A DNA stretch of 64,000 nt from contig OX597830.1 in assembly GCA_951406725.2 (NCBI GenBank), forward strand, positions 52,452,001 to 52,516,000. The letters are read 5' to 3'. This document shows positions 1 through 64,000 of this stretch, in pieces. Both the position numbers and the translations under genes were made by a program. Source of the stretch: Octopus vulgaris. Lineage: Eukaryota. Below the pieces are notes generated by a model. It was given only the letters and a program-made list of their open reading frames with translations. It had not been told where the DNA came from and did not search any database. Numbering within the stretch: position 1 is the stretch's first letter; each line of letters begins with the position of its first letter.

Positions 1-347
1 AGAAGGATATAAAGTTAAGTCATCTTCAGCAGGGTTTGAACACAGAATGCAAAGAGCCGGAACGAATACTGCAGGATATCTGTGTCCAACATTCTAGAGT
101 CTACCAGTCGACCTCCCCAACGTTGCTATGGCAACATGGTGCAGATATCATTGTCAAAGTATCTCTAACATTTAATTGCCTTCTCTTTGTTTTCTGTTTT
201 TTTGTGTTGTCTTTTTATTGATCTGTTGTCTCTTGATTGGAAGTCAACATGGCTCATGCGAAATAACCACCGTTTCGATCAAATATTTTCGTTGTGTCTG
301 TGATAGACATCACAAAGTGTTCAATTAATATCTTGCTTTCCATTCTG

Positions 348-465
348 ATGTATGTATGTATGTATGTATGTATGTATGTATGTATGCATGTATGTATGTA
401 TGTATGTATGTATGTATGTATGTGCATGCATGTGTGTGTGTACATATGTATGTATGCATGTATGT
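348..465. repeat. (ATGT)n microsatellite
   Basis: Direct tandem ATGT/GTAT run; source of the MYVC/HTYI ORFs. Confidence 0.95.
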
Positions 466-595
466 CATTTTCCATGCTGGCATGAGTTGGACAGTTTGGC
501 AGGATCTGGCAAGCTGCAAGATCGTGTTGAGCTCCAATGCTTCTTTTGGCAACGTCCCCATGGCTGTATGCCCTTCCTAATACCAACCTACTCAC

Positions 596-600
<5 letters not shown>

Positions 601-657
<57 letters not shown>
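601..657. repeat. (TAA)n microsatellite
   Basis: Perfect TAA run. Confidence 0.95.
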
Positions 658-660
<3 letters not shown>

Positions 661-661
661 C

Positions 662-857
662 TTTCAAATTTTGGTACAAAGCCAGCAATTTTGGGAGAGG
701 GGAGAAGTTGATTACATCAACCCAGTGCTCAACCAGTACTTATTTTATTGACCCCAAAAAGATGAAAGGCAAAGTCGATCTTAGCAGAATTTGAACTCAA
801 AATGTAGACAGATGAAATTCTGCTAAGTATTTGGTCTTGTGTGCTAATGGTTCTGTA
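662..857 (-). mobile_element. SINE family A, diverged copy
   Basis: Contains gatgaaaggcaaagtcgatc..gaatttgaactca, shared with more than 12 copies in the window. Confidence 0.8.
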
Positions 858-1194
858 AGAAGAAGGAGGAGGATTTGATCTTGATTCCAGTGCCATAACA
901 CCTTTCATCAGGCAGTTTGCAGAAACAATGAAAATTTCCTTAAAATTTCTCACAACAACCACTACCACTACCACAACCGTTATTAGCACCCACCTAAAAA
1001 TCTCCAGTCAACCAGATGACCAACGATCACTTTAAGTGCTCAACATCCCAGTTATCAAAGACTTCCAGAAAACAGGCTACAAAATGATAAAATCCATTAG
1101 GACAAGAAATCAACACCTCATCAATTTCTCTTGGTACAAGGATTTTAAAAAGATGTGTCACTGAAGTGATGGGTTTTTTTAAAATAACAATAAT

Positions 1195-1452
1195 GATAAT
1201 AATGAAATTATTGTATACAGTGCTCAGGTGTACCACAACTAGTCAAAAGTCTCTGTAAAGTATATGCAGTAATGTACAAATGTCTGGAAAGTGAACAGTG
1301 TATGAGTCAGATACATGCTTGTGTGTGTATGGAGGGGAGAAAATCAGGTGTAGTGTTGGCGAATCTCAGGAAGCATGGAAGTTTTGAAGGATGCAGTGCT
1401 CCGACAACTAACAACTGATGCTGGCAGTTTGTTCCATGCTTCAGCAACTCTT
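1195..1452 (-). mobile_element. CR1/L2-group LINE 3' end
   Basis: Minus strand reads RVAEAWNKLPASVVSCRSTASFK..., then a 3' UTR ending in (ATT)n; similar to 39375-39480. Confidence 0.75.
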
Positions 1453-1643
1453 GTGCATAACCTTGGTCATCTGAAACTAAAAATATGAGAAACACAACAT
1501 AGAAACAAAATAAACAGCATCTCTAAATAAAGTTATTCCAAGATAATGGAAGAAATTATTGAATCTGAATCCTACAATGCTATAAAATTTAAAACAGTGG
1601 GAAAATTGCAATGTGTAACAGTTGAAGACTCAGTAAATTCATA

Positions 1644-1800
1644 TACAAGGTCTGATCAATAAGTATCCGGATTGTTGCCATAGTAACAAAGTTAAAGCAT
1701 GCAGTATGAAGCTGCGAGGCAAAGATTGATCTTGAACTATGCTCACTGCCGCTCTTTACAGCAGTACTTGGAAGGAAGGGGTGTAGTGTGTGATTGTCAC
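1644..1800 (+). mobile_element. mariner-like terminal fragment
   Basis: TA followed by caaggtctgatcaataagtatccgg resembles a mariner TIR; no partner TIR seen. Confidence 0.45.
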
Positions 1801-1826
1801 ATATATATATATATATATATATATAT

Positions 1827-2517
1827 ACCCTGAGTGAAATGCTGGACATAAGAAGCATCAGATGTGGTGTGCAAGAGCGACGCTTGCGATGGTATGGTCA
1901 TGTACTGCGGATGGATGAGGAGAGATGTGTGAAGAAGTGCCACTCCCAAACAGTTGAAGGTATCAGGAGGAGAGGTAGACCCAGGAAGACATGGGATGAG
2001 GTAGTCAAGCATGACCTCAGAGCGTTGGGCCTCACTGAGGCAATGGCGAAGGACCGAGATCTCTGGAGATATGCTGTGACTGCAAGGACCTGGGCTGCTT
2101 CCTGCACCAGTTCCGCATAGCCCCCTGCACATTCAAAGTACCCTGGATCCCAGAACGTCCTGCTGTGCTTGAGGAGACCTGTTGAGTCAAGTACATGAAC
2201 ATGAACATCGAAATAAATATCAATGGAAATAGTAGTTGTGATACCTGTGCCGGTGGCACATAAAAAGCACCATCCATACGTGGCCGTTGCCAGCGCCGCC
2301 TCAACTGGCTTCTGTGCTGGTAGCACATAAAAAGCACCATCCGAACGTGGCTGATGCCAGCCCCGCCCCGACTGGCTTCTGTGCTGGTGGCACATAAAAA
2401 ACACCATCCGAATGTGGCCGTTGCCAGCGCCGCCTTGGCTGGCTTCCGTGCAGCCCCTGGCTTCCCAGACCCCGGTCGAACCATCCAACCCATGCTAGCG
2501 CGGAAAACGGACGTTAA

Positions 2518-2551
<34 letters not shown>
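1827..2551 (+). mobile_element. 5'-truncated RTE-clade LINE (ORF C-terminus, 3' UTR, (GAT)n tail)
   Basis: RRLRWYGHVLRM...RRRGRPRKTW...DRDLWR motifs; UTR has ~55-bp subrepeats; ends ggacgttaaat(gat)n. Confidence 0.9.
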
Positions 2552-2552
<1 letters not shown>

Positions 2553-2818
2553 ATGGACAGCCATGAAATGATCGTAGTGTTTTACTCATTATCTTTTATT
2601 AAACTTTTAATACTTTTGATATATATTTAAAATAATATAAATTAATTAATTTTATGTATTGGCTTATGTCTTTCATTGTTTGATTTGCCTAATAGTGGTT
2701 TTATCTCTAATTTAATATAATATAATATTTTACTATAAAATTGGATTTAATCCTAAATCTGATTTTTCCCTGTAAGTTTGGATTTATTCCCTAATATTTT
2801 ATTATTAATTTATATATA

Positions 2819-3333
2819 TCTATATATATAAAACTGTAGTTGTGTGAGTGTCTGTCCCCTTCGATTTAGATTCCTAACTACTCCCACATTTTGCGGTGCA
2901 GTTTAACCAAATTCGGGTATCTTATAGTCGTGATTCATATCGAGCCCGTCTGAATATTAGCACGTGTCTACGATGAGTCTACGATTTTAAAAATAATTTA
3001 ACATCATTTTTTATTCCATTTTAATGCATAATTTTTCATGGGTCGATGGCGGCGGAGTTGGCGTCCACGCTCAAACACCTGCACCTGTTTGCTTCTCCCC
3101 CTTCTTCCCTCCCTCGTGAAGCTGTGGGGAAGGGAGTGTAAGGAAATCAACGTCGTAAAGCGTTGTCAAGGAGACCAGCATTCTTTTAGAACAACGACTT
3201 CATGGCTTGAAGACACCAAAACAGAAATGGCTAAGAAAGCCCGAATTAGCATCTATAAGGGAAGTAACTCTCTAAAAATGCTTATATAGTTATTTCCCTT
3301 GCAAACCCGAGCAACGCCGGGCGATACTGCTAG
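2819..3333 (+). mobile_element. Non-autonomous Helitron
   Basis: A|TCTATATATATAAAA start; cccg-agcaacgc-cggg hairpin then CTAG|T end; no TSD; near-identical copy at 62069-62574. Confidence 0.85.
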
Positions 3334-3429
3334 TATATATATATATAAATATATATATAGGTGCAGGGGTGACACATAAACAAACACATGGCGAAATAAC
3401 TGTAGGTGTGGCTATATAGATGCAGGTAT

Positions 3430-3600
3430 TGCTGTGTTGTTGAAAAGAATACTTTCTGACTACATGGTTCCAGATTCAGTCCAACAATACGGTACCTTGG
3501 GCAAATGTCTTCTATTGTAGCCATAGGGCAACTAAAGTCTTGTGAGTTGATTTGGTAAATGGAAACTGAAAGAAGCCCATCATATATGTGTGTGTGTTTA
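3430..3600 (+). mobile_element. SINE family B (CORE-type, OR2-like) 5' part
   Basis: tRNA-like head followed by accttgggcaaatgtctt CORE-like motif and ggaaactgaaagaagccc. Confidence 0.75.
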
Positions 3601-4078
3601 TTTGTCTTGATAGAGTATGATAGTTGTAAATAAGTGTTACTGTCATACAAGCAACATCATTCATTTCTGTGAGAAGATGTCTGAACATGGGGAAATATTA
3701 CCTGTGGCATATGAAGGTTGGCAACTGGATGGGCATGTAGCCATAGAAAATCTGCTTCAGTCAATGAAAAAAGCTTCGTCCAAACAATGTCTAGCATGGA
3801 AAAATGGACATGAAAACAATGATGATGATTATTATTATGATGAGAGAGAAAGGGGGAGAGAGCGAGTGAGAGAGAAAGAGAGAGCAAGAGAAGAGAGACA
3901 GGCAGGAAATTTATTTTAATTACCAGTCTCTTTATGTATTTGGTAATTTACCCATGCACACCTGACAGTTCACACTTTCTCCATTTCTTTATTTTATCTT
4001 TTTGCTTCCACCCTGCTTTGTCCCCTTTTATGCTAACATGTGTGCACATGCAGGATGTTTCTTTGTATGCATGTGTAG

Positions 4079-4115
<37 letters not shown>

Positions 4116-4299
4116 ATGCACGTGTGCATGTGTTGGTTTGTTCGTCTGCATGTACACATTCAATTGTGGTTATGTGTATGTGAGAGCATGTGTGCAACCT
4201 TAACAGCTTTCCTTCTCTTCTGCTGACCCCGGCCAAAATCCAGCTAGTAATTTAAGGGATAGTGGGGGCAGCAGGCATGGAGTGTGGTTTGTTATCCTC

Positions 4300-4498
4300 C
4301 TTTTACTCTCTTTTACTCTTTTACTTGTTTCAGTCATTTGACTGTGGCCATACTGGAGCACCGCCTTTAGTTGAGCAAATCAACCCCAGGACTCATTCTT
4401 TGCAAGCCTAGTACTTATTCTATCGGTCTCTTTTGCTGAACCACTAAGTCATTGGTTGTCAAGCGATGTTGGGGGGGACAAACACAGACACACAAACA
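4300..4498 (-). mobile_element. SINE family B 3' half
   Basis: Reverse complement of ...ctccagcatggccgcagtcaaatgactgaaacaagtaaaagag tail. Confidence 0.8.
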
Positions 4499-5089
4499 TC
4501 TGTACATTGTTTAGCTTCTACATCACCAAACCTTAACAGCTTTCCTTCTCTTCTGCTGACCCTGGCCAAAAACCAGCTTGTAATTTAAACCAGCGGCTTA
4601 CCATTTTTGTATTCTCTAGTCCTCTTCTACCACTCCGTCATCAGAATGGTTTGTAGAAATCCATTCCTCGGCGTTGTCTTGTTTGAAGAACAAACCACAA
4701 TTCAGGGAAACACCAGAAAAAAAATTTCGTTTTTGGATTTGGTTTGCAAGATTCTTTATATGAGTTCGTGTGTTGAAAGCATTTCAGGAAAATAAAAATA
4801 AGAAATAAGTGGAAATTTTACCAGTGAGTGTGTTACATTATAAGGCACAAAAAGAAAATGACTCTCCCCAGACACAACAGAACCAGAGTAACAAAAACAG
4901 CTAAAATTATATAGTGTATAGATATGCATATATAAATACACACAAACACATACACATATACAGTATATCTTGAGTATACAATTAGATGTACAACTGCTAT
5001 GTTGAGTTTAGAGCTCAATGTAGATTATGACCATCCAGTTTGCTTCCACTGTAGTGGTTTGGTCACCACTATATCTTCAATCTTGAATC

Positions 5090-5710
5090 TTTTATCTTCT
5101 GCTTGTTTCAGTCATTAGACTGCAGCCATGGTGGGGCACCACCTAGAAGAATCTTTTCTTGAATGAATTGACCTCAGTACTTCTTTTTTTCTTTTTTTTT
5201 TTTAATCTTGGTAATTACTATATCTGTCTCTTTTGCTGAACTGCTAAGTTATGGGGATATAAACACAACAACACACTGGTTGTCAAGCAAGGGTGGGGAC
5301 ATTTCCGGACACATACACACATAACACACAACACACACACACACACACATATATTACAAGCTTCTTTCAACTTCTTATTTCTTTATTTCCCGCAAGGGAC
5401 TACACACAGAGGGGACAAACAAGGACAGACAAATGGATTAAGTTGATTACATCGACCCCAGTGCATAACTGGTTCTTATTTAGTCAACCCCGAAAGGATG
5501 AAAGGCAAAGTCTACCTTGGCGGAATTTGAACTCAGAACGTAGCAGCAGACGGAATACTGCAAAAGCTTCTGCCTACCAAATCCACTCACAGCAACTTGG
5601 TTGGACCTATGCTACAGTTGAAGACACTTGCCCATGGTGCCACATAGTGGGACTGAACCCAGACCCATGTGGTTAGAATACAAATTTCTTACCACACAGC
5701 TACACCTGTG
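5090..5710 (-). mobile_element. SINE family B interrupted by a family A SINE (~5375-5565)
   Basis: Family B tail and head flank a family A copy. Confidence 0.8.
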
Positions 5711-6340
5711 CTTATACTTAGTATGACATGTACAAGAAATGTAGGACAAATTATGATAAACATAAGTTTATATCATTTATTCCCTATGTATTATTCACCA
5801 TTGTAGTCATTTTAAACATCTGCATTGGGTGTTCCAAATGTATTTGGAAATTGTCTGCATTCGATTGCAGTAACATAATGAAATAAATTATTTCTTTGAC
5901 GATCCATTGTGGTTAAGCATCCAATTGTACTTGCAACATCCAATCAGAGCCTCTAAAGAACCACACCAGCCAAAACATACATAGGAACAAATGAAGCAAA
6001 AATTTTGTTAATCATAATTTCTCATATATACATACACATACCTCCACACACACACACACACTATGTTTCCTGCTATTATGCAGGTCAATCATTCCTCAAA
6101 AGAATCAAAACCCCTTGTCCAATTTTCTTGAAAGTTTTACGGAATATGTAGAATTATGTATCCCATGTCTCGTGTACTTTTCATCTAAATTGGTGAACAT
6201 TTAAAGAGGAAATGAAGAAAAACATGTTTACAGGGTGTTTCTTTATATTATGCAAGTTAACACGATACTGCTTTCCCTCATGTGATATGTGATTTCGAAA
6301 TGTTTTTTTTTTCTTAATTTCAGGTACAGAAAATATAGAA

Positions 6341-7359
6341 ATGGGTCAAAGTAAAAATATAACATCAAAGGAGAAGAAAGAAATAGTGAAACTACCGGGA
6401 GAAGGGAATGCAAAATATTGTAATTTCTAAAAAGCTAAATAGAGATTACAGAACAATAAAAAAAAAAAAAACAGGTACAAAACATTGAGAGAGTAAGAAT
6501 AAGGAAGAAAACAGGTTTGAAGAACATCACAAAATAGAGATAGGAGAAAACTCAAAAGAATTATGTGCAAGAAAAGTAGGTTAATCAGCGAATAAATCTT
6601 TGAAGAAGCAGGAACCTCTAACATACAAAGGAAAAACGTTGCACAATACTGAAATAGGCAAAGTCATAAATATCACAAAATTGCCTCTTTTAAAGAAAAA
6701 TACACAAAGAAAAAAAGAGTGACTTGGGTAAAAAAGATATATGAAGACAGATTTTACAAATGTTAATTTTTACTGACGAGTGCAGAGCAATATTAGAAGG
6801 GCCTGATGGACGGACAAGAGGCTGGGTGTTACATGGGAAAAGTCAACCAACATGATTAAGAAGACAGCAGGATAGTGGAGGAATCATGGTTTGGGCTGGT
6901 ATAGTTGGAGGAGACAGTATAGGTCCATTTGAGGTTGCTGATGAAGTCAAAATGAATGCTGGAAATTATTGCAAGTTTCAAGATGACAGCTTCTTCCATT
7001 GGCACAAGTCAACATCTTGAAGTTTCAAGTTAAAGAGCATATTTATGCATGATAATGCCCCTTCACACTCTGCCAAACTCACTATTAATCATTTAGCTCA
7101 GGAAGGTTTCAAGGAACATAAGACAATGGAACGGGTCCCCCAATCTCCAGATCTAAACAAAATAGAGAATGTGTAGTCAATAATTTAAAAAGATGTATAT
7201 TCTAATGATGAACAATATCCAAGCAGTGGTTTACTATGGAAAGCAATAAAAACTGCTGAAAGTAATATCAAAAGTGAGGTTGTTGAGAAATTGACAAAAT
7301 CAGATGATGAGAGAATATTTGAAGTTATATATGGTAAAGGAGGCTATATAAAGATGTAA
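6341..7359 (+). pseudogene. Decayed Tc1-superfamily transposase, DD37E (TRT-like)
   Basis: Reads MGQSKNITSKEKKEIVKL..., TDECRAILEGPDG (6772), MVWAGI, FMHDNAPSH (D at 7051) and PQSPDLNKIE (E at 7165), giving 37 residues between D and E; several stops and frameshifts. Confidence 0.88.
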
Positions 7360-7745
7360 AATATATACAAAATTGTTTGTAAATCGTTTGTAAATACTAG
7401 GATCTTACAAATTATTCAACACTGACCACAAGTCATGCATACACACACACACGTCTAATATACTCTGTACAGAGGTTGAAGTTATGAATGACATCCAGCC
7501 GTAGCGACCATGTCCCAAAACAAACATTAGAACTGAGCACTGTCCTCTGGCTCATCAGTTCTTGTCAAACTGTCCATTCCATACCAACATGGAAAAAGGA
7601 GCATTAAACGATAATGATGATGATGATGATAATGATGTACATACAAGGAAACTGACAGACAGGCAGATAGTTATTTCATTATGCAAAACATATTACATAT
7701 CCAAGTCAACAACCAAGACACACATTAAAATATGTAATAAATGAT

Positions 7746-8321
7746 TGTTGGCATCCTTTTTGTCTCGGCACACAATGGAGTTGCACATAGAATAATCTAG
7801 TCCAGCTTTTACATTTCATGTCCTAATACATCTCCTGCTGTGGCTGTGTAGTCCTATCCTGGACAAACACTCCCTCTGGCAGGTGCCACAAATGTAGCGA
7901 AGACTGTTCCTGGCTGGTTGTAATGTCATAGTTTCTTGTTGACGTCTTTTCTTGTCTTTCAATTTTTCCTCTCTCCCTCTGTCACTCCTTTGTATTGCCT
8001 CTTTTACGGTACATATCCAATCTCCATGGTTGCTGGCAACTGCTTCCCAGTTGGTAATATTGATGTTGCAGGCCTTCATGTCCCTTTTGCAAACATCCTT
8101 GTATCATAAGAACGGTCTTCCCACAGACCTAGTGCCCCTAGAAAGCTCTCCATAGAGTCAGGCATGTGTACTTAGCACTCTACTGTATGGAGTGAGACTT
8201 GGACGCCCTACACACGCCAAGAGCTTCGCCTAAATATCTTTCACCTGTGCTGCCTCCGGAAAATCCTTGACATCAAATGGCAGAATCATGTCCCCAACAA
8301 AGATGTCTTCAAGTAAGCAGA
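7746..8321 (-). mobile_element. RTE/BovB-type LINE 3' fragment with inverted 5' segment and 10-bp TSD
   Basis: Minus strand 7746-8155 reads LYGEL..GRP..YKDVCKRDMK..CGTCQRECLSRIGLHSHSRRC; plus strand 8158-8321 reads ACVLSTLLYG/ETWT..FHLCCLRKILDIKWQ; TSD aataaatgat at 7736-7745 and 8322-8331. Confidence 0.85.
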
Positions 8322-8426
8322 AATAAATGATAAATATGGAAATATTTACTTCTGTGTCTCAGATCTTAATTCATAAATATACTATAATTGTATAAAAAAG
8401 CTTATATATATATATATATATATATG

Positions 8427-9758
8427 AACTAGAGAAGAAGTTCCAGGTATGAAAGCAAGGTCTAGAATCAAAGGGCCTAGCAAAAACCAAAGTCTTAGTA
8501 AGTAGGAAGGCAGACAAATCTCTTCAGGTAGATAGCCTTGCTCAATCTGTAGAAAAAGTGTAAGTAGAAACTCCATAAGATGCACCCAGTGTGAGCTTTA
8601 AACACATAAAAGGTGCAACAAATTCTGAGGAAGGTTAACAGGGAAACTCGCTTGTGTATGTGGAAGATGTACAGGTACAATAAACACTGAAAATGTGCAG
8701 AAAATATACTCCATCAACTGTCAGGAGGCAAGCCAGAGGTAGTAGACAGCTTCCATTATCTAGGGGACCAAATTAGTAGTGGAGGTGAATGCTCCAAGAG
8801 TGTAGCTGTGAGAATAAGATTAGGCTTGGCAAAGTTCAGAGAGCTCCAGCCCCTGCTGGCAACAAAGGGCCTCTCCCTCAGAGTGAAAGGCAGAGTGTAT
8901 GATGCCTGTGAATGAACAGCTATGCTGCATGGCAGTGAAACATGGGCGATGACAGCCAAGGATGTGTGTAGACTTGAGAGAAATGAAGCCAGTATGCTTT
9001 GCTGGATGTGCAATATCAGTATGCATGTTCGATAGCATGTAAGCATCTTGAGAGAAAAGTTAGGCATAAGAGGAATAAAATGTGGTGTGCAAGAGAGACG
9101 ACTGTGCTAGTATGATCATGTGATGTGTATAGACAAGGACAGTTGTGTAAATAAGTGCCGATCTCTAACTGTGGAGGGAACGTGTGGTAGAGGTAGACCC
9201 AGGAAGACATGGGACGAGGTAGTGAAGTATGATCTTCGAACTTTGAGCCTCACAAAGGAAATGACTGGTGACTGAGACCTTTGGTAATGTGCTGTGCTTG
9301 AGAGGACCCATCAAGCTAAGTGCAGCTGTGTTGGTGGAACATACAGAGCATCTTTCGAGCATTGGGCCTCACAGAGGCAAAGTGGCCAAGTTCCTTTCGA
9401 GTGTTGGGCTTCACGGAGGCAATGACCGAGACCTTTGGCATTACATCATGCTTGAGAAAAAGACCCATCAAGCCAAGCAAAATCACAGTTGTGGTAGATA
9501 CCGGTGTCATGTAAATTGGCACTCATGCTGGTGGCACATAAATACACACCCTGGTGTCATGCAAATCGCACCCATGCCAGTGGAATGTAAACACACCCAT
9601 TACACTCACAGAGTGGTTGGCATTAGGAAGGGCATCCAGCCATAGAAACCCACGCCAAATCACACTGAAGTTTAGTGCAACTTTCCAGCATGCCAGCCCA
9701 GTCAAACCCTCCAGCCCATGCCAGCAAAGACAACAGACGTTAAATGATGATGATGATA
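8427..9758 (+). mobile_element. RTE-clade LINE, 3' ~1.3 kb, decayed
   Basis: KTKVLVSR, CSICRKSVSRNSIRCTQC, SFHYLGD, LAKFREL.PLL, MLHGSETW and RGRPRKTW motifs; UTR ends in (GAT)n; same family as 1827-2551 and 33330-34757. Confidence 0.9.
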
Positions 9759-9791
9759 TACATATACATATGTGTACATGAATATATATAT

Positions 9792-10165
9792 AGGCACAGG
9801 AGTGGCTGTGTGGTAAATAGCTTGCTTACCAACCACATGGTTCCACAGTCCCACTACATGGCACCTTGGGCAAATGTCTTCTACAATAGCCTCAGGTCTT
9901 GTGAGTGGATTTGGTAGATGGAAACTGAAAGAAGCCCATAGTGTGTGTGTGTGTGTTTGTGTCTGTGTTAGTCTCCCCATCATCACTTGACAACCAATGT
10001 TGGTGTATTTACATCCCGCAACTTCACAGTTTAGCAAAAGAGACTGATAGAATAAATACTAGAGAATAAGTCCTGGAATCGATTTGATTGACTAAAAAAA
10101 AGGCAGTGCTCCAGCATGGCCGCAGTCAAATGACTGAATCAAGAAATGAATAAAAGGAAAAGAAT
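9792..10165 (+). mobile_element. SINE family B, full length
   Basis: tggctgtgtggtaa head, CORE-like block, internal (TG)n, conserved tail. Confidence 0.88.
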
Positions 10166-10789
10166 ATATATATATATATACATATATATAGATATGATTA
10201 AAAGGAAAAAGTTATGCATAGACTTTACTTTGAAGTGCCCCAGATATTCAAACCTGAGGTGTTAGAATAATGTAGAAGTGAGAAACAAATTTAGGCAAAT
10301 CCAAGTCACATATACATTTATATTTATTTAGCCATAGACCCAACATGCATGAATTTCTCTAAAAGTATGTTCAATACAATAAAAATAAAAAAACATAAAT
10401 ATATAGACATATACATTAAAAATATATCGCAAAAAATAAATACGTATATAGGTCGACTTAGAGATTACAAAAAAACGTCATAAAAAGAGTCAATCTATAA
10501 AATGAAAAGTTTGGGTTTTACTAATCCAGTTAATAATCCTGTGCCTGTTTCTGGGGTGGGGGGGTCTGGTTGTCCAGTAATAAAAAAGCTATTTACACCC
10601 ATTTTTGGATACTACCTCCTTCACATGAACTGAAAAAAGTAGTACATGTGATCCTTTAGAGAAATTTATTTTCCTTGATGAAGGGAAAATGAACTGAAAA
10701 ACATTTTTATAAAGAAGAGTTGTTTGTTTCATTCTCCTTGTGTGTCGATTCTGCCCATAAGAAAGGAACAAATAATACAATGTGGCTGT

Positions 10790-10828
10790 AGGTCATAACA
10801 CCCTGGCAACGCCAGGATGCATCGCTAG
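10790..10828 (+). mobile_element. Helitron-like 3' terminus (second family)
   Basis: cctgg-caacg-ccagg hairpin then CTAG|T; 5' end not located (possibly near 10190). Confidence 0.55.
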
Positions 10829-11236
10829 TACATTATATAACATAATAAACGCATATAAATGTATGCAAATATAAGTTTCATAAACTATTCCACAGCAAAT
10901 GGATTCAACTTGCACTTCATTTCATATAATAATAACTTTGGCCTACAAAAAATTGAGTATTTTTTTTCCTCTTAATATTTCACCATTAATATCATCGCAT
11001 CTGTTTACAGAATGCTTATAGATTTAATGGCAAATAGATTTGAGACAGACACTATGCCAGAATTGTCTGGAACCAATAATAAGAATTCTTTGGCCAGAAG
11101 AGAAATAGTTTTTGTAAAAATATAACTGGGTAAATACAAAGAAATTAATAAGTCACAACAAATCCATTGATTTTGTGGGTATACATCAATTATATTTGGT
11201 TTATATTTTTTATGTATGTATTGTGTGTGTGTGTGT

Positions 11237-11620
11237 GGAGGCGCAACGGCCCAGTGGTTAGGGCAGCGGACTCGCGGTCATAGGATCGTGGTTTCGATTC
11301 CCAGACCGGGCGTTGTGAGTGTTTATTGAGCGAAAACACCTAAAAGCTCCACAAGGCTCCGGCAGGGGATGGTGGTGATCCCTGCTGTACTCTTTCACCA
11401 CAACTTTCTCTCACTCTTACTTCCTGTTTCTGTTATACCTGTATTTCAAGGGGCCGGCCTTGTCACTCTCTGTGTCATGCTGAATATCCCCGAGAACTAT
11501 GTTAAGGGTGCACGTATCTGTGGAGTGCTCAGCCACTTACACATTAATTTCATGAGCAGGCTGTTCCGTTGATTCGGATCAACCGGAAACCTCATCGTCG
11601 TAACCGACGGAGTGCTTCCA
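11237..11620 (+). mobile_element. SINE family C (tRNA-derived), full length
   Basis: A box ggcccagtgg and B box ggtttcgattcc; closely matching copies at 13838, 44602 and 61598. Confidence 0.9.
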
Positions 11621-12076
11621 TTGTGTGTGCGTGTGTAAGCTTGTATGTATGTGCTCTTGAATCCTTAATTATTTGAAGTCTTCCTGAAAGGAAGTAGCTG
11701 ATTTCTATCAAAGATACATAGTTCTACTGTTGCAATGTAAGATAACAATGTCACATGTTGAACTTAAGAAAAACCCTGCATATTTTTACTATTCCACTTA
11801 CAGACAGTATTTGTAATATGGGTGTAAGTTGACTGATTTTTTTCTGAAAACTATTTTGTTCAGATTGTCATTTAGATAGTTACTAACAAAAGCTGGGGTA
11901 CCAACTGGGATTGATATAAATGTGAATTTATGATCTTGATCTACAAGCTGGAAGTTTCAAAGCAGTTGTCCTCTTTCTGTTTGATTTTCTAAAAAACATT
12001 CACATTAAGAAGGCAACTAACCTCTATGACAGTACATACCTTTTCTTGTCCGTTCTAAACAACAATATGCAACCTA

Positions 12077-12303
12077 TTTCTTTACTACCCACAAGGAGCT
12101 AAACACAGAGAGGACAAACAAGGACAGACAAAGGGATTAAGTCGATTATATTGACCCCAGTGTGTAACTGGTACTTATTTTATCGACTGCGGAAGGATGA
12201 AAGGCAAAGTCGACCTCGGTGGAATTTGAACTCAGAACGTAGCGGCAGACAAAATACCGCTAAGCATTTCGCACAGCGTGCTAAGGTTTCTGCCAGCTTG
12301 CCA
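12077..12303 (-). mobile_element. SINE family A, full length
   Basis: Minus strand has a tRNA-like head (tggcagaaacc.., gagttcaaattcc) and a central gcctttcatcctt..gtcgataaa..agtaccag block that resembles widely conserved SINE central domains. Confidence 0.88.
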
Positions 12304-12929
12304 ACCTGTTATGCTTACTCTTGATAGAGGTTTTGACAGGAATGTTCCACCAATATTTCATATATTGATGCCTATGTATTCAATAACAGGGGCGATTCTC
12401 TATATTTATCTCAAGATAGTATTTTGTTGGATAGGATCATATATTGATTTAGTGATACTGTCATGTCAAATTGAGAGGTAGTACCTTGATGGCATTTTTC
12501 GAGAGCTGCTGATTACAGGTGTGTTGTTTTCCACAGAAATATGATGTACTTGACATTATTGGTTGCATCTTAAGGCTCCAATGACGTCAGTATGTATTTT
12601 GTTTTTTTAAGTGTTTAGTAGTGTGCTCTTGCTCATGGATTACAAATGTATAACCTTCAATGTATGGTGTGATGCAGCAGTCATGAATCTAAGAAAGGTT
12701 GCACTTCACGTCAGTATCTACAAATGTATGTTATCTTTTTAGTTTTGTCTCTAGATTTTTTTGCCACTAGAGAAAGAGTTAGTTTCTAATCTAAATCCAA
12801 GGCTCCTTTATTGGTTGTGGTGCATATGTGCATGCATTGGGACTCAGTGCATGTGCAGATTGGTATATTTTGTTTTATGTATGTACACTCATACATACTG
12901 TTGCACGTCTAGATATACACATATTTACA

Positions 12930-13110
12930 AGCATGGCTGTGTGGTAAGAAGCTTGCTTCCCAACCACATGGTTCCAGATTCAATCCTACTGCGTGGCACC
13001 TTAGGCAAGTGTTTTCTACTATAGCTTCAGGTCAACCAAAGCTATGTGAGTGGATTTGGTAAATGGAAACAGAAAGAAACCTGTCATGTGTGTGTGTCAG
13101 GCGTGTGTGT

Positions 13111-13161
<51 letters not shown>

Positions 13162-13175
13162 GTGTGTGTGTGTGT
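12930..13175 (+). mobile_element. SINE family B 5' half with (TG)n
   Basis: Head and CORE-like block, ending in a TG run. Confidence 0.8.
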
Positions 13176-13837
13176 ATCTAAGTGTTTTTTCGTATCGTCT
13201 ATCTGGATGTTTTGTTGTCCCTTTTTGTATCACCTAGTTGTCCGGATGTTTTGCGTTCTTGTCCTATTTTGCATTTTATATATATGTAGGTATGTATGTA
13301 TGTATGTATGTATATGTATTTATAAAATTACTGATATGCTTGGAGATCATCATCTGTTGCCAGTTAAACACAAGCATTATTTATTAGATCTTCACTTTAG
13401 TTTTATTAATTATTTTTTTTCTTTTTAGTTTATTTGTCTGTCAAAGTTCTTTCGTCCAGGACAAAATGGAATAGGCAGGGCAAGAGGAGACACGTGGGAC
13501 AGAGAGTCTATGAAGAGATCACAGAATGTGTGATGAAAGACCTTTGATGGACAAATAAAAAAAGACAGAAAGTGATACTCATAAAACTAAAGTGAAGATC
13601 AAATATATATTGCAGTATAAGAATATCTGTTTCAACACACATTTTCATGACAAGAATCTTGCAAAACAAATACATAAAAATATATTAAATTACACAGACA
13701 CACTTATGTATAGGCATAAATATATGTATTATGTTTGTGTGTGCTTTCTTGCCTAGTCATATTCGTGACTATCACAAGTCACTTTGACATCTTGGAAGGA
13801 CATAAAAACCATCATCTTTTTCTAACCCCAGACTGGA

Positions 13838-14195
13838 TGGAAGCACTCCGTCGGTTACGACGATGAGGATTCCGGTTGATCCGAATCAACGGAACAGCCT
13901 GCTCGTGAAATTAACGTGTAAGTGGCTGAGCACTCCACAGACACGTGCACCCTTAACGTAGTTCTCGGGGATATTCAGCGTGACACAGAGAGTGACAAGG
14001 CCGGCCCCTTGAAATACAGGTACAACAGAAATAGGATGTAAGAGTGAGAGAAAGTTGTGGTGAAAGAGTACAGCCTCGTGGAGCTTTTAGGTGTTTTCGC
14101 TCAATAAACACTCACAACGCCCGGTCTAGGAGTCGAAACTGCGATCCTATGACCACGAGTCCGCTGCCCTAACCACTGGACCATTGCACCTCCAC
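13838..14195 (-). mobile_element. SINE family C with TSD
   Basis: Matches 11237-11620 in reverse; TSD aaccccagact at 13824-13834 and 14196-14206. Confidence 0.92.
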
Positions 14196-14287
14196 AACCC
14201 CAGACTAGGTCTAACAATAAGAAAGAGAAACCAGGATATTTTCTTTATATGAAGAGTGTCACCTTATCAGCATAAAACCAGGATGTG

Positions 14288-14344
<57 letters not shown>

Positions 14345-14606
14345 AATATGAGGGAGTATTTATTTATTACTTTGCACATTACTTAATCATTGTTATATGT
14401 TTTATCTTATATTTAATTTTTCTATAAGATGTAGTTTTTCTAAATGGTATAATTTAATTTTTCATTATTGAATTGATAAAAGGTGGGGTTTTTTTGTCTA
14501 ATTTATATATATATATAATTATTAAAGAGGACAACAAATGTTAAGGTAAGGCAAACATCTCAAGTCTTATATATTATCATTATATCATTATTGGAAAAAA
14601 TTCAAA

Positions 14607-14662
14607 GTCTTACAGCTCTTTCTGGGAAATCCCCAAGTATGGGATATTTTGTCATCAGAGAC
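14607..14662 (-). ncRNA. Degenerate minimal hammerhead motif in a Penelope-like terminal repeat
   Basis: Minus strand: gtct-CTGATGA-[stem II]-GAAA-gagctg-TA-agac; homologous to 55849-55924. Confidence 0.55.
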
Positions 14663-14821
14663 AAATAGGGAAAATGAGATGGGTATATATAATGAAATGG
14701 TGACATTGGAAAGTTGAACTATGAACTTTTATGCTTCTTTTTTCTTCTCTCTCTTCATCTCCTTATTCCTTTATTCCCTTCCTCTATGTGAATTAGAATA
14801 AGGGATGGTTAATAAATTAGG

Positions 14822-15004
14822 TAATATGGTTCTATATTTAAGAGATGAGGAATTATGTACATTATTTACATTCGACGGATATTTGTCCTCATCTTGTTTG
14901 TTATTAACACAACATTTTGGCTGATATACCCTCCAGCCTTCTTCAGGTGTCTTAGGGAAATTTTGAACCTGGGTTCTCATTCCTAAGGTATTTTTCGATG
15001 TTAC

Positions 15005-15041
<37 letters not shown>

Positions 15042-15123
15042 GTTCAGGTCACTACTTGGAATCGAACTCGGAATCTTGGGGTTAGTAGCCATTGCTCTTA
15101 ACCACTACGCCATATGCCCGAAC

Positions 15124-15180
<57 letters not shown>

Positions 15181-15369
15181 CATAATAATAATAATAACAA
15201 TGATGATGATAATAATAATAATAATAACATCGAAAAATACCTTAGGGATGAAAACCCAGGTTCAAAATTTCCCCTGGTGAAGGCTGGAGGGTATATCAGC
15301 CGAAATGTCGTGTTAACAACAAACAAGATGAGGACAAATATCCATGAAATGTAAATAATGTAAACAATG
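14822..15369. mobile_element. tRNA-headed SINE with HHR-like body, inserted as an inverted duplication
   Basis: tRNA-like head 15041-15120 (-); ~140-bp inverted arms 14856-15000 and 15228-15366; (TAA)n spacers; TSD taataaattagg at 14810-14821 and 15370-15381. Confidence 0.8.
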
Positions 15370-15482
15370 TAATAAATTAGGGTAGAGGTTGTATTAATAT
15401 TTTGGTTCTATTTCATTCTTTATATTCCATTGACTTTGATTTTATTTCCTCATATTTATTTACTTATTTCTAATATTTATTG

Positions 15483-15660
15483 ATTTCAAATTTTGGCACA
15501 AGTTCAGCAAGTTCAGGGAAGGGAATAAGTCAATTGCATCAACTCCAATGCTCAACTGGTACTTATTTTATCGACCCCGAAAGGCTGAAAGTCAAAGTCG
15601 GCCTCAGCGGAATTTGAACTCAGAACATGAAGATGAACGAAATGCCACTAAGCATTTTGA
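15483..15660 (-). mobile_element. SINE family A
   Basis: Shared central block and B box. Confidence 0.8.
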
Positions 15661-16349
15661 TTTGTAATATATCTATTAGCACCAAAATCTTTACTTTGAA
15701 TCCATTTGTGCCTCATTATTATCATTAAAAAAATTATTTACTAATATGAAATTTTCTTTCAAGTAATTTATGACAAGAACGGTAGGATCTGCGTTTCTTT
15801 AATAGCATAATCAAATAAGAAAGGATAGCATCGTGTCTCTTTTCTGAGATGCTATGACTGGTAGGGAAGGGCAGCATCCAAGGGACAAGGTGACAAAATT
15901 AAGACTCCCAGGAGTGATCTTTTGACATGAATCCAGTACCTTTTCCATCTACCTAAGTTCATTCAAAAAACTCCAATTTGAGACCATGACAGAAGACATT
16001 CACTCAAGCTGCCACACAATGGAATTGAACCCAAAACCCACATTGTGGCAAATATAATTTCTTATTCATACTTCTATGTCTGAGGAGTCTATAATAAATG
16101 TAATAGTCAACATTTCAGAACTAATTAAATTATATGTATATATATATTAAAGTATATTAAGTCAGCTTTAAAAAGGATATGCTTTAGTTTAACCATTATT
16201 CCTAATTTACTATGAGAGAGTTCCTAATAAGAAAAATAAAACAAATGAAATAGAGATTGATTTATGCAATAGAAACATTTGAGTTTGGTTGACAGCTGTT
16301 TATAGAGTTCTGGAAATATATAAACACTATAAAAACTCAAACAAGACTA

Positions 16350-16695
16350 AGCACCTTTCAAAAAGAAGATGCCTGCCAAAAAAATGCTATATAGAAAAAA
16401 TTTAAAATTGGCTGACATACAATAAAAAAATGGACATTGGGTTGACTAAAAACACCTTCAAGTTTAGATTCACACAGCACACCCATTCACTTAGATTCAA
16501 AAATAAGACATCTTTTGCAAATTACATTTGGTTTTTAAAAGGCTGAAAAAAATAACACGATAAAATGGAGTACTGGTGTGAAAGTGAAGAAATACAAGTC
16601 AGGGGAGCTACTTTTATTTATGTACAGCTCTAGATCTTGACTCTACACAGCTATTTCTTGAATAGGAAGAAAGAAATTTTCTCATTATGTCTTAC
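16350..16695 (+). pseudogene. Penelope-like element GIY-YIG endonuclease remnant
   Basis: Reads DIGLTKNTFKFRFTQHTHSLRFKNKTSFANYIWFLK / IKWS..KVKKY / LNRKKEIFSLC across frameshifts, matching the Penelope GIY-YIG pattern. Confidence 0.75.
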
Positions 16696-17145
16696 AGCAT
16701 AATTCAGCAGATTTCAAACTGCAAACTGGTTGGACCCACAACCTACAGCTAACACAGTAGTAACATGGTACTTAGAACATAAAATCAATTTTTGGATTGA
16801 TCACTCCTATTTTGACAAAAAGAACTGTAATATATAGCTATTTATAGTATACACAAACTCGAATAGATTTGTTCTAACTTGTCTAACTTCTTTCTCTATC
16901 TCATTCTTGCTTACGCCCTCATAAACTCAAACTATTGACTTCAAAGTATGCCATACATTTAATTGGCTTTAATATTTGTTTGTTAATCTAGTTTTCTATG
17001 TGTATATGTCTTTTGTGTGCTCATGATTCTGAAACATTATATGACAGCAGCGTTTCACAATGTTGTGTAATCTGTCCATTACATAAACTGATATGTGCAG
17101 TAAGTTGTAATTTGATTTGTGACTTGAGACTATTTATATGTGCAT

Positions 17146-17362
17146 ATATGTATGCATGTATGTATGTATGTATGTATGTATGTATGCATGCATGTATGTA
17201 TGTATGTATGTATGTATATGTATGCATGCATGTATGTATGTATGTATGTATGTATGTATGTATGTATGTATGTATGTATGTATGTATGTATGTATGTGTG
17301 TGTGTATGCATGCATGTATGTATGTATGTATGTATGTATGTATGTATGTATGTATGTATGAA
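17146..17362. repeat. (ATGT)n microsatellite
   Basis: Tandem run with ATGC variants. Confidence 0.95.
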
Positions 17363-17994
17363 TGCATGTTTGTGTGAGTAGCACCTAGAATAGTTTTGTC
17401 TCTTTATGTATGAGGGCAGCATTTCATATATTTTATTAATAATGTCATGTTGATAGTCTGTGTGAGTGATCAGATGCTCAACATTACATCTATCAATTAA
17501 TAACAGTAGAAACCAGCTTTAAACTCTAACTCTACTTGCTAATGTTCTACAGTTGGTGTCAGGTGTTTTAATATATCAATATGTGATCCAGTTTTGGCAC
17601 CATAACACAAAGGATTTCTGGAAGAATGTTAAGAGACTTTTAATCTTGTTTTCACACTCACTCTCTGATGATGAATTGTCGTGTATTTTAGCTTAGGCCT
17701 TCAGAAACGCAATGCATTGGGTCCCTTCACGATGTTTCATTTTATGATCCAGTAAGTGAAACTACTGAAACTAGTACAGATGAGCACGATAAAATGTAAG
17801 TAAAATAATGTTCAATAGTACTTGACTAAACAATGAAACTGAAAGAAGTTTATTTTGAAATTGTTTGTGTATAGAAGAAATACCTAACTATAATCACACA
17901 ATAAAGGCCTATGAGAGTGGTAGACAAGATCATTAACATTAATGTCAACAGTGTGTTGTATGAGAGATTTGTATTAATATGTACGTCAACACCA

Positions 17995-18365
17995 ACATCA
18001 AAATAAAAATCAAATGGAAATTGTAGTTAAGACACCTGTGCCGGTGACATGTAAAAAGCACTGTCCAAACGTGGCAGATGCCAGCACCGCCTGACTGGCG
18101 CCAATGTCTGTGACACGTAAAAGCACCAATTGATCGTGGCTGTTTGCCAGCCTCCTCTGGCCCTGTGCCAGTGGCACGTAAAAAACACCCACTACACTCA
18201 TGGAGTGGTTGGTGTTAGGAAGGGCATCCAGCTGTAGAAACACTGCCAAACCAGACTGGAGCCTGGTGCAGCCTTCATGGCTTACCAGACTCCGGTCAAA
18301 CCGTCCAACCCATGCTAGCATGGAAAACAGACGTAAAACGATGATGATGATGATGATGATGATGA
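17995..18365 (+). mobile_element. RTE-family 3' UTR fragment with (GAT)n tail
   Basis: gagtggttggtgttaggaagggcatccagctgtagaaac...catgctagcatggaaaacagacg matches the UTR at 9600-9758. Confidence 0.85.
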
Positions 18366-18444
18366 ACATTGAAAGTATAATTAACTTCTTTTTTTTTTAT
18401 ATCAGTGGAATTAATTCATAATTCAGCAGTATGGTTGTAATGAA

Positions 18445-18735
18445 CTAAGACCCCCTTTGGTAATGAATGACCATGGGATTGCACCTAAAAAGTTCCCCTC
18501 TGAGGCACAAGTTTGGGCAAGGTTATTTATGGAAGACCAGCAGTCATCCATGTATACCAACCACTCCTCTCCAACGGAAAGGCAAATGCCAATACAGCTT
18601 GACACCAGTGACATTGCAACTCATTTCTACAGATGAGTGAACTGGAGCAACATGAAATAATGTGTCTTGCTCAAGAACACAACACACAGCCCAGTTCAGG
18701 AATCGAACTCACTACTTCATGATTGTGAGCCCTGC
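18445..18735 (-). mobile_element. SINE family D (tRNA head, CORE-like block, RTE-like tail)
   Basis: Minus strand: gagttcgattcc B box, ttcttgagcaagacac, tail tgcaatcccatggtcattc; related heads near 23040-23150 (-) and 35862-36135 (+). Confidence 0.7.
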
Positions 18736-18827
18736 TTTGTAGAGCTTATGTATTGATGGGGTGCAGTTAAATGTCTTTGACAATATTTCGTCTAATTCTT
18801 AGACTTCAGTTATTTATTAAAAAAAAA

Positions 18828-19305
<478 letters not shown>

Positions 19306-20159
19306 TAAAATATATCAAAAGCATTTTTTTAAAAAATCAGATTTCACAAACACCATTTTGTTACAGCAAGTCTATATCACTTTTATTTCATTTCAAGAAC
19401 AATTCTTTCCCTTTCATTTCACTGCCAAATTTCTGGAAAATGCTATCTTCAGTAATTTCATTCTCAGGATTATAAAATGAAACACCACCACACCATTTTC
19501 CAGTGTTGTACACACACAGTGTATGCCTTATGTAAACTTCTGAAACCATCAAGATATATTGTGATTTCTATCTTGAGATTATTCATCAGTCTAAGGAAGA
19601 CATCAAACAGTTTCTATATAATATATTTAATGCCATATTTGCAGGAGCTGATCTTGATAAAAATATTTCAATCTTGGTCTGTTTACACCTGATCCTTGCA
19701 CTAAAAATATGCAACTAGAAAATATTTTATCAGTTCTTTTTATGATTCTGACAAAAACGAGTGTAATTTAAGACAGTTTTTAAATATTTGAGCAAAAAGA
19801 GTCTGTAATTTGAGTCAACACTAAAAGCAGGTAGTGAGATTAAGTTAATTTGCTGCAAGTATTGGGGAATGGGAGGGCAGTGGAGGAGATAAATGGTGAG
19901 GGTGGGGATAAATGGCAGTAGGGTGAGGGACAACAATAGCATCTTTTTCTCCTCTTTTGCACTTCACTTATTTAGTTTCATAATAGAATGTTTGCGTATT
20001 GCTGTATTTAGTTGAAACTCATTAAGTTCTAAGTTCAAATTCCAACAAGGTTAACTTTGTCTTTCATGTATCCGAAGATGATAAAATAAAGCACCAATCA
20101 AATTTTGGAGGATATTACATTGACTACATAAGAAGACACCAAGCAACGAATATAACTGA

Positions 20160-20332
20160 TGTTACTGATTCATCATAGATAGACTGTGGCCATTCTGGAG
20201 CTCAGCTTTCAAGGGTTTTACACAATCTATTAGAGTTCAGGACTTAATTTATCAATCTTTGTTGTATCAAATGCTTAAGCTATCATTTGACATAAAGGAA
20301 TGCAACTCAACACACTGGTACACACACATGTG

Positions 20333-20395
<63 letters not shown>

Positions 20396-20545
20396 TCACA
20401 CACACAAACACAAAAAGAGAGTTTCTGTCAACCAAATTCTACTTTCAAAGTATTAGCCATCCTCAAAGCAGAGACAGAATGACAGTGAGATTGAACCCAG
20501 AACCACATGACTGCAAAGCAAACTTCTTAACCACACAGCTATAGG
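20160..20545 (-). mobile_element. SINE family B, old copy
   Basis: Diverged head and tail around a (CA)n run. Confidence 0.65.
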
Positions 20546-20610
20546 TTAGAAATGAATGTTAACTGTTTATTTGGGTGAGTTATGTTGGGTTATTTGTTTA
20601 TTGTTGTTGT

Positions 20611-20642
<32 letters not shown>

Positions 20643-20816
20643 TAATTCTACACATGGTGTCATGGTCATGCTGGAGCACCAACCTTCAAATCAAGACATA
20701 TTTTCATTGTAGAACTCTGAGGGTGGGAGGGGCTGAAATACTATATTCTAGTTTAGAATATCAATGTCCTAACCACTGAGCCATGGAAACATTTATCTCT
20801 CAAAAAAGGAATGTTT

Positions 20817-20887
20817 TGGTGGTGGTGGTGGTAGTGGTGGTGGTTGTCGTGGTGGTCGTGGTGGTCGTGGTGGTCGTGGTGGTCGTG

Positions 20888-20937
<50 letters not shown>
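20817..20937. repeat. Compound (GTG)/(GTC)/(GTA) trinucleotide repeat
   Basis: Direct observation. Confidence 0.95.
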
Positions 20938-21049
20938 TTAATGACACATAATATTATTTTACAATGTTGATTAACTATACTCTGTCAATGTTAGCACCAG
21001 ATTGGAAAAATTCCTCTCTTTTGTAAAATTGCAAGCTTTACAGGAGTAA

Positions 21050-21455
21050 AGGAGTGGCTGTGTGGTAAGTAGCTTGCTAACCAACCACATGGTTCTGGGT
21101 TCAGTCCCACTGCGTGGCATCTTGGGCAAGTGTCTTCTGCTATAGCCCCAGGCCGACCAATGCCTTGTGAGTGGATTTGGTAGACGGAAACTGAAAGAAG
21201 CCCGTCATATATATGTATATATATACGTGTGTGTGTGTGTGTGTGTGTGTGTTTGTGTGTCTGTGTTTGCCCCCCTAGCATTGCCTGACAACCGATGCTG
21301 GTGTGTTTACGTCTCCGTCACTTAGCGGTTCGGCAAAAGAGACCGATAGAATAAGTACTGGGCTTACAAAGAATAAGTTCTGGGGTCGATTTGCTCGACT
21401 AAAGGCGGTGCTCCAGCATGGCCGCAGTCAAATGACTGAAACAAGTAAAAGAGTT
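21050..21455 (+). mobile_element. SINE family B, full length
   Basis: CpG-intact, young-looking copy. Confidence 0.92.
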
Positions 21456-21892
21456 TACGCCAAGATGTAATTACAGGAAAATTGTCAACACAAATACATT
21501 TGAAATAAACTATTCAACATAAGCTTTGCTAACACATTATCCATTCATGATGATGATGATAATGATTAAGAGAACAACAATAATTTTACTACACAAAATT
21601 CAGGTGCAATTCACAAAAATGTATGCTCAATCAATGACAACTACCTAGTAAAATAAGATATGTGATTATCACGCCAGACTTAAATAGGAATAAAGTTGAT
21701 GACATTGGTATCACAGTAAATCAGTTTAAAATAAGATATAGTTAACATACACATCCATTTTAAAATAAGCAAGCATTTGCCTCTGTATTCTGTACCAAGT
21801 CTTCTCTTCAACTGATGTTTATTTGTTGCATACATAGATGTATTAAGTGAATTAATATATATGTATATATATATGTAAATATTTACATATAT

Positions 21893-22305
21893 AAGCACAG
21901 GCATTGTTGTGTAGTAGGAAGCTTGCTTCCCAACCACATAGTCCCAGAGTCAGTCCCACTGTGTGGCACCTTGGGCAAGTGTCTTCTATTATAACCTTGG
22001 GTGGACCAAAGCCTTGTGAATGGATTTGGTAGATGGAAACTGAAAGAAGCCCATCGTGTGTGTGTGCGTATGTATGTATTTATGTATGTGTCTTTGTGTC
22101 TGTGTTTGTCCTCCCACCATCACTTGACACTTGGTGTATTTACATCTCCACAACTTAACAGTTCGGCAAAAGAGAATGATAGAATAAGTACTAGGCTTAC
22201 AAAGACTAGTCCTGGCATCGATTTCTTCAACTAAAAAACCCTGTAAGGTAGTGCTCTAGCATGGCCACAGTCAAATAACTGAAACAAGTAAAAGAATAAA
22301 AGAAT
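21893..22305 (+). mobile_element. SINE family B, full length
   Basis: Head, CORE-like block, tail. Confidence 0.88.
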
Positions 22306-22455
22306 ATATATATATATATATATGTGTGTGTATATATATTAATGTTTGTTTTTATGTTCAGTTATAATATAAACAATTTTACATTAATCTGAAGGGTTAC
22401 TCTACATCATTGTAGAGTACAAATTTATTATTCTTATACAAGCATGTTGTTGTCA

Positions 22456-22526
22456 GTGACTTCGAAGTTTCAGCCAGTTAAACCATCGTCTGATGATGGT
22501 TGAACTGGCTGAAACTTCGAAATCAC
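22456..22526. repeat. 32-bp inverted repeat (hairpin)
   Basis: 22456-22487 vs 22495-22526, 30/32 matches, 7-nt loop. Confidence 0.9.
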
Positions 22527-22552
22527 ATCCAACATTCTGATACAAGAATAAT

Positions 22553-22760
22553 GTTTTCTACTGTAGGCACAAGGCCAGGAATTTTGGGAGAGGGGTAAAG
22601 TCGACTATATCACTCCCAGCATTTAACTGGTACTTATTCTATTGACTCCAAAAGGATGAATAACAAAATTGACCTCAGTGGAATTTGAACTCAGAATATA
22701 AAGACAGACAGAATGTTGCTTCGCTAAGCATTTCGCCCAGTGTGCTAACAATTCTGCCTT
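22553..22760 (-). mobile_element. SINE family A
   Basis: Shared central block. Confidence 0.8.
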
Positions 22761-23194
22761 ACGTATATGTATGGCAAAATTTATATTTGCATGTGGTGTG
22801 TGTGTGTTTGCATGCAGGTATGTATAGACTTAACTGTCAACCACAAGTGAATACTAACTGGTAGCTTGTATCCTGCTTTTACTAATTGTTTAAGTACTTG
22901 TGTAGTCACAAGTAGATAGTGACATACTCTGGTCTCTCCAACTCATGAGTCAGTGGCACACCTAGGATGTGACGGTTGGAAGGACAGTGAGCTGCACCTG
23001 TATTAGACTGGTACTCATTTCCACCTGAGTAGACAAGAGCAACATGAAATGAAGTGCCTTATCCTTGAAGGACACAATGTGTTACCTAATCCAGGAATTG
23101 AACCAATGACCTTTCAATCATCATCCCAACACACCAAGCCACCAGGCAAGTCATGTATATATGCAAACACATACACATAAATACACACATACAC

Positions 23195-23251
<57 letters not shown>

Positions 23252-23629
23252 AAGAGGAGAGTGAGAGAGAGGAAGGAGGGAGTGAGAGACATTGTGAATT
23301 GTATGTGTATTGGGTTGGTGCCATTCCAGACATAATTAGAACCAGTGCCAGCAAGTGGTAAATTATTCTCTATGTAGGGCATGAAGGTGTTGTGGTTGTT
23401 ATTGCCGCTGTGTTGTTACTGCTGTGTTGTTGCTGTTGTTGTTGCAGTTCCTGTTTTATGCAAGTCTTTTGTCTTTTTTCCCCCTTTCTTGATTTCCCTG
23501 AGAAGAAACTAGCAATCAGGTAAAATGATCAACCTTACTCTCCGGTAGATGCGCCAGACCCTCCACAACACAAACACACAAAGAAAACAAGGTGCTTTGA
23601 ATACTGTTTCAACAAAATCTACTTCTTTT

Positions 23630-24120
23630 GCTATTACTACCACCAACAATTCCACTACTACTACTACTACAAACAACAACTACTACTACTACTACTACTG
23701 TTACTACTTCTGCAATTACTACTAGTGCCACAACTACTACAATTACTATTGTTACTACTTCTACAATTACTACAACTACTACTACTACTACTACTACTAC
23801 TGTTACTACTTCTGCAATTACTACTAGTGCCACAACTACTACAATTACTACTGTTACTACTTCTACAATTACTACAACTACTGCTGCTGCTACTACTACT
23901 ACTACTACTACTGTTACTGCTTCTGCAATTACTACTAGTGCCACAACTACGATAATTATTACTTCTACAATTACTACAACTACTGCTGCTGCTACTACTA
24001 CTACTACTACTACAATTACTACTACTACTGTTACTACTTCTACAATTACTACAACTACTGCTGCTACTACTACTATTAATACTACCACCACCATCACCAC
24101 AAGCACTACCAATACTATTG
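23630..24120. repeat. (ACT)n-based higher-order tandem repeat
   Basis: Recurring ctgttactacttctgcaattactactagtgccacaactac units. Confidence 0.9.
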
Positions 24121-24424
24121 CTGAAATTTCTGTTTTAGTTAAATACCAGTCAAACTCTAATAAAACAAACTACCGAGAAGAGATGTCCTAGTCATGTTCA
24201 TTTTCTTTTTTTCATATCTCAGACTATATTGCCTAGTATGTCCTTCAATTCTTTGCATGGTAAAGTGCATTTTGCAGGAATCTGGTTGCTATTTCTAACA
24301 GCTCATTTCACCTCATTGAGACACTTTAATTAGTCTGTTTTGTTTCTATTGTTCCGAGACAACAAACAGACAAACCATACTGTTGGTTCATAAATCACTA
24401 CCGTGATCCCTTTCAAATATATCC

Positions 24425-24930
24425 GTGGTCTACTGGTAGTCTCAACACTGGAGATGGCAGGGAGATTTCTCCCTGCTAGCAATATAGACAAAAGTGCATT
24501 TTGCTCCAAAAACCAATATGAGAGTTTTTCTCATTGTATCTACTACAGTATAGTTTGTCCTAACAGAACATCCATGTTTAAGTGGGGTTAAATATTATCT
24601 TTTGGTATTAATACTGCCTCTGTCGTTAATATATATTTTTTAACAAACTCACTAGCTAATTGCAATACCAGTGCCTGTTCTGGCACTGTTATTTTATGTC
24701 ACTGGTGGGGAGATGAGCATCCATCACCGACGAGATCAAGGAAGGGCGAAATCACATGATCTGGTGGTCTTAATACTGGAGATAGCAGGAGTTTATCTCC
24801 TTGCTAGTGATATTAGCAGGAGCACATTTTGTATCAAAAACCAATATGAGAATTTTTTTTCATGGTATCTACCACAGTATAGTTTGTCCTGATAGAACAT
24901 CCACGTTTAAGGGAGGATAAATATTACCTC
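24425..24930. repeat. Diverged ~170-bp direct duplication
   Basis: 24432-24600 aligns with 24760-24929 (caaaaaccaatatgaga, acagtatagtttgtcct, agaacatcca). Confidence 0.85.
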
Positions 24931-25435
24931 TCAGTTCACTGTACTGTGTCAATGACCAAAACAGCTGTCAACAGTCTACTAAACTGTAATTCGGTATCAC
25001 AGTGTGGTATACTTCTCTGTTCTATGTCCATGACCAAGACACTTAACTGTTAAAAATCCAGTCCCCCTAGCAGTAAGAAGGTACCATAGTGTTGTATAAT
25101 TTGCTGTATTATGTCTATGTTTTGCTAAAAATAGCAGCCAAATCATATTACTGTTTTATAACAGACAAAACCTTTTGTATGACATAGTCTGGGATATATT
25201 ATATCTAGTTAAAAACAGGACAGGGTGATCACAACTGGGACGTCTTTCCTCTTCAAACTTCTGAAAATCTATTCTAGTGCTAAACAAGAACAGCAATAAT
25301 AACCGCACTAATAACTAAGTTTCCTGTTGCTATCCTTTAGCCCAAACTCAGTTCTCACAAAAGAGATCTATGTTCAAAGACTTTCCAGTTGCGACCATCC
25401 CATTTTTATTTTTAGACAATAATATTTTAATGCAA

Positions 25436-25740
25436 GGCGGCAACACACCGGGCAAAATGCTTAGTAGTATTTCATCTGTCTTTATGTTCTGAGTTCAAAT
25501 TTTGCCACGGTCGATTTTGCCTTTCATCCTTTCGGGGGCGATAAATTAAGTACCAGTAGCGTACTAGGGTCAATCTAATTGAATGGCCGCCTCCCCAAAA
25601 ATTTTGGGCCTTGTGCCTAGAGTAGAAAAGAATCGTTACCGCACCGGTAAAATGGTTAGCAACATTTCTTACGACTTTACGTTCTCAGTTCAAATATCAC
25701 CGATGGCGATTTGCCTTTCATCCTTTCCAGGTCGATAAAA
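25436..25740 (+). mobile_element. Two tandem SINE family A copies
   Basis: ggcggcaac... head; gcctttcatcctttc block occurs twice. Confidence 0.8.
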
Positions 25741-25993
25741 GGATCTTTACCTTTTGACCTACAGATTTAAAATATAATTTTTTGTAACTAAATACTTTCA
25801 AACTTCGGACAATGGTAGAATGTGTCATATAAAACATGTTTTACTCTTAGCATTTTTGAGAAAAACCTATATTTACGAAGTTATTTCACATTAAAGTTCT
25901 CGTATTTCGGTTTTTTCAACCAATCAATGATGTGTATTCAGCTGAATAAAATTACTGCTGTTGTTTGTCAACAACAATTATCGGCGGTGTATA

Positions 25994-26111
25994 TTTCGTT
26001 TGTCACTGTTATTTATGACATCGTTCGTGCGTTTGTACTGGTTTTAAAGTTTTAGGGTTAAGGTTAGGGTTTTAGGGTTAGGGTTGTCATAAATAACAGT
26101 GACAAACGAAA
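25994..26111. repeat. Perfect 27-bp inverted repeat enclosing TTAGGG-like repeats
   Basis: tttcgtttgtcactgttatttatgaca (25994-26020) and its reverse complement (26085-26111). Confidence 0.9.
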
Positions 26112-27159
26112 AATACAAAAATTTGAAACTAATATACATGTGATTAAATTATATTACATTCAGTTTATCCCCCTTTTTTTTCGAAAGCGGGGTGTCATTT
26201 GAGAGCAGTTTAGCTGTTACTTCTTGCAGATTAAAAGACCACATAGTGGACTTTTGTTACTTCTGGGAATGGGGTGTAGGGAGAAGTGATGATTTCACGT
26301 TTATGTAAAGAATTTACTGTTCTCACGAATATCCATTGCGCAATCTTCGTCCAAACATCAAAAGACATTCCTCCATCTGTTTGTCTGTCTACAAAAGCTA
26401 GCACCAAATATATATTTAGTTTAGTGTCGACCTTTATTTTATTTTATGGATTCCTTCATTTATTTGTCCATAAATTTTCTCTGTGGGGAGATTTTTGTCT
26501 TCTGTGTTGTTTTTTTTCACTTCAATACCGTCATTATAGAAAATATATTATTCATGAAAGCATCGTGTCCGGAGAGTTTGCTTGCCCTATAGCAGACAAT
26601 TATCAGGTCGTGCGATGGCTAAATTATGTGAATAAACTTATGAATATTTCAAACATGAAGATGTGTTAACTGTTTCATAATATTTTCATCACTTTTGTTC
26701 CGATTATTTTTATTCTCCTTTCGTTTGTATTTCCTTTTATTTTTTGTCTTCTTCTAGTATATTTGCCTCAAACTATAATAGTAGCTCATCATGGCTGCAT
26801 TTCTACACTTACTTTCCCTTTTATGAGTTGTTTTTCCTTGTTTGTTTTTTTACGATATTTTGTGATTTTGTTGCCTTTCTTCTACAATAGATCTGTTAAA
26901 TAATGAACAAAGTCGCCAGTAACAATGAAAACATCGAGAAAAATATGAATGCCGATAAAGAAGAGAGAAGACGAGAGATTGAGAGAATGATGACCAAAAT
27001 GATTCTCAACGTATTTGACTAATATTCTGTCTTCGATAGAGAAATCGATTTTTTTTTTTTCTGGCTTCCTCAGTATTTTCAGATATGAAAATAAAAAGTA
27101 AAATGATGAAATAGATATGTGTATGTATACGTATGCATGTATCTACATACATAAATACG

Positions 27160-27225
<66 letters not shown>

Positions 27226-27489
27226 GTTATCAGATAATTCGTTTCCAGTGTTATTTGAATTAACACGGAAAATAGTTTTATCTTAGTGTTTCATTGGGAG
27301 TTTTTTTTTGTTTTTTTTGAAGCACTATTCTTCCTCTACAACTTTTGTTTATCGTTGTTGGAGTTTGAAAAAAATTTTACCTCGTTTTATCCATAAGACG
27401 ATTGTGTGTCCTGGAGAGGAAAGAACGAACGTTTCGGAGACCTGCTCCTCTTCGTTCTCAACGTCTTTAATCAAGGTTTCAAAGTTGTG

Positions 27490-28265
27490 AAAGCTACTCA
27501 AGACATTTGAAATGGTTTTCGTGCTGAAAAGAGGAGAAATTCGAACTCACAAACTTTTCGTGTTCCAACTAACACGTTCAATCCAAAGAGTATTTGATTG
27601 AAGGAACTCATGTACGAAGATCCGCACAAATCAACAAGCAAATTAGTCTAGTGGATGGGATGCTTTCATCATACTGTCGCCTGTCATCTTCATTTGATGT
27701 GTAAGTTTCCAAAAACATGGTGCATGGGTGGCACACGCTTTGAATGGAAAAGACAAACTCCAGCGCTCCCCGACACCAGACTTCTTGTGTATACAAACAG
27801 ATTTCTTCACCGTATCGTCACTTGTGATGAAAATTTGGTGTCTTTATGTTAATATGAAGCAGGAAAAAGAATGGCTAAGTCCCGACAAGCAAGCAACACT
27901 ACGAACCAAGCTAGAACCCCATCAACTCACGACACTACTGGTCTGCGTTAGGTGAGCTCATCTGCTACGGAATGCTTGAAAATAATCACACGATCAATGC
28001 AATGCTTTGCCGGCTCAACAAGGCAATCCACCAGCGACATGGCGTGCTTCTTTAATACAATGCCCCCACCCCTAATCACTAATTTTGTCCAAAAATTGCT
28101 ATTCAAGAAGTTTTACCACATCTACCGTTTTCTCTTGAAACAGTATTTTCAGGTTGTCGGCGTTTTCGAGCCTGCGAGGCGGTTTTGTTTAACAACGACA
28201 TGGAGGTGAAAACGTGACTCGATAGATTCTTCTTGCCCCAAACCCAATAATTTCTACCATTAACA
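27490..28265 (+). pseudogene. Decayed mariner transposase
   Basis: Reads FLHRIVTCDE / WCLYVNMKQEKEWLSPDKQATLRTK across frameshifts. Confidence 0.8.
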
Positions 28266-28281
28266 CACAGAAAAGCTAGTG

Positions 28282-28490
28282 CAGCGGTTCTCAAATGGGG
28301 TCCGTGTAAGTCTTTTGGGAATCCACACAAGCAAAAAGTAAATTGGAGATCTACAGTAGTATTTTAAGGGTCCATTAAAAAATGTTTCTTTGGAAGAAAC
28401 ACAAGTCAATGCGTGAGAAGCAAAAAGGAAATTCGAAAGGAGCATCTATAAAGCTAGTTTTTAAACATCGAATGGCTTTAGGGTCCACCA
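28282..28490 (+). mobile_element. hAT-like MITE fragment
   Basis: Starts cagcggttctcaaa (Charlie-like TIR) with repeated gggtcc subterminal motifs. Confidence 0.5.
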
Positions 28491-29014
28491 GAATAGAACA
28501 ATCCCAAGGCACAGCACTTAATAGGAAGTGAGTGACAAGAAGCTAGTGGAATGCTGGCAAGAAATCGTGAACGACATAAGAGAATATATTGACCGATTTG
28601 TTAAAATTGTTGATGAAAAGTAAATGGAAACGAAAAAAGAAACGAACGAATTTATCCGACACCCCAGTATATGTATACTTCTTAGCTAGACCGAATTGTT
28701 GCTTATCTCCATATTAGCCTTGGCCGAGAAAGCCTGTGATCAAAAGTATTCAAGCCATTCGTCTTCATAAATAATTTATAAAACATCAAGGGTGAATCGA
28801 GGAAGATTTAGCTGATATTTCTAGCAACTGGGAGGCTCCTTTTATAAAATTATCATCTGAAGTCAATTCATATCACTTGTGCCGCTACAAATACGTTTGG
28901 AAGAAAATTATGAATATGAAGACAGATAATCTCACTGTCCTCTTCGATTTTGTTCTCTTCAAAAAGACAATCTATATATCAATTTCTTGTTTATTATATT
29001 TTGATATATATGTA

Positions 29015-29026
29015 CAAAATGGCGAC
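29015..29026 (+). promoter_or_regulatory. YY1-type motif (CAAAATGGCG) in a CpG-retaining region
   Basis: Exact motif match; surrounding DNA looks less CpG-depleted by eye. Confidence 0.3.
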
Positions 29027-29444
29027 CGTCTGCAACGTTCGTTGATAAAAAGCTAATGTGTTGTGTTTATATACATTTACAGTTGAAATCAATTTACCGG
29101 CGACACTTTGAATACATATAAAAAAAGAAAAGGGTATTAATACTACATAATCCTGCTTCTATAAAAAGCAGAAGATTTATCGACATGAAAGAAGAAACCA
29201 AGGAGCCACAACCTGTTCTCTCGACTTGCTAAATATAGCAGCCAAATTTCTCTCGATTCACATTTTACTGTTGTGATTCTCTAATGGTGTACGATATTGC
29301 ACTGTGAACTACTGCTGCGTCACAAAGGGAAGCAGCCCACAACTTTTTTTGCGAGATAATTTCCCCACAGAACTGGGGATCACGCGCGTAACAAAACACA
29401 ATAAAGTGCATAATATATAATTTAATTATAAAAAAGAGAAACCA

Positions 29445-29665
29445 CTGCTACCCACAAGGGGCTAAACATAGAGGGGACAAACAAGGACAAAGGAATTGAG
29501 TCGATTACATCGACCCCAGTGCGAAACTAGTACTTTATTTATCGACCCCGAAAGGATAAAAGGCAAAGTCGACCTCGGCGGAATTTGAACTCAAAACGTA
29601 ACGACAGATGTAATACCGCTAAGCATTTCGCCCGGTGCGCTAACGTTTCTGCCAGCTCGCCGTCC
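29445..29665 (-). mobile_element. SINE family A, full length
   Basis: CpG-intact copy. Confidence 0.9.
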
Positions 29666-30898
29666 CTATCCATTGCAGACGACGATAGTCAACAAAATAC
29701 AAGTAAAATTAAGAATTTAATTATTTCGGTGCAACCCCGTGGTTGGGGATGCCTACAGTAGAGTCTTTTTAAATATAATTTAAGGAAGGTCTGTTTCGGT
29801 TTACGACCTCAAAATGAAAGTGGAAACATTGGTATTGTTTGGTAATAGATATGTCGAATAGCTTACCAACACCGTCACTTTTTTTTTTCAAGAATTTTTT
29901 TCGGATTTTTATAACGGAGATTATGCTGCAAAAAAGTTTTCCAAACTTTTCATTATCTCACCCACAATTTCGGGTTTTTAAGTTTTTCGATTTTTTTTTA
30001 CTTGTGGGTTGGTCTACGTTTAAAACATAGAGATAAGGATTTAAAAAAAAAATTTTCTACAAAAAGTTATTTTTTCTTTTGAAATATCAGTGTCAATTGC
30101 TTATGATAACTTTGCCTCTCTCTATTAAATATAAACCTAAAGAATTCTGTTAAAACATTAGTAAATCCATCGATCTTTAAAGTGAAGCCGAACGTCGAAA
30201 TCTCTGTAAATTTTCGAACATAATCGGCAATAAAAGCTGCACACTTCATTTTTCACTGGTTGAACGAGTTCTAATGGTGCAAAAAGCAATGAGCAGTGGC
30301 GAAATGGCAGAAAATATTTAGTTCAGACGTAATTCATCATCACAAAAATTGCAGATATTGTAACATTAATGAAATTTCTGGCCTCGTTGATAATTAACAA
30401 TGCGGAAATGTACAATTAACAAGCCCATTATTTTCGCCATTCGCCAGATGGGTTCCTGGGTTCTAAGGAAGGTGGAATGTTTAAAGCCTTAGACGTTGTC
30501 TTGCACTTCTGTCCAACCGAAGTATTCCATATTATTGTCCATAGTTATGTAGCACAAATTGCCAGATATTTTACCGAATATCTCGCTTTCACTCTGTGGC
30601 CTTAAATCGAAAAAACTCCGAAAAACCGTATTTTGATGTTTGAGCATCTTGAAAAACTCATTATCCACAATATGATTAACAAAAGGTGAGCAGTAGTTTT
30701 CATATTTTTTCCAAAATTTTAAGTTTTAAAACATAGTTTGTTTTTTTTCCGTAACAATATTTTTTTTTATTTAAAACATGGAGACGCTTTAGATTAGCAT
30801 AGCCGAGTGGTTAAGAAGCCTGCTTTGCAATCGCGGGGTGTTAGATTCAGTCCCACTGCGTGACACCTTCAGCAAGTGTCTTCTACCAAAGCCCCGTA

Positions 30899-31567
30899 CG
30901 CGAAATTTTTTTCCCCACCAGAGTTCCGGACCACAGTAATGAACTCATTTGCATACAGCCAATCAGAGTTCACCTTTAAAATCCACAAACTGAACTGCTA
31001 CAGTACAGCCAGTTAGGCATAGAATGGTGTATGCCACTATGCGAGTACTGCATAGTATGGCTCACATAAGCACCACATCCCCCCTCCATCACCCTCATAG
31101 ATCAATTCAGTACCATCTCTGTATGGAGCTAACATTAAGTACCTACGCTCAGACTGAGATTAGTGATACTGCATGTACCCATTGATATATGCAAGGAGGG
31201 TGCAATATGACACAATATCATATTGATTACGATGTTTCCAGATCAACACCATTTTAAATTACGAATGTACAAAATCAGTAAAAAAATTAGGAAACTACAC
31301 TCATCTACATTTTCTAGTAAATTACGCAAATTTGCATCATCAGTGAGCAGCTCCCCATTCACTTTATACACTAAATTTCCCATTTGTTACCCCTATTAAC
31401 TCGTTTGGGACCTACATTTTGCTATAACGCACATTTTCCACTGAACTCAACCAGAGTATTTTCGTGGCTAGGTGGACACTAGTTTGATAGTTGAGCTTTG
31501 ATTGGCTGTATGCAAATGAGTTCATAACTGGGGTCCAGAACTCTCGTGGGGAAAAAAAAATTTCGCG
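30899..31567. mobile_element. Non-autonomous TIR element (~75-bp TIRs) inserted in a family B SINE
   Basis: 30899-30972 is inverted at 31491-31567; SINE halves lie at 30795-30895 and 31570-31600; a third TIR fragment is at 31913-31958. Confidence 0.8.
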
Positions 31568-31599
31568 CCCTGGACTGACTTGTGAGTGAATTTGGTGGG

Positions 31600-31912
31600 T
31601 GTAATGACAGTGACTTTGCGTTAAGATGTGCACACAAAGTGTGACGTTACAAGTTTATAATGTATGACATAACAAATACACATAGTAATGGCTGCACCCT
31701 GTGTCATGTCATAATTTACATGGTGTCAGAAGAGGAATTGAATAATTGCCCGAATGAATCAGATAAGAAGCCCAAATGAGCTTAATCACAAAGGCAGCAT
31801 GGCCGAGAACTGGAAACGGTGGCTACAAAGGTTCAAACCTTACCTTACGGCTCGCAGAATCACAGCTAAATCACAAAGTATGAAGTGTGCTACTCTGCTA
31901 TACATGGTGGGA
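31600..31912 (+). mobile_element. Gypsy-type LTR retrotransposon 5' end: short LTR, PBS, gag start
   Basis: TGTAA...TTACA (31600-31720); PBS tggtgtcagaag (31721-31732); ORF from 31754 reads ..GSMAENWKRWLQRFKPYLTA...KCATLLYMVG. Confidence 0.8.
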
Positions 31913-32127
31913 GGCAATTTTTTTTTCCCACGAAAGTTCTGGACCCCAGTTATGAACTTACCAACTTTCAAGCAGGGATATAACAAAAGTTTTCCATTAA
32001 AATTTGTGATTAAATTAATAAGATTAATATTTATAATGAATTTGCTAGTTTCGATAGGTGTGCAGCACACACCTAGCACACCTAGAATATACAAGCCTGG
32101 TCCTATATGTACATATATGTGTGTATA

Positions 32128-32434
32128 TATCACCTTGACCGACCAGGCTATCAGATGTTGCTACACATCGCTGGTCACAATGCACTTCACATTGTTTTAG
32201 CCTTCAAATGATGACGCCACCCCACTGGCTAAGCAAGCAGGCCAACAGAAGAAAGCGTGAGAGAAAGTTGTGGCAAAAGAGTACAGCAGGGATCGCCACC
32301 ACCCCCTGCTGGTGCCTCATGGAGCTTTAGGTGTTTTCGCTCAATAAACACTCACAACACCTGGTCTGGGAATCGAAACAGTGATCCTACAACCGCGAGT
32401 CCGCTGCCCTAACCAGTGGACCATTGCACCTCCA
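32128..32434 (-). mobile_element. SINE family C, alternative-tail subfamily
   Basis: Same head as 11237; 3' half matches 47427-47730. Confidence 0.85.
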
Positions 32435-32444
32435 CGTGTATATA

Positions 32445-32645
32445 TATGTGTCTGTTTTTGCAGTGCCCTCATCTGATATCCAGTGCTTATTTACATCCTT
32501 TAACTTAACGGTGTGACAAAAGCAACTGATAGAGTGAGTACCAAGCTTAAAAATAAGTACTGGCATCGATTTGTTCAACTAAGCTTCTTAAGGTAGTGCC
32601 CCAGCATGACCGCAGTCGAATGAGTGAAACAAGTAAAAGATAAAA
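32445..32645 (+). mobile_element. SINE family B 3' half
   Basis: cccagcatgaccgcagtcgaatgagtgaaacaagtaaaaga tail. Confidence 0.7.
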
Positions 32646-33086
32646 CACATTATCTGAAACAAAAACAAAATGGAATGGATGGTCACAGATGGAATGCCTT
32701 TAATTATAAATCTTTGATTGCAATTGACCTGGGTCTAAACAGCACTAACCACAATAGAAATAAACCTACTCTATAAATGATATAAGGGTTTGGTCCTCCA
32801 TCCTAAAACATTCGAAGGACACAACCTCTGATGATCATTTGCTCTGTAAAAGGGGTTAACATATTTGCATGTGTGCGTTTTCATTCCCAGTTATAGAGGA
32901 CTCACTTCTTTACATCATTATTTATTTGAAAAAGCATAATAAATGTCACACAGATGTACCATTTCTCCAAATGTTTGAGCATTTGCCAAAGGAAAAAGAA
33001 AATGGAAATCAATAGAAACGTGTTTTTAATGGCTATATGTGTGTGTTTGTGTATGCATGTGTGTATGTATAAACAAGTGTGTGTGT

Positions 33087-33117
<31 letters not shown>

Positions 33118-33329
33118 CTTATACATACACACACACACACATGCATACATCAAAATATTAACATGGTTTCTAGTTTTTAATATATCTGCGAATGGACAGA
33201 GATTTAGAGACATATTACTCAAAGCTTTTGACAAAATAGAGGGGGATGTGAAAGACAACTGTAGGTTTCTACAGGACAACCTGTTGAGGGCCACTGACCA
33301 GAAAAAATTTGCCAAAGTTCTGCGCCATG

Positions 33330-34757
33330 AGGACCAAAGACTTGAGGTATTTCATGTTTCAAGACAGTGTGGGAGAGAGAATCAATCATGATGTCATAGG
33401 AGAGAAATGTGTCTGCATGGATGATGGTTCACTTGCATTAAACGAGGCTGCAAAGAGAGAAGTTTGCAAACGAGGCTGCAAAGAGAATGAATGGGAGAAA
33501 GAGAGTCTCTCTGAATATCAACTCAACAGAGGGACCAGCTATCTGAATTGACAGTACATTGGTAGGTAAAGCAATTAAGGATATGAAGACAGGGAAAGCC
33601 CCCGGCCTATCAGGAATCACCGCAGAGATGCTCAAAATATCTGGCAGTGTCGGCTATAACCTAGTCAACCAGGTGATACATGAAGGAATCATACCCAATG
33701 ACTGGTGTAGCAGCACCATAGTCAACTGCTACAAAGGTAAAGGTGATGCATTAGATACAAATAGTTACAGAAGTATCAAGTTGTTGGATCAGGTAATGAA
33801 GGTCATGGAGAGGGTCATAGCCCAACTAATTAGGGAGAGAGTCAGTTTAGATGAGATGCAGTTTGGGTTCATGCCAGGGAAAAGCACCACTGATGCTATA
33901 TTTCTGGTAAGACAGCTGCAGGAGAAATACCTAGCCAAAGATAAATCTCTGTACCTGGCTCTTGTTGACATGGAGAAAGCCTTTGACAGGGTCTCCTGAT
34001 ACCTTGTCTGGTGGTCAATGAGGAAACTAGGGATAGATGAATGGTTAGTGAGAGCTGTGCAAGCCATGTACAGGGACGCCGTCAGGTTAGGGTTGGCAAC
34101 AAGTACAATGAAGAATTCCTGGTAGAGGTCCACCAAGGATCAGTCCTCAGACCCCCTCTTATTCATCATAGTCCTCCAGGCAATAACAGAGGAATTCAAG
34201 ACAGGATGACCCTGGGAGCTCCTCTATGCTGATGACCTTGTTCTAATTGCTGAGTCACTATCAGAACTAGAGGAAAAGTTTCAGGTGCGGAAACAAGGAT
34301 TAGAATCGAAGTGCCTTAGAGTCAACCTACCTAAAACCAAAGTTTTAATCAGTAGGAAAGCAGACAAACTACAAATCCCTTCAGGTAGATGGCCCTGCTT
34401 GATATGTGGAAAAAGCATAAGTAGAAACTCCATAAGATGTACCCAGTGTAAGCTATGGACACAAGAGGTGCAGCAATATCAAAGGAAGGCTAAATGGGAA
34501 AATAGTTTTTGTATGTGGCAGATGCTCAGGAGCAATAAACACTGAAAATGTGTAGAGAACAACTTCTGTAACATTCCATGGAGAAAAACTAGAAGTAGTT
34601 GATAGCTTCCATTACCTAGGTGGATGCTCTGAAAGTGTAGCTGCTTGAATAAGAATTGCCTGGGCAAAGTTCAGAGAGTTCCTACCTCTACTGGTGACAA
34701 AGAGCCTCTCGCTCAGAGTAAAAGGTAGGCTGTATGATGCATGTGTACAAACAGCCA
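33330..34757 (+). pseudogene. RTE-clade LINE reverse transcriptase remnant
   Basis: GKAPG..GITAEMLK, IPNDW, YKGKGD, YRSIKLL, QFGFMPGKSTTDAIF, VDMEKAFDRV, VHQGSVL and LLYADDL (34219-34239), followed by a Cys-rich insert; stops and frameshifts. Confidence 0.93.
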
Positions 34758-34868
34758 GTTGATTAAATCGACCCCATTACACAACTGGTAATTAATTTAT
34801 CAACCACAAAAGGGCGAAAGGCAAAGTCGACCTCGGCAGAATTTGAACTCAGAACGTAAAGACAGACG
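34758..34868 (-). mobile_element. SINE family A fragment
   Basis: aaggcaaagtcgacctcggcagaatttgaactcagaac. Confidence 0.8.
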
Positions 34869-35484
34869 GTCATAATATACAAACATTTCTCAAGGCACCA
34901 GCACAATGTTTACAGATGCTTACATCTTTTATGTTTTTCATGAATTTTTCATGGGTCCAGCTAATTATTATTATTATTATCATTATTATTATTATTAATA
35001 AGTAAAAGTAAACAGCAAAGAAAGTGGAAAAAAAAGAAAAGTACTCAAAAAGCCAAAGCCCCAAATCTTCAAAACACCAAAACACAGCAAAGTATTGGAT
35101 TAGCCATGATTCTATGCCATTATGTATATCTAGTGATTGTAGCCATGATAACGCTGGCTGTTCAGTCATGCCATGTCTCTGGGATTAGTTGATAAAAGCA
35201 CAGATTTTATTTGTGGACATGGTCTTGACTTAGAGTGGTAAACGAGATACAGTGTAAGACACGTGACCTCTAGCCCTGCTTTCATGCCGCAAAGAAATAA
35301 TGGAATCAACTTATTTACTTCAATGTCTTTTAGAAAAGTGAAGTGGCAGAGATTTAAAGAATTAGCTGCACAAGCAATCTACACGCACACACTCTCACAC
35401 GCTCTTGTACACACGCATACAATGTCATTCATGTGTGTGAATCTCTCCCCTTCTCTCCTCTTCTCCTCTCTCTATATATATATC

Positions 35485-35860
35485 CTTTACCTTTTACTTG
35501 TTTCATTCACTTAACTACGGCCATGCTGGAGCACTGCCTTGAAGGATTTTTTTAGTTGAACAAATCAACCTAAGGACATATTTTTTTTCAAGCCCTGTTC
35601 CTATTCTATTGGTCTCTTTTGCCAAACTGCTAAGTTACGGGGATATAAACACACCAACAGTGGTGAGGGACAAACAAACAATGACACAGACATAGATATA
35701 TGCATATATATATATGTATACATACATATGACAGGCTTCTTTCAGTTTCTATCTACCAAATCCACTTAGGGTATAGTAGAAGCTACTTGCCCAAGGTGCC
35801 ACACAATGGGAATGAACCTAGAACCATGTGGTAGGGAAGCAAGATTCTTATGACACAGCC
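35485..35860 (-). mobile_element. SINE family B
   Basis: Reverse-complement head and tail. Confidence 0.8.
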
Positions 35861-35861
35861 A

Positions 35862-36135
35862 TGGCTTAGTGGTTAAGATGTTGCACTCACAATTGTGAGA
35901 TCCTGGGTTTGATTCTCAGACCAGGCATTGCATTCTTGAGCAAAGCACTTCATTTCACATTGCTCTACAATCATTTCAACATCTGACATGTGGCACCTGT
36001 GCAGGTAATGTTGCACCTGTACAGGTAATGTCAATTTGATGGAGCGAGTGATCATTATAAACAAATCACCTGTGTGGTTGTTCGGTAAGAAATCATTGAA
36101 CCTTCATATGTTGTCTAACGACAGGAGAGTCCATG
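35862..36135 (+). mobile_element. SINE family D-related copy
   Basis: tggcttagtggttaag A box, ggtttgattctc B box, ttcttgagcaaagcactt. Confidence 0.7.
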
Positions 36136-36364
36136 ATTATTTTATATATACTACACTACTCATGACCTGTTGGATCACCAGAAAAGTCTGAGTTTCCCTA
36201 CAATGGAATTTTGTTTTGTGGGTTTCTTTTCTTTTCCAATTTATTTTGCATGCTTTCAACAAATGTAACATCAAAATCACGCGTAAGCGGCTCCTTTCCC
36301 AGTCTTTTTACCCACACCAATGCTTTTCATGTGGCACCTTGGTTTTGGGGTCTCAAGATACCGT

Positions 36365-36676
36365 GTCACCTTAGTAGCACTTGTGCTGGTGGCACATGAA
36401 ACATTTGAGCAAGGTCATCGCCAGTGCCGCTGGACTGGCTCCTGTGCAGGTGGCACATAAAAAGAACCATTTGGGCGTGGCCGTTGCCAGTACCACCAAA
36501 CTGGCCCTCATGTCGGTGGCATGTAGAAGCACCCACTACATCGCGGAGTGGTTGGCGTTAGGGAGGGCATCCAGCTGTAGAAACTCTGCCAGATCAGATT
36601 GGAGTCTGGTTCGCCAGACCTCAGTCAAATCGTCCAACCCATGCTAGCATGGAAAACGGACGTTAAATGATGATGA
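36365..36676 (+). mobile_element. RTE-family 3' UTR fragment
   Basis: Close inverted match to 43085-43395. Confidence 0.85.
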
Positions 36677-37002
36677 CTTATATACATGTGATAATAACAA
36701 TAATGACCTCTGAGAAACTGACAGGTTCTAAGTTATATTTAACAACTACTCAAGTCAGTGTTGTCTTAAAGCTTGGGCATACTGGACAGTTTCCCAAGGA
36801 CCTCACAGATCAAGGGATCCATGATCCATATACGCTACAGCATACAATCAATAAACAGCTACTATAGGGCCCAGTGCATTGGTTTACCCAGTTGCTAAAA
36901 TGGCTCTGCCTGAAATATCAAGACCCAGTACACTCTTATTTTCACAGTTTTATTGAAGACATATTTATCTTCTGTTTATAATTGTTTCTAGAACAGACAT
37001 CT

Positions 37003-37269
37003 AGAACCTGTATCATCTCTTGTGAAAGGTAGAAGAGTCCAGTTTGCTGGACATTATTGTAAAGCTGAAAACGAGGTAATTTCTACTCTTCTCCTCTGGA
37101 AGCCATCTGCTTGCGATACCAGAGGGCGCACACTCTCCTACCCTGATGCATCTCCAGGGATACAGGCATCCAGCAACAGGACCTCTGTAATGCTATGATG
37201 GACCGTGAAGTCTGGCGTAACATAGTAAATTCCATTGTCTCGACCATGGTTGAACAATGATGATGATGA
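37003..37269 (+). mobile_element. RTE-like LINE 3' end (third family)
   Basis: Reads RRVQFAGHYCKAENEVISTLLLWKP..RGR...AMMDREVWR, then (TGA)n. Confidence 0.8.
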
Positions 37270-37799
37270 GAACAGACATAAGGCTTAAAATTTGGAAAAT
37301 ATGTAGATAGGTGATATTATATCTAATCCAAGCCCAGAAGGATGAAATGCATAGTTGCCCTCTGCATGATTTGAACTCAGAATATAATGCCATCACAAAG
37401 CATTTTGTTTGATGCTTAACTGAACTCTGCTAATCCATAATGTAATATTTTGTCTTCTATCTCTAAATTAGATATTGATTTCTACCAGGTATTAAAACAT
37501 CGTGAAACAATATGGGAGTGTGGGTGTATGGAGGGTTAGGGTGGGGTTGTGTCAGGTGGGAATGTGTGTGTGGGGGGAAGTGAGAGGGAGAGGGGTGGAA
37601 AAGAAGCTATTATTTAAACAGAGCTTTCATCTTCCTTCATAGTTGTTATCTTAGATAATAATATCAGACAGCCAGTAACTTATATAACTCTAATTGCAAT
37701 AACAATGAATTATTTATAGGAGACAAGAAAAAAAGCCTTTACATAGTTGCTGAACTTGCTAGTAATAGCAGTCATAGCTCCCCAAAATGCACCAGTGAA

Positions 37800-38200
37800 A
37801 CATTATATAGTGTAACCTGAGCTACATGTAAATAGGTACCATAGACTTTCTAGCCATAACTAGGTACCATGCACACTGTAGTAATGTTTCCTACATTTTG
37901 TCTATCTCCAAGACACCCAACTGTCAACTGTTCACTTAGCTGTACTTTAGTACTTCATATGGTGCAGTGTACTATACTGTGTTCATAACCAAGATAATTG
38001 CCAACAGTCCAGTCTATCTAGCTGTATGTAGGTACCAAAGTGTGGTATAGTTAACTGTACTGAGTCTATAATCAAGGTACTTAACTGTCAGTGCCCCATT
38101 CCACTCCATTGTATGTAAGTACAACAGAATGACATGGTACACTGTATTGTGTCTACGTAGCTGTAAGTAGGTACCACACTTTGGTATAGTACCCGGTATA
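37800..38200. repeat. Degenerate ~80-bp tandem repeat
   Basis: Units begin near 37908, 37989 and 38072 (ccaaga..aactgtc..tagctgta..ggtacc..gtggtatag..actgtactg); related sequence at 24930-25120. Confidence 0.55.
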
Positions 38201-38554
38201 ATGTCATGTACATGAATATTACAGTAGAAGAGACCTGAGAATATAGTGCACACAACACATTAGTGTTCGCAGTTTATTGGTAAGTAAACACTAATTAATC
38301 AATAGATGAGCTGAAATTGATGTCATTTAACATAGTGTAATGTATGTATTTATTGGTTTTGTTGGTGTTCCAGCCATGACCATCTCATCATTTATTTAGG
38401 TATAGCCTATCTAGGACTACACTGTCTAACATATCCTTCATCATTGTTGTTTAGCCTCATTGTTGGTGTTGTTATCTAATGCCAGGCCAGCATTGATCAT
38501 GCAGACCTTTAATCGAAAGTCTTTTTTTTTTATTCAGATATAGTTTATGTAAAA

Positions 38555-38925
38555 CTAGCAGTATCGCCCGGCGTTGCTCAGGTTTGTAAGGGAAATAACT
38601 ATAAAGCATTTTTAGAGAGTTATAGCCAAAAAATGGAAAAAAATTATGGTAAATTTTTTTTTGAGATTTAAAAAAGGTGGAGTTGCGTCCCCTAGACAGT
38701 TTGTGGTTCGTGTTTCTGATTCTCGACCCCATGTCGAATTTATCGATTTTCAGAACTGGGGGAACTTTTCAAAATTTTCACTGCGTTAGTTTTGAATAAT
38801 GACATTGGGCTATGTGTGTGTCAAGTTTCATCAGAATCGGTTGAAAGCCGTGGTCAGGGTGAGGGTACAAGCAAACAGACACACAGAAACACGCACAGAC
38901 AAACTGCCGTTTATATAGAGAGAGA
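38555..38925 (-). mobile_element. Non-autonomous Helitron with a different internal sequence
   Basis: Same CTAG/hairpin 3' end as 2819-3333; 5' end TCTCTCTCTATATAAACGG. Confidence 0.8.
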
Positions 38926-38989
38926 TTATACAACCCAAAGTATTTCCTATTAGACAACATGGATGAACCTCATTTCTAAACTCATCAAA

Positions 38990-39480
38990 AATGCCAAAGG
39001 TGTCTTAGCATCTCTGTCTTTTTAAAACTCTATATGGCTGTGATGCATCCACAGTTTGCATCTCAAATCTGAAATTCCCATATTGTCCAGAATATCAACT
39101 TGATGGAAGCTATCCTAAGACATGCAACCAGATGAATACTCTCTATCATTGACTTACCGTATCTTGAATATTTTGTGTCTCTGGGGACTGACATTCTAAA
39201 GTTCAATGTCTAGTAGCTGATTTGATAGAAGGTCACACAATTATCCACCATCTTTCCTGCTACTTTGGGTATATTTTAAAAATAAATACCCCTCTTAGTC
39301 ATAGAAATGCTTATAAAATCAAATAACACCACAGTACCCATGACTTTTGCAAACATTTTTCTTCATACTCAGTATTCTCAAAGCATGGAATAAACTATCT
39401 GCATAATTTGTTGGCTGTCAGGACACTTCATCCTTCAAAAATTCTATGTTTCCCTAAATTTGCCAACACTACTCCTGAAG
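38990..39480 (+). mobile_element. CR1/L2-group LINE 3' remnant
   Basis: Reads ..QNINLMEAILRHATR..LPYLE..ADLIE..HDFCKHF..AWNKL. Confidence 0.7.
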
Positions 39481-39639
39481 TGCCTAGGCACATCTCCTCT
39501 TTATGGTCCTTTTAATGTTCCCATTTCTGTTATTTTGTGTTTTATTCAGTGTACCGAGCGTGTACTTCTTGCTTTTGTTGCTGTCTTTCTTAACTGGACT
39601 TATATGTCCTCTCTTTTACCCTTTTCCGATAAGTTGTAG

Positions 39640-40395
39640 TATACCAGAGTACTATATATATATTTCTTTATTACCCACAAGGGGCTAAACATAGAGGGGA
39701 CAAACAAGGACAGACAAAGGGATTAAGTCAATTACATTGACCCCAGTGCGAAACTGGTACTTTATTTATCGACCCCAAAAGGATGAAAGGCAAAGTCAAC
39801 CTCGGCGGAATTTGAACTCAGAACATAACAACAGACGAAATACCGCTAAGCATTTCACCCGGTACGCTAACGTTTCTGCCAGCTCACCGCCTATACTATA
39901 CCAGAGAACTATATATATATTTCTTTACTGCCCACAAGGGGCTAAACATAGAGGGGACAAACAAGGACAGACAAAGGGATTAAGTCGATTACATCGACCC
40001 CAGTGCAAAACTGGTGCTTTATTTATCGACCCCGAAAGGATGAAAGGCAAAGTCAACCTCGGCAGAATTTGAACTCAGAACATAACAACAGACGAAATAC
40101 CGCTAAGCATTTCACCCGGTACGCTAACGTTTCTGCCAGCTCACCGCCTATACTATACCAGAGTACTATATATATATATTTCTTTACTGCCCACAAGGGG
40201 CTAAACATAGAGGGGACAAACAAGGACAGACAAAGGGATTAAGTCGATTACCAGTGCAAAACTGGTGCTTTATTTATCGACCCCGAAAGGATGAAAGGCA
40301 AAGTCAACCTCGGCGGAATTTGAACTCACAACGTAACGACAGACGAAATACCGGTAAGCATTTCGCCCGACACGCTAATGTTTCTGCCAGCTCGC
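39640..40395 (-). mobile_element. Head-to-tail trimer of SINE family A
   Basis: Three ~255-bp units, each preceded by tataccagag(t/a)actatatatat. Confidence 0.92.
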
Positions 40396-40959
40396 TATAT
40401 ATAATAAGCTCACTATTATTATATTGACCAGAATCCACATGGCTGTCACATGTACAGATCTAACAGTACCAACATGTCCACACACCAGATACTGCTGTAG
40501 TTGATTAATTTTTGGCCTGTTCTTACAGAGCAGAGCTACGGTAGAAACAGTTCTAGCCATGAACACCACCACCACCATGTTTACATATGAGGGACTACAT
40601 TGTTGCTGTTGTATCATTTATTTCTTTATTAATTTTTTTTTTTTTTTTTTTTTTGCAAGATGGTGTGATATGACCTTAAGGGATATATGGCTATTTGTTC
40701 CAGCCGGTTGAGCTGCAGTACCAATGTGTCTGTTTATGAATGAAGACCTCAATGTAATCCAGTCTACCATTATTTCTAGATTCTTCTAAAACTTTGATGT
40801 CCTTTGATCAAACCATTTATCTCTAAGATAGTGTTACAATGTGGAACCTCTTGGGAACAAAATCTAGACCAGACACACAGACAGACAAGCAGACAGATAA
40901 ACTGAGACAGATATTTCTTTGTTGTTACTGTTGTTGATGTTGCTGTTATGCCAATAAAC

Positions 40960-41409
40960 TGGCATACACATACATAATTATATTCATACATAACTACATG
41001 CATACATACATATATATTTGCATACATGTACACATGCACATAATCTATCCATTGCATGTATACATGCATGCACACTTATCATGTACACATACACACACAC
41101 ACACACACACATGCATTGTATGTATGTGTGTATGCATGTATTATATATGCGTGTGTGTATTTTATATATTATACACACATGTCTATAGTTATATTATTTA
41201 TACAATACAGTTTTCATGCCAATCATAAGAGAAATGTCTGTTTTGTCTGTGAATCTATCGATTTAACGCTGTCTCTTAAATAATATATTGAATTATTATC
41301 ATATACACACGCACTACACACACAGGCAGGCATGAACACAAACATTCATACATGCAGACACATATACACATGTACACATGTGTGTGTGTGTGTGTATATA
41401 TATATACAT

Positions 41410-41458
<49 letters not shown>

Positions 41459-41556
41459 CACATGCTAATGCATACATACACATATACCTGCTTATACACT
41501 CACATACATTCAAGCATGCATACACACGCGCACACACACACACACACACACACACA
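40960..41556. repeat. Compound CA/TA/TG microsatellite region
   Basis: Direct observation. Confidence 0.9.
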
Positions 41557-41569
41557 TGAGAGAATGCCC

Positions 41570-42220
41570 TAGCCTCTTCCCAAGAGTCACATTGTGGTAG
41601 CTAGAACATTCTAGAATAGAGCGAGAAAGAATATATATATACAACCAATAAAGCGAAGCATATTGAGATTGCTGGATCAAAAGAACACTGGTGGAACCTT
41701 AGAAAACACCAGTGACCAAATTTAAGCACAACAGCTCTGATATTGTTATCTGGGATGTTGAATTAAAAGCTTGTTTTAGCTGTCAGCAACCCACTTGACA
41801 TTAATGTGAGAGGAATATTGAATGAGAAAGAAGACATTTATGGGCCTTTGATGAGGAATTTGTCAGTCCAGTACCAAAAATCCACTTTCAGCTTTATAGC
41901 CATTATTATTAGAGCTGCATAGATGGTGGACTGGCAGAATTATTAAGTTTCCAGAAAAACTGCCATGCAGTATTTCTTCTGACCCTTTATGTTCTGAGTA
42001 CAAATCTTGATAAGATCAGTTTTGTCTCTCGTCTCAAGCCTTGTGCCTTGATTAGAACACATTATTATTGTAGCAACATCAGTCAATGACCAACTCATTT
42101 GGATTAAGGTATGGATGAACTTGGATTCTTGGAGAAAGAACACTGTTGCATACTTTATATGCTACAGATGATCGTGATATCTGGGAAAAATAAAAAACTT
42201 TAAGATGTTCTTAAAATTTA
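41570..42220 (+). pseudogene. Restriction-like-endonuclease non-LTR retrotransposon (R4/NeSL/HERO-type) C-terminal remnant
   Basis: Reads KEHWWNL / TKFKHNSSDIVIWD..KAC / VSNPLDINV..NEKEDIYGPLMRNL..FIAIII, a decayed RPD..E..K..Y RLE signature; interrupted by a family A SINE (~41922-42060). Confidence 0.7.
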
Positions 42221-43069
42221 AAGAGTGGATGTTTATGCAAAGATTGATGAAGAGAACAAAACTTCCTTCATTTCTTAAAAGAAAAAATGTTTTTTGTTTT
42301 TTTTTTTGCAGCTGTAACTTGTGAAAATTAGAAAGAGAATAAATACATATATATATATATTTACATCTATCTATCAATATATGTATCTGTCGAGTAAATT
42401 ATGAACCAAAGAAAAAAGTTGGGTATGAAATGATAGTAGAAAGTCAGTGCATTCTGGTGTTAAGGAAAGAATTGATATTGATGTTTTGGACAGTTGGTCC
42501 TTTGTCAAGTTAAGATGACAAGAAAGGAGGGTAAAACATTATATAGAAAGAAATGAATGTGTGTTTATGGAAGAAGCAGCTGTGCAGCTAATTGCAGAAA
42601 GAAAGTAGGTGAGAGCAAGTATCCTCTGTCAGAGGAGAATGAAGAGGCGGGTTAATGTTGGACATTTATTGAAGGATCTGTGTATGAGAGAGATAGTAGT
42701 GAGTGTGTGTTTGTATATGTATGTATATCTGTTTGTGTGTGTGTGTGTGAGAGAGGTGTGTCAATATGTGCATATGTATAAGCAACCGGCATTTGTAAGC
42801 AAGAGTGGTGGAGGTGACGGGACTGATAATAACATGTTAGCACAATTACAATTAAATGTAATATTGACTGGACAGAATGTTGAGATATTGACATAAAATT
42901 ACATATAATGAGTTGAAGGAGATATTGGTGTTATGAGCTGTAAGATCAAATAAGATGGGGAAAACATAAGTGTAAACGAGACTTATATACACAGGAGTAC
43001 ATTAATCCATATATACATAGAGAAATGGACACACACACACACACACCTATGCACAACAGACCAGGCATA

Positions 43070-43535
43070 ATCATCATCATCATCATCATTTAACGCCCGC
43101 TTTCCATGCTAGCATGGGTTGGACGATTTGACTGAGGTCTGGCGAACCAGACTCCAATCTGATCTGGCAGACTTTCTACAGCTGAATGTCCTTCCTAACA
43201 TCAACCACTCCGAGAGTATAGTGGGTGCTTTTACATGCCACTGGGACGAGGGCCAGTTTGGTGGTACTGGCAACAGCCACACCCAAATGGTGCTTTTTAC
43301 GTGCCACCTGCACAGGAGCCAGTCCAACGGCACTGGCGACAACCTTGCTCGAATGTTTCATGTGCCACCAGCACAAGTGCTACTAAGGTGACGCGGTAAC
43401 GATCACGCTCGAATGGTGTGCTTAAACGTGCCATCGGCACGAAGGCCGGCCTGTTGCTCTGGCAACGATCTCACTCGTATGGTACTCTTAGCGCTCCACT
43501 AGCAATGGATGCCAGTCACTGAGTTTGATCATGAT
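43070..43535 (-). mobile_element. RTE-family 3' UTR fragment
   Basis: (CAT)n followed by ttaacgcccgctttccatgctagc. Confidence 0.85.
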
Positions 43536-43732
43536 CTGAAAACTAAAGAAGGAATGTTGAATTTTAGTTTTCCAGCTAATGTTTACATAACGGGGAAAAA
43601 AAGTGACATCTATAGTGAATTAATAAGATATATGTAGATTTGGACAATAACTTTGAATTTGTACCAGTAATTATTAAGGTGCTTGGTTGTGTAACTGTCA
43701 GAGCATCAGTTGTAAAGCCAGAAAGGACACAA

Positions 43733-43915
43733 TCATCATCATCATCATCATCATCATCGTTTAGCGTCCGCTTTCCATGCTAGCATGGATTGGACAGTTC
43801 AACTGGGGTCTGGGAAGTCAGAAGGCTGCACCAGGCCCAGTCTGATCTGGCAATGTTTCTACAGCTGGATGCCCTTCCTAATGCCAACCACTCCGTGAGT
43901 GTAGTGGGTGCTTTT
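43733..43915 (-). mobile_element. RTE-family 3' UTR fragment
   Basis: Same terminal ~180 bp. Confidence 0.85.
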
Positions 43916-44183
43916 TAAAATTATAATTACAAGCCACTAACAGAACTGTGAAAATATGTAAAGCATAAGTGTAACCTGTTGAATGTACACCTGCAGTTGT
44001 ATACAGACATGTGTGTGTGTATAGATATGTAAGTTGACATGCACAGGCATACAAACATACATATATGCATACAGGAATGGCACCTGGCTGTAGAAAATCT
44101 GCCTCAATAACCTCTGTTCAACCCATGCAGTCATGGAAAAGTGCACATTAAAATTATGATGGAAAATGATGATAACACATATA

Positions 44184-44375
44184 TATTTCTTTACTACCCA
44201 CAAGGGGCTAAACATAGAGGGGACAAACAAGGACAGACAAAGGGATTAAGTCGATTACATCGACCCCAGTGCGTAACTGGTACTTAATTTATCGACCCCG
44301 AAAGGATGAAAGGCAAAGTCGACCTCGGCAGAATTTGAACCCAGAACGTAACGGCAGATGAAATACGGCTATGCA
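44184..44375 (-). mobile_element. SINE family A
   Basis: Conserved copy; flanked by ataacacatata-like duplication. Confidence 0.88.
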
Positions 44376-44601
44376 TATATAACACATATAAATACTTAAG
44401 TATACATGCATTTATACACTTGTACATAGAGAAAAAAACCTGGAAAATATGTGTGTGTGTGTGTGTGTGTGTTTATAAAAGTGGTTGCTTGGCAATTAAT
44501 GTTAGAAAATAAGTAGGTGAAGTCTAAATGATTTGCTGCAGAGGAGCATGTACACAATGGCTGGCTAATGTCAGATATTTGAAAAGAGTAACATCCTACA
44601 A

Positions 44602-44985
44602 GGAAGCACTCCGTCGGTTACGACGACGAGGGTTCCAGTTGATCCGAATCAACGGAACAGCCTGCTCGTGAAATTAACGTGTAAGTGGCTGAGCACTCCA
44701 CAGACATGTGTACCCTTAACGTAGTTCTCGGGGATATTCAGCGTGACACAGAGAGTGACAAGGCTGGCCCTTTGAAATACAGGTACAACAGAAACAGGAA
44801 GCAAGAGTGAGAGAAAGTTGTGGTGAAAGAGTACAGCAGGGATCACCACCATCCCCTGCCGGAGCCTTGTGGAGCTTTAGGTGTTTTCGCTCAATAAACA
44901 CTCACAACGCCCGGTCTGGGAATCGAAACCGCGATCCTATGACCGCGAGTCCGCTGCCCTAACCACTGGGCCATTGCGCCTCCAC
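44602..44985 (-). mobile_element. SINE family C with TSD
   Basis: TSD aacatcctacaa at 44590-44601 and 44986-44997. Confidence 0.93.
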
Positions 44986-45804
44986 AACATCCTACAAGTA
45001 GGGAACTCTTTAGAAAGTACTCACTTACTGATGACCTCCCACACAAACTCTAGAATTACAAGACTAGCATATCTTATCCAAAAAGCATGGAAGAGAAACA
45101 TACTGTATATTACAAAAATGCTATACATGGGTATGCTTAAAATATATTTGAAGATGGCAATAATATTAACACTGACTTGTAACCATTATATCAAATCTCG
45201 AAAATTATGCTTTTGCAATTCAAGTGCAGGGAGTAGCTATAAAATATCTAATAAGCAAAAGTGACAGTGAAGCCTTTAAACTCCTAAGACCCTACTCAAA
45301 ATGTTGATTGTGTCATACTTCTATGGAAGATATCACACGTGATCAGCAGGTACTCGAAAGTGTCATTAAGATACTACCTTCAATATATGTATTGAACATG
45401 ATGTTGGTGCACAAGTATCTGTGGAATACTCAACTACTTGTATACTTATTTAATGAGCAGATAGGTTAATTGAACGACTGAATTTACATCATTTATACTG
45501 TCAACAAAAGCAGTATAAATATTGTGGGAACATGAATAATCACCATTTTGCTTTTTCCTTTTAAAATCATGATGCCTACTTCATTGGAAATTTTACAAAC
45601 CCTCGGATGACAATTTTCCTAGGTCAAAGTATACTTTTCTGCATTGTGATTGTCTTTGTGGAACATTGTCCTGATACAGAGTAATCATCTTTGGATTATC
45701 TTCCCAATTTGAAATTTGGGTACCACTAGTGATATTGTACATGTATCAATGAATCCTTGCCATTGGTCAGTTCACAACATAAGCAAAGTTTTTTGTAAAA
45801 TTTA

Positions 45805-46046
45805 TTGTGGACCATATGGCTCTGGGTTCAGTCCCACTGCATGGCACCTTGAGCAAGTGTCTTCGACACTATAGCCCCAGGTTCACCAAAGCCTTGTGAA
45901 TGGATTTGGTAGACGGGAGCTGAAAGAAGTCTGTTGTGTATGTATGTATGTATGTGTGTGTGTATATATATATGTGTGTGTGTGTGTATATATATATATA
46001 TGTGTGTGTGTATATATATATATGTGTGTGTGTATATATATATATA

Positions 46047-46077
<31 letters not shown>

Positions 46078-46320
46078 GTATGTATGTCTCATTGTGAATG
46101 TGTTAGTCTCCCACCACCACTTGACAACTGGTGTTGGTGTGTTTAAATCCCCATAACTTAGCAGTTCAACAAAAAAGACTGATAGAATAAGTATCAGACT
46201 TTACAAAAAATAATAAGTACTGGGGGTCGATTCGCTTAACTAAAATTCTTCAAGGCAGTGCCCCAGCATGGCTACAGCCTAATGACTAAAACAAGAAAAA
46301 CGCAAAAAGATAAAAGGTAA
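45805..46320 (+). mobile_element. SINE family B
   Basis: CORE-like block, expanded TA/TG interior, tail. Confidence 0.85.
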
Positions 46321-46633
46321 CAGAATTTTACACAGAAGTGTTGTTCTTCCAAAATCTCCATTGTTTAATTTACAACAAATCGTTAAGTGCATTAAAAAAA
46401 TACGTTAACACTAGCATCGATATCTGACTGACTTAGCTTGATGTGGCTATTGTTAGCCTAAAGATCAAGTTCACTCCTTTATAGCAGTGCAGTTGTGAGT
46501 ATGCTGTGTCAGCTGGTTGGTGCATGGTTTCCTCATGGACAGACATCATACAATGTAAGCAAAAAACCTAGTGCTGTACATTGTGGTATATAAAGACATT
46601 GAAATCAAACAACTTTTTACACACCAGTGACTT

Positions 46634-46698
46634 ATATATATATATATATATATATGTGTATATATATATATGTGTATATATATATGTGTGTATATATA

Positions 46699-46771
<73 letters not shown>

Positions 46772-47420
46772 GTGTGTATATATATATATGTGTGTATATA
46801 TATATATGTGTGTATATATATATGTGTGTATATATATATGTGTATATATATATGTGTATATATATATATGTGTATATATATATATGTGTATATATATATA
46901 TGTGTATATATATATATATGTGTATATATATATGTATATATATATATATGTGTATATATATGTGTATATATATGTGTATATATATGTGTATATATATATA
47001 TGTGTATATATATATATATGTGTATATATATATATATGTGTATATATATATGTGTATATATATATATATATGTGTATATATATATATATATGTGTATATA
47101 TATATATATGTGTATATATATATATGTGTGTGTATATATATATATGTGTATATATATATGTGAATATATATATGTGTATATATATATGTGTATATATATA
47201 TATATGTGTATATATATATGTGTATATATATATATGTGTGTATATATATATGTGTATATATATATATGTGTATATATATATGTGTATGTATATATATGTG
47301 TGTATATATATGTGTGTATATATATATATGTGTATATATATATATATGTGTATATATATATATGTGTATATATATATATATATGTGTATATATATATGTA
47401 CATACGTGTGTTATATATAC
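46634..47420. repeat. ~790-bp (TA)n(TG)n compound microsatellite
   Basis: Almost uninterrupted alternating pyrimidine-purine run; source of the 327/312-aa YI ORFs. Confidence 0.97.
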
Positions 47421-47426
47421 TCATAT

Positions 47427-47729
47427 GGAGGCGCAATGGCCCAGTGGTTAGGGCAACGGACTCGCAGTCGTAGGATCGCGGTTTCGATTCCCAGACCGGG
47501 CGTTGTGTGTGTTTATTGAGTGAAAACACCTAAAAGCTCCACGACGCTCCGGCAGGGGGTGGTGATCCCTGCTGTACTCTTTCACCACTCTTTCTCTCAC
47601 TCTTTCGTCTGTTGGCCTGCTCGCTTAGCCAGCGGGGTGGCGTCATCCGAAGGCTAAAACAATGCGAACGCATTGTGACCAGCGATGTGTAACAACATCT
47701 GATGATCTGGTCAGTCACGTGATCACGTG
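47427..47729 (+). mobile_element. SINE family C, alternative-tail subfamily, with TSD
   Basis: TSD atatactcatat at 47415-47426 and 47730-47741. Confidence 0.9.
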
Positions 47730-48737
47730 ATATACTCATATATATATATTCACACACACACACATATATATAAGGAGCCAGCTATTTTGTTATTTAACTA
47801 TGTCTGATCGTTTATCAGTCTATCTATTTGTTTATATATAACCTCTACCCGGATGTAGATCTACCCAGTAGATAAACGACAAGTTATTACTCCAAATCTA
47901 CATGTCTTAGGTAGTTATGTGAGTGAGTGTGTATGTGTATGGATGTATGTGAATGAACATTCACATGCATACATACACACACAGATATACACATACATAT
48001 ATACATGTACATCATGTGTATATATATATATATGTTTATATATATATATGTGTGTGTTTATATATATATATATACGTGTGTGTGTGTGTATTATATATAT
48101 ATATATATATATATATAAGCAGAGGGGGAGAGAGCAGTATAGGAAGAACGAAACAAGGAAAAAGCAATGATCTATTGAGGTGTGCCTCCATAATATCATT
48201 CAATCTGAGAAAGAGCAGTCAAATTTCCTTCAAACACACCTTTTTGTAAGAAAAGAAAGGCTATTTTATGTAATGTAATTCCAATCAGACTACGCTTGAA
48301 ATAAGATGGGATTATCATAGTTGGAATGCTTTTGATTAGCCTTCTCAATCAAGGCTGTCTTGAGGGTGAAATAACAGAGAGAGGGGTTGGGGGGGGGGGG
48401 GGTAAAGAGATTTTGTGATTGGAATGAAACCACAGTCTTTCAGTTGCTCAACCTGAAATTGTTTCATAACAGGACTAAAAACATGTTGTTATAATTATCA
48501 TTATCATACACAATTAATGAATAAATTAATTAATGATAATGCACTAAGGAAGAGTCTCTTAACCCTTTTTCAGTATTCCTCTGCTACCTCCCCCATCTTT
48601 ACCAGCTCACCCTTTAATTTCCCACCACCACCATTCTGTGATAGGCTAAAAAACATAACTCTGTATAAATAATGTCTTATTATATTAACTGCTTTATATT
48701 TATTTAACAGTGAAACAAAACATACTGTCAACACATC

Positions 48738-49075
48738 TCATCATCATCATCGTTTAACGTCCGCTTTCCATGCTAGCATGGGTTGGACGATTTTGACTGA
48801 GGGCTGGCGAACCAGATGGCTGCGCCAGGCTTCAATCTTGATCTGGCAGAGTTTCTACAGCTGGATGCCCTTCCTAACGCCAACCACTCCGAGAGTGTAG
48901 TGGGTGCTTTTACGTGCCACCGGCACGAGGGCCAGTCAGGCGGCACTGGCAACGACCTCGCTCGAATCTTTCACACATGCCACCGGCACAGGTGCCAGTA
49001 AGGCGATGCTGGTAACGATCACGCTCAAATGGTGTCTTTTACTTGCCACCGGTACGGAGGCCAGATAGCCGCAGT
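48738..49075 (-). mobile_element. RTE-family 3' UTR fragment
   Basis: Conserved terminus and subrepeats. Confidence 0.85.
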
Positions 49076-50149
49076 TTATTAATCAAACTGTCTGCCAGGA
49101 ATACCAAGATGTATACAAATTTGATTTGCTTAAGTAAAAGTGAGTTTAAAAGGAGTATGTTGAATTAAGCCAGGGGAAAGGTTACTCAGTTACTGATGAG
49201 ATCCCAACACAATTTCTATGACTAGATGCCCTTCTACAGCTGGAGGCCAATCACTCCAAGAGTGTAGTGGGTGCTTTTTGTGTGCCACCAGCAAGGGTGC
49301 CAGTCACACAGTACCGGCATTGATCATGACTATGATCTCACTTGGCTTGACAGGTCTTCTCAAGCATGGTACATTACCAACGAATACCCCATCCTCAGCT
49401 ATCTGGTCAACTCCTTTCATGGTTTTAACACCAAAAGAAGTCCTACTCCAACCAATAGTGTCGACTGCACAAAAAGACAAAAAATAAAACAATTTTAATG
49501 CTGCTCAGGAGCATAGAAACAGAACTCATGTAAGACAAAACAATAATAAAAAGTTAAAAAAACACCAACCGTCCAACCCGTGCTAGCACGGAAAACGGAC
49601 GTTAAACGATGATGATGATGATGATAAAACTGAATATATAATATAATCATATTTTATATATTCAAAATTCAGCACACCTTGGTGAAAACTTTATACCTCT
49701 GGAATCCACAGTGTGAGAGAGTTATTCTAGCAACCAAAGCTTGAAAGAAAGAAAATAAGTAACAATGGGCTTCTGTACAGTTTCCATCGACCACATTTCA
49801 TTTAGAAGGCATTAGTCAACCGAAAGATAGAGCAGACATCTAAGGTGTCATTCATTGGGATCAAGCTCCAAATCTTATGGTTGTTAAGCAAACATTTTAA
49901 CCGCACAGCCATGCCTGAGCCTTATCTGCACAGGTATGCTAGGAGCTGTTACAATAAAGTAGAATAATGTGGAAGACGGTGATGATGGTGGGGGAATTTG
50001 TAAGGGTTGTGAAGGCTAACACCCAGACTAGTCTACCTTCCACCCATCACATAGGTCAGCTCAGGCAGTGATAAATGAGGGGACTTCACAGCAAGACACT
50101 TTTAACAGCACATAAAAAGCTCCTCTTCCCACTTCTCCCTCTCGCTCTT

Positions 50150-50186
<37 letters not shown>

Positions 50187-50291
50187 CTACTCTCTCTCTC
50201 TCTCTACCAATTATAGCCATATATAACTTACAGCTTTGAACTGGAATTGAGTGTTAAGTGTGTGTGTGTGTGTGTGTGTGTGTGTCTCTGT

Positions 50292-50322
<31 letters not shown>

Positions 50323-50691
50323 ACTGTACAGAAAACTAATGCTTTTGGATTTAATCCTTGTTTTGCTGAAGATTTTTCCTATTACCTTCTTAGTTCTTTC
50401 AATTCAGTCTGAAACATTTAATGTTCCATAGTCCATTAACATCTTAAGATCTTCTCCACATCATCATCTTCTAATGAAACGATAATTGTTACATGTCATT
50501 GCCCAGCAAAGGACCATCAAAATAATACCATCACTAGTAAAATTGTCATCAGTGACTTTTAAATCATTCAACAGTTAACTCCTGGTTAATTTCATACTTT
50601 ATTTCACTCCATCTGTGTCCGTTACTGATTTGTATTTCGATATTGATAAAGCTGTCATTGATACTCTTCTAGATTTTTGGCAGATTCTTCT

Positions 50692-51030
50692 ATCATCATC
50701 ATCATCATCATCATCGTTTAATGTCCGCTTTCCATGCTAGCATGGGTTGGACGGTTCAACTGGGGTCTGGCAAGCCCGAAGGCTGCACCAGGCCAGTCAG
50801 ATCTGGCAGTGTTTCTACAGCTGGATGCCCTTCCTAACGCCAACCACTCCGAGAGTGTAGTGGGTGATTTTATGTGCCACCGACACAGGTGCCAGACGAG
50901 GCTGGCAGACGGCCACGTTCGGATGGTGTTTTTTATGTGCCACCGACACAGGTGCCAGACGGCCACGCTCGGATGGTGTTTTCTTATGTGTCACCGACAC
51001 AGGTGCCAGACGAGGCTGGCGGATGGCCAT
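50692..51030 (-). mobile_element. RTE-family 3' UTR fragment
   Basis: Three tgccaccgacacaggtgccagacg subrepeats. Confidence 0.85.
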
Positions 51031-51034
51031 ATTT

Positions 51035-51410
51035 TGCCTTTTACTTGTTTCAGTCATTGGACTGAGGCCATACATACGAGGGCTATACGTACATTGGAAA
51101 GTTTAGTCTGGTACTTATTCTGTCAGTCTCTTTCTCCAAACTGCTAAGTCACAGGGTCATACACAAACCAGTGTCCAGTGTCAGATGTTAAATGATGGGG
51201 AAACAAACACAGACACACAAATAAACACACACACACACACACACACACTCGACACACTTCCATACAGTTTCCATTTGCGAAATTCATTCACAAAGCATTG
51301 GTTGGCCAAGGGCTATAGTAGAAGACACTTCCTCAAGGTCCCTGCACAATGGGACTGAACCTGAAATCATGTGGCTTCAAAACCAACTTCTTAACCACAT
51401 AGCTATGCTG
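51035..51410 (-). mobile_element. SINE family B
   Basis: Reverse-complement tail and head. Confidence 0.75.
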
Positions 51411-52036
51411 ATGCCTATAAAAGCCATGCCTAGGATGGAAGTCTTATCAACTAATGTTTTTTTCCTCTTTAATTTGATTCATATTGTGTATTGTAATGTG
51501 CTGTTATGGACTTGTGTTGCAAATACTGGATCAACCAAGAAGAGAGTGTTGTACATATGTGTCGGATGTAACAGATTGAGTCGTGAAATTTACACCTTTC
51601 ATGTTTACACTGAAATTTGTATATTACATTTGTTGTCTAAAGTATGTTTTGCAGTTTTCAGGTTTGTGGTTTCCTGTTAATGAAAAGATTTTAATTTAGT
51701 TTGTGGTTAGGCTTGATGTACAAGTGTGACACTTATTCATTGGTTAACCAAGCATTTACAAGTAGGAGCCATTGCATTACATGATAAACAGTTCAAAAAA
51801 CAAAACTAAACAGAAAACCAATAGGTGGTATCTTTACCATACCATCCAATATAATATTCTACAGAAAACTAGATTAACTGTGGAAGATTTATTAATAGTA
51901 AAATGCAAATGAAAAATCAATGTGCAAATATTGCACATGACACATATACTGTGTAAGTAACCAGAAGTTAAGTATTAATAGTTTTAAAAAATCTAAGACC
52001 ATATCACCAGACAGCAATCAACTGTCTTAAAACCAA

Positions 52037-52340
52037 TCATCATCGTTTAATGTCCGTTTTCCATGCTAGCATGGGTTGGATGGTTTGACCAGGGTCTGGA
52101 AAGCCAGGAGGCTGCACCAGGCCCAGTCTGATCTGGCAGTGTTTCTATGGCTGGATGCCCTTCCTAATGCCAACCACTCCGTGAGTGTAGTGGGTGCTTT
52201 TTACGTGCCACCGGCACAGGTGCCAGGAGAGGCTGGCAATGGCCAAAATCGGTTGGTGCTTTTTACGTGCCATCGGCACAGAAGCCAGTCAAGGCGGCGC
52301 TGGCATCGGCCATGTATGGATGGTGCTTTTAACGTGCAAG
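52037..52340 (-). mobile_element. RTE-family 3' UTR fragment
   Basis: Conserved terminus. Confidence 0.85.
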
Positions 52341-52579
52341 AACACACATGTAAATGAAAAGTGTCACAGATATGTGCCGAAAGATTTCCAGACAATGGAC
52401 ATGAGTTAGAATAACAAAACAAGAGCAGTAATAAACGAGTGAAGGAAAAAATACATAGTGCGTGTGTTTATTTGGCAAAAAAAAAAGAAAAAAATGACCA
52501 TCCCAAAATACAACAATATCTGTTCCAGCACACAATTTCACATCAGGAATCTTGCAAAACATATGTATGTATGTATGCA

Positions 52580-53075
52580 TCATCATCATCATTTTTAGCA
52601 TCTGCTTTCTGTGCTGGCATAATTTAGACAGTTTGACTGGAGCTGGTAAGTCAGAGACTTGCACCAGGCTCCAGTGATTTGTTTTGGCTTGTTTCTATGG
52701 CTGGATGCTCTTCCCAATGCCAACCACTTTACACAGTCTACTGAGTGCTTTTTACGTGTCACTAGCATGAGTACCCTATGTCACTGGTGCAGGTGCTTTC
52801 TATGTGTCACTGGCACAGGTGCCCTTTCAATTGTATCACTAGCACAAGTGCCTTTTAAATGTCAATGGCTCAGGGGCCCTGTACATGTCACTGGCACTGG
52901 TGCCTTTTATGTATCACCAGCACAGTTCCTTTTCATGTGGCACTGGTACAGGTACCTTTTTAAACATATTACTGGCATGAGATCCTTCTACATGTCACCA
53001 GCACAGGTGCCTTTTACATGTCACCAGCACAGGTACCTTTTATATGTCATTGGCACAAGTTCCTTCTACATGTTA
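52580..53075 (-). mobile_element. RTE-family 3' UTR with ~25-bp minisatellite array
   Basis: Repeated atgtcactggcacaggtgcctttt units at 52755-53072. Confidence 0.8.
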
Positions 53076-53083
53076 CACACACT

Positions 53084-53122
<39 letters not shown>

Positions 53123-53194
53123 CTTGTTATGGGATCAGTGGTAGCCTGCCACTTCTGTTTATATATTGTGAGTAGGGATGATTGACTGCCATAT

Positions 53195-53268
53195 CTAGCA
53201 GGCAGGTGTCCAGTACCGATAAAGGGTAAAGACCCAGAAACTATGGTCTACTGGTCTTGCCAAGCTGG
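53195..53268 (+). ncRNA. Type-I hammerhead ribozyme-like motif (core mutated) in a retrozyme-like rod
   Basis: Stem I ccagta/tactgg (extended by ggcagg/cttgcc and ctagc/gctgg); core CCGATAA for CUGAUGA; stem II gggt-aaag-accc; GAAAC-tatg-GTC. Confidence 0.7.
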
Positions 53269-53647
53269 AGGGTAGTGATTTGCTCCCTTACTCACAATAT
53301 ATCGGACACAGCTTGCATGCCGTTGACCAGCTGGAAAAGACATTTTCCTGAGGTTAAAATGTAGTAACACGGTTCTTTATAGAACAGCCATGTTATAATG
53401 GCAAAAAAAAAAGCATTACCGCCTATATATATATATATATATATAAGGGAAACCGGGGCACAGTAGTCCCTTTCTTAGACCTGAAACATTGTACCTCAGT
53501 TTACAATTCATTCTACTAAGCTTTGACATTTTCACCCCAACATGTGTTTCAAATTAACAATGTAGATCTTGCTGTATTTTTTTCTTTTATGTAGAATTAA
53601 CAGGATACAGAATAAGGGTTGGGATTAGGTTTCATAGAAATCAATAC

Positions 53648-53709
53648 CAGCACCACCTCCACCACACCGCGCCCAGCACCACCTCCACCACACCGCGCCC
53701 AGCACCACC
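53648..53709. repeat. 26-bp tandem duplication
   Basis: ccagcaccacctccaccacaccgcgc occurs twice plus a partial copy. Confidence 0.9.
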
Positions 53710-53729
53710 GTAATGACCAAGTTACATAA

Positions 53730-53791
53730 TGTGTGTGTTATGTTTCTATATGGATATAGGTGTGTTTCTGTGTGTAAGAGTGATTATGACA

Positions 53792-53822
<31 letters not shown>

Positions 53823-54491
53823 CAAATATGTGAGTATATGTATGAGTGTGTATGTGTGTGAGTATATGTATGAGTGTGTGTGAGCATATGTGTGTGTGTA
53901 TATGAGTGTGTGTGTGTGTGTGCAAATGTGTGAGTGTATGTATGAGTGTGTATGTGTGTGAGCATATGTCTGTGTGTGTATATGTGTGTGTGTGACTATA
54001 TGCATGAGTGTGTATATGTGTGTGTAAATGTGTGAGTAAATGTATAAGAGTGTGTGTGCTTGTCAGTGAATGTTTGAGTGTATGTGCATGAGTGTGTGTG
54101 TGTCAATGAGTGTTTAAGTGTGCATATGTGTATGTTTTTATATGTGCATGTATAATCTTGTGTGCATCTGTATGTATGTGTATGTGTGTGGTAGAGAAGC
54201 AGGAGAGGCCGGGGATAGTAACATAATCATTACCTGGCAGGACGGCCAGATTGTAGTGGTGGAAGCAGCAGTGCTAGTATGGCTAAAGTGATCCGGCACA
54301 GGTGAGACAACAGTCACAGTTGAGAGACAGACACCATAGGCAGCACTACAGGTAGGTAGGTGTGTGTATACACATGCATATACATACATACACACCCACA
54401 TATATAAACACGTGTATATGTTTATTTATATATATATATGTATATAACACATACACACAAATATACACACATATATAAATACGTGTATATG

Positions 54492-54532
<41 letters not shown>

Positions 54533-54894
54533 CACATACACACACATATATATAATGTAAATGCTTTTTAGATTTTTATGGTGCTAAGTTGTAGAAGATA
54601 TGTGTAAGTATGTGCAAAGGTAGGAAAACTGAACAGGACTGCACGTGGGAATTGGATCTTGCGTTTGTTGTATGTCAGTCAACCATATTAACCATAATGC
54701 AGAAAAGCTTAAACAAATAATAACTTTTTATATATTTCTACCTTAGTTCAACTTGTAAATTTGGTATGTAAGTTTATATATGTGTGTGTGTCCATCCCTC
54801 TCATACCAGCATGGAAGGCGGACGTTAAACGATGATTATATATATATTTTTGTATGTTATTGTTATGTATGGCTAGATATGTGAGCATGTATGC

Positions 54895-54946
<52 letters not shown>

Positions 54947-55200
54947 ATGCATATGTGCAGTGTGACTGTGTCTGTATGTATATGTATGTATACACATATG
55001 TGCAGTGTGTGTATGTATGTATATGTATATGTGCAGTGTGTCTGTGTATGTATATATATATATGTGTATATGCATATGTGCAGTGTAACTCTATGTGTAT
55101 GTATATATATGCATATGTGCATCGTGACTGTGTGTGTGTATGTATATGTATGTATATACATATGTGCAGTGTGACTCTGTGTCTGTATGTGTGTGTACAT
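53730..55200. repeat. TG/TA-rich microsatellite-derived tracts with a short unique island (54190-54360)
   Basis: Direct observation. Confidence 0.85.
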
Positions 55201-55848
55201 ACGTATCACACTTATTTTCCTTATTTTCACTATGTGGTATCTTGTGCAAGTAACTTCTACTGTAACCTTGCGTCAAAACAGGCATTTTAAATGAAATCAG
55301 CGAAATAGAAACTAAGATGTTGTCCTGTTAGGTTTTTATTAAAAAGGTACAGCTTTGTCACTCGTTGTGTTACACTGATCCAGCTTGATCCTAATCCTGT
55401 TAAGTGTGCTGCATATATGTCTGTGGAATACTCAGCCATTTACTCTATGATTCAATGACAAGATAATTGATGTTAAATACGTTTACCATCTTGAGTTCCC
55501 TTTTACACCAATTTGTAAAACAATAAAGTATGTGTCTGTATGATATACAAATGTGGCTGTGAGGTTAAGAAGCTTGCCTCCCAAGAACATGCTTGGGTTC
55601 AGTTCCACTGTGCAACAGCTTAGGCAAGTGTCTTCTACTATAGCCCTGGGTTGAAGTATTGACCAACATCCATATCCTCCGGATAAAAGATGAGTTGTGA
55701 ACATAATTCTCCTGCCTGTATTCTTCTAACTACCTTTACTCTTAATTCTTCTATTTTATTCCTTTATTCTTCTATTTTATTCCTTATAAACTGTGAATTT
55801 TATTCTTTGTAAACTGTAAATTTTCCCTGTCTAAAATGTCCACGCCTT

Positions 55849-55924
55849 GTTTCTGATGATAGAATACTCAGTGCATGGGCATGCTAACCAACCACTTCGG
55901 TTATCCCAGAAACAGCTGTAAGAC
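55849..55924 (+). ncRNA. Minimal Penelope-type hammerhead motif
   Basis: gttt-CTGATGA-tagaata...tatccca-GAAA-cagctg-TA-agac, with a palindromic stem III. Confidence 0.6.
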
Positions 55925-56174
55925 TTTAAGTTCTCCTTACCCTAATTAAATTATTCTAAATGACTTGAGATACTCGTTCTGCCGTGGTTTTGATTTTTCC
56001 TCTAATATAATATAATATATACCTGCTATAGCGGAACCCTAAGACAGATCCCTAGATCTAGTCTTAGCTGTGATCTTGGAAACCCAGCAGTTGACCAACT
56101 ATAGTGCTTACTCAGTGTACCTGTTCATTTAGATCACAAGTGAACTAAACCCCTTTGTATTCTATTTATTTGTA

Positions 56175-56226
<52 letters not shown>

Positions 56227-56404
56227 CATACATACACACACGTGCACACACACACACACACACAAACAGAGTTTCTTGGAACATTGAATACCCATTTCTG
56301 ATGACACTCATGTATAAAAATTATATACTCACCTAATGTGAGTATATAATTTTATATACTACTTAATGACAAAAGTAGTTGGAAGAGATTTCTTGATGAT
56401 ATTG

Positions 56405-56442
<38 letters not shown>

Positions 56443-56779
56443 CCTGGTCATATGTATCACATGCTTATGATAAGACAAGAGACGTCCACAAAACAGTGGA
56501 AAAACATAAATACACATAATTCGGCTGCAGTTCCATTGAATTTCCTGCTTATATAATCATATAAGGAAATCACCATTCTTCATTTTACATCCACTTTCCA
56601 TGCTGACATAGGTTGGACAGGTCATTGCATTCTCGATTACATCTTATTGTGAGCTCCAAATGACCAGATATTTATTTCTGTCATATGGTTTGGTTTCTGT
56701 GGCTGGATGCCTCCCCACAGTGCCAACCACTTTACAGAGTGTACTTTTTTGTTGTTTTTTTTGTTTTTTTTTGTCACTG

Positions 56780-57163
56780 GCATGGCTGTGTAGTAAGAAG
56801 CTTGCTTCCTGACCACATCGTTCTAGGTTCAGTCCCACTGTGTGACACCTTGGGCAAGTGTCTTCTGTTATAGCCTTGGGCCAACCAAAACTTTGTGAGT
56901 GTATTTGGTAGACAAAAACTGAAAGAAGCAGTGTGTGTGTGTGTGTGTCGCACAGATGCATACACATATGTTTGTGTGTATGTGTCTGTGTATGTTTGTC
57001 CCCCACTTGACAACTAGTGCTGGTTTGTTTACATCCCTGTAACTTAGCAGTTTGACAAAAGGAGACCGATAGAATAAGTACCAGGTTTTAAAAAAATTAC
57101 TCGGGTCAGTTCATGCACCTAAAATTCTTCAAGGTGGTGCTTCAACATGACCATAGTCTAATG
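56780..57163 (+). mobile_element. SINE family B (tail resumes at 58367-58392)
   Basis: Split by the hAT element. Confidence 0.85.
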
Positions 57164-57400
57164 CAGTGTTTCCCAAACATTTTTCTCTATGTCACATTTT
57201 TGGAATGATAATTTGCTTGTGCCTCACCGAATTTTATGTGATAAAAAGTGCATTTAAATATAAAAACGACTAATAGTGCATTAAATATAATATATAACAC
57301 AAATAACTTATAATATGATTAAAGTACACAAATTTAATGAAAGGTATGAGCTTGTTTTGATGAGTAATCTCCTTTATATTAGGCTTAATTTGCGATAAAC

Positions 57401-57630
57401 TATTTCTTTACTACCCACAAGGGGCTAAACACAGAGAGGACAAACAAGGACAGACAAACGGATAAAATGATTATATCGACCCCAGTGCGTAACTGATACT
57501 TATTTAATGGACCCTGAAAGGATGAAAGGCAAAGTTGACCTCGGTGGAATTTGAACTCAGAACGTAATGGCAAACGAAATACTGCAAAGCATTTCGCCCG
57601 GCGTGCTAACGTTTCTGCCAGCTCGTTGCC
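57401..57630 (-). mobile_element. SINE family A inside the hAT element
   Basis: Full copy; 15-bp TSD taatttg(c/a)gataaac. Confidence 0.9.
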
Positions 57631-57633
57631 TAA

Positions 57634-58023
57634 TCTTTATATATAAAAGAGAGGTTGTGTGTCTGTCTCCTACGATTTAGATTCCTAACTACTCCCACAT
57701 TTTGTGGTGCAGTTTAACCAAAACCGGGTATCTTATAGTCGTGATTCATATCGAGCCCTTTTGGGTATTAGCGTGCACATCTACGATGAGTCTACGATTT
57801 AAAAAAAAATTTACCATCATTTTTTTCCATTTTAATGCATTTTTTCGCTATTATATAAGGGAAGTAACTCTCTAAAAATGTCTACGATGAGTCAACGATT
57901 TTTACCATCATTTCTTTTCCATTTTTAATGCATTTTTTTGCTATTTTTTGGCTATAACTCTCTAAAAATGCTTATATAGTTATTTCCCTTACAAACCCGA
58001 GCAACGCCGGGCGATACTGCTAG
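57634..58023 (+). mobile_element. Non-autonomous Helitron
   Basis: A|TC...hairpin-CTAG|T; internally rearranged relative of 2819-3333. Confidence 0.88.
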
Positions 58024-58824
58024 TTTGAGATAAACAAACTCTCATCTCCTCCTCATCAACACAAAGAAGTCTTTCCCTTTTTTGGTTTTTGATATTTGTC
58101 AGAACTGAAAATCCTTGTTCCCAGCAATATGTCATGGAGAACTGTAGAAGAATGGATAATGCTTTTGAAGAGACACATGGATACTGTTTCTGGTTGTATA
58201 TCCAAAGAGAGTCCAATAATATTTTAAATTTTGAAATCATTTATTTTTGGTATATGAATTTTTTGAGACTCTTTCTTAATCTTTGATTGTCTTTCAATCA
58301 CTCCACCTCACCTGCTATCCTCCTCTGTCACACCACTGCACCGTTTGGGAACCCACTGGTCTAATGGCCGGAACAAGTGAAATATAAAAGATAACTCTAG
58401 AGAAGTTGAATAGTCCTTAGTGGGACAGGGTGAGAGGGATCTTGTAACACTATACTTTCTCTGCTCATTTGGCTAAATGTTGAAGACCAATCAAGTACTG
58501 AGACCAATGAAACTGACTAAAAAATTGGTCTGTGTGTTTAAATCACTTTACAATGTAAACAATGGGTAGGGTGAAGGGAACCTTGTACATAGTAAATGTA
58601 AATTTGGTAAGTCAAGAAATAGGTATTTGGAATAGGAGACGAACAGACGGATGCATGCACATATGCAGGCATGCTGTGTCTGGCAACCCACTGGTATTCT
58701 GAGCAAAGCCCTGTCTTTTTAACACAAAACTCTCAGAGAAGTTTCTATGAGGCAGCTACTGCCATTCCATGTATAACATTACAAATGTTATAAATGCCAT
58801 TATTTTAATGTAAGGGTAGCATCA

Positions 58825-59665
58825 TCTATTATAATAAATGCAAAATTCTGTCTGTCTGAGACCCATGTAGTTCAGTCTGCATTTGCTCTGTATCAACATA
58901 TTATACCTTTTGGGAATCAGGATTATACCGGGATTGAAAATCTGCCCTTCATGTGGTTTTTGAACATTCAGCATTGGGATCAGGTTTGGGTGAGGATTTG
59001 TTATATGCTAACAGTTGAAAATTCAAATTTTAAAAGAACTCCAAAAATTTGTGAACTTACAAGATTTTTATTTAAACTGAATTTAAAGTAATACCAAAAC
59101 TTCGTGAATTAAAAAGATATTTTCAATTCAGTTCATTTGAAACCAGATCCAAGTTAGAGTGAGAGATTTCTTGTTCTTGAAATTTTGAAGTTCCATGGAG
59201 TTTGTGAATTGAAGTACTTGGAAGGAAATATTAAAGAACTTGAACTTTCAGCCCAAATTGGACTTTCAACCCAAATCAGACTTCCGCCCAAATCAACCAG
59301 ATCGGACTTTAAGCCTGATCAGACTTCCAACCAAATTGGACTTTCAGCAGAGTCAGTTTATTCAGAGATTTGAATGTTGGAAGATTTGCAGCTCAGCTAT
59401 TGGATCTGGGAAATGGAAGCACTCAGCAAGACAATGGAGACATCACATTTCCAAATGGCTGAGGCATTTTGGTCAAAACTGTAGAAGAGTTGATTACCAA
59501 GGTTTACCCAAACATTGAACATAATTTTCAAGAACATGATTGGCTTTGTGAAAGAGCCATACTTGCACCAAAGAATGAAACCGTCCAGGTTGTCAATTGG
59601 AAACTTATGCAATCCATCAATACTAAGGAAAAAAATTATTTCTCACTTGATATTATTGTAGACCC
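58825..59665 (+). mobile_element. Helitron remnant with Pif1-type helicase fragment
   Basis: A|TCTATTATAATAAA start; ~17-bp tandem repeats at 59240-59350; 59379-59665 reads FAAQLLDLGNG..EELITKVYPNI...WLCERAILAPKNETV..VN. Confidence 0.85.
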
Positions 59666-60027
59666 CTATGTGACAGGCTTCTACATAGTTTCCATCTGCA
59701 AATACTTTTGATAGGCTATTATACTATGGTAGAAGACTCTTGTCAAGGTGCCATACAGTGGGACTGAACCTATCATAGATCTGTTAAATAACAACAACAT
59801 CTGGTTGACTTCTCCCTTCATAGAACATCATAAACAACCACCACAGCTATGTATGGCTCTAATTAGATCAGCTACATTACAAAAACTATTGATTACATCT
59901 TTTGATCTGCCATCCCAACACTTTATCCACTTCATCATATGGATATGCCTACTGCTAACAATGCCTGCAGCCAACATGGTTCTATATAGGGTTACTTTAC
60001 TTGCTAGGAATAGCAACCAAATCTCCC

Positions 60028-60998
60028 TTAACTCTTTTGATACCAACCCTGCTTCTGTGATCTAAATTAAATACTGCCATCAAAATTTCATGTTTATGAT
60101 CCTAACACCAGCTTAATAATGGTTTCAAATTTTGGTACAAGGTCAGCAACTTCAAGGGAGGGATTAAGTCGATTGCGTTAACCCCTTTACTCAACTGATA
60201 CTTATTTTATCAACCCCCAAAAGGATGACAGATAGTCGATCTTGGCAGAATTTGAACTCAGAACATAAAGACAGACAAAATATTGCCTTACACTAGCTTA
60301 ATAATGACAGTTATTTTACTTATAATTAGACCTCATTATTTTCAAAATTATTTGAAATGAAGGCAATGTATTTCAACAAAAATATGGCAATGACAGGGTT
60401 AATGACACCTCGTTAACTGCCTTAAAAAGAGAAAAGCACATTAGAGAATGTAGCCCTGGATGCACTATGTAAGGAAATATAAAAAAAACAATCCAGTAAT
60501 TGCTGGAAGCTTTTTCCAAAGTTCAGCAGTGTGTGTTTAAACAACAACTCTTCACCTATTTGATACTAACCCACCTGTGTCTTATGGTAAAAGTTGCCTA
60601 TTTTAAAGTGATCTTAATTAAATCTTCCATTAAAATTTCATATTAATTTATGAGCCATTCACCAACATAATAATGACATTTATTTTTTTTTTTTTTCTAA
60701 ATTTTTCATTATGTTCAAAATTAATTGAAACAAAGGTAGTATATTTCAACAGAAATATGGTAACAAATGTATTAACCTTTTTGATATCAACCCACCTGAG
60801 ACCAGCACTGGTTCTGTAATACAAATTTCCTGATTTAAATGATCAAAATTTAAACTTTTAAAATGATCAAAATTGTTAAATTATGTTTCAAATATCAGCT
60901 GAAATAATAAAGTCTTTTACTAAATTCTTTATTATTTTCAAGCTGAATTGAAAGACAGGCAATGTAGGTTAACAGAAATGTGGTTATAAAAAAGTTAG
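60028..60998. mobile_element. Three copies of a TTAA-flanked (piggyBac-like) MITE
   Basis: Units at 60028-60402, ~60556-60776 and 60773-60998 share tttgata(c/t)caaccc...aaca(g)aaat(a)tgg; the first contains a family A SINE with a 17-bp TSD. Confidence 0.65.
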
Positions 60999-61174
60999 AC
61001 ATTCGTTATATTTAAAGTTCTGGCTTTCAGTTAGTCTGCCAAATATTCCACTGTATGTCTTCTGAACTTAACCAATTATTGTCATTCAGTATTTATTACA
61101 CTGTATAACATTTTTGTTTTGTTTTGTTTTTTTTGTCTTTGGCAGTAAGTGTTATTTCTTACTTGCTTCTATCT

Positions 61175-61520
61175 AGAAAGCAAAGGAAATGACTACTTTT
61201 CCCTTCAAACTTTGCTTTTACTACCTGGACATCAATGTTTTAAAACTGACCTATTTTCCATTACATTTCAGACAGGTTCAGTTCTGAGTTACTGAAGCAG
61301 AAATATCATTGCAGCAAATATTCTGCTCAATACATACAGATTTACTTGTCAGTTGCTTGACCATGTCCCTGGGTGGCTGACAGTATGTGCATCTCTGATC
61401 ATGGGCAGGAGTAGTGGGAAAACATCATAGCCATGTGTTGAGAGGGATTCTTTGGGGTTTGAATAAATGAAACAAAAGCAAAGTTTGAAAGAAGTATTAG
61501 CTATTTTTATACTTTCTGGG
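61175..61520. mobile_element. MITE-like element
   Basis: Perfect 16-bp inverted repeat at 61204-61219 and 61474-61489. Confidence 0.5.
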
Positions 61521-61597
61521 GATAAGCAAATCGGAAATAACAGTTGCTACCCAAGGGCAAAGATCACGTTACATAGTGTTATTGATGGAGTTCCTGT

Positions 61598-61980
61598 GGA
61601 GGCACAATGGCCCAGTGGTTAGGGCAGCGGACTCGCGGTCGTAGGATCGCGGTTTCGATTCCCAGACCGGACGTTGTGAGTGTTTATTGAGCGAAAACAC
61701 CTAAAGCTGCACGAGGCTCCGGCAGGGATGGTGGTGATTCCTGCTGTACTCTTTCACCACAACTTTCTCTCACTCTTACTTCCAGTTTCTGTTGTACCTG
61801 TATTTCAAAGGGCCGGCCTTGTCACTCTCTGTGTCACGCTGAATATCCCCGAGAACTACGTTAAGGGTACGCATGTCTGTGGAGTGCTCAGCCACTTACA
61901 CGTTAATTTCACGAGCAGGCTGTTCCGTTGATCGGATCAACCGGAACCCTCATCGTCGTAACCGATGGAGTGCTTCCAAA
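61598..61980 (+). mobile_element. SINE family C with TSD
   Basis: TSD atggagttcct at 61585-61595 and 61981-61991. Confidence 0.93.
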
Positions 61981-62068
61981 ATGGAGTTCCTACATACTCC
62001 AGTTGGAAAGATCAAGGGAGTTCACTGACTAGGTGACAATGTCAGTATATGCTCTCTTTTATTAAATA

Positions 62069-62574
62069 CTAGCAGTATCGCCCGGCGTTGCTCGGGTTTG
62101 TAAGGGAAATAACTATATAAGCATTTTTAGAGAGTTACTTCCCTTATAAATTCGGGCTTTCTTAGCCATTTTTGTTTTGGTGTCTTCAAGCCATGAAGTC
62201 GTTGTTCTAAAAGAACGCTGGTTTTCTTCACAACACATTACAACGTTGATTTCTTTACACCCCCTTCCCCACAGCTTCACGAGGGAGGGAAGGGGGAGAA
62301 GCAAACAGGTGCAGCTGTGAGCGTGGACGCCAACTCCGCCGCCATCGACACACGATGCATTTTATGCATTAAAATGGAATAAAAAATGATGTTAAATTAT
62401 TTTTAAAATCGTAGACTCATCGTTGACGCACGCTAATAGTCAGACGGGCTCGATATGAATCACGACTATAAGATACCCGAATTTGATTAAACTGCACCGC
62501 AAAATGTGGGAGGAGTTAGGAATCTAAATCGAAGGGGACAGACACTCACACAACTAGAGTTTTATATATATAGA
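62069..62574 (-). mobile_element. Non-autonomous Helitron
   Basis: Full reverse-complement relative of 2819-3333 with TC and CTAG ends at an A|T site. Confidence 0.88.
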
Positions 62575-62944
62575 TTTTGGATTTTAACTCTTTGCAGTCT
62601 CGACCATTCATTTTCCAAGGTCTGGAACTTCAGCCCTTTATTCAAAGCATGAATTTTGTTTAAACAGGTGCATGGCATTAACAAGACTCAGCAAATGGGA
62701 AATGTGTCTGTCATTCTTGTAAGTCACAGCAGTGAATGTTTGCCTCGCTCCAATATATATTGTTTTTTTTTAAAACAACAGTCTATGAAGGGATTTTATC
62801 TCAGACAACTCCACAGCATCATGCCTTCTAACTGTGTATACCCTTAGTATGAAACACAAATGGTGATATATAAAAATATAACTCCTCTATTACTCATACT
62901 GAATGTGCTGTTTTCCTGACTTATGGACAATTTACTGATAATTT

Positions 62945-63009
<65 letters not shown>

Positions 63010-63109
63010 TACATACATCATCATCATCATTTAACATCTGTTTTACATGCTGGCATGGGTTGGATTTTCTTGAGTACAGAAATGTGCCAAATATCTCAGT
63101 CCTTAGTCA

Positions 63110-63184
<75 letters not shown>

Positions 63185-63495
63185 TAAGGTATGTAGAAAA
63201 ATACAACATGGACAAGAACGTATAACTCTTAGAAGACGATACAATAAACACGGACAGGACATTCGAAACCCTCAGTCTTCAGTCAAGAACCGGATCATCG
63301 TAGTAATTTCGGCTGATTAATATATATATATATGCACACACATACACACACACACATATATATATACACACACACACACATACACACACTCACACACACA
63401 CAGCCACACAGAGTTCACCTTAAAGTATGCAAATATAGATCAGGATAGATATTAAATGCAGTTACCCTCTCTGTCTGTCTCTCTCCTCTCTCTCT

Positions 63496-63526
<31 letters not shown>

Positions 63527-64000
63527 CCCTCTCTCTCTCCTCTCTCACTTTATATATATATATATATATATATGAGTTTGGAAGGATATGTTATCTAGAA
63601 GGATACCATATTAGTTCAGTTAGGTCCCAGTTAACAGCTAACCATAACAATCAGTATCTAACGTCCTTGTCTACATTTAGTTGTTAGTCACTCAGTGAAT
63701 TTTTCCAATGGGTAAATCTGTGTACTCAACATTGGATGATAAAAATTGTCTGGAGTATATATATTTATAATAATAAAGAGTCTGAACTTGAGTAACAGGG
63801 AAGAAATAACTAACAATAGAAGTGACATAGACATTGAGACCATAGTAGCATGCACTGGAGTAAGCGGGGCGGAATGGTAACAGAAGAACAAGCAGTCAAA
63901 GTGAAGCAACCCTAACAAATTCTTTCACAGGCATAGAAATAGAAGGACAAACTGCTAGAAAGAGCAGCACCAAAATTAATAGCCATAGGGAATTCAGAAA

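Follow-up and report, generated by a model that had tools for sequence, protein, structure and literature searches.

Non-LTR retrozymes have been reported from corals, mussels, and axolotl, with mussel families of 350–390 bp and axolotl families of 330 and 350 bp (Cervera and de la Pena 2020, PMC7229834). According to that paper, they are noncoding tandem units of 150–450 bp carrying one type I hammerhead each, with a 6-bp stem I followed by an internal loop, a short palindromic stem III, a GC content below 50%, and a highly self-paired unit. All of these features are shared by the octopus families analyzed here, and the axolotl hammerhead HHR_Amex2 is, like theirs, mismatched at its stem II base. 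Retrozymes have been argued to derive from Penelope-like elements (PLEs) in a preprint whose available text contains no mention of octopus or mollusc (Li, Clavereau, and Pollet 2026). The hammerheads of PLE pseudo-LTRs (pLTRs), described in 2014 by Cervera and de la Pena (PMC4209133), have in common with the present ones a palindromic stem III and an extra nucleotide after A9, whereas our units lack an ORF and combine a 6-bp stem I with a 3–4-bp stem II; minimal PLE hammerheads have a long stem II, unlike the present units. The core variant described for pLTR hammerheads is U3-A8, and the present variant is C4. PLE insertions display partial tandems, an inverted 5′-truncated copy, a 30–40-bp tail at one end, and a bias for (TA)n (Craig et al. 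2021, PMC8557442), and this signature is likewise shared.

A known counterpart of the present core is a viroid hammerhead with a U4C change in its uridine turn that is compatible with propagation in vivo (Ambros and Flores 1998, cited in PMC3088659). U4C is rare in the viroid; here several families of the genome have it in fixed form, and motif matches exceed the control by about 4,000. Compared with the retrozymes of PMC7229834, the present family differs in its master C4, and its circles are a prediction. Nor does the main text of that paper mention the insertion architecture described below (arms placed head to head, 3′ ends at fixed positions, (TA)n as the target): it contains no match for "inverted" or "microsatellite". 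Among the matches listed from the literature searched, cephalopod hammerheads figure once, in the paper on the giant squid genome, which counts 235 Rfam matches; cephalopod retrozymes and genomic families with U4C are absent from those matches. As far as we found, the kind of element is already known, an animal retrozyme, and what is new is a recurrent natural U4C core in spreading families, U4C having appeared in the literature searched only as the rare viroid variant.

The window copy and its 352-bp family

A sequence-only reading of the window, the whole 64,000-nt stretch of the Octopus vulgaris genome analyzed here, had proposed a decayed retrozyme copy in which a type I hammerhead lies inside a rod-shaped RNA fold. 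The arms, stems, core, and GTC that it quoted are each found at their coordinates (Table 1). The rod and the hammerhead topology were also upheld: the 153-nt stretch has a + strand folding energy of −66.6 kcal/mol (z −6.78, 0/200 shuffles equally stable), the − strand fold is weaker (−50.8 kcal/mol, z −4.64), and the stems covary across families. The rod island itself was recognized correctly, and the span assigned to it, 53156..53308, proved too short, the real extent being that of the truncated unit in Table 1. In the minimum-energy fold, which is the rod, the core is partly paired into an extended stem I, and the open three-way junction of the window copy is an alternative fold.

Table 1. 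Features of the window copy (window positions; unit positions are numbered from the cleavage site)
Feature	Position	Strand	Remarks
Left (TA)n run, target site	53085..53118	.	period 2, 17 copies
Right (TA)n run	53424..53445	.	
352-bp retrozyme unit copy, 5′-truncated, 0.88 unit	53116..53424	+	unit positions 218..173
Outer rod arms, mutually paired	53161..53178 / 53284..53302	+	
Distal stem I arms	53195..53206 with 53256-53268	+	sub-arms 53195-53199/53264-53268 and 53201-53206/53256-53261; internal loop before proximal stem I
Hammerhead stem I, 5′ strand	53210..53215	+	6/6 pairs vary on both sides (20 rows)
Hammerhead stem I, 3′ strand	53249..53254	+	pairs with 53210-53215
Core C3-C4-G5-A6-U7-A8-A9 (CCGATAA)	53216..53222	+	C4 = 53217 (family master state, as reconstructed); A8 = 53221 (copy-level mutation)
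Stem II	53223..53236	+	53224-53227/53232-53235, unpaired A flanking each base side
GAAA, stem III, UH	53237..53248	+	GAAAC 53237-53241; GTC ends at 53248; predicted cleavage after 53248
Small hairpin GCCAU...UGGC	53386..53402	+	about 20 nt upstream of the short 3′ end

The expectation of a multicopy, retrozyme-type family with units of 150–400 bp was confirmed by a DNA search of the source genome (2.80 Gb, 227 contigs), which revealed a 352-bp unit and hundreds of candidate copies (676 first-look candidates, with 59 matches among the 40 scored). Thirty loci were aligned, picked for likeness to the window copy and so not a random sample. The unit is circularly permuted, the sequence downstream of one copy being the upstream sequence of another. 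Copies have differing starts and 85–94% identity to the majority, and many bear an inverted, head-to-head second arm. Tandem units had also been anticipated; copies of the window family comprise 0.8–1.8 units, and the arrays of sister families extend to 23. The majority unit has a GC content of 0.43, is flanked by (TA)n, and contains no coding ORF, LTR, PBS, or PPT, with PBS and PPT judged by the flanks alone. It also lacks the RT plus GIY-YIG ORF of an autonomous PLE. The 352-bp unit and its 353- and 360-bp sisters are each noncoding tandem units in the 150–450-bp range with one type I hammerhead. Folded as circles, the unit RNAs reach −112 to −133 kcal/mol (z −6 to −9, 62–67% paired, 60 simple shuffles each). 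When dimers of three units were folded, the full active fold was not dominant in any, an outcome that is expected of a thermodynamic model and that we count as no support.

For position 4, the tally used 54 different aligned pieces drawn from 29 loci, the window copy being excluded. Among the 36 pieces that span the core, position 4-5 reads CG in 19, TG in 8, CA in 8, and CT in 1, and the 12 other CpGs of the family read CG 212, TG 68, and CA 81 times. This symmetric, CpG-like decay at position 4-5 therefore points to C4 in the master: as reconstructed from the copies, U4>C is the master state of the window family and not decay. G8, by comparison, is kept in 31/36 pieces, and the A8 of the window copy is therefore a copy-level change. 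Of the two core lesions initially proposed, G8>A accordingly stands and U4>C does not, because the changes at position 4/5 match ordinary CpG decay. The remaining core positions are canonical in the family majority, which reads CCGAUGA and does not restore the CTGATGA to be sought in a consensus. Exact 21-mer matches comprise 11 with C4 and 3 with T4, and in 11 of the 35 pieces spanning the motif the core is intact and position 4 is a pyrimidine.

The window copy is about 89–91% identical to the family majority, and its 3′ terminus is the family's short 3′ end, unit position 173. Its stem III is a damaged form of the family palindrome ACCAUGGU (C>T at 53242), with a duplex energy of −6.6 kcal/mol versus −11.2 kcal/mol for the family sequence. 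The copy had been considered probably inactive, and we also predict inactivity, as G8A disrupts the C3-G8 pair; with its broken palindrome and no neighboring unit, it is predicted to be a dead relic. It appears reasonably probable that the island is a 5′-truncated, mutated copy of a 352-bp master with a C4 type I hammerhead and a palindromic stem III, which likely spread as a non-LTR retrozyme via Penelope-like machinery. The palindromic stem III, the Penelope-type insertion architecture, and the toggling between U and C at position 4 are points absent from the sequence-only reading.

Two further repeats were noted in the window. A degenerate 26-bp tandem array (10.8 copies, 52779-53065) lies directly left of the insertion and closes a common interspersed repeat. 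Positions 24558-24678 match the tail region of the retrozyme unit weakly (62%, E 7e-6) and are probably an older remnant from a related family.

Sister families and covariation

Related families of 350–360 bp (52–61% identity) keep the core while their stems covary. The genome's youngest sister, its most recently amplified family, consists of 360-bp units that are 98–100% identical (8 distinct among 99 from overlapping loci) and share 52% identity with the window family. Position 4 is C in 1,245/1,247 of its motif matches and T in 2, and a palindrome-based pattern returned 898 matches, mainly from this family, against 0 in the control. One of its insertions (L111:436-8761) spans 8.3 kb and comprises 15 + 8 near-identical 360-bp units arranged head to head, a large near-perfect palindrome from which dsRNA or a cruciform could form. 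A young family of 353-bp units has the canonical core (461 matches, with U4 in all 100 among the matches listed). The canonical CUGANGA/GAAA/UH core is thus found in U4 sister families and not in the window family (CCGAUGA). More generally, the genome is very hammerhead-rich, with canonical motifs in many families, most of which have a palindromic stem III.

Covariation was assessed in 20 hand-picked motifs (rows) from related families. Overall, 89.3% of cells are paired and 12/16 pairs vary on both sides, a score reached by 0/500 shuffles; kinship of the rows can by itself beat shuffles, and slid controls, which preserve relatedness, are 17–43% paired (max 42.8%). Variation on both sides, which had been looked for in stems I and II, was observed throughout stem I (Table 1), in three core pairs of stem II, and in 2/2 inner pairs of the stem III palindrome, and distal stem I covaries as well. 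The base position of stem II is unpaired in 16/20 rows, in U4 and C4 families alike, and it is the next three pairs that covary. The type I architecture, three stems with open ends in stem I, is thereby supported by covariation. A link in which position 4 and the final base of loop III would covary was considered and rejected, as it fails in L129, L138, and L141.

The suggested check with the Rfam model Hammerhead_1 gave no match for the C4 examples tested (the window copy, L038, L056, L129, and L125) or for L086 (U4, long stem II), and matched the U4 sister L106, from the young 353-bp family, at 32.2 bits, below the cut-off of 34. The missing match for the window copy and the two mismatches in its core would also fit a common hairpin repeat, such as a MITE, SINE fragment, or satellite, that resembles a hammerhead by chance. 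That explanation is refuted, with practically no credence left to it, by the covariation across families, by a canonical motif 18-fold above control, and by circular permutation without terminal inverted repeats. The many Rfam matches to miRNA families are TA/TG microsatellites.

Outside the 350-bp units, short pLTR-type families with a long stem II and a 4-bp stem I form a comparable pair (L125, L139, and L148 versus L085, L086, and L110), one family having C4 and its sister U4. The toggle is therefore not limited to 350-bp retrozymes. No parent elements of these short families were found.

Position 4 across the genome and activity of the C4 core

To our knowledge, U4 of the hammerhead is treated as invariant and is written into search descriptors. 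U4-based searches may miss thousands of motifs per genome. Counted genome-wide as pattern matches, with folds not checked one by one, the flanking pattern with U4 occurs 11,160 times versus 632 in the control (an 18-fold excess), that with C4, including its CpG-decay product, 5,591 versus 1,555 times, and that with A or G at 4 1,902 versus 1,644 times. The excess over control amounts to about 10,500 for U4, 4,000 for C4, and 260 for A/G4; part of the U4 count presumably represents decayed C4, and a few hundred C4 matches are perhaps decayed U4. Position 4 is pyrimidine-restricted across the genome.

C4 is found in distinct families, and one clade mixes U and C masters in near-identical subfamilies (CCG 58, CTG 38, CCA 3, and CAG 1 in the first 100 of 277 matches). 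The young C4 family departs from this clade on a 0.75-substitution branch, with its core intact and a different palindrome. On a tree of 34 of the 104 extracted motifs, position 4 requires 9 changes, at least 6 of them forced by well-supported branches, and its labels cluster no better than shuffles (46 and 65 of 500). Use of this tree to count C4 origins was rejected, as CpG decay in old copies inflates the changes and the label is unclustered.

Whether such a core can cut is informed by several reports. U4C considerably reduces activity in vitro, yet allows viroid infectivity (PMC3088659), and every single CUGA-turn change was low-activity when a type III hammerhead was subjected to deep mutational scanning (PMC9901934). 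In axolotl, a retrozyme mismatched at the stem II base shows weak cleavage when monomeric and cleaves better as a dimer (PMC7229834). Dimer-cutting hammerheads are marked by a palindromic stem III (PMC4209133, PMC6765202). The C4 motifs combine two weakening features, C4 itself and the unpaired stem II base. The C4 change likely slows self-cutting and may not stop it.

Array lengths bear on this question. Among the matches listed, arrays average 3.7 units (max 23) at 31 young C4 loci and 1.7 units (max 5) at 58 young U4 loci, a significant difference (Mann-Whitney p 0.0004) that compares one family with one. Longer C4 arrays fit slower cutting, no cutting, or unrelated causes alike. As expected of uncut templates, they would suit an alternative in which the C4 families are dead or nearly dead descendants of retrozymes, Penelope copying uncut multimers and the hammerhead shape being inherited or kept for RNA folding or enzyme recognition. 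T>C is the commonest change at a T, and drift could reach C first. The low activity of CUGA-turn mutants (PMC9901934) and the spread of Naiad PLEs without canonical hammerheads (PMC8557442) speak for loss of activity as well. However, stem I, the palindrome, and the rest of the core are intact or compensated even on the young 0.75-substitution branch, A or G at position 4 has nearly no excess and no family with either was seen, and U and C masters stand side by side in near-identical subfamilies. We consider dead C4 families unlikely. Residual selected activity in the C4 lineages is the reading that we favor with fair assurance, because the other core positions and compensated stems persist and A/G4 is nearly absent.

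A broader proposal is put forward tentatively, as one that may well not hold: a natural, functional "cytidine-turn", CCGANGA, would have become fixed on repeated, independent occasions in families of this genome that are actively spreading, retrozyme and Penelope-type alike, making up about one-quarter of its hammerhead motifs. Its tuned-down, slower cutting would leave longer concatemers, and, being invisible to CUGANGA, it would cause censuses to undercount. The C4 and U4 sister families constitute matched natural pairs for gauging how much catalysis retrozyme spread needs.

Insertion architecture and a probable Penelope-like machinery

Young insertions are located in (TA)n. Young C4 arms terminate at either of two fixed 3′ ends, unit positions 176 and 222, which lie 46 nt from each other, and in 5/5 two-armed young loci with mapped ends one arm ends at 176 and the other at 222; the young U4 family has the identical two 3′ ends. 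A head-to-head arrangement was observed at 18/31 young C4 loci and 15/58 young U4 loci among the matches listed, and a tail-to-tail arrangement at none of them. The units thus display the partial tandems, inverted arm, one-end tail, and microsatellite target of Penelope mobilization. With their tail, TA targets, constant 3′ ends, and arms arranged head to head, these young arrays record Penelope-type retrozyme insertion with unusual clarity; such insertion has hitherto been argued from co-occurrence and pLTR phylogeny. The small GCCAU...UGGC hairpin near the short 3′ end is retained in all three families compared and is a candidate recognition element for the mobilizing enzyme.

Under the retrozyme reading, tandem arrays would be transcribed; their hammerheads, acting as dimers and probably at a slow rate, would cut the transcripts to unit length, and the resulting RNAs would circularize. 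Copying into (TA)n sites would likely be performed by a Penelope-like RT with a GIY-YIG endonuclease, our putative mobilizer.

Intact 781-aa RT plus GIY-YIG ORFs are present in the genome, in copies that terminate in (TA)n with an optional tail. They belong to a young Penelope-like family (L174:2245-4587 (+) and L175-L181) whose ORF links RT and GIY-YIG through a CxxC linker and matches Pfam RVT_1 and GIY-YIG. Upstream of it, a distinct ORF (up to 479 aa) has no Pfam match, and the 3′ UTR of about 1 kb contains tandem subrepeats; the optional tail is 34 nt long. By its features, we tentatively take this family to be of clade Neptune. The tail of one active PLE family resembles the retrozyme tails without significance (shuffle p 0.43–0.53), and the best local PLE-tail matches fall within the tail region in all three related units.

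The shared insertion architecture and target, together with hammerhead variants at PLE 3′ ends (PMC4209133), would also fit a unit that is not an independent retrozyme and represents a 3′ end (pseudo-LTR) detached from an autonomous PLE. However, the unit is preceded by its own unit's end, not by coding sequence, and arrays reach 15 + 8 units. PLE-like coding fragments occur in 4/150 non-PLE loci, none of them shown to be continuous with a unit, and the 3′ regions of 25 PLEs (from 148 scored GIY-YIG loci among 6,136 candidates) gave no blastn match to the retrozyme units. A detached pseudo-LTR is largely refuted and, in our judgment, very improbable, in favor of an independent retrozyme.

Other PLE-related loci were examined alongside. 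A full-length PLE was sought between inverted hammerheads 4.4 kb apart (L105) and discarded, as no RT ORF lies there. One PLE family (L155, L157, L159, L160, and L167) carries, about 100 nt upstream of its 3′ end, a minimal hammerhead whose core is the U3-A8 variant (UUGAUAA ... GAAAC AUGU UA/UU). An AUAGUGG-like word occurs about 17–25 nt upstream of the 3′ end in older PLE copies, in L104 and L125, and at window positions 53395-53402, its carriers being older PLEs, one pLTR-type family, and the window-family majority.
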